Below, one piece after another: positions 1 through 60,067 of a stretch of DNA of 60,067 nt. Within the stretch, counting starts at the first letter, position 1. Every line of letters begins with the position of its first letter. Source of the DNA: a virus (lineage: Duplodnaviria > Caudoviricetes); IMG/VR virus record IMGVR_UViG_3300021964_000066, positions 1 through 60,067 of that record; one strand, written 5' to 3'. The notes under the pieces are model-generated. The model searched no databases. It was given only the letters and a program-made list of their open reading frames with translations, and was not told the DNA's origin. A program made the translations under genes and the position numbers.

Positions 1-1
1 C

Positions 2-205
2 AGCGAGGCTGATGCCGCAGCATTCTACTGCCCATACATTCCATTGATGAGCAGTGGTGTTGTTCTAGACCCAGCAACATTCGAACCAGTCGTAGGCTTT
101 ATGACTCGTTATGGATATGTTGAGTTGACAAACACAGCATCTTCTCTTGGTAACGCAGGCGATTACTTGAGCGAGATTGCTGTAAGCAACCTAAGCTTCC
201 AGTAA
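2..205 (+). CDS. gp23: Major capsid protein, C-terminal end (5' truncated by window edge)
   Basis: My translation from nt 2: SEADAAAFYCPYIPLMSSGVVLDPATFEPVVGFMTRYGYVEL...NLSFQ*. FYCPYIPL and DP.TF.P..GF.TRYG are hallmark C-terminal motifs of T4 gp23-like capsid proteins. Not in the ORF track. Confidence 0.93.
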   Translation, partial: SEADAAAFYCPYIPLMSSGVVLDPATFEPVVGFMTRYGYVELTNTASSLGNAGDYLSEIAVSNLSFQ

Positions 206-235
206 GCATAAAAATTCTCATAGGGATGGGAAGCG

Positions 236-260
236 AAAAAGGACCGAAAGGTCCTTTTTT
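236..260. terminator. Bidirectional intrinsic terminator
   Basis: AAAAAGGACC-GAAA-GGTCCTTTTTT between convergent gp23 and PfkB genes. Confidence 0.9.
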
Positions 261-265
261 GTTGG

Positions 266-1084
266 CTATGCAATTGGTAATTGTTGACAGTGAAGTGCTG
301 CGGTGTGACAACTTGTCTTTACAGCCTCTTCAACAGATAAACCATTACAAATTGATACTGCAAACTGTGCTCTAAACACATCACCCGCGCCTAACGTATT
401 AAGGGCCTGTATTGTTTCTGGCTGGCAAGTTTTTACTTCGCCTTGTTCCAGCCAACAAATTTCATCCTCACTGTTAGTATATCCTACTAAACCACCAAAC
501 TGTCGTTGCAAATCGTAGATGCTAAGATTACATAAAGCATAAGTTTCATAACTTAACCAAACGTAGTCTGCCTTAGGATACGATTCTAATGTTTCAATTG
601 GTGCGTCAATGTCCAGCATAGTAGGAATATTATTCAAACGTGCTGCTGAAAATATTTCATTGACCATGGGCATTCTGTGATTGTCTGCGGTAATTAAATC
701 AAAGTTATAGTCTGTGGGTAAACTAATTTTGCGTTTTATTTCTTCACTTTGATGATAGATAACTGTGCGCTCACCTTTGTCGTTTACAATTATGATACTA
801 CTTGGTGTTGCTAGGTCTTCTTTGTATTTTACATAATCGTGATTAATGCCATATTCATTTAGTAATTCAACTATAATTTTTGAATATGGATGTTGTTGGT
901 TGCCAAGCACCGTACAAAGTTCAACTTCTGCACCTAACTCAGTTAAAGCACGACCAACATTGGCAGCGTTACCACCGAGAATAATCTCTGCATGTTCACA
1001 GCCTACTTTGTTGTTTATGCTAGGTATGGTATTGCTGTAGTAAACTAAATCAGCACAGACGTGACCAACACTTAATATTTTCAT
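266..1084 (-). CDS. PfkB/ribokinase-family carbohydrate kinase
   Basis: GGNAANV N-terminal motif, GERT motif and C-terminal NTLGAGDVF PfkB signature. Confidence 0.88.
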   Translation of the reverse strand: MKILSVGHVCADLVYYSNTIPSINNKVGCEHAEIILGGNAANVGRALTELGAEVELCTVLGNQQHPYSKIIVELLNEYGINHDYVKYKEDLATPSSIIIVNDKGERTVIYHQSEEIKRKISLPTDYNFDLITADNHRMPMVNEIFSAARLNNIPTMLDIDAPIETLESYPKADYVWLSYETYALCNLSIYDLQRQFGGLVGYTNSEDEICWLEQGEVKTCQPETIQALNTLGAGDVFRAQFAVSICNGLSVEEAVKTSCHTAALHCQQLPIA

Positions 1085-1132
1085 ATCTTATTTAATAATA
1101 CTGACTATAGCCCAAATAGTCAATGTTTACGG

Positions 1133-1138
1133 TAAATA
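1133..1138 (+). promoter_or_regulatory. T4-like late promoter core TAAATA
   Basis: TAAATA recurs just upstream of structural genes (also 1697, 12972, 14387, 19874, 22106, 26116, 29359, 29894, 34249, 36383, 45695; minus strand 1089, 18584, 22046). It resembles the T4 gp55 consensus TATAAATA. Confidence 0.75.
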
Positions 1139-1207
1139 CAGTTGTTCATATGAACTCTCGGAGCGCCACTCCGGGCGGCCTAGAACGCTAAATTAAGGAG
1201 AAATAAA

Positions 1208-1618
1208 ATGGCAAAATTTAAGACAGCAAAAAGTGCAACAGTTGATATTGGTTATCCAGTAGGAACAGCTCAAGTTGGCGGTAATACCAGCATTACAGGC
1301 AATCAAATTAGTCCTGAGGTTAAGGTAGGCGGTAACAGTGCCGCTACAGGATACATTGTACGTAAAAAAGGTGCTACTAAGTTTTTAGTTAATGACCTAG
1401 CAGGAAACGAAGGTGTATGCTCTTTGGCAAACACTGACAGTGGTAACCTAACTGCTAACACAATGAGCATTGAATGTACATATGCTAACGCTGCTACATT
1501 CTACGCCAGCAGAATTACTAACAAGTTTGTTTGGAATCAAACAGATGACAAATTCTTGGTTGGTACAAGTGCAGACAGCGGAACAACACCTGCAACAGTT
1601 GCAGTTCCAGTTGCTTAA
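1208..1618 (+). CDS. Putative virion structural protein (136 aa)
   Basis: Strong SD AAGGAG, late promoter upstream, terminator downstream, beta-rich Ala/Thr/Gly composition. Confidence 0.6.
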   Translation: MAKFKTAKSATVDIGYPVGTAQVGGNTSITGNQISPEVKVGGNSAATGYIVRKKGATKFLVNDLAGNEGVCSLANTDSGNLTANTMSIECTYANAATFYASRITNKFVWNQTDDKFLVGTSADSGTTPATVAVPVA

Positions 1619-1642
1619 TGATCATTGTATTACAATGATAGG

Positions 1643-1669
1643 AATAGGCTCGCAAGGGCCTATTTTTTT
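1643..1669 (+). terminator. Intrinsic terminator
   Basis: AATAGGCTC-GCAA-GGGCCTATT followed by T run. Confidence 0.8.
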
Positions 1670-1729
1670 GGCAGAACCTTAATAATCAAAAACAAATAAA
1701 TACTCTATACTAGTAAAACCGGATAAAGA

Positions 1730-4700
1730 ATGGCGCAAGAAATCATTGACTTAGGTGAAGGCCCAGATAGCAACACTGGGGATTCACTTTATACAGCGTT
1801 TACAAAAACCAACAGTAACTTTACAGAGTTATACACAATTATTGGTAGCAACAGTACGACAAATTTAACTGGTAATACTATTACTGCAAATTATTTTTAC
1901 ACTACTGGCAATTTAAGAGTTGGTAATGTCAATGGTTTTGGAAATTTAAGCACTATTGGCAATATTATTGGGGCGGGATATTTTTATCCTAACGGTCAAA
2001 GTGTTTTTAGTAACATTCAAGCAGATCTTAGCAACATAGCGCAAAATGTTCTTCCTGTTACCTCGGCCACATACACATTAGGCAACGTTAACAAACAATG
2101 GCAGCAAGCTTACATTTCTTCTAATATAACATTAAATGGTGCTAATATTGCAATTTCTGATGGCGTACTAACAGTAAACGGTGCAGAAGTAAGTGGCAAT
2201 TATAGTAATAGTAATGTAGCATCCTATTTGCCTACTTATTCAGGCAATTTAGATAGTTTGGCTGGTAATGTAATTACTACTGCTAATGTTACTGCTGCTT
2301 ATTTTATTGGTAATGGTAGTCAACTCGAAGGACTGCCTGCTTCTTATTCAAACGCAAACGTAGCCAGTTATTTGCCAACGTATAGTGGTAACCTTGACAG
2401 TGTCGACGGTATAACTGCAAACAGTATTAGTGCAACAGAATTTATTGGCAACATTATCCCAAGCGCCAACGTTACTTACAATTTGGGAAGTTCAGATTTT
2501 AGATTTAAAGATTTATTCTTAAGTGGAAGTACTATTAACTTAGATGGTGCATCAATTAGTGCCAACAATACCGCAGTGATTATTACAACTGCTGAAGGTG
2601 GTACATTTGTTATTCAAGGATCTGAAGATGCAACAACATATAGAATTCAAAATGGCACTTCTAATGTTGACATTCCTGCTAGTGACGGAAATATTTTAAT
2701 TTCAGTTAACGGTGAATCGATAGCAACTTTTTCTTCCTTAGGTTTAGAAGTTGTTGGAAACATTACACCTGGTAATGTAGATACCGCAGGCAATGTTACA
2801 GCCAGTTATTTCTTTGGTAATGGTAGCCAATTAGACGGACTTACAGAATTAAGTGTAAACTTTGCAAACACTGCGGGTACTGCCGAGTTCGTAACCAATG
2901 CTACACAGGCAAACATTACCAGTGTTGGCACATTGACCAGTCTGACATTAAGTGGTACACTAACTGGCACTACAGTAGAAGCAGCACAAATTGGTAATAG
3001 TGGTGCTACATTAACAGGTACACTAGACACTGCAGCACAGACTAATATTACTTCAGTTGGCACACTGACTGGTTTGACACTAAGTGGTGCACTAAACGGT
3101 ACTACTCTACAAGCCGCTACAATTGGAAATGTAGGTGCTTCGATTATAGGTAATGGAAGCGCATTAACAAGTTTAACTGGGGCAAATGTTACAGGGACAG
3201 TAGCAAATGCAACATACGCGGACAGCGCAGATAGTGCTACAACCGCAACAAGTGCCGACACTGCTGAATTTGTAACTAACGCTACACAGAGTAACATTAC
3301 ATCAGTTGGCACACTAACAAGTCTGACATTAAGCGGCACGCTGACTGGTACAACTGTTGAAGCGGCACAAATAGGTAACAGCGGAGCAACACTAACCGGT
3401 ACACTAGATACTGCTGCTCAGACAAACATCACATCTGTCGGTACACTAACTGGGCTAACATTATCAGGAACATTGACAGGTACTACACTTGAAGCAGCAA
3501 CTATTGGTAATGCAGGTGCAAGTATAATTGGCGATGGAAGTCAATTAACCAGTTTAACTGGAGCAAATGTCACAGGTACTGTTGCAAACGCAACATACGC
3601 AGATAGCGCAGGCAGTGCTACAACCGCAACAACGGCAGATACTGCCGAGTTTGTAACTAATGCTGCTCAAGCAAACATTACCAGTGTTGGCACGTTAACT
3701 TCGTTAACATTATCAGGTACACTGACAGGTACAACTGTTGAAGCAGCACAAATAGGTAACTCAGGAGCCACATTAACTGGCACACTAGATACTGCTGCTC
3801 AAACAAATATTACCTCAGTTGGTACATTAACTGGATTAACATTAAGTGGTACATTAACGGGTACAACCATTAATGCTGCCAGCATTGGTAACGCAGGATC
3901 TACACTAACTGGTACGTTACAAACCGCCGCCCAAACAAATATTACCTCAGTAGGCACATTAACTGGATTAACACTGAGTGGTACACTAACAGGTACTACT
4001 GTCGAAGCAGCACAAATAGGTAATAGCGGTGCTACACTAACAGGTACGCTCGATACCGCGGCACAAACTAATATCACATCTGTTGGTACACTAACTGGAT
4101 TGACACTAAGTGGTGCATTAAACGGTACTTCACTTAATGCTGCAACCATTGGAAATAGCGGGTCGTTACTGACAGGCACCCTTACTACAGCAAGTCAACC
4201 AAACGTTACTTCACTAAGTGACAGCGTTACAATCGGTGAAATCACAATTGGTAGCAATGCTATTACTAGCACACATCATACTATTACATTAGAACCGGCT
4301 GATGCAGGTAGTACAGGTAATGTTGTTATTGAAGGTAATTTAAGAGTTACAGGAAATGTAACTTACATTGACAGTGAAACAATCACTACCAATGACAAAG
4401 ACATAATGATTGCTAACAATACCAGCAACATTGCAGATTTGAATGGTGCTGGTATACTTGTTGGTAATATTAGTGGTGCAGGAATTGTTACTTGGACATA
4501 CAGCACAACACAAGATGCTTGGATTAGTAATGTTGGAATTGCACCAGCAGCTAATGCTACGTTGGATTTTGGTGGTACAAGTAATTATTGGAACAATGCA
4601 TACGCAGCAAATGTTATTTCTGAGAGCCTAACAGGTACATTACAAACTGCTGCTCAAACTAACATCACATCTGTTGGTACACTAACTGGACTTACACTAA

Positions 4701-7700
4701 GTGGTAACTTGGATGGCACAAACATAAATGCAGCCAGTATTGGTAACACTGGCGCAACCATTACAGGTACACTACAAACTGCTGCTCAGACCAATATTAC
4801 AAGTTTAGGGACATTAACTGGTTTAACATTAAGTGGTACACTAACTGGTACCACAGTCGAAGCTTCTACCATTGGTAACACAGGTGCAACACTAACTGGC
4901 ACATTGAGTACCGCAGCACAAACAAACATTACATCAGTTGGTACACTGACTGGTTTAACACTAAGTGGTACACTAACAGGTACAACTGTTGAAGCAGCAC
5001 AAATAGGTAACTCAGGAGCAACACTAACTGGTACATTAGACACCGCTGCTCAAACAAACATAACAAGCGTAGGTACACTAACTGGTTTAACATTAAGTGG
5101 TACACTAAACGGAACAACTATACAAGCCGCCATAATCGGTAACTCAGGTGCCAGCATTATTGGAGATGGCAGTCAGTTAACCAGTTTGACGGGTGCAAAC
5201 GTAACTGGCACTGTAGCTAATGCTACATATGCAGATAATGCAGGCAGTGCTACGACAGCGGTAAGTGCTGACACTGCTGAGTTTGTAACTAACGCCACAC
5301 AGGCAAATATTACCAGCGTAGGCACATTAACCGGCTTAACTTTAAGTGGTAACTTAGATGGCACTAACATCAATGCGGCCAGCATTGGTAACTCAGGTGC
5401 AAGTATTACAGGTACAATACAAACAGCAGCACAAACAAATATTACTTCGGTTGGAACACTAACTGGACTTACACTGTCAGGAACACTAACTGGCACAACA
5501 GTAGAAGCAGCACAAATTGGTAATAGTGGTGCAACCCTAACTGGTACATTAGATACTGCTGCACAAACTAATATTACAAGTGTTGGTACATTAACCGGAC
5601 TAACTTTATCGGGTACACTAACCGGCACAACTGTTAACGCTGCTCAAATCGGAAATATTGATGCTGCAATAACAGCTGCAACAGTAAGTGCTGCCACAAT
5701 TGGTAATACAGGAACTACACTCACAGGTACATTAAGCACTGCGGCTCAGACAAACATTACATCAGTTGGTACTTTGGTAAGTTTAGGAGTTACTGGCAAC
5801 GTAGACGCTGGAAATCTTATTACAACTGGAACGGTAGAAGCAACTGGCAATATTTCTACTGACAACTACTTGTTAGGAAATGGTAGGTTTATTCAAGGAA
5901 TTACCGTCGCAGCTGGTAGTGCAATTGAAAATGGTACCAGTAATGTAGTTGTTGCTGCAAGTGGTAACATTACTGCTGCCGTTGCTGGCGTGACAGATGT
6001 TGTAACAATTGCTACCGACGGTGTATACACCGGCAATGTGTTTGTTGACAACACCATTACTGCAGCAACAGTAAATGCAGCTCAGATTGGTAATAGCGGT
6101 GCTACCTTAACAGGAACACTTGACACTGCTGCACAGACTAATATCACCTCAGTAGGTACATTAACTGGCTTAACTTTATCAGGTGCATTAAATGGTACTA
6201 CACTACAGGCAGCAACTATTGGTAATTCTGGCGCATCATTTATTGGTAATGGTAGCCAATTAACAAGCCTAACCGGTGCAAATGTTACAGGTACTGTAGC
6301 AAATTCTACATATGCAGATAATGCAGGTAGTGCTACAACAGCAATAACAGCAGATACCGCTGAGTTTGTAACTAACTCCACACAGAGCAACATTACTGCA
6401 GTTGGTACATTAACCAGCTTAACTCTGTCAGGTACATTAACAGGTACAACTATAGAAGCAGCACAGATTGGTAACAGCGGTGCTACACTGACAGGTACGC
6501 TGGATACCGCTGCCCAAACTAACATTACATCTGTTGGTACACTAACCGGTTTAACTCTTTCAGGAACTCTAAACGGAACAACCGTACAAGCAGCCACAAT
6601 TGGTAATGCTGGTGCAACTTTAATTGGTAGTACATTAGATACTACTGCAAACGCCACAGTAAATGGATTAACAGTTAATACCAGTACTACTATTTCTACA
6701 ACTTTAGATGTAACTGGTAACATTACAGGTGGAAACTTATCGGGAACTTTAATAGCAGGCACTTTGAGCACTGCTGCACAACCTAACATCACTTCACTTG
6801 GAATATTAACCGGACTTACACTGTCAGGCACGTTAACTGGTACTACTATAAACGCTGCCACAATTGGTAATACAGATGCTGCTATTGTTGGTGCTACAGT
6901 AAGTGCTGCAACTATTGGTAACACTGGTGCTGCTATCGTAGGTGCAACCGTTAGTGCAGCCACAATTGGTAACGCTGCTGCCGCGCTCGTCGGTGCAACT
7001 GTTAATACCAGTGCTAATGCAACAGTAAATGGATTAACAGTAAACAATAGTGCCACAATTGGTACTACATTAGGTGTTGCTGGTGTTACAACTATTACAG
7101 ATACTACGGATAGCACTGACACAGTAACAGGTGCACTGGTAGTATCGGGTGGCGTTGGCATTGCCAAACAACTGCGTGTAGGCAATAACGCTGTAATTAG
7201 CGGTAGTGCAACTATTGTAGGGGATTTGAACGTTAGTGGTAACGTAAACTATAGCGGTTCCAATAACTTGGTTATTAGCGACAACGTAATCGAATTACAC
7301 GTTGCCAACGTAGCCAACGTTGCTGAACCCTGGACATTTGATGATGGTAAAGACATTGGTCTGCGTTTCCACTACTATGAAGGTGCAGATAAGAGTGCTG
7401 CGTTTGTTTTCAGTCACGATGAACGTAATTTTGAATTTTACGATGATGGTGCACTGGGTGCAAACGTATTTACAGGCAACAGTTATGGCGGTTTAAAAGC
7501 AGGACAAGCTGTATTTGTTAACACTACACCGACAACAGGAAATGCAACTGGTGCACTGCAAGTTTATGGCGGCGCAAGTGTCAGCGGTAACCTATATGTG
7601 GTTGGCCAGTTTACTGTAGAAAATACTGTAACTTTTTCTAATACAATTTCAGGTACTACATTTGAAGCAGCACAAATTGGTAATACAGGTACAATATTAA

Positions 7701-10700
7701 CTGGAACAATAAGCACTGCTAGCCAGCCTAATATTACTAGCTTAGGAACACTAACTGGACTTACATTATCAGGTACACTAACAGGTACTACTCTTGAAGC
7801 AGCACAGATTGGAAATGCAGGAGCAACTATCACTGGTGCTACAGTTGAAGCTGCTACAATTGGTAATTCAGGTACAACACTGACAGGTACACTAAGCACT
7901 GCAAGTCAACCTAATGTTACTTCACTGGGTACACTGACAGGACTTACATTGTCAGGTACATTGACAGGAACAACTGTCGAAGCCAGTCAAATAGGTAATG
8001 TTGGTACTACCTTTACAGGTGCCAGTGTAAGTGCAGCCACAATTGGTAACTCAGGTGCAACCTTAACAGGAACTTTAAGTACTGCTAGTCAGCCAAATGT
8101 AACAAGTCTCGGAACACTAACCGGATTAACCCTAAGTGGCACACTAACAGGAACTACGTTAGAAGCAGCGCAGATTGGTAATAGCGGTGCTACATTAACA
8201 GGTACACTAGACACCGCAGCACAAACAAACATAACATCGGTTGGCACACTAACCGGATTGACATTAAGCGGTACACTAACAGGTACAACTGTTGAAGCAG
8301 CACAAATAGGTAACTCAGGAGCAACACTAACTGGTACACTTGACACTGCTGCTCAAACTAATATTACAAGTCTTGGTACACTGACTGGGCTAACACTAAG
8401 TGGCACATTAACGGGTACTACAGTTGAAGCCGCACAGATTGGTAATTCAGGAGCCACGTTAACTGGTACGCTTGACACTGCTTCACAAACAAATATTACT
8501 TCAGTAGGCACATTAACTGGGCTAACACTGAGTGGTACACTAACAGGCACAACGGTAGAAGCAGCACAGATTGGTAACAGCGGAGCAACTTTAACAGGTA
8601 CTTTAGATACTGCAGCTCAACCAAACATAACCAGTGTTGGAACTCTTGACAGTTTGACTGTTACAGGTAATGTTGCTGGCGGCAACTTAACAACTGCAGG
8701 AGACGTAACAACCGTTACAGTAACAGCATCGGGTAACATATCAGGTGCTAACCTTACTACTGCAGGCATAGTTGATGCAACTGGAAATGTTAGTTCTGGC
8801 AACTACTTACTTGGAAATGGTAGATTTATTCAAGGTATCACTGTTGAAGCAGGATCCTCTATTGCAAGTGGAACAAGCAACGTTGTTGTTGCCGAAGATG
8901 GCAATGTAACATTTGGAATCGGTGGAACCAACGATGTTGCTACTGTTACAACTACAGGAATTGAAACAGGAACATTATCACTTACTGGTACACTAACAGG
9001 CACAACAGTAGAAGCAGCACAGATAGGTAATAGTGGAGCAACTTTAACAGGCACGTTAGATACTGCAGCTCAGACAAATATCACATCAGTCGGTACATTA
9101 ACTGGACTAACACTAAGTGGTACACTAACAGGTACAACTGTAAATGCGGCTACTATTGGTAACTCAGGCGCTACAATTATTGGTAATGGAAGTCAGTTAA
9201 CCAGTTTAACAGGAGCAAACGTTACAGGTACAGTAGCCAATGCAACTTATGCTGATAGTGCAGGTAGCGCAGGAACTGCAACAAGCGCAGACACTGCTGA
9301 ATTTGTAACTAACGCTACACAGAGTAACATTACATCAGTTGGCACATTAACCAGTTTAACCGTTACAGGTAATGTCAGTGCAGGTAATGTTAGTGCTACT
9401 GGACTAGCAGGTACATTAAGTACTGCTGCACAAACTAATATTACTTCACTAGGCACATTAACTGGGTTGACACTTAGCGGCACATTGACAGGTACCACAA
9501 TAAACGCAGCCGCAATCGGCAATTCGGGTGCAACTCTAACTGGTACACTGCAGACAGCAGCACAAACAAATATAACTAGTGTTGGTACACTAACTGGATT
9601 AACACTTAGCGGCACATTGACAGGTACCACAATAAACGCAGCCGCAATCGGCAATTCGGGTGCAACTCTAACTGGTACACTGCAGACAGCAGCACAAACA
9701 AATATTACTTCGCTGGGTACACTCACTGGATTGACTCTGTCAGGCACGTTAAATGGAACTACGGTACAAGCAGCGACTATCGGAAATGCAGGCGCTGCGT
9801 TTATTGGTAATGGAAGTCAGTTAACCAGCTTAACAGGTGCAAACGTAACAGGCACAGTGGCTAATGCCACTTATGCTGATAGTGCAGGTAGTGCAGCCAG
9901 TGCTACTTCTGCTGACTCGGCAACTCTTGCTGAATATGTAACACAATCTGCACAAGCAAACATTACTAGTGTAGGTTCCAGTCTTACTACAGCCGAAATT
10001 ACAATTGGTAGTAATGCAATTACAAGTACTCACCATACAATTACTATTGAGCCTGCAGATGCTGGAAGTACAGGCAACGTGGTAATTGAAGGTAATCTGC
10101 GTGTTACTGGTAATGTAACTTATATAGACAGCGAAACAATTACAACCAATGACAAAGACATCATGGTTGCTAACAACCAAACTACAAGTTTGGGTATTGA
10201 TGGCGCTGGTATAATTGCAGGTAATGTCAGCAACGTAGGCATTGCTACATTCACTTACGACCACAGTACAACTAGTTGGCAACCCAACGTAGGAATCACA
10301 CCTGCTGCAAATGCTTCATTAGACCTTGGTGGTACCAGCAACTACTGGAATAATGGATATTTTGCTGCTATTACTGCACCGAGCATTACTGGTACACTAC
10401 AGACTGCTGCTCAAACTAATATTACCTCAGTAGGCACATTAACTGGATTGACCTTAAGTGGTACACTAACTGGTACAACCATAAATGCTGCTGCAATTGG
10501 TAACTCGGGTGCAACACTTACAGGTACGATACAGACTGCTGCTCAAACTAATATTACCTCAGTAGGCACATTAACTGGATTAACACTGAGTGGTACACTA
10601 ACTGGTACAACTATAAATGCTGCTGCAATTGGTAACTCAGGTGCAACACTTACAGGTACAATACAAACAGCAGCACAAACAAATATTACCTCAGTTGGAA

Positions 10701-11482
10701 CATTAACTGGATTGACACTAAGTGGTACACTAACAGGTACAACTGTTGAAGCAGCACAAATAGGAAACTCAGGAGCCACATTAACCGGTACACTAGATAC
10801 TGCCGCCCAAACAAATATTACCTCAGTTGGAACATTAACTGGACTAACATTGAGCGGTGCCCTACTTGGAACTACAGTAGGTACAAGCGGTAACGCCACA
10901 GTCAACGGGTTAACAGTAAATACCAGTGCCACAGTAGGCACAACATTGGGAGTTACAGGTAACGCCACAGTAGGCGGCATACTGACAGACAACTACTACT
11001 ATGCAAACGGTAGTCCATTTAGTCCTGGCGGCGGCGGCGGAACCACAACAGTTAGCAATACTGCACCAAGTTCACCAAGTCAAGGCGATATTTGGATTGA
11101 TAGTGACAGTGCTATACAGTACATTTACTTCAGTGACGGGGATAGCAGCCAGTGGGCTGAAATGCAAGCAGAATTATCATTCGGACAGAGCAGTTACTGG
11201 TTAGAAAAGACAGGCAACTACACAGCAGTTAGTGGCGATTGGTTAATTGTAAATACAGCAAGCAGCGCAATTACAATTACTTTACCTGCTAGTCCATCAT
11301 TGGGTGATACAGTCAAGATTGTAGACGGCTCTGGTAATGCTGCAACAAATAATATCACTGTTGACAGAAACACTAATAATATAAACGGCACTGCTGCAAA
11401 TCTAACTATTGACATCGATAGAGCATCTGTTGAAGTTGTTTACTATGATACAACCAATGGATGGATTCTAATAGGAACATAA
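1730..11482 (+). CDS. Giant repeat-built tail fibre/adhesin-like virion protein (3250 aa)
   Basis: N-terminal IDLG..PD..TGDSLYTAF.K.N.NF.ELY motif typical of T4-like baseplate/fibre proteins. Dozens of 44-aa T/G/A/S/N repeats. C-terminal AP.SP..GDIWIDS and ITLPASPSLGDTV modules. Confidence 0.8.
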   Translation: MAQEIIDLGEGPDSNTGDSLYTAFTKTNSNFTELYTIIGSNSTTNLTGNTITANYFYTTGNLRVGNVNGFGNLSTIGNIIGAGYFYPNGQSVFSNIQADLSNIAQNVLPVTSATYTLGNVNKQWQQAYISSNITLNGANIAISDGVLTVNGAEVSGNYSNSNVASYLPTYSGNLDSLAGNVITTANVTAAYFIGNGSQLEGLPASYSNANVASYLPTYSGNLDSVDGITANSISATEFIGNIIPSANVTYNLGSSDFRFKDLFLSGSTINLDGASISANNTAVIITTAEGGTFVIQGSEDATTYRIQNGTSNVDIPASDGNILISVNGESIATFSSLGLEVVGNITPGNVDTAGNVTASYFFGNGSQLDGLTELSVNFANTAGTAEFVTNATQANITSVGTLTSLTLSGTLTGTTVEAAQIGNSGATLTGTLDTAAQTNITSVGTLTGLTLSGALNGTTLQAATIGNVGASIIGNGSALTSLTGANVTGTVANATYADSADSATTATSADTAEFVTNATQSNITSVGTLTSLTLSGTLTGTTVEAAQIGNSGATLTGTLDTAAQTNITSVGTLTGLTLSGTLTGTTLEAATIGNAGASIIGDGSQLTSLTGANVTGTVANATYADSAGSATTATTADTAEFVTNAAQANITSVGTLTSLTLSGTLTGTTVEAAQIGNSGATLTGTLDTAAQTNITSVGTLTGLTLSGTLTGTTINAASIGNAGSTLTGTLQTAAQTNITSVGTLTGLTLSGTLTGTTVEAAQIGNSGATLTGTLDTAAQTNITSVGTLTGLTLSGALNGTSLNAATIGNSGSLLTGTLTTASQPNVTSLSDSVTIGEITIGSNAITSTHHTITLEPADAGSTGNVVIEGNLRVTGNVTYIDSETITTNDKDIMIANNTSNIADLNGAGILVGNISGAGIVTWTYSTTQDAWISNVGIAPAANATLDFGGTSNYWNNAYAANVISESLTGTLQTAAQTNITSVGTLTGLTLSGNLDGTNINAASIGNTGATITGTLQTAAQTNITSLGTLTGLTLSGTLTGTTVEASTIGNTGATLTGTLSTAAQTNITSVGTLTGLTLSGTLTGTTVEAAQIGNSGATLTGTLDTAAQTNITSVGTLTGLTLSGTLNGTTIQAAIIGNSGASIIGDGSQLTSLTGANVTGTVANATYADNAGSATTAVSADTAEFVTNATQANITSVGTLTGLTLSGNLDGTNINAASIGNSGASITGTIQTAAQTNITSVGTLTGLTLSGTLTGTTVEAAQIGNSGATLTGTLDTAAQTNITSVGTLTGLTLSGTLTGTTVNAAQIGNIDAAITAATVSAATIGNTGTTLTGTLSTAAQTNITSVGTLVSLGVTGNVDAGNLITTGTVEATGNISTDNYLLGNGRFIQGITVAAGSAIENGTSNVVVAASGNITAAVAGVTDVVTIATDGVYTGNVFVDNTITAATVNAAQIGNSGATLTGTLDTAAQTNITSVGTLTGLTLSGALNGTTLQAATIGNSGASFIGNGSQLTSLTGANVTGTVANSTYADNAGSATTAITADTAEFVTNSTQSNITAVGTLTSLTLSGTLTGTTIEAAQIGNSGATLTGTLDTAAQTNITSVGTLTGLTLSGTLNGTTVQAATIGNAGATLIGSTLDTTANATVNGLTVNTSTTISTTLDVTGNITGGNLSGTLIAGTLSTAAQPNITSLGILTGLTLSGTLTGTTINAATIGNTDAAIVGATVSAATIGNTGAAIVGATVSAATIGNAAAALVGATVNTSANATVNGLTVNNSATIGTTLGVAGVTTITDTTDSTDTVTGALVVSGGVGIAKQLRVGNNAVISGSATIVGDLNVSGNVNYSGSNNLVISDNVIELHVANVANVAEPWTFDDGKDIGLRFHYYEGADKSAAFVFSHDERNFEFYDDGALGANVFTGNSYGGLKAGQAVFVNTTPTTGNATGALQVYGGASVSGNLYVVGQFTVENTVTFSNTISGTTFEAAQIGNTGTILTGTISTASQPNITSLGTLTGLTLSGTLTGTTLEAAQIGNAGATITGATVEAATIGNSGTTLTGTLSTASQPNVTSLGTLTGLTLSGTLTGTTVEASQIGNVGTTFTGASVSAATIGNSGATLTGTLSTASQPNVTSLGTLTGLTLSGTLTGTTLEAAQIGNSGATLTGTLDTAAQTNITSVGTLTGLTLSGTLTGTTVEAAQIGNSGATLTGTLDTAAQTNITSLGTLTGLTLSGTLTGTTVEAAQIGNSGATLTGTLDTASQTNITSVGTLTGLTLSGTLTGTTVEAAQIGNSGATLTGTLDTAAQPNITSVGTLDSLTVTGNVAGGNLTTAGDVTTVTVTASGNISGANLTTAGIVDATGNVSSGNYLLGNGRFIQGITVEAGSSIASGTSNVVVAEDGNVTFGIGGTNDVATVTTTGIETGTLSLTGTLTGTTVEAAQIGNSGATLTGTLDTAAQTNITSVGTLTGLTLSGTLTGTTVNAATIGNSGATIIGNGSQLTSLTGANVTGTVANATYADSAGSAGTATSADTAEFVTNATQSNITSVGTLTSLTVTGNVSAGNVSATGLAGTLSTAAQTNITSLGTLTGLTLSGTLTGTTINAAAIGNSGATLTGTLQTAAQTNITSVGTLTGLTLSGTLTGTTINAAAIGNSGATLTGTLQTAAQTNITSLGTLTGLTLSGTLNGTTVQAATIGNAGAAFIGNGSQLTSLTGANVTGTVANATYADSAGSAASATSADSATLAEYVTQSAQANITSVGSSLTTAEITIGSNAITSTHHTITIEPADAGSTGNVVIEGNLRVTGNVTYIDSETITTNDKDIMVANNQTTSLGIDGAGIIAGNVSNVGIATFTYDHSTTSWQPNVGITPAANASLDLGGTSNYWNNGYFAAITAPSITGTLQTAAQTNITSVGTLTGLTLSGTLTGTTINAAAIGNSGATLTGTIQTAAQTNITSVGTLTGLTLSGTLTGTTINAAAIGNSGATLTGTIQTAAQTNITSVGTLTGLTLSGTLTGTTVEAAQIGNSGATLTGTLDTAAQTNITSVGTLTGLTLSGALLGTTVGTSGNATVNGLTVNTSATVGTTLGVTGNATVGGILTDNYYYANGSPFSPGGGGGTTTVSNTAPSSPSQGDIWIDSDSAIQYIYFSDGDSSQWAEMQAELSFGQSSYWLEKTGNYTAVSGDWLIVNTASSAITITLPASPSLGDTVKIVDGSGNAATNNITVDRNTNNINGTAANLTIDIDRASVEVVYYDTTNGWILIGT
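2860..10860 (+). repeat. Coding 132-bp (44-aa) degenerate repeat, AAQTNITSVGTLTGLTLSGTLTGTTVEAAQIGNSGATLTGTLDT
   Basis: Visible throughout the translation. A nucleotide-identical tandem stretch of about 100 nt starts at 9471 and 9603 (132-nt period). Boundaries approximate. Confidence 0.9.
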
Positions 11483-11483
11483 T

Positions 11484-12644
11484 ATGGCAACAACACTATC
11501 ATCAATTAGAGCAAATACAAGTCCAGAAGTTAACGCTACAACTGTGGATGTTACAGCAAACGTAACTGCCAATAGTTTTATTATTGCAGGAGACGGTGTT
11601 TTTTATAGTAACGGAGATCCATATAGTTCGGGCGGTGGAGGTACCTCCTACGATGCTAATGCTACTAGTTCTGGATGGTTTGGTCTGCCCACAGGCAACA
11701 CTCTGCAAAGAAATGTAACTGCTGAACCAGGTAACGGCTCTATTAGAGTTAACTCAACGTTGGACGTCTTAGAAACCTATTATGATGGCGAATGGGTTAC
11801 CATAAAAGCTCTTGCTGTGCCAGAAGCCACTGGCGGCACTGTGACAGAAGTCGACGGCTATAAGTATCACGCTTTCACTACATCTGGAAATCTTGCAGTT
11901 ACCTACTGGCCAGCCAGTGCAACTGCTGATATTCTTATTGTCGCCGGCGGTGGCGGAGGTGCTGGCGGCGCAGCCACTAATGGATCTGGCGGTGGCGGAG
12001 GTGCTGGCGGTGTAATATTACTCACAGCCCAAACATTGTCAGCAACTAGTTATTCAATTACAGTTGGCGCGGGCGGCAGTGGAGCAACAGGTTTAGACAC
12101 TGCTGGTAGTATTGGAGGCAATACAACTGCATTCGGTTATACAGCACTGGGCGGCGGTGGTGGTGGTTGTTTTACCGTCTCCCCAAGTAGTGGTGGCAGT
12201 GGCGGCGGTGCTGGTACTGGTGTTGATGCAGGAAGACGAGTTGGCGCAACTACTGCAAATTCCTCTCAAGGTAATGATGGAGGTGACGCTGAAGGCGGCC
12301 CTGGCACTTCTACTGGTGGTGGCGGAGGTGCAGGCGCAGCAGGTGGAAATGGTGTTAGTGGGACTGCGGGTGACGGCGGTATAGGATTAGATGCCAGTGC
12401 GTATTTTATACGATTTGGCGAATCAGGATACTTTGGCGGTGGTGGCGGCGGATCCCCCGCATCTGGTGATAGCGGAGGTGCCGGCGGAACTGGCGGTGGA
12501 GGTGCAGGCGCCGAAGCGCCAGGAAATGGTTCAAACGCTACTGTTAATACAGGTGGCGGTGGCGGCGCTGGTGGCTCAACGAGTAGTGCTTCATCAGGCG
12601 GCAATGGCGGATCGGGCATTGTTGTGATTAGATATGCGGTGTAA
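11484..12644 (+). CDS. Glycine-rich-domain virion/fibre-associated protein
   Basis: ATGGT...GYKYHAFTTSG, ILIVAGGGGG, poly-Gly tracts and C-terminal GGSGIVVIRY. Confidence 0.75.
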   Translation: MATTLSSIRANTSPEVNATTVDVTANVTANSFIIAGDGVFYSNGDPYSSGGGGTSYDANATSSGWFGLPTGNTLQRNVTAEPGNGSIRVNSTLDVLETYYDGEWVTIKALAVPEATGGTVTEVDGYKYHAFTTSGNLAVTYWPASATADILIVAGGGGGAGGAATNGSGGGGGAGGVILLTAQTLSATSYSITVGAGGSGATGLDTAGSIGGNTTAFGYTALGGGGGGCFTVSPSSGGSGGGAGTGVDAGRRVGATTANSSQGNDGGDAEGGPGTSTGGGGGAGAAGGNGVSGTAGDGGIGLDASAYFIRFGESGYFGGGGGGSPASGDSGGAGGTGGGGAGAEAPGNGSNATVNTGGGGGAGGSTSSASSGGNGGSGIVVIRYAV

Positions 12645-12655
12645 CGGAGATATAA

Positions 12656-12952
12656 ATGGCTAATTTTGCTCAGATAGACGAAAACAATATTGTAACTAAG
12701 GTTATTGTTGCTGATAAGCCCAAAATTGATAATGGCACATTTGGTGATCCTGCGACATTCGTACAGACTTCATACAACACAAGAGCAGGTAAGCACTCTA
12801 GAGGTCGGGCACCTTTTAGAAAAAATTATGCTAGTGTTGGTTATACATACGATTCTGACAGGGACGCTTTTATTCCACCTAAACCCAATGATTCTGCAAT
12901 CTTAAATGAAGAAACTTGTTTATGGGAGACTTCCACTGTTGCTGGTGGATAA
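12656..12952 (+). CDS. Small phage protein (MANFAQIDENNIV...QTSYN...RKNYA..GYTYD...DAFIPPKP)
   Basis: SD GGAG. Motif set typical of small proteins that accompany Gly-rich fibre genes. Confidence 0.7.
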   Translation: MANFAQIDENNIVTKVIVADKPKIDNGTFGDPATFVQTSYNTRAGKHSRGRAPFRKNYASVGYTYDSDRDAFIPPKPNDSAILNEETCLWETSTVAGG

Positions 12953-12993
12953 TCGACAGTAGAATACAAAATAAATATGATAAAGAGTAAGAT

Positions 12994-14379
12994 ATGGCAT
13001 TAAACTTTCCAAATAGTCCCAGCACTAATGACGAGTATTCCTTCGGTGGTAAAACTTGGATATACACTGGTTCAGCATGGAAAATAAAAACTGATGGCGC
13101 TATTAACGATATTGTAATTGGTAATACTACACCTAGCACAGGTGCATTTACTACATTGAGTGCTACAGGAACATTTACTGGAACAACTGTTGAAGCCGCA
13201 CAGATCGGTAACAGTGGTGCAACTTTAACAGGTACACTTGACACTGCTGCTCAAACTAATATCACCTCAGTCGGTACACTAACCGGATTGACCTTAAGTG
13301 GTACACTAACAGGCACAACTATCAACGCTGCTACAATTGGCAACACAGGTGCTACTATTGTTGGTGCTACAGTAAGTGCTGCTACAATCGGTAATAGTGG
13401 AGCAACCCTCACAGGTACGTTGAGTACAGCAGCGCAGACCAATGTTACCAGTCTTGGAACTTTAACAGGTTTAACCTTATCAGGAACACTAACTGGTACT
13501 ACAATAAACGCCGCTACAATTGGCAATAGTGGAGCAACACTAACTGGTACACTAAGTACAGCCGCACAAACCAATGTCACAAGTTTAGGCACATTAACTG
13601 GACTTACACTAAGTGGAACACTGACTGGTACAACTGTTGAAGCCGCACAGATCGGTAACTCAGGTGCAACATTAACCGGTACACTAACAGGTGACGTAAC
13701 TGGTAACTTGACTGGTACAGCCGCTGCGGCAACTACAGTTGTAACAACACTAACCGGTACATCAGCAAATTACTATATTCCATTTTCACTGAGTGGTGCT
13801 GCGACAGGCAATGCATCATTGGGTATTGATGCAGGACTTTACTACAACCCAAGCACCAATTATCTTTTCTATAGTACACTATCTGGTGGGACAATTTTAC
13901 CAACTGCTATTGACTTTGGCGACGGAACATCAGGTACGGAGCATTTACGTTTTGGCTCCTCAGATGATGTAAAGTTTTTCTACGATGGTGTTAACAACAC
14001 CATGGAGATGGAACTTGAGTCAACGGCAACAAGTTTCATTATCACAGACAACGCCACCACACGATTTACGTTTGAAAAAACTAATGGAAATCTGACCCTT
14101 AACGGCAATGTCAACGCCAACAGTTACATTATTGCTGGGGATGGCGTTTTCTGGGCTAACGGTGATCCATACAGTTCTGGTGGCGGCGCCAGCGGCTACT
14201 TTAACAGTTCCTTAACAACGTTCCCGGGATCTGCTGGCGACAGTGATTATGGCTCAGGAGAAACATATGTAGGAGAAAGTGCAACTATCGACGCTTTTCA
14301 AATCCCAATTATTCCCAACTATGACATGAACGATCCGCATGGTTCTTTAGAAACGGTAGATCTCGGAGTTCTAACATAA
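12994..14379 (+). CDS. Fibre-like virion protein carrying the same 44-aa repeat
   Basis: MALNFPNSPS...W N-terminus, about 4 copies of the repeat found in 1730..11482, late promoter at 12972. Confidence 0.75.
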   Translation: MALNFPNSPSTNDEYSFGGKTWIYTGSAWKIKTDGAINDIVIGNTTPSTGAFTTLSATGTFTGTTVEAAQIGNSGATLTGTLDTAAQTNITSVGTLTGLTLSGTLTGTTINAATIGNTGATIVGATVSAATIGNSGATLTGTLSTAAQTNVTSLGTLTGLTLSGTLTGTTINAATIGNSGATLTGTLSTAAQTNVTSLGTLTGLTLSGTLTGTTVEAAQIGNSGATLTGTLTGDVTGNLTGTAAAATTVVTTLTGTSANYYIPFSLSGAATGNASLGIDAGLYYNPSTNYLFYSTLSGGTILPTAIDFGDGTSGTEHLRFGSSDDVKFFYDGVNNTMEMELESTATSFIITDNATTRFTFEKTNGNLTLNGNVNANSYIIAGDGVFWANGDPYSSGGGASGYFNSSLTTFPGSAGDSDYGSGETYVGESATIDAFQIPIIPNYDMNDPHGSLETVDLGVLT

Positions 14380-14409
14380 AAAACGATAAATATTTACGGA
14401 GTTTATTAA

Positions 14410-14955
14410 ATGCCAACACAAGTACAATTTAGACGAGGAACTGAAGCACAAAATGATGCGTTCACAGGTGCCTCTGGCGAACTTTCAGTAGATACTACTA
14501 ACGATAGTATTAGGATTCATGACGGAACTACAGCCGGCGGATTTGAACCTAATGCCAGATACGCTGACTTGGCCGAACGTTACGCTACAGATATAGACTT
14601 AGAACCTGGTGATGTGGTTGTGCTTGGAGGTGCTAAAGAAATTACTAAATCTACTCAAACAGCAGACACAAGAGTACTTGGAGTTGTCAGTACACAACCT
14701 AGTCACAAAATGAATGCTTATGTGGGTGAGATAGCAACAAGAAATCAAACACACCCTTATATTGCATTAACTGGACGTTGTCCTTGTAAAGCCGTTGGTG
14801 TTGTTAAACCAGGTGACTTAATGATCACAAGTGATCAGCCTGGCCACGCTCAATCTACTGACCAATATATTGGCGGCGCCGTTATTGGAAAAGCAATTAC
14901 TGGCAAGGATACGGAAGGTCCTGGTGAAATTGAAGTTGCAGTTGGAAGATTTTAA
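14410..14955 (+). CDS. Mtd-N-like domain plus C-terminal ADLAERY chaperone-like domain
   Basis: QVQFRRGT...GELSVDTT..IRIHDG, then YADLAERY...GDVV...GVVST.P...ALTGR.P.K...GDL. Confidence 0.7.
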   Translation: MPTQVQFRRGTEAQNDAFTGASGELSVDTTNDSIRIHDGTTAGGFEPNARYADLAERYATDIDLEPGDVVVLGGAKEITKSTQTADTRVLGVVSTQPSHKMNAYVGEIATRNQTHPYIALTGRCPCKAVGVVKPGDLMITSDQPGHAQSTDQYIGGAVIGKAITGKDTEGPGEIEVAVGRF

Positions 14956-15386
14956 ATTTTAAGTTTTTCCTGCGTTTTTAATTTATTTCGACTTTTTTCT
15001 AATCTAATAGTTCTAAACACACCCGGGTGCAATGGCTTTGGAAAGAACTCCAAAGGTACCCAACAAAATCCTTTGTGCTCTCGGTTTAAGTCTGGTACAA
15101 ACTCTTCTTCTACTTTAATTAAGAACGTGTGGTAGACAAATTTTTTGTTGTCGCTGACAAACTGTTCAATAGGAATAACTTTGGCGCCATCAATCCTACC
15201 GCCCAATTCTTCACTAATTTCTCTGTGCAAACCCGCAAGTATACTTTCACCGCGTTCTATTTTGCCACCAACTAAACCCCATGTGTCGGGAAACTTGCCG
15301 TCGTTGCGTAGTAAAAATAGATAACGTTTTGTAGCGGTGCAGTAGATCATTGCACCACAACTTGAATTTATATTACCAGTTGCCAT
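14952..15386 (-). CDS. NUDIX hydrolase
   Basis: Nudix box GGKIERGESILAGLHREISEELG. Confidence 0.88.
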   Translation of the reverse strand: MATGNINSSCGAMIYCTATKRYLFLLRNDGKFPDTWGLVGGKIERGESILAGLHREISEELGGRIDGAKVIPIEQFVSDNKKFVYHTFLIKVEEEFVPDLNREHKGFCWVPLEFFPKPLHPGVFRTIRLEKSRNKLKTQEKLKI

Positions 15387-17185
15387 TTACCTGCCTCATA
15401 GAAACCTTCGTAACTCTTGGCCCATGTATTACCATTCCATACATACTGAATGCCTGTAGTCATATTAGTTGCATAGTATGTATCAGGACTATCACTGGCG
15501 TCAAATATTACTACCCAATGTTGTCCGTTATACTGAATAATATCATTGGCACTAGCAACTAATCTAGTATTGTCTGCACCAACCCAGTTATAAGTCGCTA
15601 CGTTAGCAACATTAGCAGGACTAGTGTAATCATTTACTAAAAGATATCTTGTACCATTTACTAAGTTTTGCAAATCTTTATTAGGTCTAGAACTTTGAGG
15701 ATCAATAATTGCGTTGATAGGTGAAAGTGTATTGGCTGGTATTGTGTCTACATCTACAGTATATAACAAACTAGTGTCATCGGCAGGGTTGTAAGCCACT
15801 GTACCTACAACTTCTGTTGTGCCGTCTGCTAATTCTAAACGAACTTGACTAGTACCATTAACTAAGTTACCATAAACATTTATTAAACTGCGCCATGGCT
15901 CATTTACGCCATATTCATATATGCGTTCGCTGAATACAATCTTATCACCTATGTTACCAGTAATTAAATCATTTGCTAATACTGTAATACCATTTACACT
16001 TACTACTGTAGTATTTGGGGTTGTAACATTGTTGATAAAATTGTAGGCGTTTGCTGATACATTAGCATTTGCGTTGGCGGATAAAGTAATTTCAGTGTTG
16101 CTAACAACATTAGATACTGTGCCTAAAGATATATTGTCTTGACTGACTATTGTAAATCCAGCACGTATATCTGATGAAAATGTAGTGCTCACACCGGTTA
16201 TAGTGGTACTTTCAGTATTAGCAGTTATAGTGCCTGTACCGCGTTGGCTTAACCCAGTAATTAACATGTCACTGGTAATACCATCTGCATCTGTTAACAC
16301 AATATTAGCATTTGCACTAACATTAGCAGCAAGTTCTTTAATGTATTGTTGTCCAAATTTGTCGTCGACTGGATCATTGTATTTTACTAAACGTAACTCA
16401 TCGTTTAGTAAAATTACACCATAATCAAGAGGTGTGAGGTATTGTCTACTAAGTAGATTTGCTTCGTCGTATATTGCGGTGTCTATGTTTCCGTCTGCAT
16501 CATAAATGCTGGCAATAATTTTTTGTACCACACCAAGTGTTTTAACTAGTGCAGGAGCGCTAATGTAAATTGGTAACTCAAAAGTTAGCGTGGCAATGTC
16601 TATGTTAGTATCTGTGCCAACAGGTACAGTACGACTGCTCCAGTTAACTTGACTCAAAAGTACGTAAGTAATACTGGTCCAGTCGACGTAGTTGTCTGTA
16701 CTTTGTATTTCTAAAGCTGGATTGAATAGTGTACAAATTTGCTCTAGAATTTGTAATTTTTGTTCTGTGTTGCTGGTCCAAATATCTAATTTTAAAGTTA
16801 GTTTATATGGAACAGGCATTAGTCTTTCAACGGTGAACGTATCGCCCTGTGTTGTGGCTAAAGCACCTGTTTGAGCGTCATAATAACGTTCACGTAGATG
16901 CATTTTATCTACGTAAGTTGGATTCATAATTCTTGAGCGATCATAATCCATGCTTGCAATATAAACTGCCATAGCAGGAGTGCTGTTCAAATAATTTTCA
17001 CTGTTTTGTTTTAAAATGGCGGATGCCTGTCTACTGCTGTCTCCATATATTACAGGAACACGTTGAAGTGTGGTATTACTATTACGATCCATGCCAAACT
17101 CAACCTGAAAGTTTGACACCATACGAATAAACTGCGTAATGTACCTGCGTATTTGTTTATCGTAGAAAAACTGTTGTAAAGCCAT
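15368..17185 (-). CDS. gp15: Tail sheath stabilizer/tail terminator with long C-terminal extension
   Basis: FFYDKQIRRYI..F, VPV.YG and PVPY.L.L.L.IW.....KLQILEQI..LFNP motifs of gp15. Confidence 0.8.
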   Translation of the reverse strand: MALQQFFYDKQIRRYITQFIRMVSNFQVEFGMDRNSNTTLQRVPVIYGDSSRQASAILKQNSENYLNSTPAMAVYIASMDYDRSRIMNPTYVDKMHLRERYYDAQTGALATTQGDTFTVERLMPVPYKLTLKLDIWTSNTEQKLQILEQICTLFNPALEIQSTDNYVDWTSITYVLLSQVNWSSRTVPVGTDTNIDIATLTFELPIYISAPALVKTLGVVQKIIASIYDADGNIDTAIYDEANLLSRQYLTPLDYGVILLNDELRLVKYNDPVDDKFGQQYIKELAANVSANANIVLTDADGITSDMLITGLSQRGTGTITANTESTTITGVSTTFSSDIRAGFTIVSQDNISLGTVSNVVSNTEITLSANANANVSANAYNFINNVTTPNTTVVSVNGITVLANDLITGNIGDKIVFSERIYEYGVNEPWRSLINVYGNLVNGTSQVRLELADGTTEVVGTVAYNPADDTSLLYTVDVDTIPANTLSPINAIIDPQSSRPNKDLQNLVNGTRYLLVNDYTSPANVANVATYNWVGADNTRLVASANDIIQYNGQHWVVIFDASDSPDTYYATNMTTGIQYVWNGNTWAKSYEGFYEAGKWQLVI

Positions 17186-18561
17186 TAGTTATCTGCCTTT
17201 GGTGTAAGCGCCTTGCTAAGGCTTTGGCGTGTTGGTAGTGTTTCGCCTTCTTGATTGGTGTAAGTTGTGGTATCGTTAACAAAGATACTGCGTAGTGTCT
17301 TATTGTTCGGACCTGGAGTCAAGTTAGCGCGAACATTGTCTTCAACTTTGATCCATCTAGCACCATCGTAACGGAATAATCTATTCGGCACGTAATCTGT
17401 CCTTAATACATATTGCCCGATTGTTGGACTTCCGGGGAAAGAAGTACCAGCAGTTACAGTAAATCCGTTTGGAGCAGTTCCATCACCGCCTAAGTAAGCA
17501 GGAATAGCAACATTGGGAGTAGTTGGACTTGTTGTTGCTAATGTTCTAGTACTTCCTGCGTAAGTGTTTGAGTTATCTGCACCAAGACCAGTAGGATCGC
17601 CTGGAGCGCCTGTTGGAGTAAGTGGGACAATATAAAGTTCGTCCATGTTGTTACCACTCTTGTCTACATCCTGCTCAGCTTGATTAATGATAGCATCATT
17701 GATTTCTACCAACTTATTATAGTTGCTAGAAACTTGACCAATTGTATCTGTAGTATTTTCACTGGCTTGAATATTATTAAGAATATCTTTATACTCTTGT
17801 GCATCTACTAGAGGTGTCATTTTAATGCGCCATAAGTGTGGCCACCAAGTTTGACTGAATCCTTCTGAACTAAATGTACAGTCCTGCACTACATAAAATC
17901 TTTTTAGCACTGCAGGAATTGTAGCATCTAACGGATAGTAATCTTTTTTGTGCGGCAGTTCAATAACATCACCTGACATGATTTTACGACCCAACATTGC
18001 TATCATGTCATTTAAGTGGAATGTCATGTACACAGTGTCTGCATTTAAGAACAAGCCAAATTGTTCTAAGTTGAAATCATTGTCGGTGACAGTGTAGATG
18101 CCACGCATGGAATATACGTTGGCATCGTACTTTCTGTCTCTGTTCTCCAGAAACAACAAGTCTTGTATGTTCTGTTCGCTTTGATTACTGTAAATAGGTT
18201 CGTCCCATTCTTTCCAATAGATGCTAATAGGAGCACCATTACTGATTGTACTGGTAGTGTTACTGCTTATTGTAATAGTATTGGCAGTGCTGTTTGCTAT
18301 TGTAATAGTGGTATTGGCTGCAATACCAATACCTTGTACTGTTTGTCCTGGTTCAAATGTACTGGTATTAGCAAACGTTAAAACTGTACTGTTGGCACTG
18401 ACTTCAGAAGTTAGGGCATAGGCATTTGCCTGCGGATTTGTACCAATATATTTGTGTAAGTATACGCCTGTACCACCGATAGTAAACTCTTCGGATATAC
18501 GTTTATCAAAAAATCTATAATCGTTGGTGTGGTTTTCACGCCACATGCTTAATCTTGGCAT
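17185..18561 (-). CDS. Putative neck/head-closure protein (gp14-like)
   Basis: Coupled to gp15. LEQFGLF....VYMTFH and GDVIELPH segments resemble gp14. Minus-strand late promoter at 18584. Confidence 0.55.
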   Translation of the reverse strand: MPRLSMWRENHTNDYRFFDKRISEEFTIGGTGVYLHKYIGTNPQANAYALTSEVSANSTVLTFANTSTFEPGQTVQGIGIAANTTITIANSTANTITISSNTTSTISNGAPISIYWKEWDEPIYSNQSEQNIQDLLFLENRDRKYDANVYSMRGIYTVTDNDFNLEQFGLFLNADTVYMTFHLNDMIAMLGRKIMSGDVIELPHKKDYYPLDATIPAVLKRFYVVQDCTFSSEGFSQTWWPHLWRIKMTPLVDAQEYKDILNNIQASENTTDTIGQVSSNYNKLVEINDAIINQAEQDVDKSGNNMDELYIVPLTPTGAPGDPTGLGADNSNTYAGSTRTLATTSPTTPNVAIPAYLGGDGTAPNGFTVTAGTSFPGSPTIGQYVLRTDYVPNRLFRYDGARWIKVEDNVRANLTPGPNNKTLRSIFVNDTTTYTNQEGETLPTRQSLSKALTPKADN

Positions 18562-18641
18562 AAGTCAGAATCCAGTATTCTTATATTTATGGCGATATGA
18601 ATTGTAAATAGTCCAAAAGTAATGTAGTACTTTAGTACTAC

Positions 18642-18670
18642 TTGCACAATAATGATAAATCTGTTATAAT
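18642..18670 (+). promoter_or_regulatory. Sigma70-type early promoter
   Basis: TTGCAC-N17-TATAAT, then SD AAGGA before ATG 18695. Confidence 0.75.
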
Positions 18671-18694
18671 ACAGTTTTCCAAGAAGGATCAAAA

Positions 18695-19855
18695 ATGGCT
18701 ACAGTAGCAGGCGTCAAAGTAAAAGCAAAGAAACCACGTACAGTATCGTTTCACAGTAAACCCACAGATGGTCCAGTTTGGGACACGGAACAGGCCCGTG
18801 AACTGCCACAGGAAGAATTTGACCATTTGCTACGCAAGAGCATGAATTACTACAATTATCACTATAGTCAAAAAGATTTGAAAAAGTATGTGGTTGAGTG
18901 GATGCGTTCAGGCGGCGAGTTTACCAAGGAAGAAGTTAAGAAGTTCGAGCGTAGCAGTGATAGGTTGCTGAGCATGACTGCCTGTAGTTTGGTTATGGCT
19001 CATCGTCAGGGCATGCCGTTCCGTGAACGCCATTTAGAGTTTTTGGACACAGAACTGACCCGTGTTTTGGAGGCTGTTACAGAAGACGAACCCGAAGAAC
19101 AAAAAACGGAACAAGTCACAGAAGCCTACAAGCCCACGATTCAAGACAGACTACAGGAAAAAACCAGCGAACTGATTGGCGAGATAGAAGGCCATTACGA
19201 TGAATTGGTTACTGAGGGTAAAACTGAGTTTAAACCTTATGACTTTTTGAGCGGTAATAATGTAGTGCAAAGCCAACTTGGAAAGTACGAAGCACTATTT
19301 CAAGCACGCCGAGAAGAACTGGAACTGGCACAGAAAAAAGCAGATCCGCAATTAGTTGAAGGTTATAAGCATTACAAAGCACAGGACTACAAGCGACTGA
19401 TTGCCTGGATCGATGCATTGTTGGAAGCAGTTGAGCAGTATCGTGGTGTTAAAAAGGCTACTAAGAAATTAAGAGTTAAGAAAGCACCCAGCAAAGAAAA
19501 GCAGATCAGTAAACTCAAATACTGCAAGGAAGATAAAACACTAAAATTAGTCAGCGCCAATCCTGCAGAAATTATTGGTGCCTCTGAGTTGTGGGTCTAC
19601 AATACCAAGACACGCAAACTGGGCAAATACATTTCAGCACCCTACAAACAGTTAGGTGTAAAAGGCACAAGCATTGAAGGCTTTGATGTTGATAAGAGTG
19701 TGTGCAAGACACTACGCAAGCCAGAGGAAAAACTTAAAGAGTTTGCTAAAGCAGGCAAGGTGCAGTTACGTAAATTTCTTGAAGATATTAGAGCAACTGA
19801 AACCAAACTCAACGGTAGAATCAGCGCAGATGTGCTATTACTAAAAGTTGCCTAA
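18695..19855 (+). CDS. Hypothetical early protein (386 aa, basic C-terminal domain)
   Basis: Long ORF with own promoter and SD. No motif I can assign. Confidence 0.7.
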   Translation: MATVAGVKVKAKKPRTVSFHSKPTDGPVWDTEQARELPQEEFDHLLRKSMNYYNYHYSQKDLKKYVVEWMRSGGEFTKEEVKKFERSSDRLLSMTACSLVMAHRQGMPFRERHLEFLDTELTRVLEAVTEDEPEEQKTEQVTEAYKPTIQDRLQEKTSELIGEIEGHYDELVTEGKTEFKPYDFLSGNNVVQSQLGKYEALFQARREELELAQKKADPQLVEGYKHYKAQDYKRLIAWIDALLEAVEQYRGVKKATKKLRVKKAPSKEKQISKLKYCKEDKTLKLVSANPAEIIGASELWVYNTKTRKLGKYISAPYKQLGVKGTSIEGFDVDKSVCKTLRKPEEKLKEFAKAGKVQLRKFLEDIRATETKLNGRISADVLLLKVA

Positions 19856-19862
19856 AATCACC

Positions 19863-19898
19863 GTCCTGTTGGCTAAATAAGGTTAACAGGACTTTTTT
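19863..19898 (+). terminator. Terminator hairpin enclosing a late promoter
   Basis: GTCCTGTTGGCT-AAATAA-GGTTAACAGGAC followed by T run, with TAAATA at 19874-19879. Confidence 0.7.
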
Positions 19899-21080
19899 AT
19901 GGCTACAGACAATACAGTAATTGTTCCCGACTTACAGACTGACGGCAGTGTAAGGACGCAAAATCTTGGCATGGCTGGATTTATCAGCCAGGAAAGTGCC
20001 ATTGCCGCTAACGAACAAATACAAACACTCAATCAACTACGTAACGAAATGATTGACTACATTCGTTTGCGTTTAGGCGATCAAATCGTTGACGTTGAGT
20101 TAGATAAAGAACACTATGATTTGGCTATCAAACAGGCCCTGACCAAGTATCGTCAACGTGCTCAAAATAGCACAGAAGAAAGTTATGTATTTTTGGATCT
20201 AATTCCCAATGTACAAGAATACATCTTACCCAACAACATTATGGAAGTGCGCCAAATCTTTCGTAGAGGAATTGGTAGTACAACTGGAACAACCGCTAGT
20301 CAGTTCGAGCCATTTGCTTCAGGTTATTTAAACACCTACATGCTGGTAGCAGGACGTGTGGGTGGTTTGACCAACTACGAACTGTTTACTGCTTACCAAG
20401 AATTAGCCATGACCATGTTTGGTGGTTATATTAACTTTAACTGGAACCGTGTAACTAAGAAATTAACTCTAGTTCGTAAGATTCCCTACGATGGTGGTAC
20501 TGATGTTAAACCAACTGCACTAACGGCTGCTAGTACATCCGTTGGTGCAGTGATTACAATTACACTGCCTACCAGTGCTACTAGTTTTCAAACAAATCTG
20601 CAGGTAGGCGACAGTGTTTATATACAGAGTTGTCCAGTACAGGGGTATAGCAGTCAGTATCGTGTAGCAAGTGTAAACGACGATAGAACAGTTATTACAG
20701 TGCTGGCAAATCAAACACTAGGCGCCACTTCAGTGACAGGTACTGACTTGGCTTCAACAACTTTTTTTATACCAGAACCATTCTACGATGGTAATGCACT
20801 AGAAAGTGTACTGCTTTGGGTTAACAACTACAAACCAGACAGTATGCTACTGAGTGATCCTCAGGTTTATCCTTGGTTGCAAGAGTATGCTTTGGCATTT
20901 ACAAAATCTATTTTGGGACAGGCACGTGGTAAGTTTGCCAGTATTGCAGGCCCACAAGGTGGAACTACACTTAATGGTGCCGCACTATTACAAGAAGCAA
21001 CCGCAGAAATGGCTCAACTTGAGGATGAATTGAAACGGTATATTGATGGATCGCAACCGTTGACATGGGTCACAGGTTAA
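19899..21080 (+). CDS. gp13: Neck protein (head-tail adaptor)
   Basis: DYIRLRLG...VDVEL, and C-terminal WLQEYALA..K.ILGQARGKF..I.GP.GG.TLNG..L. Confidence 0.85.
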   Translation: MATDNTVIVPDLQTDGSVRTQNLGMAGFISQESAIAANEQIQTLNQLRNEMIDYIRLRLGDQIVDVELDKEHYDLAIKQALTKYRQRAQNSTEESYVFLDLIPNVQEYILPNNIMEVRQIFRRGIGSTTGTTASQFEPFASGYLNTYMLVAGRVGGLTNYELFTAYQELAMTMFGGYINFNWNRVTKKLTLVRKIPYDGGTDVKPTALTAASTSVGAVITITLPTSATSFQTNLQVGDSVYIQSCPVQGYSSQYRVASVNDDRTVITVLANQTLGATSVTGTDLASTTFFIPEPFYDGNALESVLLWVNNYKPDSMLLSDPQVYPWLQEYALAFTKSILGQARGKFASIAGPQGGTTLNGAALLQEATAEMAQLEDELKRYIDGSQPLTWVTG

Positions 21081-21088
21081 TGTATAAT
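21060..21088 (+). promoter_or_regulatory. Consensus sigma70 promoter overlapping the end of gp13
   Basis: TTGACA (21060-65)-N17-TATAAT (21083-88). Confidence 0.85.
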
Positions 21089-21111
21089 AAGGACTCTTAG
21101 GAGTCCTTTTT
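21089..21111 (+). terminator. Intrinsic terminator containing the SD of the next gene
   Basis: AAGGACTC-TTAG-GAGTCCTTTTT, with AGGAG at 21099-21103. Confidence 0.75.
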
Positions 21112-21112
21112 C

Positions 21113-21709
21113 ATGATTATTGGAATTTGTGGTTTAATTGGTGCTGGCAAAGACACTGCCGCAGACTATTTGGTGAATTGGCACGAGTTCAGGCGCGACA
21201 GTTTTGCCGCAACCCTCAAAGATGCCGTCAGCGCAGTGTTTGGTTGGGATCGTGAACTGCTAGAAGGACGCACCAAAGCCGCAAGAGAATGGCGTGAACA
21301 GATAGACACTTGGTGGGCCAATCGTTTGGACATGCCAGATTTGACCCCACGCTGGGTATTACAATATTGGGGCACAGATGTATTCCGTAATCATTTCCAC
21401 CAGGATATTTGGATTGCTAGTTTAGAAAATAAACTGCGTCAAACCCGAGACAACGTAGTAATCTCAGACTGTAGATTTTTAAACGAAGTTGAAAGTATTC
21501 GCAGGATTGGCGGCAGAGTAATCAGGATTGTTAGAGGGCAAGATCCAGAGTGGTTTCATTTAGCACGAACTAGTCCACAAAATATGCTAGATCGGTATCC
21601 CGGAGTACATGCCAGCGAATACAGTTGGGCGCCTACAGAATTTGACCACATTGTGGAAAACAACGGCACTATCGACGAATTATACTGTGAACTTAAAAAT
21701 CTGGTATAA
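21113..21709 (+). CDS. Deoxynucleoside monophosphate kinase (T4 gp1-like)
   Basis: IIGICGLIGAGKDT P-loop, FA..LK, PRWVLQYWGTDVFR, VVISDCRF.NE and H.SE motifs. Confidence 0.88.
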   Translation: MIIGICGLIGAGKDTAADYLVNWHEFRRDSFAATLKDAVSAVFGWDRELLEGRTKAAREWREQIDTWWANRLDMPDLTPRWVLQYWGTDVFRNHFHQDIWIASLENKLRQTRDNVVISDCRFLNEVESIRRIGGRVIRIVRGQDPEWFHLARTSPQNMLDRYPGVHASEYSWAPTEFDHIVENNGTIDELYCELKNLV

Positions 21710-22040
21710 TAGGACTTTCACGCCATAAACTGTTAGATTGGTGTAATTCAACTCTACAATTTAAGCACACCGTTTTTAAATTAAACTCTCCAACATTCTT
21801 TAAATTACCGTCTAAATGAAATACCGACATTTGTTGTTCGGGATATTTGGATCTAAAACCGCACTTATCACAGACTGGTTTTTTTCTGTACCCTGCTTTG
21901 TACCAAGCAGGAACTGACTTTATTTTCTTTCCTTTACGTAAACAACTTTCGCAGAGTTTTCTGTACCTTGTTTTACCGTTACTGTGATAGTTAATTGCTG
22001 ATAAATTTAGGTTGCAGGTCTGGCATAAAGGTCTTTTCAT
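21693..22040 (-). CDS. Small Zn-finger/degenerate HNH-like protein
   Basis: Four CxxC pairs and VFHLDGNLKN...NL..VC.NC. Confidence 0.6.
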   Translation of the reverse strand: MKRPLCQTCNLNLSAINYHSNGKTRYRKLCESCLRKGKKIKSVPAWYKAGYRKKPVCDKCGFRSKYPEQQMSVFHLDGNLKNVGEFNLKTVCLNCRVELHQSNSLWRESPIIPDF

Positions 22041-22140
22041 AAAGTTATTTAACTGTAAAACCTTTCGAAAGGGTGTTCAAACTGGTGATATTTACTGACT
22101 TCCGATAAATATCTTTATAAGTTTTATGAGGAAGTGAAAC

Positions 22141-25100
22141 ATGGCACTAGTTTCTCCAGGCGTACAAGTCAGTGTAATTGACCAAAGTTTTTACGCACCA
22201 ACACAATTAGGTTCTGTTGCTTACATTTTAGTAGCAACAGCACAGGATAAAGTTGCACCAGGAGGCACAACAATTGCTCCTGGAACCGAAGTAGATAATG
22301 TAGGAACTATCTATAACATTACAAGTCAGCGTGACTTAGTAACAACTTTCGGAACCCCAACTTTTAAAACAACTGCAAGTGGTAGCCCTATTAACGGAGA
22401 TGAGCAAAACGAATATGGATTGTTAGCTGCTTACAGTTTATTAGGTATTAGTAATCAAGTTTACATACAACGAGCAAATGTTGATGTAGGAGCACTTACC
22501 GGAACTACATCACGTCCAACGGCTGAACCCGCTACTGGAGCACTGTGGCTTGATTCTGCTAATACAAATTGGGGTGTTTACGAATGGAACGCTACTACAC
22601 AGGCATTTTCATCGCAAAATGTAATCGTAGTTAACAGCAGCAGTGACTTAGTAGGCAATGTCACACCAAATGTAGGAATTGGCGCAATTGGTCAATATGC
22701 AGTAAACACAATTGCAAACACTAGTCCAATTTACTATAAAACATATGATAATACTTGGCAACTAGTTGGTAACGTAGGTTGGGAAGCTAAAATTCCAACA
22801 ATTACCGGCACAACAGCCAGTGCTGGTAACGTAATTACTGCTAACAGTAATATTACAATTAACACCACAAACGTTACAGTAGCAATTAATGCAAACTTGA
22901 CAACTGTGGCTAGTAATATTAACTCTGCTGCGATTGCAGGTGTTACTGCTCGTGTAAACAGCAGTAACCAATTAGTAATTCAAGTTACAAGATTAAGTGA
23001 AAGCGATGGTGCAACTGCAGATGGTAAAATTGCAATCAGCAATGGTAATAACACACCTCTTACTGATTTAGGTATTACTGCTGGTACATATAATGGACCT
23101 TCAGTTCAAATAAGTCCTTACTACACTGTTCCAGAATTTAATAGTGCTAACTTAGCTGCAGGCACAGGTAGACCAACTGGTTCTGTTTGGCACAAAGCCA
23201 GCAGAACAGGTTCTGGTTTAACAATTTCTCTTAAAGAATACAATGCCAGTACAGATACTTGGACATCTATTACAGCAAATGATTATGCAAATGTATTTGC
23301 AGCGACATTTGCATTAGATCCAACAGGCGGTGGCTCAAATCTAACACAAGGTTTGGCGTTTGCACAGTACGATCCATTTGGAACTACAGAGCCGGGCGCC
23401 CTTGTTTGGTATCGTGATGGTACAGGAGCAATGACCATTACTGGTAACACAACTTCTCCAACTGCTGGGAATGTTGGAGCATCATTTACATTAGCCACTC
23501 GTGCAAATGCAAGATTGGCAAATGTAACAACCTACACAGTTACAATTACAACTGCTACAGTAGCAGGATTTGTTGATGCTGTTAGTGCTGCAAGTATTCC
23601 AAATGTTACAGCAAACATTAGCAGTACAGGTGCAATGACTATCACTCACGATCAAGGTGGTGATATTGAGCTTGTAGATGGCGCTGGCACACCATTGGCC
23701 AACGTTGGAATTGCAGATGCCGGAGCTACAAATGTATATTACACTCATAGTAACACTAACACACAAACATCTACAATAATTGGTAGTTTGTGGAAACCTG
23801 CTGATAGAAAAGACTATGAAGTAAGTGCAACAGAAATATCAGATGCACCAGCAAATAACACATACTGGTACTATAATACACCAAGTCGTGCTGATATTAT
23901 GATTAGTAATGGTAGTGCTTGGGTAGGCTACAGAAATCTAAGCAGTGACATTAGAGGTTACGATTTAACAACCACAAACAGTACAGGTCCAATCATTAGT
24001 GCAACTGAGCCAACACTACAAGATGACGGCACAGCACTTGTTTACGGCGATTTGTGGATTGACACTAGCGATTTAGAGAACTATCCTGCAATATACAGAT
24101 GGCAAGCAGTTGCCGGTGTTGATCAATGGGTACAAATTGATAACACAGATAACACAGGAACTGATGGTGTTGTATTCGCAGATGCTCGTTGGAGTACCGC
24201 TGGAACAGTAGACCCAGTACTTGACGCTATTCCAACTATTCAAACACTTAGCACAAGTAACTACGTAGACTTAGATGCTCCTGACCCAGCATTTTATCCA
24301 CGTGGTATCTTGTTGTTTAACACAAGAGCAAGTGGTTTTAATGTCAAACAGTACAAAACAAATTACTTTACTGCTGCTGCATATCCAGGCGAAAGCATTC
24401 CAGCAGTTGCCAATACTTGGGTAACTGCAAGTGGATTTGACAGCACAGGTATTGTACCAAACTTTGGACGCCAAGCACAACGTGGAGTTATTGTTGCTGC
24501 ACTTAAGAGCGCAATTGACAGTAGCACTGCACTACGTGAAGACAGCAATTCATTTAACTTAATTGCTTGCCCAGGATATCCAGAGTTGATTCCTAACATG
24601 GTGGCACTAAACGAAGACAAAGAAAACGTTGCCTTTGTAGTAGGTGACACCCCAATGCGTTTAGCAGCTACTGGCACAGCAATCCAGGCCTGGGCAGACA
24701 ACACCGCAGGTGCAACTGCTACAGGCGAAGATGGTTTGAATACCAGCAGTCCATACGTTGGATTGTACTATCCAAGTGCGTTGACAAATGACTTAGCAGG
24801 CAATCAAGTAGTTGTTCCGCCAAGTCACGTAGCGTTGCGTACAATTGTTAAGAGCGATAATATCAGTTATCAATGGTTAGCACCGGCTGGTACACGTCGT
24901 GGTTTAATTGACAATGCAACCGCTATTGGTTATGTAGATGCAAATAGCGGACAGTTTGTAAGTATTGGCGTAAGTCAAGGAATACGTGATGTGTTGTATG
25001 AAAACAATATTAACCCATTCACAAACTTACCTGGTACTGGGCTTGTAGTATACGGCCAAAAAACTATTGCTGCAGCTCCAAGCGCACTTGACAGAATTAA

Positions 25101-25443
25101 TGTTTCAAGGTTAATTAACTTCTTACGTAATCAACTTAACATTATTGCTCGCCCATTTGTGTTTGAACCAAATGATCCAATCACACGTAACGCACTATTA
25201 GCAGTTGTTAATAGTTTACTAAATGATTTGATTGCTAAACGCGGTATTACAGACTATCTAAGTGTTTGTGACACTACAAACAATACGCCAGAGCGTATTG
25301 CAAGAAACGAACTGTATGTAGACGTTGCTATACAGCCAACTAAGGCAGTAGAATTTATCTACATACCAATTAGATTGAAGAACCCAGGAGAAATCCAGGA
25401 CGGCAATCTAGCAGCGGTACAGAATCCAGGAACAGGAGCATAA
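22141..25443 (+). CDS. gp18: Contractile tail sheath protein (1100 aa)
   Basis: LVSPGVQV..ID.S N-terminus. C-terminal W.APAG.RRG, LYENNINP, GQKT, DRINV.RL, FEPND and NTPERIARNEL..D..IQP.K..EFI motifs. Confidence 0.95.
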   Translation: MALVSPGVQVSVIDQSFYAPTQLGSVAYILVATAQDKVAPGGTTIAPGTEVDNVGTIYNITSQRDLVTTFGTPTFKTTASGSPINGDEQNEYGLLAAYSLLGISNQVYIQRANVDVGALTGTTSRPTAEPATGALWLDSANTNWGVYEWNATTQAFSSQNVIVVNSSSDLVGNVTPNVGIGAIGQYAVNTIANTSPIYYKTYDNTWQLVGNVGWEAKIPTITGTTASAGNVITANSNITINTTNVTVAINANLTTVASNINSAAIAGVTARVNSSNQLVIQVTRLSESDGATADGKIAISNGNNTPLTDLGITAGTYNGPSVQISPYYTVPEFNSANLAAGTGRPTGSVWHKASRTGSGLTISLKEYNASTDTWTSITANDYANVFAATFALDPTGGGSNLTQGLAFAQYDPFGTTEPGALVWYRDGTGAMTITGNTTSPTAGNVGASFTLATRANARLANVTTYTVTITTATVAGFVDAVSAASIPNVTANISSTGAMTITHDQGGDIELVDGAGTPLANVGIADAGATNVYYTHSNTNTQTSTIIGSLWKPADRKDYEVSATEISDAPANNTYWYYNTPSRADIMISNGSAWVGYRNLSSDIRGYDLTTTNSTGPIISATEPTLQDDGTALVYGDLWIDTSDLENYPAIYRWQAVAGVDQWVQIDNTDNTGTDGVVFADARWSTAGTVDPVLDAIPTIQTLSTSNYVDLDAPDPAFYPRGILLFNTRASGFNVKQYKTNYFTAAAYPGESIPAVANTWVTASGFDSTGIVPNFGRQAQRGVIVAALKSAIDSSTALREDSNSFNLIACPGYPELIPNMVALNEDKENVAFVVGDTPMRLAATGTAIQAWADNTAGATATGEDGLNTSSPYVGLYYPSALTNDLAGNQVVVPPSHVALRTIVKSDNISYQWLAPAGTRRGLIDNATAIGYVDANSGQFVSIGVSQGIRDVLYENNINPFTNLPGTGLVVYGQKTIAAAPSALDRINVSRLINFLRNQLNIIARPFVFEPNDPITRNALLAVVNSLLNDLIAKRGITDYLSVCDTTNNTPERIARNELYVDVAIQPTKAVEFIYIPIRLKNPGEIQDGNLAAVQNPGTGA

Positions 25444-25446
25444 GAC

Positions 25447-26064
25447 ATGGCAGTATCATCCTTAACAAGATTTACAGTACCCTTAGGTGGAGACCAAAGC
25501 GCCTCTACCCAAGGTCTGTTGATGCCAAAGTTACAATTCAGATTTAGAGTCAGTTTTGAAAACTTTGGCGTCAGTAATCCTAAAACAGAATTGACCAAAC
25601 AGGTAATGAGTTTTGCAAGACCACAGGTTACATTTGACCCAATTGATGTACCTGTGTACAACAGTCGAGTTTATTTGGCAGGACGTCCAGTGTGGTCAAT
25701 AGTATCTACTACACTGCGTGACGATGCTGGCGGCAACGTAACACGTCTTGTTGGCGAACAACTACAGAAACAGTTTGACTTTATGGAACAGGCCAGTGCC
25801 AGCAGCGGTATTGACTACAAGTTTATTACCAAACTGGAAATGCTAGATGGTGCCAATGGTAACATTGAACCTGTTGTACTAGAAACATGGGAAATGTATG
25901 GTTGTTTTCTAACCGATGTTAACTATAACGAAGCAAACTACGAAAATAACGCACCAATGACTATCACTATGAGCATACGTTACGACAATGCTATACAAAC
26001 AACTACACCTGGTGGAGTTGGTAATGATGTTGGTCGTACCAATGGTGCAGTAATTACAGGTTAA
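25447..26064 (+). CDS. gp19: Tail tube protein
   Basis: Directly after sheath. FRV.F, RP.V, YLAGR..W, WEMYGCF and I...IRYD motifs. Confidence 0.85.
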   Translation: MAVSSLTRFTVPLGGDQSASTQGLLMPKLQFRFRVSFENFGVSNPKTELTKQVMSFARPQVTFDPIDVPVYNSRVYLAGRPVWSIVSTTLRDDAGGNVTRLVGEQLQKQFDFMEQASASSGIDYKFITKLEMLDGANGNIEPVVLETWEMYGCFLTDVNYNEANYENNAPMTITMSIRYDNAIQTTTPGGVGNDVGRTNGAVITG

Positions 26065-26086
26065 TAATAAACTTACCGTGACGAAG

Positions 26087-26109
26087 ACCCACTTACGAGT
26101 GGGTTTTTT
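26087..26109 (+). terminator. Intrinsic terminator
   Basis: ACCCACT-TACG-AGTGGGT followed by T run. Confidence 0.85.
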
Positions 26110-26127
26110 CGTGAATAAATATTATAT

Positions 26128-28533
26128 ATGGCTACTCTTTATAACAGCGATTTAAAACCTTTGGAGTCTGGTGATTATACACACTACTATGACCATGCCA
26201 CTAAGCTCTTCCTTGCTGACAACTTCAGGCTGGCACCTAAACAAAGTTTTCTTTATTACGTTAGCATAAATGTAGATATAAGCGCATTGCAAAACTTGTT
26301 GGGACAGTTAGGACAAGAAGGAACAAGTAGTCAAACGTTAATAGAGCAATATGAAACTGGCTTATTAGCAAAAAGAGTAGAACTTCCTAGATTCACAGTA
26401 AACACTAGTACTTTAAATGCTTACAATAGAAAAAACATTGTTCAGAAAAATTTAAGATACGATCCTTTAAGTATTACATTCCATGATGACGCTGCGGATA
26501 CAGTACTGAAGTTTTGGAATGATTTTTATACTTACTATTACAGGGACAGTGATTACAATCAAAACTTGTACACAGTCCCTCACAAATATGAAGCAAGATT
26601 AAATGATGGATGGGGTTTCAGTCCAAGAAACGCTAACTTAAAACCATTTTTAAGAAATATTCAAATTTTCAGTTTACACAATAAACGTTTTACAGAATAT
26701 CTTCTTGTTAATCCAATAATAAGTTCTTGGCGGCAAAGCGAGCATAACAGTTCTGAAAGTAATGCATTAATGGAAGCAACCATGACTGTTGAGTACGAAA
26801 CAGTCAAATACAGAACAGGTTTTGTAAATCCAGTTGATGTAAACGGATTCGCAGTATTACATTATGATAATACTCCAAGCCCTATAAGCAACAGCGTAAC
26901 AAATATCTATACCGATGCAGGCTTGCTTGGTGCCTTAACAGAAGGAAGTACAGATTTAGCAAGACCAGACACAACAGGCAGTGGGTCTGGTTTACTGGGA
27001 AGCATTCTTAGTGCTTATAGATTTTATAATAACCTTAAAGATACAAATTTTAAAGATTTGGGTGGTTTAGTACTGGGTCAAATAGGCGCCCAAGTTTTAG
27101 GCGGTGCAATTAACGGTGCAGCACAAAATGTGTTTTTCCCAACTCTTTCCAGCACGCCTGGGTATGGCACTTCTACAGCGACATCGGGTGTTTTAAGTCC
27201 TCCAGCATCTACCCAAGGGTATAGCCCTTACAGTAGTCCACAACCAAGTGGAGCAGTAACAGTTAACAATCAAGCAGCAGCAGTTGTTACTGGAGGTAGT
27301 GCAAGTTTTGTAAATTCTATTTTAAATAATTATACAAGAGGAGTTGCAACAAATTCTCCAAAGCCTGCGAATCCAGAAAGCACAGCAAATTATCAACTTA
27401 GATCTGTTTCTGACAACATCAGTTTAGATGCAAGAAGTGCTCAACCAGCTACAGATGAAATTACTAGTGTTGTTTATGATCAAGTAACAGGAGAAGAACT
27501 TACAAGATTTCAAAATGTTGGCAACCAAGCCGGCGGATTTGACCCTACCGATCCTAACAAAAATGCTGAATTTATTGTTGTTTCAACAGATCAAAGTAAA
27601 GGAACCTTGACAAGAAGACAGTACACTAATGGGGACGTTGTCTTGTTTAATGAAGATGGTTCCGTTAATACTATTCAACGAGGATTCAAGAGCGGGTCTG
27701 GCAATTTTAATACTAATCCTCCTAATACACGAGATCAAGCTGCAGCCGGACAAGTTATAAATCCAACTAGCGTGCAGTACTATACAGATCCGACCACAGG
27801 TATCACAAGGGTTGTTAATGGAGGAGTAAGTGGTCTGTTTAGAAACACTCTGTCCGGCGCAATAGGTGGCATTACTGGGTTATCCGTGGGAAGTGCATTA
27901 TATGGAGGAATATCTGACGCTTTCGGTGGCGGCATTGTAGGTAAAACTATTGGAGTTGGTCTAGGAGGTTCTATAGGTACAGGAGTAGGAATAGGTGTTA
28001 ATAACTTGGTCCAGACCGGCCTTAATAAAATACTCGGCACACCTACTCAAACTTTTAATCCTGCCACTGGGCAAATTCAAAACGCTGGAGCAGGCCTGAC
28101 AGGCAGTGGAGGCTATGATTCTAGAAATCCAAGTAGGAATATTGTTACATACTCTGATAATGGTAATGGCACGACAACTGTTCAGACAGTAAATGGCGGC
28201 ACAGGTATTGTAGATAACTTAACAAATAGTCTGCAAAGTTTTACAGGAGGAGTTGGAAATGCTATTAGTAATTGGCTTGGAACTCCTGGCATAAATCAAG
28301 ATGCAGCAGTGTTACAACCTCCCGCCGGAACAGGGTTTTGGACAGATAGTTCCGGTAGCCCGATCACTACCGCATTAGGAGATTCGATTTATTCTGGTTT
28401 TACTAACAGCGGCCCAACTAACATTTTAAATCAATCTGTAGTAGATAATTTTGGTGCAGTAGATATGGGCCCAAGTTATGATCAGACATTTTTGTCATCT
28501 TATGACAATATACACAACTGGAATTTTTCATAA
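26128..28533 (+). CDS. Tail-tube-fold baseplate/tube initiator-like protein with long Gly-rich extension
   Basis: N-terminal ~235 aa has KRVELP...YNRK......YDP..ITFHDD...L.NP.I..W...MTVEYE, similar to the tube fold. The remainder is low complexity. Confidence 0.6.
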   Translation: MATLYNSDLKPLESGDYTHYYDHATKLFLADNFRLAPKQSFLYYVSINVDISALQNLLGQLGQEGTSSQTLIEQYETGLLAKRVELPRFTVNTSTLNAYNRKNIVQKNLRYDPLSITFHDDAADTVLKFWNDFYTYYYRDSDYNQNLYTVPHKYEARLNDGWGFSPRNANLKPFLRNIQIFSLHNKRFTEYLLVNPIISSWRQSEHNSSESNALMEATMTVEYETVKYRTGFVNPVDVNGFAVLHYDNTPSPISNSVTNIYTDAGLLGALTEGSTDLARPDTTGSGSGLLGSILSAYRFYNNLKDTNFKDLGGLVLGQIGAQVLGGAINGAAQNVFFPTLSSTPGYGTSTATSGVLSPPASTQGYSPYSSPQPSGAVTVNNQAAAVVTGGSASFVNSILNNYTRGVATNSPKPANPESTANYQLRSVSDNISLDARSAQPATDEITSVVYDQVTGEELTRFQNVGNQAGGFDPTDPNKNAEFIVVSTDQSKGTLTRRQYTNGDVVLFNEDGSVNTIQRGFKSGSGNFNTNPPNTRDQAAAGQVINPTSVQYYTDPTTGITRVVNGGVSGLFRNTLSGAIGGITGLSVGSALYGGISDAFGGGIVGKTIGVGLGGSIGTGVGIGVNNLVQTGLNKILGTPTQTFNPATGQIQNAGAGLTGSGGYDSRNPSRNIVTYSDNGNGTTTVQTVNGGTGIVDNLTNSLQSFTGGVGNAISNWLGTPGINQDAAVLQPPAGTGFWTDSSGSPITTALGDSIYSGFTNSGPTNILNQSVVDNFGAVDMGPSYDQTFLSSYDNIHNWNFS

Positions 28534-28546
28534 TTAGGAATATGTT

Positions 28547-28930
28547 ATGGCAGACACGACTTACAATCCTCAACAGCCAAGTAATTTAAACACAACGGCT
28601 ACAAATCAGACTACACGATATTTCAATAATTTTTTTCTGCCTCAAAACACTGTAAGTTCTAATACCAACGATGCTATTGTAAGTTTCTTTGAACAACAGT
28701 CCGGCAATGCTGAAAGTGCAAGATTATTAGCACAGGCAGTAATCGACACAGCATTTGCGCAAAGAGAGGATCCTTTGGATGTGTTAGATCAATTTAGAAA
28801 TCTAACAAACAATGAGTTAAATGCTTTTCTAGCACTTTACCTTAACACAAGCAGAGTTCCTACAAGTTTCTTAGGTTTACAGTCTACTGCAAGAACAAGC
28901 CCATACGTTTCTCGTACAATTTTGACATGA
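28547..28930 (+). CDS. Hypothetical protein (127 aa)
   Basis: ORF with SD AGGA, ATGA-coupled to gp4. Confidence 0.65.
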   Translation: MADTTYNPQQPSNLNTTATNQTTRYFNNFFLPQNTVSSNTNDAIVSFFEQQSGNAESARLLAQAVIDTAFAQREDPLDVLDQFRNLTNNELNAFLALYLNTSRVPTSFLGLQSTARTSPYVSRTILT

Positions 28931-29361
28931 GTAAATATGCACAAGGCAAATTTCAAATACAAAATCCCAACAAGTACATAGGCAAAGGTACGCCTACATA
29001 CAGAAGTAGTTGGGAATTTGCTTTTATGCAGTTCTGCGATAATAACCCTGCAGTGCTACAATGGGCCAGTGAAGCCATACACGTTCCTTACAAAAATCCT
29101 TTTACAAACAAAAATACAATTTACGTACCTGACTTTTTGGTAATTTATGTGGACAAAAACGGCAAGCGCCATGGCGAAGTTATAGAAGTTAAACCCAGTA
29201 AAGAAACTACAATGGAAGCCGCCAAAACTGTTAAAGACAAAGCCGCAGTAGCACTGAACATGTTTAAATGGGAAGCAGCTCGCCATTTTTGCAAAGCACA
29301 TGGCCTAGTTTTTAGAATAGTCAACGAACAAGACATTTTCCACGGAACCAAAAAACGTTAA
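28927..29361 (+). CDS. gp4: Head completion nuclease
   Basis: QGKF...NP.KY.G, YRSSWE..FM.FCD.N..VL.WASE, Y.PDF, IEVKP and N..KW.AA motifs. Confidence 0.88.
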   Translation: MSKYAQGKFQIQNPNKYIGKGTPTYRSSWEFAFMQFCDNNPAVLQWASEAIHVPYKNPFTNKNTIYVPDFLVIYVDKNGKRHGEVIEVKPSKETTMEAAKTVKDKAAVALNMFKWEAARHFCKAHGLVFRIVNEQDIFHGTKKR

Positions 29362-29369
29362 ATAGTAAC

Positions 29370-29879
29370 ATGACTAAGAAATTAGAAGAACTATTTAATC
29401 TGTCAGAGCCTGAAGACAACGAGCCTGAACAAACTGTTAGCCCAGAAGAAGCCCGTGCAGCCATCGAAGCAAATCGAAGCGAACTTGCAGACATAGACAC
29501 TGCTATCGACAAAATTGATCAAGCACTGCCCACGGTACGAGACCTAAGTGCCAGTGACCAAGAGATGGACGAACTGGCAGAACTAGCCAAGGACAAGTTC
29601 AATGACCTTATGGATTTGGGTATGAACATGGAAGCACGTTTTAGCGGCACAGTGTTTCAGACTGCTGGCACATTGTTGGGGCATGCTATTACTGCCAAGC
29701 AGGCCAAGTTGGACAAAAAACTGCGTATGGTAGACTTGCAGTTGAAAAAAATGCGGTTGGACCATCAGATTAAGAAAGATCAGCAGACAGGAGACGTGCC
29801 AGAGCACGTTGAAGGGCAAGGAGTAGTGCTTGATAGAAATGCACTCTTGGCTGAAATTTTGAATAAACCCCGGCATTAA
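29370..29879 (+). CDS. Helical protein, possible terminase small subunit
   Basis: Size, coiled-coil character and position in the packaging region only. Confidence 0.4.
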   Translation: MTKKLEELFNLSEPEDNEPEQTVSPEEARAAIEANRSELADIDTAIDKIDQALPTVRDLSASDQEMDELAELAKDKFNDLMDLGMNMEARFSGTVFQTAGTLLGHAITAKQAKLDKKLRMVDLQLKKMRLDHQIKKDQQTGDVPEHVEGQGVVLDRNALLAEILNKPRH

Positions 29880-29918
29880 TTAGTCAAAAACGCTAAATAT
29901 CGTATAATAGGAACAATT

Positions 29919-30536
29919 ATGAAAAGTTTTAAAGCCTATCTAACAGAATCAACACGCACCTATGATTTTAAGGTGCGTATTGCAGGCGACCTTACAACAG
30001 AAGATGTTGATAAGATTAAAGTTGCACTTGAACAGTACAAAGTTGTCAGTGTAAGCAAACCAAAGAGTTCTCCAATTCACGAAACAGAACTATTTCCCAA
30101 CATGGGCCCAGTGGCTATTAATGTAATGGAAGTCAGTGTTGCTTATCCTGCAAGAGATGACATGATCCGTGCAGTCATTAACACAGGTGCTGGTATCAGC
30201 GCAGACAGAATTCGTGTTAACGGTCCTGACGGTGCTTTTGAAAGCATGCTGGCAGGCACAGAGCAGAGCAATCAACCAACAGATGCTCCAGTGCTTGAAA
30301 CACCAGAAATGAAAGCAGCCGAAGTACCCAAAGATTTTACTGGCGATGCACGTATCCCTAGTTTGATTAAGGAACTAGAAGAAACAAAGAAATATGAATA
30401 TCCCGAAGCAGCAGGCGGTGACACACCTGCAGCACAAACCACTAACGAGTTGCCAGTAGGTGAACTTAGTGCAATGGGCAGTACAAAACCAAATATACCT
30501 GACCCAATGAAAATGAAAGCAGGTAACGGAAAGTAA
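29919..30536 (+). CDS. Putative internal head protein
   Basis: N-terminus MKSFKAYLTE resembles T4 capsid-targeting sequences. Late promoter at 29894. Confidence 0.55.
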   Translation: MKSFKAYLTESTRTYDFKVRIAGDLTTEDVDKIKVALEQYKVVSVSKPKSSPIHETELFPNMGPVAINVMEVSVAYPARDDMIRAVINTGAGISADRIRVNGPDGAFESMLAGTEQSNQPTDAPVLETPEMKAAEVPKDFTGDARIPSLIKELEETKKYEYPEAAGGDTPAAQTTNELPVGELSAMGSTKPNIPDPMKMKAGNGK

Positions 30537-30540
30537 AACT

Positions 30541-32703
30541 ATGAGCAGCAACATCTATGACATCTTAAACAAGTTTAGCAGTTTAGAACAGCAACCTGAA
30601 CCTAAGGTAGAACAAAAACTTCAGGTAAAATCTAAATTGCAAGAAAGCATTGATAGCCTAAGTGAAAAATGGGCAGGAGATGCAGAAGTCAAACAAACAG
30701 GACAGTATGCAGACAAAACTACTGGCGAACTTAAAAAGATGTTAGGTAGTTTGCACAAAAGTGGTCCACACAAGCGTGGTAGTGCAGAAGACAAAAAACA
30801 AAAACAAATTAACTTTGCCTTAAGAGCCAAAGGTGGTTGGAAAAAAGGTGAAGGCGCTGCAATGAAAGAAGAAGGTGTGGCGGAAGGCAGCGGGGATAAA
30901 AGTTTTGAAGACATGAACCGTGCTGAACTGTTGGACTATTTGAACATGAGTCCAAAAGAAGCAGCCGACATGACTAACAAAGACCTGCGTGATGCCTGCG
31001 AAGAAAAAACCAAAGATGTCAGCGAAGTAGCACCTCCCGGCGCTAAAGCAGAACGTATGGTTAAGCATATTAAAAAGAGTTATGCCAAAGACGGCAAACT
31101 AACAGACAGAGAACGCGGCATCGCTTATGCTACAGCCTGGAAAGCACACAAAGCAGGTAAAGTAGAAGAAGCAGCCCAAGCACTTAAAACTCTTGTTGAT
31201 GCAGGAATGACAGCAGAGCAAATCACAGAAGGTTGGGATGACATGCTTAAGGCCGTTGAGAAAAAGCACAAGCAGGATAAAGAAGAAAAAGGCACTGGTA
31301 AATTTGATAAAAAGAAAATATCAACAGGCACAGTATATACACGCAAGTATGATGCTGATGGCATAAGCAACACAGATGATGAAGTCAAACCAGAAGGTGA
31401 AAAACGTAAGCGTGGACGTCCTAAGAAGAATGCTTTTGAAAGCAAGTCTACTGTAGAGAAAATGATCTCCGAAGCATATGAAGATGGTGTACAAAAATTC
31501 ATAGTAAAAGGCGATGATGTTCTTGGAAAAGATCCAGACAAAATGTCTGCATTTGACAAGATTAAAGCAGGAGTCAAAAAAGTAGCCAATGTGGTTGCCC
31601 CAGATGACGAAACACTACTAAAAGATTTAGAAAAGAAAACATTTGGTGAAGAAGACGAAGTAAGCCCACGTGAGCCAGAGGACATGAAAGAAGACAGTCA
31701 ACTGTCTTATGAACAGGACCTGCTTAAGAAGGCTGTCGGCGATCAAATGTACAACGAAATCGAAGCAGGCATGCAGGATTCGAATTTTAATTTGACAGCT
31801 AATGAACCATTGTATCATGCACTGTATGACTATTATACAGACAATGGGGAAATGCCCTACGATGTAGCAAAAGCACGTACAGGTACTCCTGATGAGTGGA
31901 TCATGAACAAAATGCAGGAACTGTTTGGCAGCACAGACCAAGAACAACAAGGACCAGAGGACAGCAACATGGATAAAGAACTAGAAGAAATGATGAGACT
32001 TGCAGGTATGCAAGCAGAAACAAAAATGTCAGAAGCAGACATGGAAGAAGGCAATGAATTTACTGCTGCCCGTGTTGCTGCTATCAAGGCAGGCAAAGAC
32101 AGTTTTACTGTAGATGGCAAAACTTATAAAGTAACTGGTGACACCAGCGACGAAAAGAAAATGGAAGAAGCAGTCACCGAAGGCGAAGAGTGTCCAAAAT
32201 GCCACTGCGATCCCTGTGAGTGTGATGACGACGACGACAAAGAAAAAATGGACGAATGTGGCCCAGGCTATGAAATGGATCAAGGTCAAGAAGGTCGCAT
32301 GAACGTCAGCACCAACATGAGCAGCGACGGTAACAAGAGTGTTACTATTAGTGCAGAAGGTGAAGCCGCAGAAGAACTAATGCAGATGTTGGCACTTGCT
32401 GGTATGAAAGCCAAACAGCCAATGCCGCAAGAAGAAAATGTACATCAGCAAATGGCTGCAGTTGAGGAAGAAAAAGATCCTCGCTATCAAGCCAATACAA
32501 CCCCTGAAGAGGAAGTCATGCCTGTACAGACACAGACCAAAGGTGGCAACGGTGAAGTAGCAGGACAAGAGAAAAAGATGCACAAAGATGGCGCTGCAAG
32601 ATTTAGCGACAACCCACTTGCAATGAAAGAATCTCAAGATGATTTAAGCAACATGGGTCGTGACCTAATGAAGCAGTACAACTCAATTAAGGTACAAAAA
32701 TGA
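30541..32703 (+). CDS. Large E/K-rich modular protein, putative prohead-protease-processed internal protein
   Basis: Highly charged. Modules separated by EEGVAEG/xxE junctions, with RLAG/ALAG helices. Confidence 0.55.
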   Translation: MSSNIYDILNKFSSLEQQPEPKVEQKLQVKSKLQESIDSLSEKWAGDAEVKQTGQYADKTTGELKKMLGSLHKSGPHKRGSAEDKKQKQINFALRAKGGWKKGEGAAMKEEGVAEGSGDKSFEDMNRAELLDYLNMSPKEAADMTNKDLRDACEEKTKDVSEVAPPGAKAERMVKHIKKSYAKDGKLTDRERGIAYATAWKAHKAGKVEEAAQALKTLVDAGMTAEQITEGWDDMLKAVEKKHKQDKEEKGTGKFDKKKISTGTVYTRKYDADGISNTDDEVKPEGEKRKRGRPKKNAFESKSTVEKMISEAYEDGVQKFIVKGDDVLGKDPDKMSAFDKIKAGVKKVANVVAPDDETLLKDLEKKTFGEEDEVSPREPEDMKEDSQLSYEQDLLKKAVGDQMYNEIEAGMQDSNFNLTANEPLYHALYDYYTDNGEMPYDVAKARTGTPDEWIMNKMQELFGSTDQEQQGPEDSNMDKELEEMMRLAGMQAETKMSEADMEEGNEFTAARVAAIKAGKDSFTVDGKTYKVTGDTSDEKKMEEAVTEGEECPKCHCDPCECDDDDDKEKMDECGPGYEMDQGQEGRMNVSTNMSSDGNKSVTISAEGEAAEELMQMLALAGMKAKQPMPQEENVHQQMAAVEEEKDPRYQANTTPEEEVMPVQTQTKGGNGEVAGQEKKMHKDGAARFSDNPLAMKESQDDLSNMGRDLMKQYNSIKVQK

Positions 32704-33107
32704 GAGCAAACCAATTCTTAGAATCCATCAGCGTTGACGATAATTTTGATATCGAGTTTGACAACTTTGTTATTGAAAGCAGTGTTGTAGGTTTTACAGA
32801 AGATGGTGTAGTCATTGAAGCAGACAGCAAAGCACTGGCACTATTAGGTGTTAGCGGTGCTTTGTTGGAAGCAGAGTATCAAGGTCGCAAGGTTCCATTG
32901 GGTAAACCGATGAGAGGCGATGTGAAAAAATTCAAAGTCTATGTAAAGAATCCCAAAGGTAATGTAGTGAAAGTTAACTTTGGTGATCCTAACATGCGTA
33001 TTAAAAAGTCTAATCCAGCAAGGCGTAAAAGTTTTAGAGCCAGACACAACTGTGCCAATCCTGGCCCAAGACATAAAGCACGCTACTGGTCATGCCGCAA
33101 GTGGTAA
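32700..33107 (+). CDS. Phage protein with basic C-terminal domain (RRKSFRARHNC...ARYWSCRKW)
   Basis: ATGA-coupled. Acidic N-terminal part and basic Cys/His-containing C-terminal part. Confidence 0.7.
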   Translation: MRANQFLESISVDDNFDIEFDNFVIESSVVGFTEDGVVIEADSKALALLGVSGALLEAEYQGRKVPLGKPMRGDVKKFKVYVKNPKGNVVKVNFGDPNMRIKKSNPARRKSFRARHNCANPGPRHKARYWSCRKW

Positions 33108-33108
33108 C

Positions 33109-33495
33109 ATGAAAATCCGTGACATAATTACAGAAGAAAAAAGTCAGGCAGGCATTACTAAACGCCAGCAAGAAGCCACACGGGGCCTCCATAGATTCAA
33201 GGACAAAGACAACCAAGACAGAGTCTATGAATTATATCGTGTTATGTTGGCCGCTGCTTGTTTAGACGGAGATAATGAATTACCTGACCATGTTGATCCA
33301 GAAAGTTGGGCAGGAAGGTATAATATTGCTGCTCCTTTGACTCCCCAGGAACAAAAAATGCTTAAACAAGCATATAAAGAAATCGGTAGTACTTATGTGG
33401 ACATTAACAATGGTGATCTACGCAGTATGGAATTAGGTTCTGTTAATAAAAAGAGTCCTACTGCTAAACCCAAAAAGAACAAATACGGTGTATAA
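33109..33495 (+). CDS. Hypothetical protein, putative internal head protein
   Basis: Start re-called to ATG 33109 (MKIRDIITE), 1 nt after the upstream stop. Confidence 0.65.
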   Translation: MKIRDIITEEKSQAGITKRQQEATRGLHRFKDKDNQDRVYELYRVMLAAACLDGDNELPDHVDPESWAGRYNIAAPLTPQEQKMLKQAYKEIGSTYVDINNGDLRSMELGSVNKKSPTAKPKKNKYGV

Positions 33496-33704
33496 TGGAC
33501 GAAGTACAAGAAATTAAAATGCTGGCAGGCATTAGTAATCGTCCTCAATGGCAGGAATATAACCCTGTCCATGAAAAGAACATGAGTTACACTGGCACCG
33601 AAAAATCTCGACTAATGAAAAAACATAAAATTAAACCAGGAACTGATGCCTGGTTTAAACTTTGGTTCTCTAAGCCATATATGACAGGCGAACGTCCTAT
33701 TTAA
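33495..33704 (+). CDS. Small phage protein (IKPGTDAWFKLWF)
   Basis: TAATG coupling to upstream gene. Confidence 0.65.
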   Translation: MDEVQEIKMLAGISNRPQWQEYNPVHEKNMSYTGTEKSRLMKKHKIKPGTDAWFKLWFSKPYMTGERPI

Positions 33705-34224
33705 CGGGCACAGTCAATCCCAAATATTGATACCAACTATCGTGCGGCACATGTACTGCTCGCATTTTCCATTTGTTAATTAAATGAAAGTGATCGGGTC
33801 TAAACGGTTTACGCAATGGTTTCCAAGTCTTAGTGCCTTTTTTATGATTGCAGGGCTTGCAGGCAGTTACACAGTTTTCCCATACAGTTTTTCCACCTTC
33901 TGCTCTGGGTACCACATGGTCAATAGTTAGTTCTTTTGCTTCAAACGTGTCTGAACAATATTGGCATTGATATAAGTCACGCAGAAACACATTAGTCCTA
34001 CTAAACTTTGCAGCCTTTTTGAACTTAAAATAGTCTTTGGTAACACAGACAGCAGGAACTTTCATGGTAATGTATTCACTATGAATGTCCCAATCTTCGT
34101 ATTCTTCTAATACAGTAACTCTGTCTAAAAAATATAGTTTGATAGCGTGTTGCCAACTAATAACACTTAGGGGTAGTACACTAATTGGATTGTAATCGCT
34201 GTTTAACAGTAGCGTAGTTGACAA
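33697..34224 (-). CDS. HNH endonuclease (McrA-like)
   Basis: RD.YQCQYC, LTIDHVVP...GG...WEN.VTAC..CN..KG; TTG start. Confidence 0.88.
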   Translation of the reverse strand: MSTTLLLNSDYNPISVLPLSVISWQHAIKLYFLDRVTVLEEYEDWDIHSEYITMKVPAVCVTKDYFKFKKAAKFSRTNVFLRDLYQCQYCSDTFEAKELTIDHVVPRAEGGKTVWENCVTACKPCNHKKGTKTWKPLRKPFRPDHFHLINKWKMRAVHVPHDSWYQYLGLTVPVK

Positions 34225-34292
34225 TTAAAACCTCACAGGGTTAGTTCATAAATATCTATTATATAGTATTTACTTACAAAGAGCAAGCAGAT

Positions 34293-35858
34293 ATGGCAAA
34301 AAGTTTGGAAGTTGTTTTAATCAAAAAACCAAACAGTGTTGAGTCCTATACAGAGCAGCAGATTAAAGAAATCGCAAAGTGCGCTGATCCAAAAACAGGA
34401 CCACAGTATTTTCTTGACAATTATTTTTACATTCAACACCCAACTCGTGGTAGAATGTTATACCAGCCCTTTGAATACCAAAAAAGATTGGTAGATACTT
34501 ACCACGGTTTTAGATACAGCATAAGTTTAATGCCTAGGCAAACTGGTAAATCAACAACTGCTGCTGGTTATCTACTTTGGTATGCCATGTTTGTGCCCGA
34601 CAGCACTATTTTGGTAGCAGCACACAAATACACTGGCTCGCAGGAAATTATGCAACGTATTCGTTATGGATATGAAAGCGTACCAGACTTTATACGTGCA
34701 GGCGTTACCAGTTATAACAAAGGCAGTATAGATTTTGACAACGGATCTCGTATAGTAAGTGCAACAACAACGGAAAACACAGGACGTGGTATGAGTATTT
34801 CCTTACTGTATTGTGACGAGTTTGCATTTGTGAGACCCAGCATTGCTAAAGAGTTTTGGACATCCATTAGTCCCACACTGGCTACAGGTGGTAAGTGTAT
34901 TATTACCAGTACGCCAAACAGTGACGAAGACCAATTTGCACTTATTTGGAGACAGGCAAACAAATGCCTGGACGAATACGGCAATGAAACAGAATTAGGT
35001 ATTAATGGATTCAAAGCATTTAGAAGTCGTTGGCAGGAACATCCCGACAGAGATGAAAAGTGGGAGATAGAACAACGGGCGCAATTGGGCGAAGAACGTT
35101 TTAGACGTGAAATGGAATGTGAATTTATTATCTTTGACGAAACGCTGATCAACCCTATAGTGCTAACTGAAATGGCTGGCATAGATCCTTTGGAAAAACA
35201 AGGACAGGTAAGATGGTATAAACAACCAGAGCGTGGTAGAACTTACGTTGTTAGTCTTGACCCCAGTCTTGGTACCGGAGGAGATTATGCTGCCATGCAA
35301 GTGCTTGAACTACCCACAATGAAACAGGTAGCAGAGTGGCAACACAATAAGACACCTATACAGCAGCAGGTAAAAATTCTTGCAGAAATAACTAAAACCT
35401 TAGTAGAAGTAGCAGGCACAGATAACGAAGTTTATTATAGTGTTGAAAACAACACCATAGGTGAAGCCACATTAGTTGCGATTGCTGAATACGGTGAGGA
35501 AAATATCAGAGGCATCTTCCTAAGTGAACCTGTAAAAGCAGGCAATGCTCGTAGATATAGAAAAGGATTTAATACCACAAACAGAAACAAACTTGCTGCC
35601 TGTGCTAAACTAAAAAATCTTGTTGAAAGCAAAAAAATCTTTTTAGCCAGTAAAGCATTAGTAAGTGAACTTAAAGTATTTGTAGCATCGGGCAGCGGAT
35701 TTGCAGCAAAAATAGGTGAACACGATGACTTGGTTATGGCATTGCTACTTGCAGTAAGAATGGCTACATTTTTACGTGAGTTTGACCCCAATCTTGATGA
35801 TAAACTTAAAGACGCCAGCGAAGAACTGCTAATGCCTATGCCCTTTGTAATGTCATGA
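34293..35858 (+). CDS. gp17: Terminase large subunit
   Basis: Walker A PRQTGKST, Walker B LLYCDEFAF, ITSTPN, nuclease D-P-S-L-G and HDDLVMA. Confidence 0.95.
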   Translation: MAKSLEVVLIKKPNSVESYTEQQIKEIAKCADPKTGPQYFLDNYFYIQHPTRGRMLYQPFEYQKRLVDTYHGFRYSISLMPRQTGKSTTAAGYLLWYAMFVPDSTILVAAHKYTGSQEIMQRIRYGYESVPDFIRAGVTSYNKGSIDFDNGSRIVSATTTENTGRGMSISLLYCDEFAFVRPSIAKEFWTSISPTLATGGKCIITSTPNSDEDQFALIWRQANKCLDEYGNETELGINGFKAFRSRWQEHPDRDEKWEIEQRAQLGEERFRREMECEFIIFDETLINPIVLTEMAGIDPLEKQGQVRWYKQPERGRTYVVSLDPSLGTGGDYAAMQVLELPTMKQVAEWQHNKTPIQQQVKILAEITKTLVEVAGTDNEVYYSVENNTIGEATLVAIAEYGEENIRGIFLSEPVKAGNARRYRKGFNTTNRNKLAACAKLKNLVESKKIFLASKALVSELKVFVASGSGFAAKIGEHDDLVMALLLAVRMATFLREFDPNLDDKLKDASEELLMPMPFVMS

Positions 35859-36385
35859 CAATAACCCCAATTGATAGTAAAAACGATTTATTTTTTGTTG
35901 AAAACATTTACCCACAAAACTTATTAGATGATCTACGTGCTGTCGATCATTTAGCAACTCCGGGAAGGTCAGAAGAAATGCAGGAAGACTGGCCCAGGAA
36001 GAAACTTTACCATACAGACAGTGTGTACGACACAATAAACAAGTATGTACAATCTATTCAAGCAGTAATTGAGGAAAGTATTAAAGTCAGATTTACATCT
36101 TGTGACACAGCGTTTTGGTTAGATTTACCCGGTTTTGACATGGAAAATCATCTCGATAATGATGGGGTATATGCAGCAATGCAAATCTATTTGACAGAAA
36201 ATACTAAGTCAATGCCCACAGTATTTTACAACAGTGCTGGCTCAGTGAGATTCGAACCTGAATATCGTGTTAATTCTGGATATTTGATGTTAAATAATAA
36301 GAATCAGTGGCATGCTATGCCTTATACTGTGCCAGACAATGAATATAGGCTAACCAGTTATACTTGGTTCTGGCGAAACGAATAA
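35855..36385 (+). CDS. 2OG-Fe(II) oxygenase-like protein
   Basis: H-x-D (NHLDN), QIYL, distal WH and R-x-S (YRLTSY). Confidence 0.65.
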   Translation: MTITPIDSKNDLFFVENIYPQNLLDDLRAVDHLATPGRSEEMQEDWPRKKLYHTDSVYDTINKYVQSIQAVIEESIKVRFTSCDTAFWLDLPGFDMENHLDNDGVYAAMQIYLTENTKSMPTVFYNSAGSVRFEPEYRVNSGYLMLNNKNQWHAMPYTVPDNEYRLTSYTWFWRNE

Positions 36386-36395
36386 ATACTAAACC

Positions 36396-38012
36396 ATGCT
36401 TGAAATAGAAAAAGTCTCAGAAAATTTATTCGATAAGATTCGTAGCCGTTTTACCAGTATTAATATTGGGGATGAAAACGCTAAGGCTACAGTCGACCCT
36501 ACTAAGGCACGATTTTTTAACTTTGACTTTACATACAACGGTGAAAATTATGGCAACATAACATTCAGTTTAGTAGATGAACAGGCAATTAAGGTATATT
36601 ACGATCAAGAAATAGACAAAGGCATGGACGCTGAGACACGTCAAGCATGGTACAATTTTCTTAAGGACATCAGACTGTTTGCAAAAAGACACATGATGAC
36701 TTTTGACATCAGAGACATAGCAAAATCAGGCCTAAACATAGCAGACCTTAAACACGCAAACAAAGACGCCGAAGTCTATGATGCAGGCGATATTCAAGTA
36801 ACCGAAGGCAAACTTTATGGCACAACTCGCAGTTCCTATCAAAAGATGGAAAGTGTGAGAATCATAGCAAGGCATTCTAAGCCAGTGGACGAACAACAGC
36901 TCGGTGCAAGAGCACGAAATATTAGGGCACTCTACATTGAGAATTCTGAAGGCGAACGTTTTAAATTACCCGAAGGCACCACACTAAACGGCGCAAGAGC
37001 ATATGCTAGACACGTTATGAACGGCGGACAAGTGCATGACGAGTTCGGACAACACATTGGTCAAATGATCAAAGAAATGTCTGACCTTAAGTTGTTCGCA
37101 CGTAATTGTCGTGGCAGAACTTTTGAGGATGCAGAAACTATGGCTATGGTTGAAGCAGCAGTTGATCATTATGGCACGTTGCACCGAGACTTATTTTCTC
37201 TAAAAGGACAAAAAGGTTACACCAATTATAAAGAATCATGGACAGCAACAGAGTCAATGGATAACATTGACATGGCGGCATTAAAGGAACGATTTACTCG
37301 CCGGGTTTTTGATGAGCGTTTGATGGATGCATTGCCCATTGTGCATCGTGCGTATGAAGAACGTAAAAACCGGGTCGGTGAAGAATTCGAAGCATGGGCA
37401 AACAGTTTACTAGACGAAGACGACGAAGATGGCGATTTTAGTCCATTTGCAAACAGTGCAGATCCTGAACGGGTAGAGATAGACACTGATGGTGGCAACA
37501 CCACACTGGATGAATTGTTTACCGAACACGGCTTCGAATTCAAATTTTTAGATGGCAAGTACTACTTTGAAAGTGAGCAAGAAGTAGAACGTGCTAAGGA
37601 CATCATAGCCGCACATGATCCCAAAATGAAATTCCCACCAATGGGAGTTTACAATTATGGCTATGGCGCATATGGTAGTACCACAAATGATTACGAAACT
37701 GGTACTTACAGTTCTTTGGGCATGGAAGAAAGTAAGGAACAAGGTGTAGAGGAAGGCATGTTTGGATTAAGCGATAAAGAAAAAGGCAGCATTATGAATG
37801 TTGTTGCGAAACTAAGCGATATTCCAGGTATGTGGGATCATAAAGCACAGACATTTACTGACCAAGGTATGGAAAAACTTGAGTCAGTCTTAAAGAACAA
37901 CAAAAAATACATCAAGTATGCAGTTAATCTGACAGCAGATGATTTTGAAGCAGATTTAGAAGAATCCAAAGATTTAGATTCGATCAAACGTTTGGCAGGT
38001 TTAGCCAAATAA
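36396..38012 (+). CDS. Hypothetical late protein (538 aa)
   Basis: Late promoter at 36383. Acidic C-terminal modules ending in SIKRLAGL. Confidence 0.65.
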   Translation: MLEIEKVSENLFDKIRSRFTSINIGDENAKATVDPTKARFFNFDFTYNGENYGNITFSLVDEQAIKVYYDQEIDKGMDAETRQAWYNFLKDIRLFAKRHMMTFDIRDIAKSGLNIADLKHANKDAEVYDAGDIQVTEGKLYGTTRSSYQKMESVRIIARHSKPVDEQQLGARARNIRALYIENSEGERFKLPEGTTLNGARAYARHVMNGGQVHDEFGQHIGQMIKEMSDLKLFARNCRGRTFEDAETMAMVEAAVDHYGTLHRDLFSLKGQKGYTNYKESWTATESMDNIDMAALKERFTRRVFDERLMDALPIVHRAYEERKNRVGEEFEAWANSLLDEDDEDGDFSPFANSADPERVEIDTDGGNTTLDELFTEHGFEFKFLDGKYYFESEQEVERAKDIIAAHDPKMKFPPMGVYNYGYGAYGSTTNDYETGTYSSLGMEESKEQGVEEGMFGLSDKEKGSIMNVVAKLSDIPGMWDHKAQTFTDQGMEKLESVLKNNKKYIKYAVNLTADDFEADLEESKDLDSIKRLAGLAK

Positions 38013-38036
38013 TTTTTACTACTATTTACATGTAAG

Positions 38037-39014
38037 ATGCAAGGCGCTCCTGTTCATCTATTAGAGCCAATTGAAGTTTCATCACAAATAATAAAAATAC
38101 GCACAGGCCATTTTTTGACTAAAAACTATGCCACAAAGGGGATAGAAATATTAATCCACGTACTAGGAACTAAGTACACCGGCCAAATGATTTATGTCAT
38201 CTCAGAAGACGGCGAAAATCTAAAATTAACAGGATTTGAGTATACTTTAAAATACTTGTGCGATATGTTTTCTATACCGTATAGTAGTGTTACTTTAGTA
38301 CAGCAGACATCTTCTGAGTTATATAAAACTATATATTTTCCTCTCCAAATCTTTAGTGTTATGCCGGAGTTTGTAGATGTAATTGACAAGAACTTGTCTG
38401 AGGCAAAATTTGTTGGCGCATCTATTGGTAGATTTTCTATTCAAAGACTACATATGGCACACAAATTAGATTTAGCATTTCCTAACGATAATTTTATGAT
38501 ATTTCAACAATCTTTAACTGATGTTGAATCAGGACTCCGTGGGTTTGAACAATATCTTGATCGAGAACTATCATGGCTGCAGGGCAAAATTTTTGACAAA
38601 GATATAATAAGTGACAATGGTTATGTTCACTGGAAAGACAGTTGCAAATCATACAATAACATTTGGAACAAGTATAATATTGAAATGGTAATTGAGACAG
38701 ATATTTTATCGGATGTTTGGTTTACTGAAAAAACTGGAAAATGTCTCGCTTCGGGAAAACCATTTGTATTGATGTCTGGCACTAAAAGTTTTGACACTTT
38801 AAGGAAGTTTGGGTTTAACACTTATAGTGCCCAAATTGATGAAAGTTATGACTTAGAAACATCGCTCTATAAGCGATTTGAACGTATGATTGAAAGTTTG
38901 AAAGAACTATATAATAGTCCAGACAAAGATAGTCGCATTGCCGAAATGTATAAAATAGCACAAGAAAATAAAAAATATTTTTTTTCGAACGAATTTGCGG
39001 CAAAAAAAATCTAA
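38037..39014 (+). CDS. Glycosyltransferase-like hypothetical protein (TEK...KPF...GF...DESYD)
   Basis: AT-rich ORF whose C-terminal motif resembles the GT10-type nucleotide-sugar-binding segment. Confidence 0.45.
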   Translation: MQGAPVHLLEPIEVSSQIIKIRTGHFLTKNYATKGIEILIHVLGTKYTGQMIYVISEDGENLKLTGFEYTLKYLCDMFSIPYSSVTLVQQTSSELYKTIYFPLQIFSVMPEFVDVIDKNLSEAKFVGASIGRFSIQRLHMAHKLDLAFPNDNFMIFQQSLTDVESGLRGFEQYLDRELSWLQGKIFDKDIISDNGYVHWKDSCKSYNNIWNKYNIEMVIETDILSDVWFTEKTGKCLASGKPFVLMSGTKSFDTLRKFGFNTYSAQIDESYDLETSLYKRFERMIESLKELYNSPDKDSRIAEMYKIAQENKKYFFSNEFAAKKI

Positions 39015-39022
39015 AAAAACAG

Positions 39023-39052
39023 TTGACAGACTAAATACTTTTGTTATACACT
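39023..39052 (+). promoter_or_regulatory. Sigma70-like promoter with nested late core upstream of gp32
   Basis: TTGACA-N18-TACACT, with TAAATA (39032-37) in the spacer. Confidence 0.6.
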
Positions 39053-39109
39053 TGCAAGGTGCAGTTGTATATCTAGGCACAACAAAGACCATCTTAAGGA
39101 GATTATATT

Positions 39110-40084
39110 ATGGCAACATCTTTGGCAGAAATCAGAGCTAAGCTCGCAAGTCAAGAAAACCGCGGTAGCGGTAACACAATGGGCGGTGACAATGGCATTT
39201 ATGCACATTGGAACATTCAAGAAGGTACTACAGCCCGAGTACGTTTCCTCCCCGACGCTAACACTAAAAACACTTTCTTTTGGGTTGAACGACTAATGAT
39301 CCGTTTGCCATTTGCAGGTGTTAAAGGTCAAGTAGACAGCAAGCCTACAGTGGTACAAGTACCCTGTGTAGAAATGTATGGCGACGCCTGTCCCGTTTTG
39401 GCAGAAGTACGTACTTGGTTTAAGGATCCTAGTTTGGAAGACATGGGACGTAAGTATTGGAAGAAAAAGAGTTATCTCTTCCAAGGCTTTGTACGTGATA
39501 ATCCAATCAACGAAGACAAGACTCCGGAAAATCCAATCCGCCGTTTTGTTATCAGTCCGCAGATTTTTAACTTGGTTAAAAACGCACTGATGGATCCAGA
39601 ATTGGAAAACTTGCCCACCGACTATGAAGGCGGTTTAGACTTCAACATCAAGAAGACTAGCAAAGGTGGTTATGCTGATTACAGCACCAGTACATGGGCT
39701 CGTAAAGAGTCTGCACTAACGCAAGATGAACTGCAAGCAATTGAGCAGTATGGATTGTACAACTTGGGAGACTTCTTACCCAAGAAACCCAGCGACGCAG
39801 AGTTGAAGATCATCAAAGAAATGTTTGAAGCCAGTGTTAATGGCGAAGCATATGATGCAGAACGCTGGGGTGCATACTACAAACCCGCAGGGTTCCAAAC
39901 TTCAACCGCAGATAGTGCTCCCCGTACTGAAAGTGCGCCTGCACCTGCACCCAAACCTGCTCCTGTAGTAGAAGATGTAGAAGAAGAAGCAAGTGAGCCT
40001 GTTGCATCGGCTCCAGTTGAGGCCAAACCCTCCAGCCAACGTGCTGAAGATATTTTGGCAATGATTCGTAACCGTCAAAAGTGA
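39110..40084 (+). CDS. gp32: Single-stranded DNA-binding protein
   Basis: VRFLPD, C......CPV, YWKKKSY, G.DF.IKK..KGGYADY..S.W and acidic/Pro-rich tail; SD AAGGAG. Confidence 0.88.
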   Translation: MATSLAEIRAKLASQENRGSGNTMGGDNGIYAHWNIQEGTTARVRFLPDANTKNTFFWVERLMIRLPFAGVKGQVDSKPTVVQVPCVEMYGDACPVLAEVRTWFKDPSLEDMGRKYWKKKSYLFQGFVRDNPINEDKTPENPIRRFVISPQIFNLVKNALMDPELENLPTDYEGGLDFNIKKTSKGGYADYSTSTWARKESALTQDELQAIEQYGLYNLGDFLPKKPSDAELKIIKEMFEASVNGEAYDAERWGAYYKPAGFQTSTADSAPRTESAPAPAPKPAPVVEDVEEEASEPVASAPVEAKPSSQRAEDILAMIRNRQK

Positions 40085-40108
40085 TCTAGTAGTCGCTTGT
40101 GTCAATCG

Positions 40109-40136
40109 AGTAGGGGAGACGGTCCCCTACTTTTTT
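40109..40136 (+). terminator. Intrinsic terminator
   Basis: AGTAGGGGA-GACGG-TCCCCTACT followed by T run. Confidence 0.85.
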
Positions 40137-40187
40137 ATTAAAATTTTCGCTATAAATTCTATATAGAACCTCGTTTAATTAAAAAAA

Positions 40188-41147
40188 ATGTTGAGATCGC
40201 ACCATTATAGTTTTTTTGATTATAATAAAATATCTGACAACACCAATAGCATTATAATTACTGATCATTTGGGTGGATTTGATGTAAATTACGAAAATGC
40301 TTATCTAGAAAAACTCAATACCATTGCTCAAAATAGGAATCGCAAGTTAATTTTACAGACTTCATATATACTTAACGAACATGTAGAAATAAAAAACAAA
40401 TACAAGTTCTTGGATTTTCGATTTTCAAATACCTTTTTCCCAAAAATTTCTTTTTTAAATTACAAAAATCCTCCTGAGGTAGACTACAAAAATTTTATTT
40501 GTAGTTTTAACGGGTCTGAACATATTAGTAGGAAATTATTAACTGCTTGCTTATATAAAATGAAACTGTTTAATCCTAACTACTGTAGTAAAAACTTTAC
40601 TTATTCATTGGAAATGTTAGATGGACATATTGCCGACTACGTAGGTGTTGACGATAGATATTACAGAAAGTTTTTTATATCTGAAGACAGCTATAGTTTT
40701 TTCCAAACACTTTATTCTTTTGGACATGTTAGATTTAATCACGCTAATAATATATATAACTTAGAGAATAAATTAACAGAAAGTTTTGTTCACATTGTAA
40801 GCGAAACTATGGCAACTAGTTATTATCCTTTTGTTACTGAAAAATTTTTGTATAGTGTTGTTACTAGGGGACTGTTTTTAGCCTATGCTCAGCCCGGATG
40901 GCACGCACATATCGAAAAGTATTTGGGATTTAAATTATACACTAAATTATTTGATTATAGGTTTGATTCTATAAAAAACCCAATAGAAAGATTAGTAAGT
41001 CTAATAGAAATGATTTATAAATTTATATTATTAAGTAATGATGAATGGTATGATTTGTATTTAATGGAACAGGAAACTATAGAGTACAACTATGATCATT
41101 ATTTCAGTGGCCGCTTTTTGCAACAATTAAAACAGCGTGCCGACTGA
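40188..41147 (+). CDS. Glycosyltransferase-like hypothetical protein, distant relative of 38037..39014
   Basis: VHIVSET......FVTEK...LGF.....FDY.FD motif; very AT-rich. Confidence 0.45.
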   Translation: MLRSHHYSFFDYNKISDNTNSIIITDHLGGFDVNYENAYLEKLNTIAQNRNRKLILQTSYILNEHVEIKNKYKFLDFRFSNTFFPKISFLNYKNPPEVDYKNFICSFNGSEHISRKLLTACLYKMKLFNPNYCSKNFTYSLEMLDGHIADYVGVDDRYYRKFFISEDSYSFFQTLYSFGHVRFNHANNIYNLENKLTESFVHIVSETMATSYYPFVTEKFLYSVVTRGLFLAYAQPGWHAHIEKYLGFKLYTKLFDYRFDSIKNPIERLVSLIEMIYKFILLSNDEWYDLYLMEQETIEYNYDHYFSGRFLQQLKQRAD

Positions 41148-41357
41148 TGACATAATGATGATGTTTGCTGCTTATCCGTTAGGATCGATAACATCGAAAC
41201 ACATTTATTTGATCAGAGTGCAATATTAGACAAAAAAACTTTTAAAATCAAATTAAAAACCTATATTTCTCATTGAATTTGGACAATTTATACGAAGAAG
41301 ATACTAGCATTTTTTATACAAGATATGCTACAATACATAATATATAAGGAACTAATC

Positions 41358-42434
41358 ATGGCAAAACCATTTGACGTAAGCAAATTTAGAAAAACAATTA
41401 CCAAAAGCATTGACGGCATCAGTATTGGATTTAGAGATCCTGATACTTGGGTCAGTACAGGAAACTATGCCTTAAACTATTTGATCAGTGGACAATTTGA
41501 CCGAGGAGTGCCGATTGGCAAAGTCACTGTATTTGCTGGTGAATCGGGTGCAGGCAAAAGTTTTATCTGCAGCGGTAACCTAATCCGTAATGCACAGGAA
41601 CAAGGCATCTACGTAATTTTAGTAGACACTGAAAATGCCTTAGATGAAAAATGGTTGCATGCACTTAATGTAGATACCAGTGAAGAAAAATTGCTAAAAC
41701 TAAATTTGGCTATGATTGATGATGTTGCAAAGTTAGTTACTGACTTTGTGAAAGAATATAAAACACTGCCAGAAGACGATAGACCTAAGGTCTTATTTGT
41801 GTTAGACAGTTTAGGCATGATGTTGACTCCCACAGACGTCAACCAGTTTGAAGCAGGCGACTTAAAAGGTGACATGGGCCGTAAACCTAAGGCATTGACA
41901 GCACTGGTGCGTAACTGCGTAAACATGTTTGGTGATTTGAACATCGGTTTAGTGGCTACTAACCATACTTACGCTAGTCAAGACATGTTTGATCCCGATG
42001 ATAAAATTTCAGGAGGGCAGGGTTTTATCTATGCAAGTAGTATTGTTGTTGCTATGCGTAAACTTAAACTCAAAGAAGATGATGAAGGAAATAAAGTGTC
42101 AGAAGTAAAAGGCATTCGTGCTGCCTGTAAGATTATGAAAACACGTTATGCCAAGCCTTTTGAAAGTGTACAGGTTAAAATCCCTTATGAAACAGGTATG
42201 AATCCCTACAGCGGACTTGTTGATCTATTTGAAAGCAAAGGTTTATTGGAAAAAGAAGGCAATCGGCTTAAATATGTCTTAGCAAATGGCACTGAAATCA
42301 AACAATTCCGTAAGGCTTGGGAAAAGAACGAAGAGGGATGTTTGGATCAAGTTATGGCGGATGTAGTTAAAAATCCGCATAAAGATCGAGGGCAGGCCAT
42401 TTCTCTTGAAGAGGAAATTACTAATGACGATTGA
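41358..42434 (+). CDS. uvsX: RecA-like recombinase
   Basis: Walker A GESGAGKS, VDTENALD, LDSLGM, TNHTY and GG.GF.YASS. Start re-called to ATG 41358 after SD AAGGA. Confidence 0.93.
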   Translation: MAKPFDVSKFRKTITKSIDGISIGFRDPDTWVSTGNYALNYLISGQFDRGVPIGKVTVFAGESGAGKSFICSGNLIRNAQEQGIYVILVDTENALDEKWLHALNVDTSEEKLLKLNLAMIDDVAKLVTDFVKEYKTLPEDDRPKVLFVLDSLGMMLTPTDVNQFEAGDLKGDMGRKPKALTALVRNCVNMFGDLNIGLVATNHTYASQDMFDPDDKISGGQGFIYASSIVVAMRKLKLKEDDEGNKVSEVKGIRAACKIMKTRYAKPFESVQVKIPYETGMNPYSGLVDLFESKGLLEKEGNRLKYVLANGTEIKQFRKAWEKNEEGCLDQVMADVVKNPHKDRGQAISLEEEITNDD

Positions 42435-42654
42435 TGTTGAAGTTTTAACAGAAACTTATTCAACCCTTAAACAATATATTCCACAAAAAGATAGACAAGA
42501 AGCCAGCGATACTCTTATGAGTATCCTAGTGGACTATCTCGGCGACACTGAAATTAAAGAGTTCAGTGGCATTGACGCATACACAAAACGCAGTTATGAT
42601 GAGTATGCAGGTCAATTTGATGACGATGAGGAATACGAAGACTACGAAGAATGA
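42424..42654 (+). CDS. Small acidic hypothetical protein
   Basis: ATG 42424 after GAGGA, overlapping the uvsX stop. Confidence 0.65.
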   Translation: MTIDVEVLTETYSTLKQYIPQKDRQEASDTLMSILVDYLGDTEIKEFSGIDAYTKRSYDEYAGQFDDDEEYEDYEE

Positions 42655-43892
42655 GCAGCAACCGGCACTTTCCGATTCACTCATCAACTGCTTGTAAAAG
42701 CAAATGGAATTGGAGCACTTTGTACCTAGCAACCGGCACAACTTCTAGTTGTCATAGAGTAGAAAAAAATCACATACCTATAGATAATTTTAATTCCTTT
42801 CATAATCTTCCAAATAAATTAAATGATAGAGAATTAATGCTTAAAGGACAGTGGCCAACTGGGGGGTGTTCTTACTGCAAAAACATTGAAGAAGTAGGTG
42901 GTGTAAGTGATAGGCAATATCATCTTCATATCCCAAATGCTATTCCTGATGAACTTCTAATAGATTCTACTTCATTGGTAGTAACTCCAAAAATTGTTGA
43001 AGTTTATCTAAACAATATTTGTAATTTGTCTTGTGTGTATTGCCACGAGACTTTTAGTAGTAAAATAGAAACTGAAAATAACAAATTTGGAAAAATACAA
43101 ATTGTTGAAGAAAATTTAAAATTTAACGGTAACTTACTTAATCGCACAGAACGTAAAACATATTTCGTTTATTTTTGTAAATGGCTGGAACAAAATATAC
43201 ACTCTTTAGAAAGATTACAGATTTTAGGTGGAGAGCCTTTTTATCAAAAAGAATTCAAAGATGTGTTAAAAATTATAAAAGCAAACGGCCACAGGAATCT
43301 AACTTTAAATATAGTTAGTAATTTAATGGTGTCTGATTTATATGAACAAATTGCAGAAATCAAAGAAATTATTTTATCTAAGAAATTAAAAAAATTATCT
43401 ATTATCGCAAGCATCGACGGGTGGGGAAACGAACAAGAATATGCGAGATACGGTTTGCAAATGCAAACTTTTTTAAATAATTTTGAATTTTTGGTTCAGG
43501 AAAAATGGATTGAACTTGGAATAAATCAGACCATTACAGCGTTAACCTTAAAGAGTATAAAAGATTTATATAATTATATAAATTTAAAAAAAAATAATAG
43601 AAAAATTAATATAAATTTTTCTCTGGTTATGGGTCACGAGTACTTAAATCCCAAAATTTTTGGTAAAAACTTTTGGGTAAACGACATGAAAGAAATTTTG
43701 CAACTTATGCCCGAATCCAATGAAACAGAAAAGATTACAAAAAATTACATGGAAGGCATTTTTTCGTACATAAGTAGTTCAGAGCAAAACATTGAACAAA
43801 TTCAAAATTTAAAATTATATTTAGATGAAATAGATCGGAGAAGAAATCTCGATTGGAGGAAGACTTTTCCATATTTAGATGTTAAAATATAA
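42651..43892 (+). CDS. Radical SAM protein
   Basis: CNLSCVYC (CxxxCxxC), ILGGEPF, ASIDG and extra N-terminal Cys cluster. Confidence 0.88.
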   Translation: MSSNRHFPIHSSTACKSKWNWSTLYLATGTTSSCHRVEKNHIPIDNFNSFHNLPNKLNDRELMLKGQWPTGGCSYCKNIEEVGGVSDRQYHLHIPNAIPDELLIDSTSLVVTPKIVEVYLNNICNLSCVYCHETFSSKIETENNKFGKIQIVEENLKFNGNLLNRTERKTYFVYFCKWLEQNIHSLERLQILGGEPFYQKEFKDVLKIIKANGHRNLTLNIVSNLMVSDLYEQIAEIKEIILSKKLKKLSIIASIDGWGNEQEYARYGLQMQTFLNNFEFLVQEKWIELGINQTITALTLKSIKDLYNYINLKKNNRKININFSLVMGHEYLNPKIFGKNFWVNDMKEILQLMPESNETEKITKNYMEGIFSYISSSEQNIEQIQNLKLYLDEIDRRRNLDWRKTFPYLDVKI

Positions 43893-43894
43893 CC

Positions 43895-44347
43895 ATGTGG
43901 TACAACCGTGTCGTTCAAGATTTAGGCAACATACCTGAATTCATTAATTTTTATGAAAATGAATTGCAGGAAGCCAAGTACGACTGTGGAGTCAAAGGAC
44001 ACTTAGAACGTAACATTGCCAACTTGCCTGGTATTACCGAACACAGATTTAATCAACTGCAGGAAATAGAAGCAGTGTTAAACTTTCTTAACATACAACT
44101 GCGTAAGATTCGTAAAAAACATTTTCAAAAGTATTTAGAAAACTATGCAAGAGCCTTAAGCAGTCGAGACGCTGAAAAATATGTAGACGGCGAGGACGAA
44201 GTTGTTGACTTTGAAACTATTATCAACGAAGTAGCACTAATCAGAAACAAATGGCTTGGCCTAATGAAAGGCCTTGAAAGCAAAAACTTTATGTTAGGAC
44301 ACGTTAGTAGGCTAAGAACAGCCGGTATGGAGGACATTACACTATGA
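43895..44347 (+). CDS. uvsY: Recombination mediator
   Basis: Helical 150 aa with LSSRDAEKYVDGE...W....KGLE.K.F pattern, close to uvsX. Confidence 0.75.
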   Translation: MWYNRVVQDLGNIPEFINFYENELQEAKYDCGVKGHLERNIANLPGITEHRFNQLQEIEAVLNFLNIQLRKIRKKHFQKYLENYARALSSRDAEKYVDGEDEVVDFETIINEVALIRNKWLGLMKGLESKNFMLGHVSRLRTAGMEDITL

Positions 44348-45141
44348 TAAGTAATGATACTGTGCAAGATAAAATAGTTTTAGTTACCGGAGGCTTTGAC
44401 CCTTTACATTCCGGACACGTAGAATACTTTAAGGCTGCTCGTGCCCTGGGCAGTCGTTTGGTTGTAGGTGTAAACACTGACCAATGGCTAATCCGTAAAA
44501 AAGGTCAGCCATTTATGCGTCAAGAAGAGCGTATCTTAATCATCGACGCATTAGAGTGTGTGGATGAAGTTTTAGTTTATGACGATGATGATGACAGCAG
44601 CATAGATGCTATCCGTAAAACACTAAAACGATACCCATCACAGGACATTGTATTTGCTAACGGCGGTGACCGTACAAAAAACAACATACCCGAAATGGCT
44701 GTTGTGGATCCTAGAGTAATATTTGAATTCGGCGTAGGCGGCACTGAAAAAATGAATTCCAGCAGTTGGATTTTAATGGATTGGAAAATGCCCAAAGTGG
44801 AGCGTGATTGGGGTTACTATAGAACTATTCATCAACCAAATAAACAAGTCAAAGTCAAAGAACTTACTGTTATGCCTGGCCAGCGTTTAAGTATGCAACG
44901 GCATCGGGACAGAGCCGAACATTGGTTTGTGGCAGAAGGCACAGCAACAGTATACTCACTGAATCGCAGTACGGACCAAGAACTATTAGGTGAGTTTCAC
45001 GAACATCAAGCATTACACATCAGTCGCACTCAGTGGCACCAATTATGTAACGAAGGTGAAGTTCCATTAAGGGTAGTTGAAATACAGTATGGCGAACGCT
45101 GTGTGGAAGAAGACATAGAGCGCAAACAAAAGGGGCAGTAA
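44344..45141 (+). CDS. Cytidylyltransferase-like domain fused to mannose-6-P-isomerase-type cupin
   Basis: TGGFDPLHSGH (HxGH) and FANGGDR, then R.WG.Y, VKEL.V.PGQRLSMQRH..RAEHW and EIQYG....EEDIER. Confidence 0.85.
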   Translation: MISNDTVQDKIVLVTGGFDPLHSGHVEYFKAARALGSRLVVGVNTDQWLIRKKGQPFMRQEERILIIDALECVDEVLVYDDDDDSSIDAIRKTLKRYPSQDIVFANGGDRTKNNIPEMAVVDPRVIFEFGVGGTEKMNSSSWILMDWKMPKVERDWGYYRTIHQPNKQVKVKELTVMPGQRLSMQRHRDRAEHWFVAEGTATVYSLNRSTDQELLGEFHEHQALHISRTQWHQLCNEGEVPLRVVEIQYGERCVEEDIERKQKGQ

Positions 45142-45153
45142 TTGCCCCTTTTT
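45128..45153. terminator. Bidirectional intrinsic terminator
   Basis: AAAAGGGGCA-GTAAT-TGCCCCTTTTT between convergent genes. Confidence 0.85.
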
Positions 45154-45154
45154 G

Positions 45155-45280
45155 TTATGTCATTACAACTGCAATAAACGCCATTAAGAATATGTTAAAT
45201 GCACCAAACAAGGGCAGTATGATGTGCAAGGGTGCTTTAATAGGCAGTTCTGCTGCGTCGTCTTGATCTTGCTCAGTCAC
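45155..45280 (-). CDS. 41-aa single-pass membrane microprotein (MTEQDQDDAAELPIKAPLHIILPLFGAFNIFLMAFIAVVMT)
   Basis: My translation: GTG start overlapping upstream TGA, SD GAGGTG, hydrophobic C-terminal half. Confidence 0.55.
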   Translation of the reverse strand: MTEQDQDDAAELPIKAPLHIILPLFGAFNIFLMAFIAVVMT

Positions 45281-45326
45281 GGATGCACCTCAAAATCCTG
45301 CCATTTCAGTAACAGCCATAGACCAA

Positions 45327-45416
45327 TCATAGATAGTAACTTCTTTTGATCTGTTCTACACGGCTAGCAGCCAATTTTTCGCACCACGTAAAGAACCAAG
45401 ATTTAAATGCGGCCAT
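45327..45416 (-). CDS. 29-aa microprotein (MAAFKSWFFTWCEKLAASRVEQIKRSYYL)
   Basis: My translation: SD GGAGGT upstream, overlaps neighbouring ORFs. Confidence 0.5.
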   Translation of the reverse strand: MAAFKSWFFTWCEKLAASRVEQIKRSYYL

Positions 45417-45579
45417 GTTGTGTACCTCCATAGTTACGCATGTCAAACTCGCGCATTAGTCGCTCAATATCTGCTACAGTGCGTGGAGCACGACTAGAAA
45501 TATAATAGTCCATTTGACTTTGATAAGTCGCAGTTTTCACTCCAAGCTTTTGTAAAGCCTGCTTAATTTTTTTCAACAT
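45403..45579 (-). CDS. 58-aa small protein (MLKKIKQALQKLG...YYISSRAPRTVADIERLMREFD...)
   Basis: My translation: SD AGGA and minus-strand TAAATA at 45636-41. Confidence 0.6.
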   Translation of the reverse strand: MLKKIKQALQKLGVKTATYQSQMDYYISSRAPRTVADIERLMREFDMRNYGGTQHGRI

Positions 45580-45722
45580 TTTGTGTTTTCCTATTTGATA
45601 ATGTTAGTAGAAACTATATTAGTGTTTCTACTGAGTATTTATGTCAGTGTTTCTACTAATATATGATATGATAATCGTATTCAGCGTAGTCTGGTAAATA
45701 TATTGTTACTATACCAAGAAAT

Positions 45723-46739
45723 ATGAGATACCAAGAGTTCCTTACAGAAGCAGTTCAAAAAAATCAAGTTATTACCGCCTTAAAAAATGCAGGATATGAA
45801 GATATCAAAGTAGATGGCAATGTAATTTTGGCTTTGGTTCAGATACCAGCCAAGCAGAAAAAAGATGCATTTAGGGCAGCAATCCTTAATGATATTTTAA
45901 ACAAAATGCAATCTGTATTTCCTGAATCAAATCCGCGACATTTCCAAGCACGAAAATTTGGTAGTTTGGGAGGAATTGTGTTTGATGACAGTGCAGTGGG
46001 CATTGCCGTCAAAGATCTCGGACAGCAAGGCGAAAAAAGTGCAGGTATAGCCAACGAAGTAGAATTAGCCAGTTTAATCAAAAGTGTAATTGAAAAATAT
46101 GGCAGTGCCAATGTTACATTTGTTGACCCAAGAGGGAACGAACTTACCATAAACGATGCTACTCAAGTTGACCTTGTAGGTAGAGATGTCAAAGGTAGAA
46201 AAAAATCTGATGTTACATTGGTTAGCAAAACTCAGCGACTACCTATTAGTATCAAGAAATTAAATGCAGATGCTTGGGAAAGTGCAGACAGTTTATTCGG
46301 ACCCAAAGCCAAAGAAATTTTACTAAATCTTCAAGACCAAGGTGTTATTGAACTTAAAAAGTTTAAAGATGACAGTGGAAGAGTGTTCTACCAATTGAGT
46401 AAAGAAATTGTTGTAGAGCCCACTGAAGAGGAAAGCATGAAAGCCATATTTGGCAGTGATATCAATCCTGAAGGTGGTGTGGTAATTCAGACTTTCAAAC
46501 CTGAACACTTTAGACAAGATGGCAATAATGTATTTGTAGAGTGCCATGCTATTATTCGAGAAAAAGCAGACATTCCAGAAAGCCATATGATGGTTTGGTT
46601 AATTAGGAATGCCAAAGAGCGCAATAATCCTCTACCAGGACTGCGTACACTGGGTGTAACACTGAAACGTGGTATTGGCGCCAAGGGCGACAAACCTGTG
46701 ATTTTGGTTGACCGATCTGGTCGTGTAATAAGGAAATAA
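45723..46739 (+). CDS. Putative PD-(D/E)xK-like nuclease with capsid-targeting-like N-terminus
   Basis: MRYQEFLTE N-terminus; G..NE helix followed by KSDV.......ISIKK; late promoter at 45695. Confidence 0.5.
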   Translation: MRYQEFLTEAVQKNQVITALKNAGYEDIKVDGNVILALVQIPAKQKKDAFRAAILNDILNKMQSVFPESNPRHFQARKFGSLGGIVFDDSAVGIAVKDLGQQGEKSAGIANEVELASLIKSVIEKYGSANVTFVDPRGNELTINDATQVDLVGRDVKGRKKSDVTLVSKTQRLPISIKKLNADAWESADSLFGPKAKEILLNLQDQGVIELKKFKDDSGRVFYQLSKEIVVEPTEEESMKAIFGSDINPEGGVVIQTFKPEHFRQDGNNVFVECHAIIREKADIPESHMMVWLIRNAKERNNPLPGLRTLGVTLKRGIGAKGDKPVILVDRSGRVIRK

Positions 46740-46743
46740 AAAA

Positions 46744-47028
46744 ATGTGGAGATCAGTTAGAACGCACCCTACAGGTCTAAAATTAACAGAAGATGAAATT
46801 GATAGAATAAGGAACACTTATAACGAACTTATTGCTAACGGTACAATTGCCGAGCCCCCACAAGAGATGGAGGAAACCGGATACTTTGATGAGCCTGGTT
46901 ATGTTGCAATAAGGTATTTTAACACCGAAGAAGAGCATACAATTTGGCGTAATGCTTCATCAACTGCAAATATCGGTATAGAATGGCCAACTGATATCAT
47001 TCATACATTTGAAGAAGTATCTGAATAA
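46744..47028 (+). CDS. Hypothetical acidic protein (94 aa)
   Basis: SD AAGGA, clean ORF. Confidence 0.55.
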   Translation: MWRSVRTHPTGLKLTEDEIDRIRNTYNELIANGTIAEPPQEMEETGYFDEPGYVAIRYFNTEEEHTIWRNASSTANIGIEWPTDIIHTFEEVSE

Positions 47029-47080
47029 GACTACTCATTTCTTAGTTTACCGATCTGGTCGTGTTATCCGCAAATAACTG

Positions 47081-47109
47081 TTGACAAAAAATTCCCGTTA
47101 CTATATAAT
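47081..47109 (+). promoter_or_regulatory. Consensus sigma70 promoter heading the tRNA array
   Basis: TTGACA-N17-TATAAT, 10 nt before the first tRNA. Confidence 0.9.
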
Positions 47110-47118
47110 AACTCTATT

Positions 47119-47194
47119 GCGCCTGTAGCTCAATGGTTAGAGCAGTAGACTCATAATCTATTGGTTGGGGATTCGAGTTCCTCCGGGCGCACCA
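47119..47194 (+). tRNA. tRNA with CAT anticodon (elongator Met or Ile2)
   Basis: Cloverleaf GCGCCTG/CGGGCGC, loop CT-CAT-AA, encoded CCA. Confidence 0.85.
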
Positions 47195-47203
47195 GGTTAG
47201 TAT

Positions 47204-47291
47204 GCCCGGATGGTGAAATAGGTAGACACAACAGACTTAAAATCTGTCGCCCCAAACAGGCGTGCCGGTTCGAGTCCGGCTCCGGGCACCA
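47204..47291 (+). tRNA. tRNA-Leu(TAA)
   Basis: GCCCGGA/TCCGGGC, loop CT-TAA-AA, long variable arm, CCA. Confidence 0.92.
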
Positions 47292-47416
47292 CGAGATTAT
47301 TATGAGTTTAGGTTCATTATACCTTTTGATTCAGTTCTTTAATAAACAAGAAATTTGTTTTTGGGACATTCACCAAGATTGATTTTGGATAAGTACAGTA
47401 CTTCAAGGAGAACTGT

Positions 47417-47563
47417 ATGGCAGCAAAATCGAAATTAGGTGAAAAACCCCAAGTCAAATTAAAAATTGAAAAGCGTACCAGTCAGGGCGGCAAAGTCAAA
47501 CGCTCGAGCATGAACAAAGGTCAGAAGCGTGGTTTTAAAGCATACCGTGGACAGGGACGCTAA
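47417..47563 (+). CDS. 48-aa basic microprotein ending YRGQGR
   Basis: My translation MAAKSKLGEKPQVKLKIEKRTSQGGKVKRSSMNKGQKRGFKAYRGQGR; SD AAGGAG. Confidence 0.75.
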   Translation: MAAKSKLGEKPQVKLKIEKRTSQGGKVKRSSMNKGQKRGFKAYRGQGR

Positions 47564-47572
47564 GTAAAAAGT

Positions 47573-47649
47573 TCCCTGGTAGCTCAGTCGGTAGTAGCAA
47601 CGGACTGTTAATCCGTGTGTCGTTGGTTCGATCCCAACCCAGGGAGCCA
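47573..47649 (+). tRNA. tRNA-Asn(GTT)
   Basis: TCCCTGG/CCAGGGA, loop CT-GTT-AA, GCCA end. Confidence 0.92.
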
Positions 47650-47655
47650 TTTTTG

Positions 47656-47684
47656 TTGACTTATAATAGAAACGCATATATAAT
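47656..47684 (+). promoter_or_regulatory. Sigma70 promoter
   Basis: TTGACT-N17-TATAAT. Confidence 0.8.
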
Positions 47685-47693
47685 AATACTTTA

Positions 47694-47769
47694 GCCGGTT
47701 TAGCTCATTTGGTAGAGCAACGCACTTGTAATGCGTAGGTGGTCAGTTCGAATCCGACAACCGGCACCA
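47694..47769 (+). tRNA. tRNA-Thr(TGT)
   Basis: GCCGGTT/AACCGGC, loop CT-TGT-AA, CCA. Confidence 0.92.
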
Positions 47770-47866
47770 TATTAAAGCATATCTAGTCGTATGTTGAGCC
47801 TAATAGGTCTACAACGGCATACGATGAACTTGCTATGTTGTAGTGGCATGGTGTGCTTTAATATGG
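47770..47866 (+). ncRNA. Candidate three-way-junction RNA with possible pseudoknot
   Basis: Closing stem TATTAAAGCATATC/GGTGTGCTTTAATA, two inner stems and a complementary CTACAAC/GTTGTAG pair. Confidence 0.5.
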
Positions 47867-47871
47867 TAAAT

Positions 47872-47956
47872 GCCCCTTTGGCGTAATTGATAGACGCACT
47901 GGATTTAGGTTCCAGCGCCGCGAGGCGTGAGAGTTCGATTCCGGCAGACGGCACCA
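47872..47956 (+). pseudogene. Chimeric/defective tRNA-Leu(TAG)
   Basis: 5' part resembles tRNA-Leu at 48861, but the 3' end (CCGGCAGACGGCACCA) cannot properly form the T stem or acceptor stem. Confidence 0.75.
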
Positions 47957-48010
47957 AAATTTTTTTACCGATTAAATAAATATTTTAATATTTTTATCAA
48001 AGGTAAAATT

Positions 48011-48826
48011 TTGTCATTTCGAGTACATAAAAACGTTGTAACAGATGAGTTTGTTCAAGATACACTGTTATTATTTGATAAAAACATAGGCGCAAGGCAT
48101 CCACTTCCTGAGGAAATACAATCTCCTTATTTCGGACTTGTTGATTTATCTGTTTTACCCAATAAGTATAAAGAACAACTTTTTTCAATTCTAGACAAGA
48201 TTTTAGATGAACCGTATGAACTTGAAAAAATTTACTTGTACGATAAAGAAAAGCACAATTTCTCATTGCATGTTGATACAGGAGAGGATGAAATTCCTCA
48301 AAGACTTTATAAAAATGTCTTAATTCCTATAAAAGGAATCGGAGCTTCTACTGTTATTTTTGAAAACAAATGGTATCATAAAAGAGCACTTTTTAAAAAA
48401 AATAGTGCGAAAAATGAGAAAATTACTGTATCTCTAAACAAAATTTCAGGAGAAAATATTATAGATGATGTTAGAAAATTAACACCATTACCGCCACATT
48501 GTCAACAGCCCTACTGGAAATATGGTTTGACAAAGGAACAAGTTTATGAACTTTTGGCATTCGCCGACATACAAGAGCAAAGATGGATCGTAGGAGATTA
48601 CTCAGAAATAGAAGGTTATGATCCTCGCTTAGAAATTAATAATGAAATTTATGAAAAATACCTTAGTTCAATGACAAAAGATGATTTTAATGGTCTTACC
48701 GTCGATTCCATTTATGATTGGAATATAGGTGATGTGGCAACTTGGGATAGAAATCAATTGCACTGTGGTGCTGGCGATAATGTCAATAAGAAAAGTCTTA
48801 TAATTTTTACAAAAAAATTAAGTTGA
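48011..48826 (+). CDS. 2OG-Fe(II) oxygenase/cupin-like protein
   Basis: LHVDTG...LIP and W..GD...WDR.QLHC; TTG start re-called after AAAGGT; AT-rich. Confidence 0.55.
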   Translation: MSFRVHKNVVTDEFVQDTLLLFDKNIGARHPLPEEIQSPYFGLVDLSVLPNKYKEQLFSILDKILDEPYELEKIYLYDKEKHNFSLHVDTGEDEIPQRLYKNVLIPIKGIGASTVIFENKWYHKRALFKKNSAKNEKITVSLNKISGENIIDDVRKLTPLPPHCQQPYWKYGLTKEQVYELLAFADIQEQRWIVGDYSEIEGYDPRLEINNEIYEKYLSSMTKDDFNGLTVDSIYDWNIGDVATWDRNQLHCGAGDNVNKKSLIIFTKKLS

Positions 48827-48860
48827 CTCGATATTAAAAATTAAATACCTAGTATAAAGT

Positions 48861-48945
48861 GCCCCTTTGGCGTAATTGGTAGCCGCGCTGGATTTAGGTT
48901 CCAGTACCGAGAGGTGTGAGGGTTCGAGTCCCTTGGGGGGCACCA
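48861..48945 (+). tRNA. tRNA-Leu(TAG)
   Basis: GCCCCTT/GGGGGGC, loop TT-TAG-GT, variable arm, CCA. Confidence 0.9.
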
Positions 48946-48955
48946 TAAAGAGTGT

Positions 48956-49029
48956 GCAGGATTCGTATAGTGGTAATACCTCAGCCTTCCAAGCTGATGC
49001 GAGGAGTTCGATTCTCCTATCCTGCTCCA
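48956..49029 (+). tRNA. tRNA-Gly(TCC)
   Basis: GCAGGAT/ATCCTGC, loop CT-TCC-AA, TCCA end. Confidence 0.92.
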
Positions 49030-49032
49030 AGT

Positions 49033-49109
49033 CGGGGTGTAGCGCAGCCTGGTAGCGCAACTGGTTTGGGACCAGTGGGTCGGAGGTTCGAATCCTTTCA
49101 CCCCGACCA
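49033..49109 (+). tRNA. tRNA-Pro(TGG)
   Basis: CGGGGTG/CACCCCG, loop TT-TGG-GA, CCA. Confidence 0.92.
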
Positions 49110-49120
49110 TTATAAATATT

Positions 49121-49196
49121 GGATCGTTAGCTCAGATGGTAGAGCGTCGCGTTTACACCGCGAATGTCGGCAGTTCGATCCTGTCACGATCCACCA
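49121..49196 (+). tRNA. tRNA-Val(TAC)
   Basis: GGATCGT/ACGATCC, loop TT-TAC-AC, CCA. Confidence 0.92.
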
Positions 49197-49200
49197 AATT

Positions 49201-49276
49201 GGGGGTATAGCTCAGTTGGGAGAGCGCTTGATTTGCATTCAAGAGGTCATCGGTTCGATCCCGGTTACCTCCACCA
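49201..49276 (+). tRNA. tRNA-Ala(TGC)
   Basis: GGGGGTA/TACCTCC with G3:U70, loop TT-TGC-AT, CCA. Confidence 0.92.
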
Positions 49277-49291
49277 ATTAAAGGAACAGAT

Positions 49292-49588
49292 ATGAAAAGT
49301 CTAATTGCTATTCTAAGTTTAACACTAAGTGGTACAGCACTAGCCGATCAGGCACTAGCACAGAAAAATATGTGTTTGGCCTGCCACGCTGTTGACACCA
49401 AGTTGGTAGGACCCTCTTACAAGGATGTTGCCGCAAAATATCGAGACCAAAAAGACAGTGTTTCATATCTTGTCAACAAAATCAAAAACGGCGGCTCGGG
49501 TGTTTGGGGTGTGATTCCCATGCCGGCACAGCCACAGCTCAGTGACAAAGACGCTGAAACTTTAGCTAAGTGGATTTTGCAAAAGTAA
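49292..49588 (+). CDS. Class I cytochrome c (c551/c552-like) with signal peptide
   Basis: Sec signal ending ALA-D, CLACH heme motif, K.VGP.Y..VA.KY and G.WG..PMP with axial Met. Confidence 0.92.
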   Translation: MKSLIAILSLTLSGTALADQALAQKNMCLACHAVDTKLVGPSYKDVAAKYRDQKDSVSYLVNKIKNGGSGVWGVIPMPAQPQLSDKDAETLAKWILQK

Positions 49589-49603
49589 TACTTAAGTGTT
49601 ACA

Positions 49604-49632
49604 TTGACAATAATTCCGATTTCACATACAAT
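49604..49632 (+). promoter_or_regulatory. Sigma70 promoter
   Basis: TTGACA-N17-TACAAT. Confidence 0.8.
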
Positions 49633-49646
49633 ACATTTAAGTTGAC

Positions 49647-49701
49647 GCACATTAGAGATAAGACGGTACTGGTTCGAAACGGGACTCCTCGTCTAATGTG
49701 C
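49647..49701 (+). ncRNA. Candidate small structured RNA/leader
   Basis: 10-bp stem GCACATTAGA/TCTAATGTGC enclosing 35 nt that include GGTTCGAAAC. Confidence 0.4.
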
Positions 49702-49706
49702 TTCTT

Positions 49707-49781
49707 GCACGGTTCGTCTATCGGTTAGGACACTGGCCTTTCACGCCGGTAAGAGGGGTTCGATTCCCCTACCGTGTACCA
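49707..49781 (+). tRNA. tRNA-Glu(TTC)
   Basis: GCACGGT/ACCGTGT, loop CT-TTC-AC, CCA. Confidence 0.9.
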
Positions 49782-49786
49782 AACAT

Positions 49787-49864
49787 AGTACGGTGGCAGA
49801 GTGGCCCAATGCACGGGACTGCAAATCCCGAAAATCGTCGGTTCAAATCCGACCCGTACTTCCA
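49787..49864 (+). tRNA. tRNA-Cys(GCA)
   Basis: AGTACGG/CCGTACT, loop CT-GCA-AA, U73-CCA. Confidence 0.9.
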
Positions 49865-50056
49865 GAACGTTCCGTGTAGCAACGGATACTCCGACCCGGA
49901 GGATGAGAAGTGGTGTAGCAACCACGGGTGGTTCCAGTCCAACCAAACTGGCGCTGGCAATGCGACAACGGTCCCTGTCGGGAAGCGGGTGGAAGGTATC
50001 TGTGAAGCGATGCATAGTGGAGATACTATAATTACCGCCGGGGGACGCAGAGCACT
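49865..50056 (+). ncRNA. Candidate ~190-nt multi-stem non-coding RNA between tRNA-Cys and tRNA-Tyr
   Basis: GC-rich with no credible ORF; at least seven complementary stems identified by eye. Confidence 0.65.
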
Positions 50057-50058
50057 TT

Positions 50059-50143
50059 GGACAGGTGGGTGAGTGGTTAAAACCAGCAGACTGTAAATCT
50101 GCCGCCCCTGGCTACGTTAGTTCGAATCTAACCCTGTCCACCA
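50059..50143 (+). tRNA. tRNA-Tyr(GTA)
   Basis: GGACAGG/CCTGTCC, loop CT-GTA-AA, variable arm, CCA. Confidence 0.92.
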
Positions 50144-50148
50144 TATTT

Positions 50149-50223
50149 GGTCTGTTAGTTAAACGGTTATAATAATGGCCTGTCACGCCGTAGTCAGGGG
50201 TTCGACTCCCCTACAGACCGCCA
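50149..50223 (+). tRNA. tRNA-Asp(GTC)
   Basis: GGTCTGT/ACAGACC, loop CT-GTC-AC, GCCA end. Confidence 0.92.
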
Positions 50224-50274
50224 AATAAATTTAGATCATTATAAAAAAATAATTAATGTATCTAAGGATCGAAT

Positions 50275-50988
50275 GTGAAAAAATTTAAAGATACACTTAC
50301 CATTAAATTACGGGATTTACACAAGCCTGCAATGCGATCGTTTACCAGTCTGGCTGTTGTATTCTACATGAATCAATATTTTAAATTTAAAAATTTATTG
50401 GAAATAGGATTTTATCAAGGCCTAACATTTGGCTGCTTATTAGAATCTGCCCAAGATGGAGCGATACTGACCGCTATCGACACCAGATTTCGAATGGAGA
50501 TTTATGATAAATTTTATAAAGACAGTGAATACACAAAAAATAAACAGATTAATCTACTAGAAATATCTGACAGAGAGTTTGAACCAATCGGCGTATATGA
50601 TTTTGTTAATGTAGATTCTGGTCCAGATAGAAAAACACCATTAATGAAAATTCTTAATCATGTAAATGAGCAGAGTATAATTATGTTTGATAATTATGAT
50701 TTTATACAGTTTAAACATCAACTTGATGAGTTTATATCTAAATCCAAATTACACAATTTTGTACCTTTTCTATTAGATGGCGGCGCAATGTATTTCCATC
50801 ATAAAAATAGTGATCATGCGGACTTTCTTGATAATTTTTTAGAAAATATTTTTTGGAAATGGTGTTCTACTGATAACATTGATTATTTAGGACATAGAGT
50901 GAAACAAATACTTCCCAAAGATCTAAAAGACTCATTGAACGAGATGCCAGAGGTATTTAGAGAATTGTTAAATCATATGGATTTTTAA
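50275..50988 (+). CDS. Class I SAM-dependent methyltransferase-like protein
   Basis: LLEIGFYQG.T motif I, YDFVNVDSG and IIMFDN; start uncertain. Confidence 0.7.
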   Translation: MKKFKDTLTIKLRDLHKPAMRSFTSLAVVFYMNQYFKFKNLLEIGFYQGLTFGCLLESAQDGAILTAIDTRFRMEIYDKFYKDSEYTKNKQINLLEISDREFEPIGVYDFVNVDSGPDRKTPLMKILNHVNEQSIIMFDNYDFIQFKHQLDEFISKSKLHNFVPFLLDGGAMYFHHKNSDHADFLDNFLENIFWKWCSTDNIDYLGHRVKQILPKDLKDSLNEMPEVFRELLNHMDF

Positions 50989-50993
50989 AATAC

Positions 50994-51022
50994 TAGACAG
51001 TACATAAACAATCATATATAAT
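50994..51022 (+). promoter_or_regulatory. Sigma70 promoter
   Basis: TAGACA-N17-TATAAT, 10 nt before tRNA-Ser. Confidence 0.75.
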
Positions 51023-51031
51023 TACTATATA

Positions 51032-51118
51032 GGAAGGTTGGCAGAGTGGTAATGCACCGGATTGCTAATCCGCCGTCCAGAAATGGGCGCACAGGTTCGA
51101 GTCCTGTACCTTCCGCCA
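51032..51118 (+). tRNA. tRNA-Ser(GCT)
   Basis: GGAAGGT/ACCTTCC, loop TT-GCT-AA, long variable arm, GCCA end. Confidence 0.9.
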
Positions 51119-51122
51119 TATT

Positions 51123-51198
51123 GCGGGTATGGTGCTAACGGTTAACACACGACCTTGCCAAGGTTGAGTTGAGGGTTCGATTCCCTCTACCCGCTCCA
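51123..51198 (+). tRNA. tRNA-Gly(GCC)
   Basis: GCGGGTA/TACCCGC, loop TT-GCC-AA, TCCA end. Confidence 0.9.
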
Positions 51199-51301
51199 CT
51201 AAATACAGAATATTATAAGGAGAACCACCAAATGGGGGCGTCGCGGTTGCAATTATCATGATAGTTCTTTATAATATTGTAAAAAAATAAGGAGACACAC
51301 T

Positions 51302-51475
51302 ATGAAGCAGACAGTATATCGAAATGCTGTAAATCAGCGTGAGCAGTGGATCTGTGACGATCCCAAAAAGACCAAATACATAGACGGTGTCCAATATCTC
51401 ATGGTTCGTAGGCCCGACAGTCATCGCGAAGTCCTTGTAAGAAAGGACAGTTTAATTCGGGTGCAAGCCAAGTAA
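51302..51475 (+). CDS. 57-aa hypothetical protein (MKQTVYRNAVNQREQWICDD...)
   Basis: My translation; strong SD TAAGGAG. Confidence 0.7.
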   Translation: MKQTVYRNAVNQREQWICDDPKKTKYIDGVQYLMVRRPDSHREVLVRKDSLIRVQAK

Positions 51476-51490
51476 CATTAAATATCTTGT

Positions 51491-52594
51491 ATGAGAATTA
51501 TCGAAGAAGTAAAGTTGGATTTCAAAGATGTACTCTTTGTGCCAAAACGCAGTACCTTGACTAGCAGGCGTGAAGTTGATTTAACCAGGCATTTTCGATT
51601 TAAACACAGTGGCTATGAATATACGGGTATACCTATCATGGCTTCAAACATGGATGGTGTTGGCACATTTAAAATGGCCCAGGCGTTAACAGAACACCAA
51701 TTGTTTACCTGTATAGTAAAAACTAAAGGTTTTGCCGACTGGGTTGAAAATTGGAAAAACTTAACAGAGAATACTGTGGCAGTAAGCACGGGTATTACAG
51801 AAGCAGACAGTCAACGATTAGACACGATTTTAAAACACTGTCCTGACATACAGTTTATCTGTATCGATGTTGCTAATGGCTATCACGAACACTTTGGTGA
51901 TTTTGTTGAACAGGTCAGACTTAAATATCCCGCAAAAACTATCATTGCTGGTAACGTAGTTACTGCAGACATGACGCAAGAACTTATCATGAGAGGAGCA
52001 GACATTGTCAAAGTTGGAATCGGCCCAGGATCGGTATGCACGACTAGGTTTCAAACTGGGGTTGGCTACCCGCAACTTAGTGCGATTATTGAGTGCAGTG
52101 ATGCGGCTCATGGGCTCAATGCCCATATTATTGCTGATGGCGGTTGCACTAGCCCAGGCGATGTGGCTAAGGCATTTGGCGCCGGCGCCGACTTTGTCAT
52201 GCTTGGGGGTATGTTAGCAGGACATACCGAAGGCGGCGGCGAAGTTATTACAAAATATTATAATCCACAAAATGAATATTTCCTTGAAAACAAGGAACGT
52301 GGGGATTATGCTCCGGTAATAAAAATGCAAAAGACCAGTCAGTTTTACGGTATGAGTTCAGACACTGCTATGAACAAACACAGTGGCGGTGTTGCTAACT
52401 ATCGTAGCAGTGAAGGTAAAACAGTAACCATGCCCTACAAAGGTGATGTTGAGCATACAGTGTTAGACATATTGGGCGGCTTACGTAGCACCTGCACTTA
52501 CGTTGGTGCTATAAACTTAAAAAATCTCAGTAAGTGTACTACTTTTGTGAGAGTTACGCAACAGACTAACGACATTTATGGAAAACCACGATGA
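51491..52594 (+). CDS. guaC: GMP reductase
   Basis: [50 protein letters not shown] and YR.SEGK. Confidence 0.93.
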
Positions 52595-53568
52595 GTTTCA
52601 AAGAAGAAATTTTAAAATACAGTAGGCAAGATCAAATTGCCCCGCTTAGTGATTGGTTCGACAATGCACTAAGAGAACTAATTGATTTTGATGTTTATCC
52701 CTACGAAGATAAACTCAGTGAAATTGGTAAAATTCTAATTAAAAATCTAGTAGAATACCGACAAAAGTATAACATTGAAAATGTTGTAATAGGTATGAGT
52801 GGTGGCGTAGACAGCGCACTTACCGCAGCCTTGTTTAAACAGGCAGGTTGGCAAGTACACGGTTATACACTACCAATTCATCAAAAGACTGAAGAAACTC
52901 TCCGAGGTCGGCGTGCTTGTGAAGCATTAGGTATTAATCATACGGAAATTGATTTGACTGCTACTTACGATGGCATGATAGCATGGTTCATGCAACACGA
53001 CGATACGCTAGTAGGCCAAGGCACTGAACCTTTACGCAAAGGTAATTTACGTGTGAGACTGCGTATGATGACCTTGTATAACCAAGCTAGTAAACACCGA
53101 GGTCTAGTAGCCAGCACAGACAACTACAGTGAACTGGCTGCAGGATTTTGGACACTGCACGGTGATGTAGGTGACGTCAGTCCTATTCAAAGTCTTAACA
53201 AAAGTTGGGAAGTACCTAAACTGGCAGAACTGATGGCTGTACCTCAAGAAACAGTGTTTGCTGTGCCTACAGATGGATTAGGTATTAGCAATAGTGACGA
53301 AGACCAATTCGGGTTTAGTTATTTGGAGTTTGACATTGTTCTACATCGCGTTGGACAGACCACTATTACTTCTTCCAACCGGCAGGAAATTTTAGAATCA
53401 TTAGCAGTGCCCGACACCGATTTAGAAAAAGTAAATCGTATCTTAGATAGAATTCAGAGCAGTACATTTAAACGAGCAAATCCTTATAACTTACTGCACC
53501 CCGCACAACCTACTAGATTCCAACAACTGGAAACCATAGACACAGCATTGTGGAATACAGTAAAATAA
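52591..53568 (+). CDS. nadE: NH3-dependent NAD+ synthetase
   Basis: [11 protein letters not shown]...RLRM..LY, TDN.SE...[13 protein letters not shown] and DEDQFG.SY. Confidence 0.88.
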
Positions 53569-53589
53569 ATACCCAATCAACCGTATTCT

Positions 53590-54024
53590 ATGATTTACGA
53601 AATTAAAGACGAAAAAGATCCTTATAGTCGTTACGTTCTTGAAGATCCTGTCAGAGCGCACATACCTATGGCGGAACGCTTTGGTCCAAATCGTCATGTG
53701 TTTGCCTTATTAGAAAACGACACAATCAGTGCTGTGGTCTGTAGTAAACTCTGTTGTGGTGTACCTACCAGTGAACAGTCTTTATTGTCTAACAATTGCG
53801 CTAATTCAAACACTATAGTGTTTTACACTATTTGGAGTTATCGGCCAGGAGCAGGACAAAAACTAATCGCAGAAGGTCTAAAATTAGCAAAATCAAAATT
53901 CAGTAATGTAGATCAATTTGTTACACTAAGCCCGCCTACAGAAATGGCTCGTCGTTTTCATTTAAAAAATGGCGCCACTGTCTACCGTGTAAATGAAGAC
54001 ACAGTCAACTATGAGTACAAATAA
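53590..54024 (+). CDS. Hypothetical protein, possibly GNAT-like
   Basis: FYTIWSYRPGAG..LI and TLSP...ARRFHLKNGA recall acetyl-CoA-binding motifs. Confidence 0.5.
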   Translation: MIYEIKDEKDPYSRYVLEDPVRAHIPMAERFGPNRHVFALLENDTISAVVCSKLCCGVPTSEQSLLSNNCANSNTIVFYTIWSYRPGAGQKLIAEGLKLAKSKFSNVDQFVTLSPPTEMARRFHLKNGATVYRVNEDTVNYEYK

Positions 54025-54779
54025 TGGTACATGTCAAAAACTATGTAATCTGCGCTCATCGCAGAATTAAAAGCACAAAATGGGTCTGGAAAGACACTAA
54101 AGACGAAGGCGATATCTACGAAATCTACAGTGAAATGTGTCGCAACAGTCTTGCCAGTATGCGTAAGTTTTTAGAAGGTGACTGGGAGTACATATTGTTT
54201 GATGAGGAAATAGAATCTATCAATGATGCTATGCCTTTAAACAATGACAGAACTTACGAACTTTATCATAGTGGACCCTGTAATGTTCTATGGGTAGGAC
54301 CTGATGTACAGTTTGTAAAACCCACACGCATTTTTGGTGAATTCAAAGAGTTTAGATTGTTTAACTGGACTGATCCCAAAAGTTGGCATGAACCCAATCA
54401 GTATAACAAAAGTTTTGACAACTTGTTTAACAATGATTTACAGTATTTTCCCGCGGGCATGGATCCTGAATTATGGCGTGTGGAACGTGAGATGCGAGCA
54501 GCGTGGGATAACACAGACGGCATGAGCAGTTATAACAATCAGCAGATTATTCATAACACCATGTTTTGGAGTCAAGGATTGACATGGGAGGATGCACACA
54601 GACCCCAACTGTTTTATCAAGCACAATGGTTGCCGTGGCACGAGGTTGCCATGCAGGATGAATGGAACGGTTGCAGATATGAAGATGCACAGGTCATACA
54701 CTGGCATAGCAGCCGCCACAGTCCTACAAAATTAGAATGCATGCGACAGGTAAATGCAGCACTAGGAGTTGAAGTCTAG
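54024..54779 (+). CDS. Putative glycosyltransferase (GT-A-like)
   Basis: VLWVGPDVQF (degenerate DxD), NQQI and VIHWHSSR; first gene of the sugar block. Confidence 0.45.
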   Translation: MVHVKNYVICAHRRIKSTKWVWKDTKDEGDIYEIYSEMCRNSLASMRKFLEGDWEYILFDEEIESINDAMPLNNDRTYELYHSGPCNVLWVGPDVQFVKPTRIFGEFKEFRLFNWTDPKSWHEPNQYNKSFDNLFNNDLQYFPAGMDPELWRVEREMRAAWDNTDGMSSYNNQQIIHNTMFWSQGLTWEDAHRPQLFYQAQWLPWHEVAMQDEWNGCRYEDAQVIHWHSSRHSPTKLECMRQVNAALGVEV

Positions 54780-55579
54780 TGCGTATTGGCATTGTTGGTG
54801 CAAACGGTTTTATTGGCAGATACCTTGCTCGACGTTACACTGACAGAGGGCATGACGTTGACTCAGTAACAAGACAGAGTTTTACTATTGAAAACTATAC
54901 CGCAGTTGACACTTGGTTGGCACACAGAACTCCAGACGTTGTTATTAATTGTGCAGTAGTGGGTGGCGGTCCGTTGGTCACACAGGTAAATGATCAAACT
55001 GTGCGTACAAATCTCTCAGTATTTCAAAATTTTTATAACAGCGCCAACGTCAGGCGATACATTAATATAGGATCTGGTGCGGAATTTGACAAAAAACATG
55101 ATTTAGTAAACCAACATGAAGATTCTATCTTTCATAGTGTTCCAGAAGACAGTTACGGATATAGTAAAAATGTAATTGCAAGAATGGCGAGACAACGAGA
55201 AGAATTTTATACCCTAAGACTGTTTGGATGTTTTCATAATACCGAATCTAGTCAACGTATATTAAAAAAAATTATGAACAACACCAGTGAAGATTGGTTA
55301 ATAGAGGACAAATATTTTGATATGTTTGGCTTAGAAGATTTTGCTCGTGTAGTTGACTATTATTTGGCTGCAGGATCTGTCAAAGACATTAATTGTGTAT
55401 ACCAAAACAAAACAAAATTGTTTGATACGGTCAAAGCATTTGCAGATTATCACAGCGTAGATGCAACTGTTACACTAGGACCCAAAGGTCTGAGTTATTC
55501 AGGCAATGGAGATCAGTTGGCAGATTTAGATTTAGACTTGCTGGGCCTACAGTCCAGTATAGAAAGATACAATGACTAA
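54779..55579 (+). CDS. NAD-dependent epimerase/dehydratase/reductase (extended SDR)
   Basis: GANGFIG, GSGAEF and YGYSK (YxxxK). Confidence 0.85.
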   Translation: MRIGIVGANGFIGRYLARRYTDRGHDVDSVTRQSFTIENYTAVDTWLAHRTPDVVINCAVVGGGPLVTQVNDQTVRTNLSVFQNFYNSANVRRYINIGSGAEFDKKHDLVNQHEDSIFHSVPEDSYGYSKNVIARMARQREEFYTLRLFGCFHNTESSQRILKKIMNNTSEDWLIEDKYFDMFGLEDFARVVDYYLAAGSVKDINCVYQNKTKLFDTVKAFADYHSVDATVTLGPKGLSYSGNGDQLADLDLDLLGLQSSIERYND

Positions 55580-56513
55580 AAAAATTGTTTATGTCACTGG
55601 CTGTTTGGGTTTTATAGGTTATCATGTAACCCGTGCTTGTTTAGAGCAAGGATGGTATGTCAGAGGTGTCGACAAAGGCACTTATGCTGCAAACTGGAAC
55701 CTACTTCCGGAACTCGAAAAATACAAAACATTTACTTTTGAGCATAAAGACATTAACGACATAGAAAGAATCTACGATTGCGATTATTTTATTAACACAG
55801 CCGCAGAAACACATGTAGACAACAGTATTGAAAGTTCGGATGAATTTGTGCACAGCAACATAGATGGTGTGCATCATTTGCTAAAACTAATAAATCAAAA
55901 GAAATATCGTAAGCCTGTGTTTTTACATTTTAGCACCGATGAAGTATATGGTGATATTGAACAGGGCAGTCACACTGAACAGGATTTACTAAGACCCAGT
56001 AATCCTTACAGTGCCACTAAAGCAGCCGCAGACATGTTGGTACTTGCTTGGGGCAGAACGTATAATCTGCCATATGTAATTGTGCGGCCAACCAACAACT
56101 ACGGTATTGGGCAGTATGTAGAAAAACTTATTCCCAAGACCTGTAAATTTTTAACTGTGGGTAAAAAGGTAGACTTACATAACAACGGAACTCCTGTGCG
56201 TACTTGGTTGCATGCCGAAGATACTGCTCGAGCCGTAATCACCATTATTAATGCCGGCGTTGAAAATGAAATCTACAACATAAGTGGACCGTATCAAACT
56301 GAAAATATAAATGTAGTAACCAAAATACTAAAGTTACACAACCTCAGAGGTTCAGTAGACGATTACATCGAACACATGGAACGAATTGGGCAGGACGTTA
56401 GATATAGTATCGATGACACAAAATTGAAAAAACTGGGTTGGCAACCAAGGGCAGAGTTTGACAAAGAGTTGGCAAAGATAGTAAAATACTACAAGAACAA
56501 TTTTATTTGGTAA
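55572..56513 (+). CDS. rfbB: dTDP-glucose 4,6-dehydratase-like enzyme
   Basis: TGCLGFIG, AAETHVD.SI, STDEVYG, PSNPYSATKA, NNYG..Q..EKLIP and D.RY. Confidence 0.88.
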   Translation: MTKKIVYVTGCLGFIGYHVTRACLEQGWYVRGVDKGTYAANWNLLPELEKYKTFTFEHKDINDIERIYDCDYFINTAAETHVDNSIESSDEFVHSNIDGVHHLLKLINQKKYRKPVFLHFSTDEVYGDIEQGSHTEQDLLRPSNPYSATKAAADMLVLAWGRTYNLPYVIVRPTNNYGIGQYVEKLIPKTCKFLTVGKKVDLHNNGTPVRTWLHAEDTARAVITIINAGVENEIYNISGPYQTENINVVTKILKLHNLRGSVDDYIEHMERIGQDVRYSIDDTKLKKLGWQPRAEFDKELAKIVKYYKNNFIW

Positions 56514-56514
56514 T

Positions 56515-57834
56515 ATGAAACACATTCTAAAACAGGTTCGTGAATACGTCGAACAAAAACAATCAAATCGGTCTTGGCAAGCAGGTAAAGACTTTGTTAA
56601 CTACGCAGGCGCACACTATGATGCAGAAGAATATGTGGCAGGTGTTGAAAGTTTACTTACGGGCTGGTTGGCAATGGGTAATGCTGGCTTGGAGTTCGAA
56701 CGCAGATTTCCCAGTCAGTTCGGCAAAAAACTAGGTATTGTGACTAACAGTGGATCTAGCAGTAACTTGCTGATGATGGCTTCACTGACCAGCAAACGTG
56801 GTTACAACTTACCCAAAGGCACTAAAGTATTGATGCCTATCGCAGGTTTTCCCACTACACTAAACCCTACACTACAAGTAGGATTCATACCTCAGTTTGT
56901 GGACATTGAATTAGACACGCTGAACATTGATTTGGATCAGGTAGAACGTGCACTAGCCAACGATCCAGACATTCGTGTGATTACTTTTGCACACGTATTA
57001 GGCAATCCACCCAACATGGATAGGTTAATGGATCTTGTTCGCAAGCACGATTTAATCTTATTAGAAGACTGTTGCGATGCATTGGGCAGTACATGGAACG
57101 GTCAACCTCTTGGTAGTTTCGGTTTGATGGCTTCGTGTAGTTTTTATCCTGCACACCATATGACCATGGGCGAAGGCGGCTTTGTAGCAACCAGTGATGC
57201 TAACCAAGAAGTTATCTTACGCAGTTTCCGTGAATGGGGTCGTGGCTGTTACTGTGTAGGACCAGAGGCAAATAAATTAAAATGCGGTACTTGTGGTAAA
57301 CGATTCAGTGAATGGATTCCTGCTATGCCAGGAGAAATATTTGACCACAAGTATGTGTATGATGAAATTGGTTACAACCTAAAACCAATTGAACTGCAAT
57401 GTGCTATGGGACTAAGACAGTTGGATAAACTGCCTGAGATACACCAACTACGTAGACGCAACTATAAATTGTTATTAGACATTTACAAAAAGCACGAAGA
57501 ATTTTTTATCTTACCCTATGCACAACCAGGTTCGGATCCATCGTGGTTTGCTTTTCCCTTAACAATAAGGCAGGGCGCACCATTTAGTCGTAGTGATATA
57601 GTGGACTATTTGGAAGAAAACCTTATACAGACACGCCCGTACTTTGCAGGCAACATAATGCTACAGCCTGCGTACAGCCATTTGATGGATCCGAACGTGG
57701 CTCGCAACATGATGCCCAATGCCACACACGCCATGACACACACTTACTTTCATGGCACCAGCCCTGTAATTACAGAACAGCAAATTCAGTACATTGGAGA
57801 AATTGTAGACGGTTTCTTAAGTTTGTTTAAGTAA
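56515..57834 (+). CDS. rfbH: NDP-4-keto-6-deoxyglucose 3-dehydratase (E1/DdhC), PMP- and Fe-S-dependent
   Basis: NSGSSSNL, FPTTLNP, EDCCDALG, SFYPAHHMTMGEGG (His in place of Lys), WGRGCYC...CG and DHKYVY..IGYNLK. Confidence 0.9.
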   Translation: MKHILKQVREYVEQKQSNRSWQAGKDFVNYAGAHYDAEEYVAGVESLLTGWLAMGNAGLEFERRFPSQFGKKLGIVTNSGSSSNLLMMASLTSKRGYNLPKGTKVLMPIAGFPTTLNPTLQVGFIPQFVDIELDTLNIDLDQVERALANDPDIRVITFAHVLGNPPNMDRLMDLVRKHDLILLEDCCDALGSTWNGQPLGSFGLMASCSFYPAHHMTMGEGGFVATSDANQEVILRSFREWGRGCYCVGPEANKLKCGTCGKRFSEWIPAMPGEIFDHKYVYDEIGYNLKPIELQCAMGLRQLDKLPEIHQLRRRNYKLLLDIYKKHEEFFILPYAQPGSDPSWFAFPLTIRQGAPFSRSDIVDYLEENLIQTRPYFAGNIMLQPAYSHLMDPNVARNMMPNATHAMTHTYFHGTSPVITEQQIQYIGEIVDGFLSLFK

Positions 57835-57838
57835 TATT

Positions 57839-58846
57839 ATGAGAGTATGTGATTGGATCCCCGAATACTTGCGTTCACAAGGGGTAGAACGTGTACATGG
57901 TTTAATGGGCGGCGGCGCCAGCGGACTAAATGATGGTTTTATCAAAGCAGGCATGCCCTACATTTGCTATCATCATGAACAAGGTGCAGGCCACGCTGCT
58001 ATTGGTGAAAGTAAATTAACAGGCAGAATCAGCGTAGTTAACCCTACCACAGGTTGTGCTGGTACTAACTGCGCTACCAGTGTACTAAATGCTTGGCAAG
58101 ACAGTGTTCCTGTAATCTTTATTAGCGGCAACGTCAGGCTTGATGCTTGTAGCGGATATATCAACGAGCAACGTGGTATACAATTACGCAAGTATGGCGT
58201 GCAAGAACATCACATTGTGGACACGTATGTTACAATGACCAAGTGGAGTGTTTTTATTACAGATGTTAGAGATGTTGCTTATACACTGGAACGTGCAATG
58301 TGGTTAGCACAAGAAGGCAGACCTGGTCCTGTTTGGATTGACATCCCCAGCGATATACAGAACGCACCAATGCCCGAAGATGTTAAACATTTCGAACCCC
58401 CTGCCAGCGCCAAACTGCCTGTAGACTTTGAGTTTGTTAAAAAATCTATAGAAATGAGTGAGCGTCCACTTATACTTGCAGGCTACGGTATCAGGCAAAG
58501 CCAAACAGTTGACTTGTTCAATGACTTTATTGAACGATATGAAATACCATTTGCCAGCACTTATGGTGCAAGGGACTATACTCCTGGTAATCATCATTAC
58601 AGTATGGGCACTGTGGGAATTAAAGGCAGTCGTGCAGGCAACTTTGCTGTACAGAATTGTGATTTATTGTTAATTTTGGGTTGTAGTTTGGGATCCAGTG
58701 TTGTGGGTTATGATCCTAAACAATTCAGTCCTTATAGTTATAAAATAATGGTGGACATAGACAACAACGAACTTAACAAAGACATTGTAAATATTGATGC
58801 AAAATATCTCTGTGGACTAAAAAAGTTTTTTGGAGCAATGCTATGA
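57839..58846 (+). CDS. TPP-dependent enzyme (acetolactate synthase/YerE-like), N-terminal and central domains
   Basis: HHEQGAGHAA, WQDSVPVIFISG, GRPGPVWIDIP.D and RAGNFAVQNCD. Confidence 0.88.
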   Translation: MRVCDWIPEYLRSQGVERVHGLMGGGASGLNDGFIKAGMPYICYHHEQGAGHAAIGESKLTGRISVVNPTTGCAGTNCATSVLNAWQDSVPVIFISGNVRLDACSGYINEQRGIQLRKYGVQEHHIVDTYVTMTKWSVFITDVRDVAYTLERAMWLAQEGRPGPVWIDIPSDIQNAPMPEDVKHFEPPASAKLPVDFEFVKKSIEMSERPLILAGYGIRQSQTVDLFNDFIERYEIPFASTYGARDYTPGNHHYSMGTVGIKGSRAGNFAVQNCDLLLILGCSLGSSVVGYDPKQFSPYSYKIMVDIDNNELNKDIVNIDAKYLCGLKKFFGAML

Positions 58847-59589
58847 CAAAAACAGAATGGTTAGCCAAATGCCTACACTGGAAAACTAAATGGCCTGTCA
58901 TGCAGCCTGAATACCGTGCTGACAACGAAACAAACTCTTTAAACATCTATGCAGTGTTAGATTGGATTAATCAACACAGTGATCCAAAACAAGTTCTAGT
59001 AGGCGATGCTGGCAGTATCAGTTATGCTGGACCCACTGCACTTGAAGCCAAACCAGGCCAACGACTGGTATTCAGTCCTGCACAGGCCGACATGGGTTGG
59101 GCAGTACCCGGTGCTATTGGTGTTGAAATAAACAATGGCGGAAGAGGTACTATCTGTATTACCGGCGATGGCAGTTTTATGAGTAACCTGCAGGAACTTG
59201 CAGTGATTACGGAACACCGTCTTAACGTTCAGATTGTTATCTTGAACAACGGCGGCTACCTCAGCATTAAAAACACACAAAGCAAATACTATGAAGGTCG
59301 TGTATTTGGAACTAGTGCTGGTAAAGGTCTATGGTTTCCTGACTTTGGTAAAATAGCAGACTCATTTGGTTTTGACTATTATCAATTAAAGACCAAAGAC
59401 GATTTAGATCAGTTTGCATTTCGAATGAGCAAGACAGGTGGACCGATTATATGGGATTGTGTTTGCCATATGGATCAAGAAATACTGCCTGCACAAGGAC
59501 TTAAAAACGGCAAACAGGCTGGTCTACATGACTTGGTACCTTTCTTAAGTGATGAAGAACTTCGATCGGAATTGCTGGTAGATTTGTAA
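58843..59589 (+). CDS. TPP-dependent enzyme, C-terminal TPP-binding domain
   Basis: MGWAVPGAIG and GDGSF...NN TPP motif; own SD GGAG and ATGA overlap. Confidence 0.88.
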   Translation: MTKTEWLAKCLHWKTKWPVMQPEYRADNETNSLNIYAVLDWINQHSDPKQVLVGDAGSISYAGPTALEAKPGQRLVFSPAQADMGWAVPGAIGVEINNGGRGTICITGDGSFMSNLQELAVITEHRLNVQIVILNNGGYLSIKNTQSKYYEGRVFGTSAGKGLWFPDFGKIADSFGFDYYQLKTKDDLDQFAFRMSKTGGPIIWDCVCHMDQEILPAQGLKNGKQAGLHDLVPFLSDEELRSELLVDL

Positions 59590-59596
59590 ATACTGT

Positions 59597-59986
59597 ATGA
59601 ACTATACAGATCCTTTTGTTAAAGTTGCATATGACTTAGTAATAGAAGGAGAAGAACTGGCAAATACAGTACTACCCAATTCTGTAGAAGAATATGTTGT
59701 ACTGATGTTTGCCAAAAACTTCCAACGTACAGACATCGGTGCTAATCCAGTAGCCATTCAAATGTTGGAAGCCTGTCAACATCGAGGCACCGAACACTAT
59801 CAACCGATAGCAGACGAGTGTTTACTGATTCACAGTTACCCATTAAATCGTAGACGTTGGCCCACAGAAACTTACTATTTAGAAATGGGTGTTACTGCCT
59901 ACGGGCTAGCCAATATTGAAATAATGGAATCAAACTTTGAACCTGCCAGTCGTGTGCTACGCAGAGTGTTCAAAAATTTTGGTTAA
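59597..59986 (+). CDS. Hypothetical protein (129 aa)
   Basis: Clean ORF directly after TAAATA. Confidence 0.6.
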   Translation: MNYTDPFVKVAYDLVIEGEELANTVLPNSVEEYVVLMFAKNFQRTDIGANPVAIQMLEACQHRGTEHYQPIADECLLIHSYPLNRRRWPTETYYLEMGVTAYGLANIEIMESNFEPASRVLRRVFKNFG

Positions 59987-59994
59987 ACTGCAGT

Positions 59995-60023
59995 TTGACA
60001 TAAAAACTATAATATGCTATTAT
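59995..60023 (+). promoter_or_regulatory. Sigma70 promoter for a gene starting at 60055 (truncated)
   Basis: TTGACA-N17-TATTAT, SD GAAGGTG, ATG 60055. Confidence 0.7.
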
Positions 60024-60067
60024 TACACACTCAACAAACCATTGAAGGTGTAATATGTTTGAAAGTA

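Follow-up and report, generated by a model that had tools for sequence, protein, structure and literature searches.

The window, that is, the whole stretch of DNA analysed here (60,067 nt), is a 60-kb fragment of the virus record IMGVR_UViG_3300021964_000066, with an estimated completeness of 14%. Its large terminase is closest to that of the PA5oct group of jumbo phages (57.5% identity). ARAGORN and Rfam identify an array of 15 tRNA genes, all of which are on the + strand, and the element considered here (positions 47770 to 47866) is on the same strand. A sigma-70-like promoter at 47656 to 47684 on the + strand (TTGACT-17-TATAAT, 11 of 12 consensus matches) lies about 9 nt upstream of the gene for tRNA-Thr(UGU), which runs from 47694 to 47769 on the same strand (ARAGORN; 67.7 bits with the Rfam tRNA model) and ends in a CCA at 47767 to 47769. 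The related contig L002 retains the same promoter before tRNA-Thr. No terminator-like site was found in the region from 47000 to 48900, and the promoter would be expected to drive a transcript that contains both tRNA-Thr and the element.

A degenerate tRNA-Leu(UAG)-like sequence (47872 to 47953, + strand) begins 5 nt after the element. It scores 25.5 bits with the Rfam tRNA model, below the cut-off of 29, and is not called by ARAGORN; in two related contigs, L120 and L122, an intact tRNA-Leu(UAG) is found 3 nt after the element. The gene downstream of the degenerate tRNA-Leu encodes 271 amino acids and belongs to no known family, and a protein-based search with it found nothing. In the isolates of the PA5oct group, the nearest by terminase, the gene order Met-Leu-Asn-Thr is shared and there is no such hairpin after tRNA-Thr. 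Public sequencing contigs align only to the tRNA-like stretches 47572 to 47770 and 47879 to 47938, and these contigs derive from other sequences. The tRNA array, which proved to be the decisive context, was absent from the original prediction made for this element.

That prediction described a compact three-way-junction RNA with three stems: P1 (47770 to 47783 with 47850 to 47863), P2 (47786 to 47796 with 47815 to 47825) and P3 (47831 to 47836 with 47843 to 47848). All of the strings are present at these positions and the minimum-free-energy fold of 47770 to 47866 reproduces P1 to P3 exactly, with an energy of -34.2 kcal/mol against -21.45 +/- 2.91 kcal/mol for shuffled sequences (z = -4.38; none of 200 shuffles as good). 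P1 is longer than was proposed. Its true length is 17 bp: the CCA of tRNA-Thr forms the first three pairs, with the UGG at 47864 to 47866. When CCA and UGG are included (47767 to 47868) the fold reaches -41.2 kcal/mol, with a z of -5.76 and again none of 200 shuffles as good, and the - strand of the element reaches only -25.4 kcal/mol in comparison. The 5' strand of P1 (47767 to 47783, + strand, 17 nt) is CCAUAUUAAAGCAUAUC, the signature arm of the family described below, and the 3' strand (47850 to 47866, + strand) is GGUGUGCUUUAAUAUGG, with the terminal UGG that pairs with the CCA of the tRNA. Beyond P1, U47867 is able to pair with the discriminator base A47766.

Within P1, P2 occupies 47786 to 47825 on the + strand as a predicted, lineage-specific 11-bp stem whose apical part is weak (AG/CU, CCU/AGG and a loop AAU). 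P3 is predicted at 47831 to 47848 on the + strand, with a 6-bp stem and the 6-nt loop GUUGUA; it occupies a T-arm-like place but, by reading, the T-loop consensus is absent. Reading the fold gives the interior layout as a 7-bp inner stem, UA, a long arm, a 5-nt linker and a short arm, and the layout so modelled resembles a tRNA minus the D arm. Neither ARAGORN nor RF00005 calls a tRNA cloverleaf on 47770 to 47866. The remark that the many G-U pairs point to RNA rather than DNA holds, because the + strand of the window copy has seven G-U pairs and no A-C mismatch. We regard the element as very probably a real + strand RNA fold and a member of a family of CCA-anchored inter-tRNA hairpins.

We searched for orthologues of the P2/P3 interior using an exact 40-mer and a covariance model built from two copies. 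An orthologous element is located after tRNA-Thr in five more viral contigs (L002, L120, L121, L122 and L123, the copy in L123 being truncated by the contig end), and a metagenome scan gave six further, near-identical copies, some of which probably duplicate records among the viral contigs. This brings the known P2/P3-type interiors to 11 near-identical instances in viral and metagenome contigs. A model (R1) of this class matches in 2 of 38 related records, and by alignment score no such interior is present among the 297 family instances listed. In L120 and L122 the element fills the entire 102-nt gap between tRNA-Thr and the intact tRNA-Leu(UAG); the predicted fold of this cassette keeps tRNA-Thr, element and tRNA-Leu as three adjacent units, and P1 begins at the discriminator base.

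Between the orthologous contigs the element is 92-98% identical, and the neighbouring gene for a 338-aa protein is 78-81% identical at the DNA level; the conservation of the element is not above that of the neighbouring tRNAs and some other spacers. Over the five distinct orthologous sequences 175 of 176 cells are paired and one is unpaired, and five pairs vary on one side only, by means of G-U pairs that preserve pairing on the + strand alone. Three of these pairs are in P2, which also contains the unpaired cell, and in P3 one pair changes from A-U to G-U. No double-sided change is found in the P2/P3 interior over these five sequences, and the set is thus without statistical power.

The original prediction also proposed that CUACAAC (47809 to 47815) in the apical region of P2 pairs with GUUGUAG (47837 to 47843) at the loop of P3 to form a kissing or pseudoknot contact. 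The 7-nt complement is present on the + strand, but as a contact it has no covariation behind it: in the five distinct orthologous sequences six of the seven pairs show no variation, and one sequence breaks the seventh without compensation. The complement overlaps three P2 pairs and the first P3 pair of the predicted fold, with which it competes, and it arises in part because of a 7-nt direct repeat, TATGTTG, which can be read directly at 47790 to 47796 and 47834 to 47840. The pseudoknot is not supported. The statement that the element could not be matched to a known family is borne out. None of the Rfam 15 models matches the element at its gathering threshold and none does so up to E = 10, and this includes the self-cleaving ribozymes and riboswitch aptamers, for which 47767 to 47868 was searched at both settings.

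The feature of the element that is shared widely is P1. The family signature consists of the arms CCAUAUWRAARCA ... UGYUUYWAUAUGG, a terminal helix of 17-18 bp and a free centre, and in the window both arms match with 0 mismatches (47767 to 47779 and 47854 to 47866). In L120 there are three further sites where the same arms surround quite different interiors, and two unrelated contigs have the same arms between other tRNA pairs. A first gapped pattern was too loose (117 stretches, of which only those in L100 and L104 were relevant); the pattern scans of viral contigs that followed the signature gave at least 120 stretches with shorter centres and at least 118 with longer ones. The family comprises at least 297 instances in at least 234 viral-contig loci, and 289 of the 297 listed can be oriented by the neighbouring tRNAs. 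The elements are 63-130 nt long, with a cargo of 30-80 nt between the arms.

Of the 289 orientable instances listed, 202 start precisely at the CCA of an ARAGORN-called tRNA. In 126 the following tRNA begins at a distance of -2 to +10 nt, and the final GG is often common to hairpin and tRNA. The other tRNAs in the listed loci likewise end in CCA (1688 of 1719) and the CCA therefore belongs to the tRNA. Where no tRNA is called in front of an element, it often follows a tRNA-like or hairpin-plus-CCA sequence, or a promoter. The window contains, additionally, a truncated relative of the family at 49644 to 49703 on the + strand, where it forms the 5' leader of tRNA-Glu (-19.1 kcal/mol, z = -1.6). 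It keeps the inner arm pair CACAUU/AAUGUG, the CCA-anchored outer arm is absent, and by reading its interior resembles one interior class of the family.

In one genome each of 185,579 prokaryotic species the arm pattern occurs in only seven stretches, one of which, a 1.5-kb contig from a metagenome-assembled genome, holds two copies. A search of GenBank phages with the arm pattern gave nothing convincing, and blastn of three elements against GenBank phages gave either no matches or matches at chance level, the one inspected lying in a coding region. A literature search, by lexical matches, found no description of CCA-anchored inter-tRNA hairpins. These hairpins form a large and apparently undescribed family in the tRNA clusters of uncultivated large phages.

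Conserved terminal inverted repeats around a variable centre could also indicate a DNA-level element, in which the repeats would serve recombination or transposition of tRNA cassettes in the manner of a MITE or an integron attachment site. Two observations on the arrays would suit this: the tRNA array is mosaic between relatives, and the tRNA-Tyr/tRNA-Asp junction carries a 71-nt element in L120 and only TATTT in the window. Five complete genomes (160-400 kb) have, however, only one or two canonical copies each, with no sets of identical copies, which is not the pattern of MITEs, and no target-site duplication was seen by reading. With so few copies in a genome, the hairpins are not general punctuation of the arrays either.

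The terminal helix was examined with a motif-free search for stems that start at a tRNA CCA. The distribution is bimodal, with 150 of 1779 ends reaching at least 15 pairs and a background peak at six to seven. At positions 1-17 at least 95% of 138 unique hairpins are paired, a percentage that is inflated by the choice of the set for pairing, except at position 8, which is A-C in 66 hairpins, and position 16, which is U-G in 79. Pairing decays past position 18, giving a helix of 17-18 bp that may reach about 20 bp. In 102 of the 138 hairpins the base that follows UGG is able to pair with the discriminator, and the extension to position 72 is pairable in 87. Covariation had been suggested as a check on the predicted stems. 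Among 100 unique arm pairs, double-sided changes are seen at 14 of the 17 positions of P1, but there are none in P2, P3 or the kissing helix of the orthologues. Compensatory cells number 256, whereas 500 column shuffles have a mean of 53 and at most 70, and selection of the set for pairing affects such counts less than it affects the percentage paired.

The arms range from CCAAAC..GUUUGG to CCAUUUGUUUUGCUGACG..CGUCAGCAAAACAAAUGG, sometimes within one contig, and L248 carries hairpins with quite different arm sequences. This coexistence of dissimilar arms shows that it is pairing that is conserved, and not a sequence bound by a protein; the complementarity kept by such different arms of one contig also argues against a DNA-level element. 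The conserved features are the complementarity and the CCA:UGG anchor, and a DNA site would have no need of either the tRNA CCA or the complementary UGG. At two positions the left and right arms show a consistent difference, as could be the case in a DNA element, but by reading the asymmetry (5' ..CACAUU / 3' AGUGUG..) runs the same way throughout the listed matches, and orientation relative to tRNA transcription is assignable in all but eight of the 297 listed instances. Additionally, the strand in the tRNA sense is more stable than the antisense strand in 108 of 142 unique elements.

The hairpins are not distributed evenly over the tRNAs that precede them. In the loci listed, which were gathered by the presence of the motif and many of which are related, so that rates are biased and counts are not independent, a hairpin follows tRNA-Lys(UUU) in 56 of 82 cases, Gln(UUG) in 26 of 79 and Glu(UUC) in 23 of 93. 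The figures for Leu(UAG) and for Thr(UGU), the type in the window, are 12 of 67 and 5 of 61. No hairpin follows tRNA-Met in the listed loci (0 of 134), and there are none after Asp, Cys, Ser, Phe, His, Trp or Val. The contrast between upstream tRNA types is large despite the non-independence of the counts. We considered a codon carried in the arm, as in a T-box-like specifier, and rejected it: the arms do not track the upstream codon and Gln, for example, precedes AAAAA arms. A boxA-like antitermination signal was also rejected, as the partial likeness noted by eye in the 3' arm of the window copy is not found in the commonest arm variant.

The interiors vary widely. Among the matches listed, 250 unique interior sequences fall into 165 clusters, of which 114 are singletons, and so there is no common catalytic or ligand-binding core. 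The original prediction likened the P2/P3 architecture to aptamers and small ribozymes. More generally, the cargo could be a small RNA with a function of its own, as an aptamer, a ribozyme or a regulator, in which the 7-bp loop contact might take part and for which P1 would be a mere closing stem. The strong fold of the window copy is consistent with this, as are the continued pairing of all five variable orthologue pairs and, by reading, the compensatory changes in the hairpins of some other interior clusters. In addition, GOLLD and ROOL, which are structured RNAs of unknown function, are often located near phage tRNA islands according to 10.1101/2024.12.08.627333, and a GOLLD match is present in the locus L350, which also carries a family member. 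However, across the family only P1 is conserved, and the P2/P3 interior is restricted to one narrow lineage, where its near-identical instances are probably in part the same record. The lack of double-sided covariation in P2, P3 and the kissing helix, the broken kissing pair and the lack of Rfam matches likewise argue against a specific cargo function. An antisense guide was rejected too: the rest of the window has no exact complement to the 66-nt interior of more than 10 nt, and 11 nt is typical of shuffles. The interpretation as an aptamer or small ribozyme is not upheld, and a functional cargo as the main role of the element is in our view unlikely.

It is similarly improbable that the element is a decayed tRNA gene, that is, a functionless pseudo-tRNA whose leader and trailer pair by chance to give a harmless folded spacer. 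The tRNA-like layout read from the fold of the window copy and the degenerate tRNA-Leu directly beside it would fit such an origin. The interiors are, moreover, weakly structured on average (mean z -0.43 against shuffles, with 47 of 142 above zero; the window copy has -2.1). T-arm-like hairpins are present in 18 of 250 members, whereas the antisense strand has 2 and shuffles have 0.85. Ten of the 18 adjoin the 3' arm, at a distance of -3 to +4 nt, and all but one of the 18 are in longer elements. The excess of T-arm-like hairpins may point to tRNA genes as the source of part of the family. On the other hand, these hairpins are found in just 7% of members, and P3 in the window does not have the T-loop consensus. 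A neutral remnant would not be expected to retain a helix of fixed length, with its compensatory cells spread over 100 arm variants, nor a strong bias to particular upstream tRNAs. Finally, given the orientation, strand preference and copy number described above, a DNA-level element is very unlikely.

The interpretation that we prefer is that the element is a co-transcribed, non-coding spacer RNA of the hairpin family, whose stem sequesters the adjoining tRNA ends and is cut by a double-strand-specific RNase acting together with RNase P. We give this a probability of about one half, and the processing mechanism, taken on its own, is put forward tentatively. The element would be transcribed as part of a tRNA precursor. 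P1 would then sequester the upstream tRNA at its 3' end and the downstream tRNA at its 5' leader, and only once P1 had been cut or opened could RNase P and 3' exonucleases complete both tRNAs. The enzyme that cuts P1 would be a double-strand-specific endonuclease, most plausibly the host RNase III, and what is left over would be a stable hairpin RNA, whose cargo might or might not be functional. No RNase III domain is encoded in the 15 phage records searched, seven of which are at least 90% complete, so a host enzyme must be assumed. At 17-18 bp the helix is slightly under the 22 bp of an RNase III stem, and it often has an A-C mismatch. The need for P1 to be opened or cut first fits with a designed switch in which sequestering the 5' leader of a pre-tRNA regulates cleavage by RNase P, as described in PMC7897497. 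As a counterpoint, a helix that holds both tRNA ends could hinder maturation, acting as a brake, rather than aid it.

A more speculative version of sequestration, which we consider quite unlikely, is a cis-acting clamp: particular phage tRNAs would be held as inactive 'pro-tRNAs', with the CCA paired, until a double-strand RNase releases them. Such a clamp would set the timing of the supply of replacement tRNAs in the course of infection, or protect that supply, and the varied cargos might act as decoys or as small regulators. It would concern foremost Lys(UUU), then Gln(UUG) and Glu(UUC), and in the window Thr(UGU). Some of these tRNAs are targets of bacterial defence nucleases, and phage tRNA arrays are now regarded as counter-measures to host defences that cleave tRNA. 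To our knowledge, the processing of long phage tRNA-array precursors has hardly been studied outside T4. A covarying, CCA-pairing helix with a preference for Lys(UUU), Gln and Glu, in a family of hundreds of members, would point to a specific, testable step in making or controlling these tRNAs. The arm pattern also provides a simple search signature for small RNAs in the tRNA islands of uncultivated large phages, and a constant stem with a freely variable centre may be a natural scaffold for small-RNA expression.

The co-transcribed spacer proposed here shares features with several known systems. Long stems in polycistronic precursors, in rRNA operons and at the RNase III sites of T7, form helices of about two turns, and cleavage there separates neighbouring RNAs before trimming. 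The family resembles them in having a helix of flanking sequences around an RNA, with the difference that cleavage of the family helix is only proposed; the family helix also sits on a tRNA CCA and abuts the next tRNA, which the rRNA and T7 stems are not known to do. In the tRNA-miRNA units of murine gammaherpesvirus 68 and the tRNA-snoRNA genes of plants, the enzymes of tRNA-end processing release a hairpin that lies immediately 3' of a tRNA-like unit. Those units are eukaryotic, use RNase Z and do not encode the CCA, whereas in the family the CCA is encoded and base-paired. YrlA (RF02553) has a long stem formed by its 5' and 3' ends around a partly tRNA-like body. The likeness lies in this end-stem design and in the T-arm-like hairpin of some family members; the YrlA model does not match the element and its only hit, of 19.3 bits (cut-off 69), is at 47598 to 47752, over two tRNAs.

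GOLLD and ROOL, in comparison, extend over hundreds of nucleotides and have Rfam models and ornate, conserved cores, whereas the family elements are short, no Rfam model matches them and it is the closing helix that is conserved. A set of 8495 unnamed candidate RNAs from IMG/VR intergenic regions, some of which are tRNA-like or palindromic, is reported in PMC10690425. The main text of that paper, as far as compared, describes no CCA-anchored inter-tRNA hairpin; individual interior classes may already be in its catalogue, without the interpretation of a CCA anchor. The closest precedent in a phage tRNA cluster is provided by species 1 and 2 of T4 (rnaC and rnaD), which are small, stable, non-tRNA RNAs located directly after a tRNA and on the tRNA strand. 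We know of no function for these two RNAs. They differ from the family in having no terminal helix on the upstream CCA, no arm motif and no sequence relationship, and rnaC has a T-arm-like hairpin whereas the window element does not. Kinship with rnaC and rnaD was rejected when sequences and folds were read side by side and no shared motif was seen. Non-tRNA RNAs in phage tRNA clusters are thus already known, and what is new here is the helix built on the CCA of the upstream tRNA, which is the defining feature of this family.

The strongest case of covariation in this family of hairpins, which lie between tRNA genes in viral contigs and whose closing helix starts on the CCA of the preceding tRNA, comes from elements of about 123-126 nt that form a class of their own. 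There is a member at 11340-11462 on the minus strand of viral-contig locus L100, and others are in L187, L220, L231, L242, L245, L248, L253, L214 and L202. The upstream tRNA is mainly tRNA-Glu(UUC). The class makes the strongest case because its interior is conserved and the CCA-anchored helix (18-20 bp) is completely different in sequence from contig to contig.

The presence of a family hairpin can vary between related arrays. At the junction of tRNA-Tyr and tRNA-Asp, L120, which carries an orthologue of the window's own element, has a family hairpin of 71 nt (9817-9887), and there is only TATTT at the same junction in the window (50143-50149). This reads like the outermost bases of both arms, a remnant left when a hairpin was lost.

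The element in the window is followed by a degenerate copy of tRNA-Leu(UAG) at 47872-47953 (plus strand, 25.5 bits), which has mismatches in the acceptor stem, and then by a gene of 271 aa at 48011-48826 that matches no known family. An intact tRNA-Leu(UAG) is present at 48861, and L120 and L122, another locus with an orthologue of the element, are without the inserted gene. This region looks like an insertion by which tRNA-Leu(UAG) was partly duplicated.

Two further reading frames lie within the array on the plus strand. The first, between tRNA-Leu(UAA) and tRNA-Asn (47417-47563), would encode a very basic protein of 48 aa ending in KAYRGQGR; it matches phrog_17967 (unknown function) weakly and is conserved in relatives with 84-97% DNA identity. 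The second (49292-49588) encodes a cytochrome c-like protein of 98 aa (Pfam Cytochrom_C, E 4.8e-09) with a CLACH haem motif and an N-terminal start like that of a signal peptide. It is also present in L002, a third locus with the orthologue, where the Ala-Glu spacer is 430 nt, equal to that of the window. Phage tRNA islands do not usually carry such a gene. Directly downstream of the array (51491-53568, plus strand) are a GMP reductase/IMPDH-family gene and an NAD synthase-type gene, the latter with a second, weaker match to the tRNA 2-thiouridylase HUP domain. Elsewhere, a single ORF of 3250 aa occupies 1730-11482 (plus strand).

In the Cys-Tyr spacer (window 49862-49960, plus strand; L120 9556-9625), which is 93% conserved in L120, a small hairpin whose loop is GUAGCA is repeated (CCGUGUAGCAACGG, GGUGUAGCAACC). 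Additionally, a recurrent RNA with a terminal hairpin (loop CAACA) and then CCA stands in front of several 'orphan' members of the family. Both may be additional small RNAs of the tRNA island. Finally, the contig of L350 has, besides a family hairpin at 6802-6901, a match to the large structured phage RNA GOLLD at 10286-10556 (plus strand, 106 bits, E 5e-27), which is partial, running off the end of the locus, and has an embedded tRNA.

Follow-up and report, generated by a model that had tools for sequence, protein, structure and literature searches.

What occupies a wide gap in a long array of phage tRNA genes? The stretch of DNA that raises this question, hereafter the window, is a 60,067-base IMG/VR record (IMGVR_UViG_3300021964_000066) analysed over its whole length. 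CheckV estimated the completeness of this record at 14%, and the window therefore represents only part of the genome of a very large phage. Its genes include one for a T4-type large terminase, and ARAGORN called an array of 15 tRNA genes between positions 47119 and 51198. Ordinary spacers between its tRNA genes are only 3-11 nt long, compared with 194 nt for the gap at 49865-50058. A decayed copy of tRNA-Leu at 47872-47953 is still picked up by the Rfam tRNA model, at 25.5 bits.

An earlier reading of the sequence, here called the original prediction, proposed that this gap encodes a discrete structured RNA with two hairpins carrying identical GUAGCA loops, that processing of the neighbouring tRNAs releases it and that it might represent an undescribed class. 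It named Rfam, a collection of homologues and their covariation as the places to look. We found that a complete gene occupies 49865-50058; its product is a non-coding RNA of ~193 nt, which belongs to an uncatalogued family.

An RNA gene that fills the gap between two tRNA genes

The gap is bordered by tRNA-Cys (GCA), which has an encoded CCA (49787-49864; Rfam tRNA model, 61.7 bits) and whose 3' end adjoins the RNA, and by tRNA-Tyr (GUA) (50059-50143; 61.8 bits). Both tRNAs were called by ARAGORN, and all the features described here lie on the plus strand. The stretch was described as adjoining tRNAs on both sides, and 49865-50058 is exactly the interval between the two genes. A covariance model of the family, R1, matches 49863-50058 and fits the gap from edge to edge.

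All coordinates given in the original prediction agreed with the sequence, and its twin hairpins were confirmed as UCCGU-GUAGCA-ACGGA (49871-49886) and GUGGU-GUAGCA-ACCAC (49910-49925). The two share a 10-mer, GTGTAGCAAC, whose exact matches in the 60-kb window lie solely at 49874 and 49913. The claim that the gap holds no credible ORF stood as well. The sole long frame (49698-50072) also traverses tRNA-Glu and tRNA-Cys, and none is confined to the spacer. Furthermore, a tRNA or tRNA pseudogene can be rejected, as neither ARAGORN nor the Rfam tRNA model called anything within 49865-50058.

Folding of the single sequence gave a minimum free energy of -64.4 kcal/mol, which is no better than chance (z = -0.54), with 57 of 200 shuffles being as stable or more so. 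The evidence for structure therefore comes from the covariation of relatives and not from thermodynamics.

Relatives in uncultured phages

R1 was derived from a MAFFT alignment of 28 sequences (A2) that was not fitted to a structure. In the window the model gave a sole match (49863-50058; model positions 1-205 of 205) at 211.2 bits (E 2.4e-69), a score that is partly circular because the window is one of the 28 seed sequences. Members outside the seed scored 100-229 bits. With 47 matches in 100 loci and 18 strong matches in 25 further sources, the window included, there were 65 strong matches in 125, one per locus. The collection of homologues thus amounts to 65 strong covariance-model matches in uncultured phage contigs. 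The carriers of the family are uncultured large aquatic phages, and the RNA lies mostly within their tRNA gene arrays.

Exact-pattern scans of IMG/VR and the JGI metagenomes seeded with GUAGCA yielded ten distinct sequences, counting the window. In the first of the GUAGCA-loop scans 8 of the 25 loci were true members; the second, with 65 loci, added L036 and L066 alone, and two further scans added none. The non-member loci were coding repeats or chance matches. Within this ten-sequence subfamily RNAalifold proposed 35 pairs, 13 of them compensatory, with changes in five helices. These scans reached just the window's small subfamily and therefore underestimated the size of the family. A pattern that combines the H5 motif with AGCGG, from the conserved 3' half, matched at least 118 listed loci. 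Among the 115 new loci listed there were at least 55 family members, and about half of the listed loci were clear homologues with H1/H3 loops other than GUAGCA. A metagenome scan returned 10 loci, nine of which were true members; the tenth, L092, was a false match. In a quick FastTree tree (loops masked, 164 columns, no support values) the GUAGCA members were scattered, from which we draw no inference on repeated origin.

Searches of catalogued sequences gave a different picture. When the RNA alone was compared with 50,697 cultured phage genomes by blastn, no relative was detected and the four matches were spurious (E of at least 2); when the surrounding region was compared with the same genomes, matches fell in the flanking tRNAs only. 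Two exact patterns, which diverged copies can escape, had no match in 185,579 bacterial and archaeal species represented by one genome each. Rfam 15 contained no match in 49865-50058 at the gathering score, and none at E up to 10, whether the array or the isolated stretch was searched. Among the relatives compared with Rfam, L135 had one chance-level match to a miRNA (E 4.6) and L013 had none. These results bear out the suggestion of an undescribed class, and no paper on it was found in the literature searched. Giant phages invest in sizeable arrays of tRNA genes. At least 65 giant-phage contigs keep one copy of a knotted RNA of ~200 nt, mostly in tRNA arrays, and its absence from Rfam, from cultured phages and from the 185,579 bacterial and archaeal species therefore reveals a sizeable blind spot in RNA catalogues.

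Covariation and the conserved fold

To describe the fold we scored the proposed pairs in two alignments. In A2 (28 sequences, 47 pairs) 96.8% of cells were paired, compared with 81.1% in column shuffles, and none of 500 shuffles reached the observed value; when partners were slid by 1-3 columns, 37-44% of cells were paired. Changes on both sides were seen in 32 of the 47 pairs. RNAalifold, unaided, proposed 45 pairs on the same alignment, 28 of them with compensatory changes. The second alignment, A3, has 58 distinct rows and was fitted to the model, so that by construction it leans to the model's nested structure; here 94.9% of cells in 50 pairs were paired, compared with 77.0% in shuffles and 33-46% in slid controls. 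Both-side changes occurred in 36 of these 50 pairs, three pseudoknots included, which answers the question of covariation that the original prediction had raised. Mutual information (APC-corrected) placed the same helices on top and gave no additional long-range pair.

Helices H1-H5 and P6-P8 are all present in the window, in family order. H1 (49871-49886) has a stem at 49871-75/49882-86 and the loop GUAGCA at 49876-81; all five of its pairs have both-side changes, and 98.3% of cells are paired. H2 (49889-49901; stem 49889-92/49898-901, loop GACCC 49893-97) has such changes in three of four pairs and is 98.7% paired. It is followed by a purine-rich joining strand, GAUGAGAA (49902-49909), whose columns are near-invariant in A2 and A3. 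In H3 (49910-49925; stem 49910-14/49921-25, loop GUAGCA 49915-20) all five stem pairs changed on both sides, as did all five pairs of H4 (49934-38/49947-51; 99.3% paired). Long insertions in H4 were seen in L128, L141, L153 and L211. In H5 (49952-49964) a CGC/GCG stem closes a loop of seven bases, UGGCAAU. The stem is the same in all 58 rows and hence carries no covariation information, and in the loop only the last base changes, to G in L036, L090 and L096. The near-constancy of this loop suggests that it may serve in tertiary structure or in binding.

The 3' domain is closed by three long-range helices and holds a variable arm. P6 (49971-76/50041-46) has both-side changes in six of six pairs and is 98.8% paired, P6' (49979-80/50039-40) has them in one of two, and P7 (49985-88/50035-38) is nearly invariant and without covariation information. 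The arm, P8 (49995-50027; stem 49995-50001/50021-27), has both-side changes in five of six pairs. It is short in the window and 50-90 nt longer in other members, where the extended form has a conserved element of CUGAR, a hairpin and GAUGG that may be kink-turn-like. The RNA ends in a tail, GCAGAGCA followed by a U-rich segment (50047-50058), which is conserved in A2 and A3 and adjoins the first base of tRNA-Tyr.

Eight pairings had been proposed from the window by itself, and six of them show compensatory changes in relatives. These are both twin hairpins, ACCC/GGGU (49894-97/49926-29, a pseudoknot), CCAGU/ACUGG (49934-38/49947-51), GUCCCU/GGGGAC (49971-76/50041-46) and GUAUCU/AGAUAC (49996-50001/50021-26). 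The CGC/GCG pairing (49952-54 with 49962-64) is invariant and hence has no covariation signal. The last, GGUGG/UUACC, does not vary either, and nor does the pairing with which it competes, GCGG/CCGC (49985-88/50035-38), which RNAalifold prefers. A terminal pairing of 5' ACGU with 3' AGCA-Y had no mutual-information signal across the family, the strands being invariant but for one position. By eye, one position of this pairing in the ten-sequence subfamily is G-C in three sequences, A-U in three, G.U in three and G-G in one.

Pseudoknots and the twin GUAGCA loops

Judged from the comparison of relatives, the 5' domain is predicted to be knotted by three contacts: between the loops of H1 and H3, between the H2 loop and GGGU, and between GGU and the H4 loop. 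The second of these, pseudoknot A (49894-49929), joins ACCC in the H2 loop (49894-97) to GGGU directly 3' of H3 (49926-29) and is supported by covariation. A minority variant replaces GACCC/GGGUG with GGUCC/GGACC, a double compensatory change, and the pair counts in A3 were AU 53 and GC 3 at one position and CG 53, UA 2 and UG 3 at the other. Pseudoknot C pairs GGU(U) (49930-33) with AACC in the H4 loop (49941-44), within 49930-49951. Its covariation is thin, with counts in A3 (GC 49, UA 2 and UG 1; UA 47 and UG 2) that rest on just two or three sequences.

Between the loops of H1 and H3, 42 of the 58 rows and 20 of the 26 loop classes have at least four consecutive complementary pairs. For comparison, the same length was reached in 29.5% of trials with shuffled loops and in 112 of 280 non-cognate combinations. 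The paired classes include GUCA/UGAC, UGUC/GACA, AUCA/UGAU, UAACG/CGUUA, GCCA/UGGU, UCAU/AUGA and UAAU/AUUA, and one member, L177, has no complementarity between the two loops. This pattern identifies the H1 and H3 loops as a predicted kissing pair that covaries across the family, in a comparison that is blind to whether pairing is intramolecular or intermolecular. Known kissing contacts include the D-loop/T-loop elbow of tRNA and the palindromic dimerisation loops of retroviral RNAs. As in these, two hairpin loops would pair here, and the near-palindrome of the window resembles the dimerisation loops. The likeness is one of motif and not of family, however, and the contact proposed here consists of four to five pairs within an RNA of ~200 nt.

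Both loops read GUAGCA in ten rows out of 58, including that of the window. The comparison with relatives gives these eye-catching twin loops a new reading, namely that they are probably the two kissing positions of the family in near-palindromic form. The idea that they are two copies of a binding site was rejected, as they sit at the partners of a covarying loop-loop contact. In the window GUAGCA/GUAGCA offers just two contiguous Watson-Crick pairs. An extended register, UAGCAA/UAGCAA (U-A, A.A, G-C, C-G, A.A, A-U), would give four Watson-Crick pairs and two A.A, and it requires both these mismatches and the opening of the closing U-A pairs. The kiss is thus predicted to be weaker in the window's subfamily than in typical members. 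Two observations favour this reading of the twin loops. L036, L090, L096 and L098 have a C.A mismatch in place of the pair that closes the H1 loop, and the A is therefore available for the extended kiss. L134 combines GUAGCA in H1 with GUAGCU(A) in H3; together these make a clean UAGC/GCUA, and the sequence supports a view of this member as a bridge between the loop type of the window and the ordinary kiss.

Gene boundaries, release and expression

We then compared the borders of the RNA across the family. A tRNA adjoins the 5' end in 26 of 58 members, ending at the first model positions, and the first two to three bases of R1 are the CCA of the upstream tRNA. At the other side, 17 of 58 members have the start of a tRNA no more than 5 nt from the 3' end, and 52 of the 58 loci have one or more tRNAs on the same strand. 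In the window the RNA is flush with a tRNA on both sides, with 0 nt between the match and tRNA-Tyr. Where a tRNA abuts on the upstream side, ten members have Tyr, five have Cys and 11 have one of eight other types, and the adjacency is therefore not tied to one tRNA. At a casual look, no protein-coding neighbour stood out as conserved. The abutment on the 5' side fits release by tRNA-processing enzymes. In L008 and its copies, which are close relatives of the window, ~690 extra bases lie between the RNA and tRNA-Tyr.

Three RNA libraries contain contigs that agree with the window from 49862 or 49864 to 50054, with 0-4 differences, and then continue into other tRNA-like sequence. This divergence at the tRNA borders indicates that the edges of the module are tRNA edges in relatives too. 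The depth of these contigs over the RNA is 2-8, with possible DNA carry-over, and they are uninformative on RNA ends and expression level; at this low depth they weakly suggest that the RNA is expressed. A fourth RNA-library run, X15, left the RNA uncovered. The very high depth at 50064-50103 was rejected as a sign of expression, since it derives from the conserved tRNA-Tyr of other organisms. The 65 strong model matches, the strong covariation and the homology borders at the tRNA ends uphold the proposal that the gap encodes a discrete structured RNA.

A sigma-70-like promoter sequence (TTGACA, 17 nt, TACAAT) at 49604-49632 agrees with 11 of 12 consensus positions, as a consensus match alone, and lies upstream of a unit of tRNA-Glu, tRNA-Cys, the RNA, tRNA-Tyr and tRNA-Asp. 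Near-consensus sites of this kind are also found ahead of other tRNA sub-clusters, at 47081, 47656 and 50994, and the region has 16 in total against a shuffle mean of 13.3, which is near chance level. RNase P cleaves the 5' ends of tRNAs universally. From the general pathway of tRNA maturation, we infer that the RNA would be transcribed from 49604-49632 together with tRNA-Glu, tRNA-Cys, tRNA-Tyr and tRNA-Asp. Its 3' end would then be formed by the RNase P cut at the 5' end of tRNA-Tyr, and its 5' end by the cut that matures the 3' end of tRNA-Cys.

Comparison with known phage RNAs

The nearest positional analogues are rnaC and rnaD of phage T4, which, like the RNA of the window, are small stable RNAs inside a phage tRNA cluster and directly beside a tRNA. 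In the T4 record rnaC (species 1, 139 nt) and rnaD (species 2, 119 nt) lie in the tRNA cluster beside tRNA-Arg. Both RNAs are matured from the tRNA precursor. The window RNA differs from them in that it is longer, has pseudoknots supported by covariation (thinly for C) and belongs to a family that is absent from cultured phages. They are not homologous: R1 run with filters off over T4 positions 68000-76000 scored 4.9 bits at best (E 0.39) and gave no real match on rnaC or rnaD, and the blastn comparison of the window RNA with cultured phages contained no T4 match. Excerpts of a study of T4 (PMC9697503) describe rnaC and rnaD as "RNAs of yet unknown functions" detected by Northern blot. A probe for rnaC in the same excerpts has a short palindromic motif that is also present at the start of the window RNA, a lead that did not hold up. 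The family joins the puzzle posed by rnaC and rnaD, that is, the role of stable non-tRNA RNAs in phage tRNA operons.

A likeness to GOLLD, a large RNA of phage tRNA arrays, had also been drawn. As described in excerpts of a structural report (PMC12286853), GOLLD and ROOL come from phages or prophages, where they frequently lie close to tRNA islands; they are of unknown function, and their complex, pseudoknotted structures form RNA-only cages. The window RNA shares with them the setting near phage tRNA genes and a complex pseudoknotted structure. They are much larger, many GOLLD RNAs exceeding 800 nt compared with ~193 nt here, and cages have been demonstrated for them, whereas the window RNA is known here from its sequence. 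The Rfam models of GOLLD, ROOL and manA had no match in 49865-50058. The comparison with GOLLD therefore holds for the position in a phage tRNA array and not for relatedness, as the RNA is only ~200 nt long and unrelated to GOLLD.

Possible functions of the RNA

What might such an RNA do? Its sequence features, namely a knotted core, invariant unpaired strands, tolerated peripheral expansions and one copy per locus, point to a job of its own rather than that of a spacer, and invariant unpaired bases are typical of RNAs with a biochemical job. Our favoured guess, which is tentative, is that after release the RNA persists as a stable, folded molecule that acts in trans and binds a component of the infected cell's translation or tRNA system. 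The invariant unpaired bases GAUGAGAA, UGGCAAU, GGGUGGAAGG and UAUAAUUACC would together offer a surface to which a protein or another RNA could bind, and the RNA could act as a decoy or a scaffold. We think that a trans-acting role is likelier than a purely cis-acting one. Taken as a whole, the account given here, with an RNA gene, its release and a guess at a role in trans, is probably the best explanation of the locus. The fold is small and well defined, and is thus a practical target for structure determination, oligomerisation tests and pull-downs.

It is rather unlikely that the RNA is instead a cis-acting module for processing or stability, which would space the flanking tRNAs and present them to processing enzymes, or block exonucleases, and would be idle once excised. 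Compact folds with several pseudoknots, such as those of xrRNAs, stall exonucleases, and the flush contact with tRNAs (5' side, 26 of 58 members; 3' side, 17 of 58) and the varied identities of these tRNAs are what a generic module would produce. However, 32 of the 58 members have no abutting 5' tRNA, and for several the nearest tRNA is hundreds of bases away. Furthermore, the ordinary tRNA spacers of the same array are just 3-11 nt long, and both the architecture of ~200 nt and the invariant unpaired nucleotides in 58 diverged members exceed the needs of a spacer.

Another unlikely reading is that the H1 and H3 loops pair between molecules, so that the RNA self-assembles into dimers or closed oligomers as a small relative of ROOL and GOLLD. 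The loop covariation suits pairing in trans as well as in cis and cannot separate the two, and self-assembly is therefore compatible with the data. In the window's subfamily the same near-palindrome in both loops would permit H1-H1, H3-H3 and H1-H3 contacts. Precedent comes from the excerpts of PMC12286853, in which ROOL and GOLLD, phage RNAs often near tRNA islands, form homo-oligomeric nanocages. The window RNA is, however, three to four times smaller than either, and the loops of most members are non-palindromic. In addition, H2 and pseudoknot A bridge the bases of H1 and H3, which by reasoning rather than computation makes an internal kiss geometrically plausible. We likewise give a low probability to the further idea that such protein-free assemblies (dimers, closed rings or cages) would hold tRNAs or translation factors, or shield them, in the course of infection. 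If self-assembly were true, the nanocage principle of ROOL and GOLLD would reach a much smaller and far more widespread phage RNA, and the GUAGCA subfamily would be a variant able to form extra types of contact.

A ribozyme, whose conserved core would catalyse for example self-cleavage at the borders or a reaction on a tRNA, is very unlikely. Like large ribozymes, the RNA has several pseudoknots, joining strands that do not vary and a peripheral arm that does, and it adjoins sites of RNA processing; yet no self-cleaving family was matched in Rfam, even at E up to 10, the borders are already accounted for by tRNA processing, and the borders have no conserved motif except ACGU and AGAGCA. There is a still smaller chance that the element is a riboswitch or attenuator for the downstream tRNA or tRNAs. 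Its conserved internal loops are pocket-like and resemble aptamers, and many members have a U-rich 3' tail, but there is no terminator-like site at the 3' end of the RNA and no expression platform with an alternative pairing was seen. What lies downstream also varies (tRNA-Ala, Tyr, Ile, Cys, Met or Asn, ORFs, or nothing near), and the element stops exactly at the first base of the next tRNA.

Finally, the possibility that there is no functional RNA here, and that the gap is a chance hairpin-rich spacer, a remnant of decayed tRNA genes or a small protein gene, is negligible: the folding energy is no better than that of shuffles and 194 nt is about two tRNA lengths, but no tRNA was called inside 49865-50058, no ORF is confined to the spacer, and the 65 strong model matches and the compensatory changes in 36 of 50 pairs speak against it, with the covariation in A2 and A3 ruling it out.

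Genes and gaps of the tRNA array

Within the tRNA array of the window we found a decayed copy of tRNA-Leu(UAG) at 47868-47959, with a broken T-stem and acceptor; the Rfam tRNA model gives it a score of 25.5 bits. It is 82-86% identical to the intact tRNA-Leu gene at 48861-48945. Between the two lies a 299-aa ORF (47927-48826), so that the order is decayed copy, ORF and intact gene; the decayed copy overlaps the start of the ORF and otherwise lies upstream of it. No match to the 299-aa ORF was found in Pfam or PHROG. Together, the tRNA-Leu copy and the ORF look like an insertion that brought along, or left behind, a duplicate of its target.

The array also holds a 98-aa cytochrome c-like ORF at 49292-49588 (Pfam Cytochrom_C, E 4.8e-9), an auxiliary gene uncommon in phages. 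tRNA-Leu(UAA) and tRNA-Asn are separated by 281 nt (47292-47572), a stretch that is 98% identical in L008, a close relative of the window, and whose folding beats 200 of 200 shuffles (z = -3.61). This gap contains a very basic 48-aa ORF at 47417-47563, preceded by an AAGGAG ribosome-binding site. The leader that runs from the sigma-70-like promoter match to tRNA-Glu (49640-49706) could form a long hairpin, GCACAUUAGA... pairing with ...UCUAAUGUGC, within which a T-loop-like GGUUCGAAAC is found; its minimum free energy of -19.1 kcal/mol (z = -1.69) is by itself not significant.

Surroundings of the RNA in other carriers

In close relatives of the window, the interval from the knotted RNA to tRNA-Tyr holds about 690 extra bases (L008 4445-5135, minus strand). 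This insert, which is absent from the window, contains two small ORFs and tRNA-like fragments, among them a T-arm-like GGUUCGAAUCC. In L019, another locus with a GUAGCA-type RNA (GUAGCA in both the H1 and H3 hairpin loops), ARAGORN predicted a permuted tmRNA with the tag ANDEVYALAA at 8974-9379 on the minus strand, located within the tRNA array. Downstream of the RNA, two carriers, L013 (from about 540) and L019, have an ORF starting MARITSEKAVE...GNRYDLVLIASRRARELS, which we take to resemble the omega subunit of RNA polymerase.

Searches with R1, the covariance model of the RNA family built from 28 aligned sequences, gave weak second matches in two other loci, L236 (1557-1678; 23.0 bits, E 9e-6) and L234 (1407-1556; 14.8 bits, E 0.005); in both, the main copy follows a few hundred bases further downstream. 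The second matches may represent modules that have decayed or are distant relatives.

Elsewhere in the window, a single ORF of 3,250 aa occupies 1730-11482 on the plus strand, and the minus strand of this region carries several short near-repeats, all of one motif.
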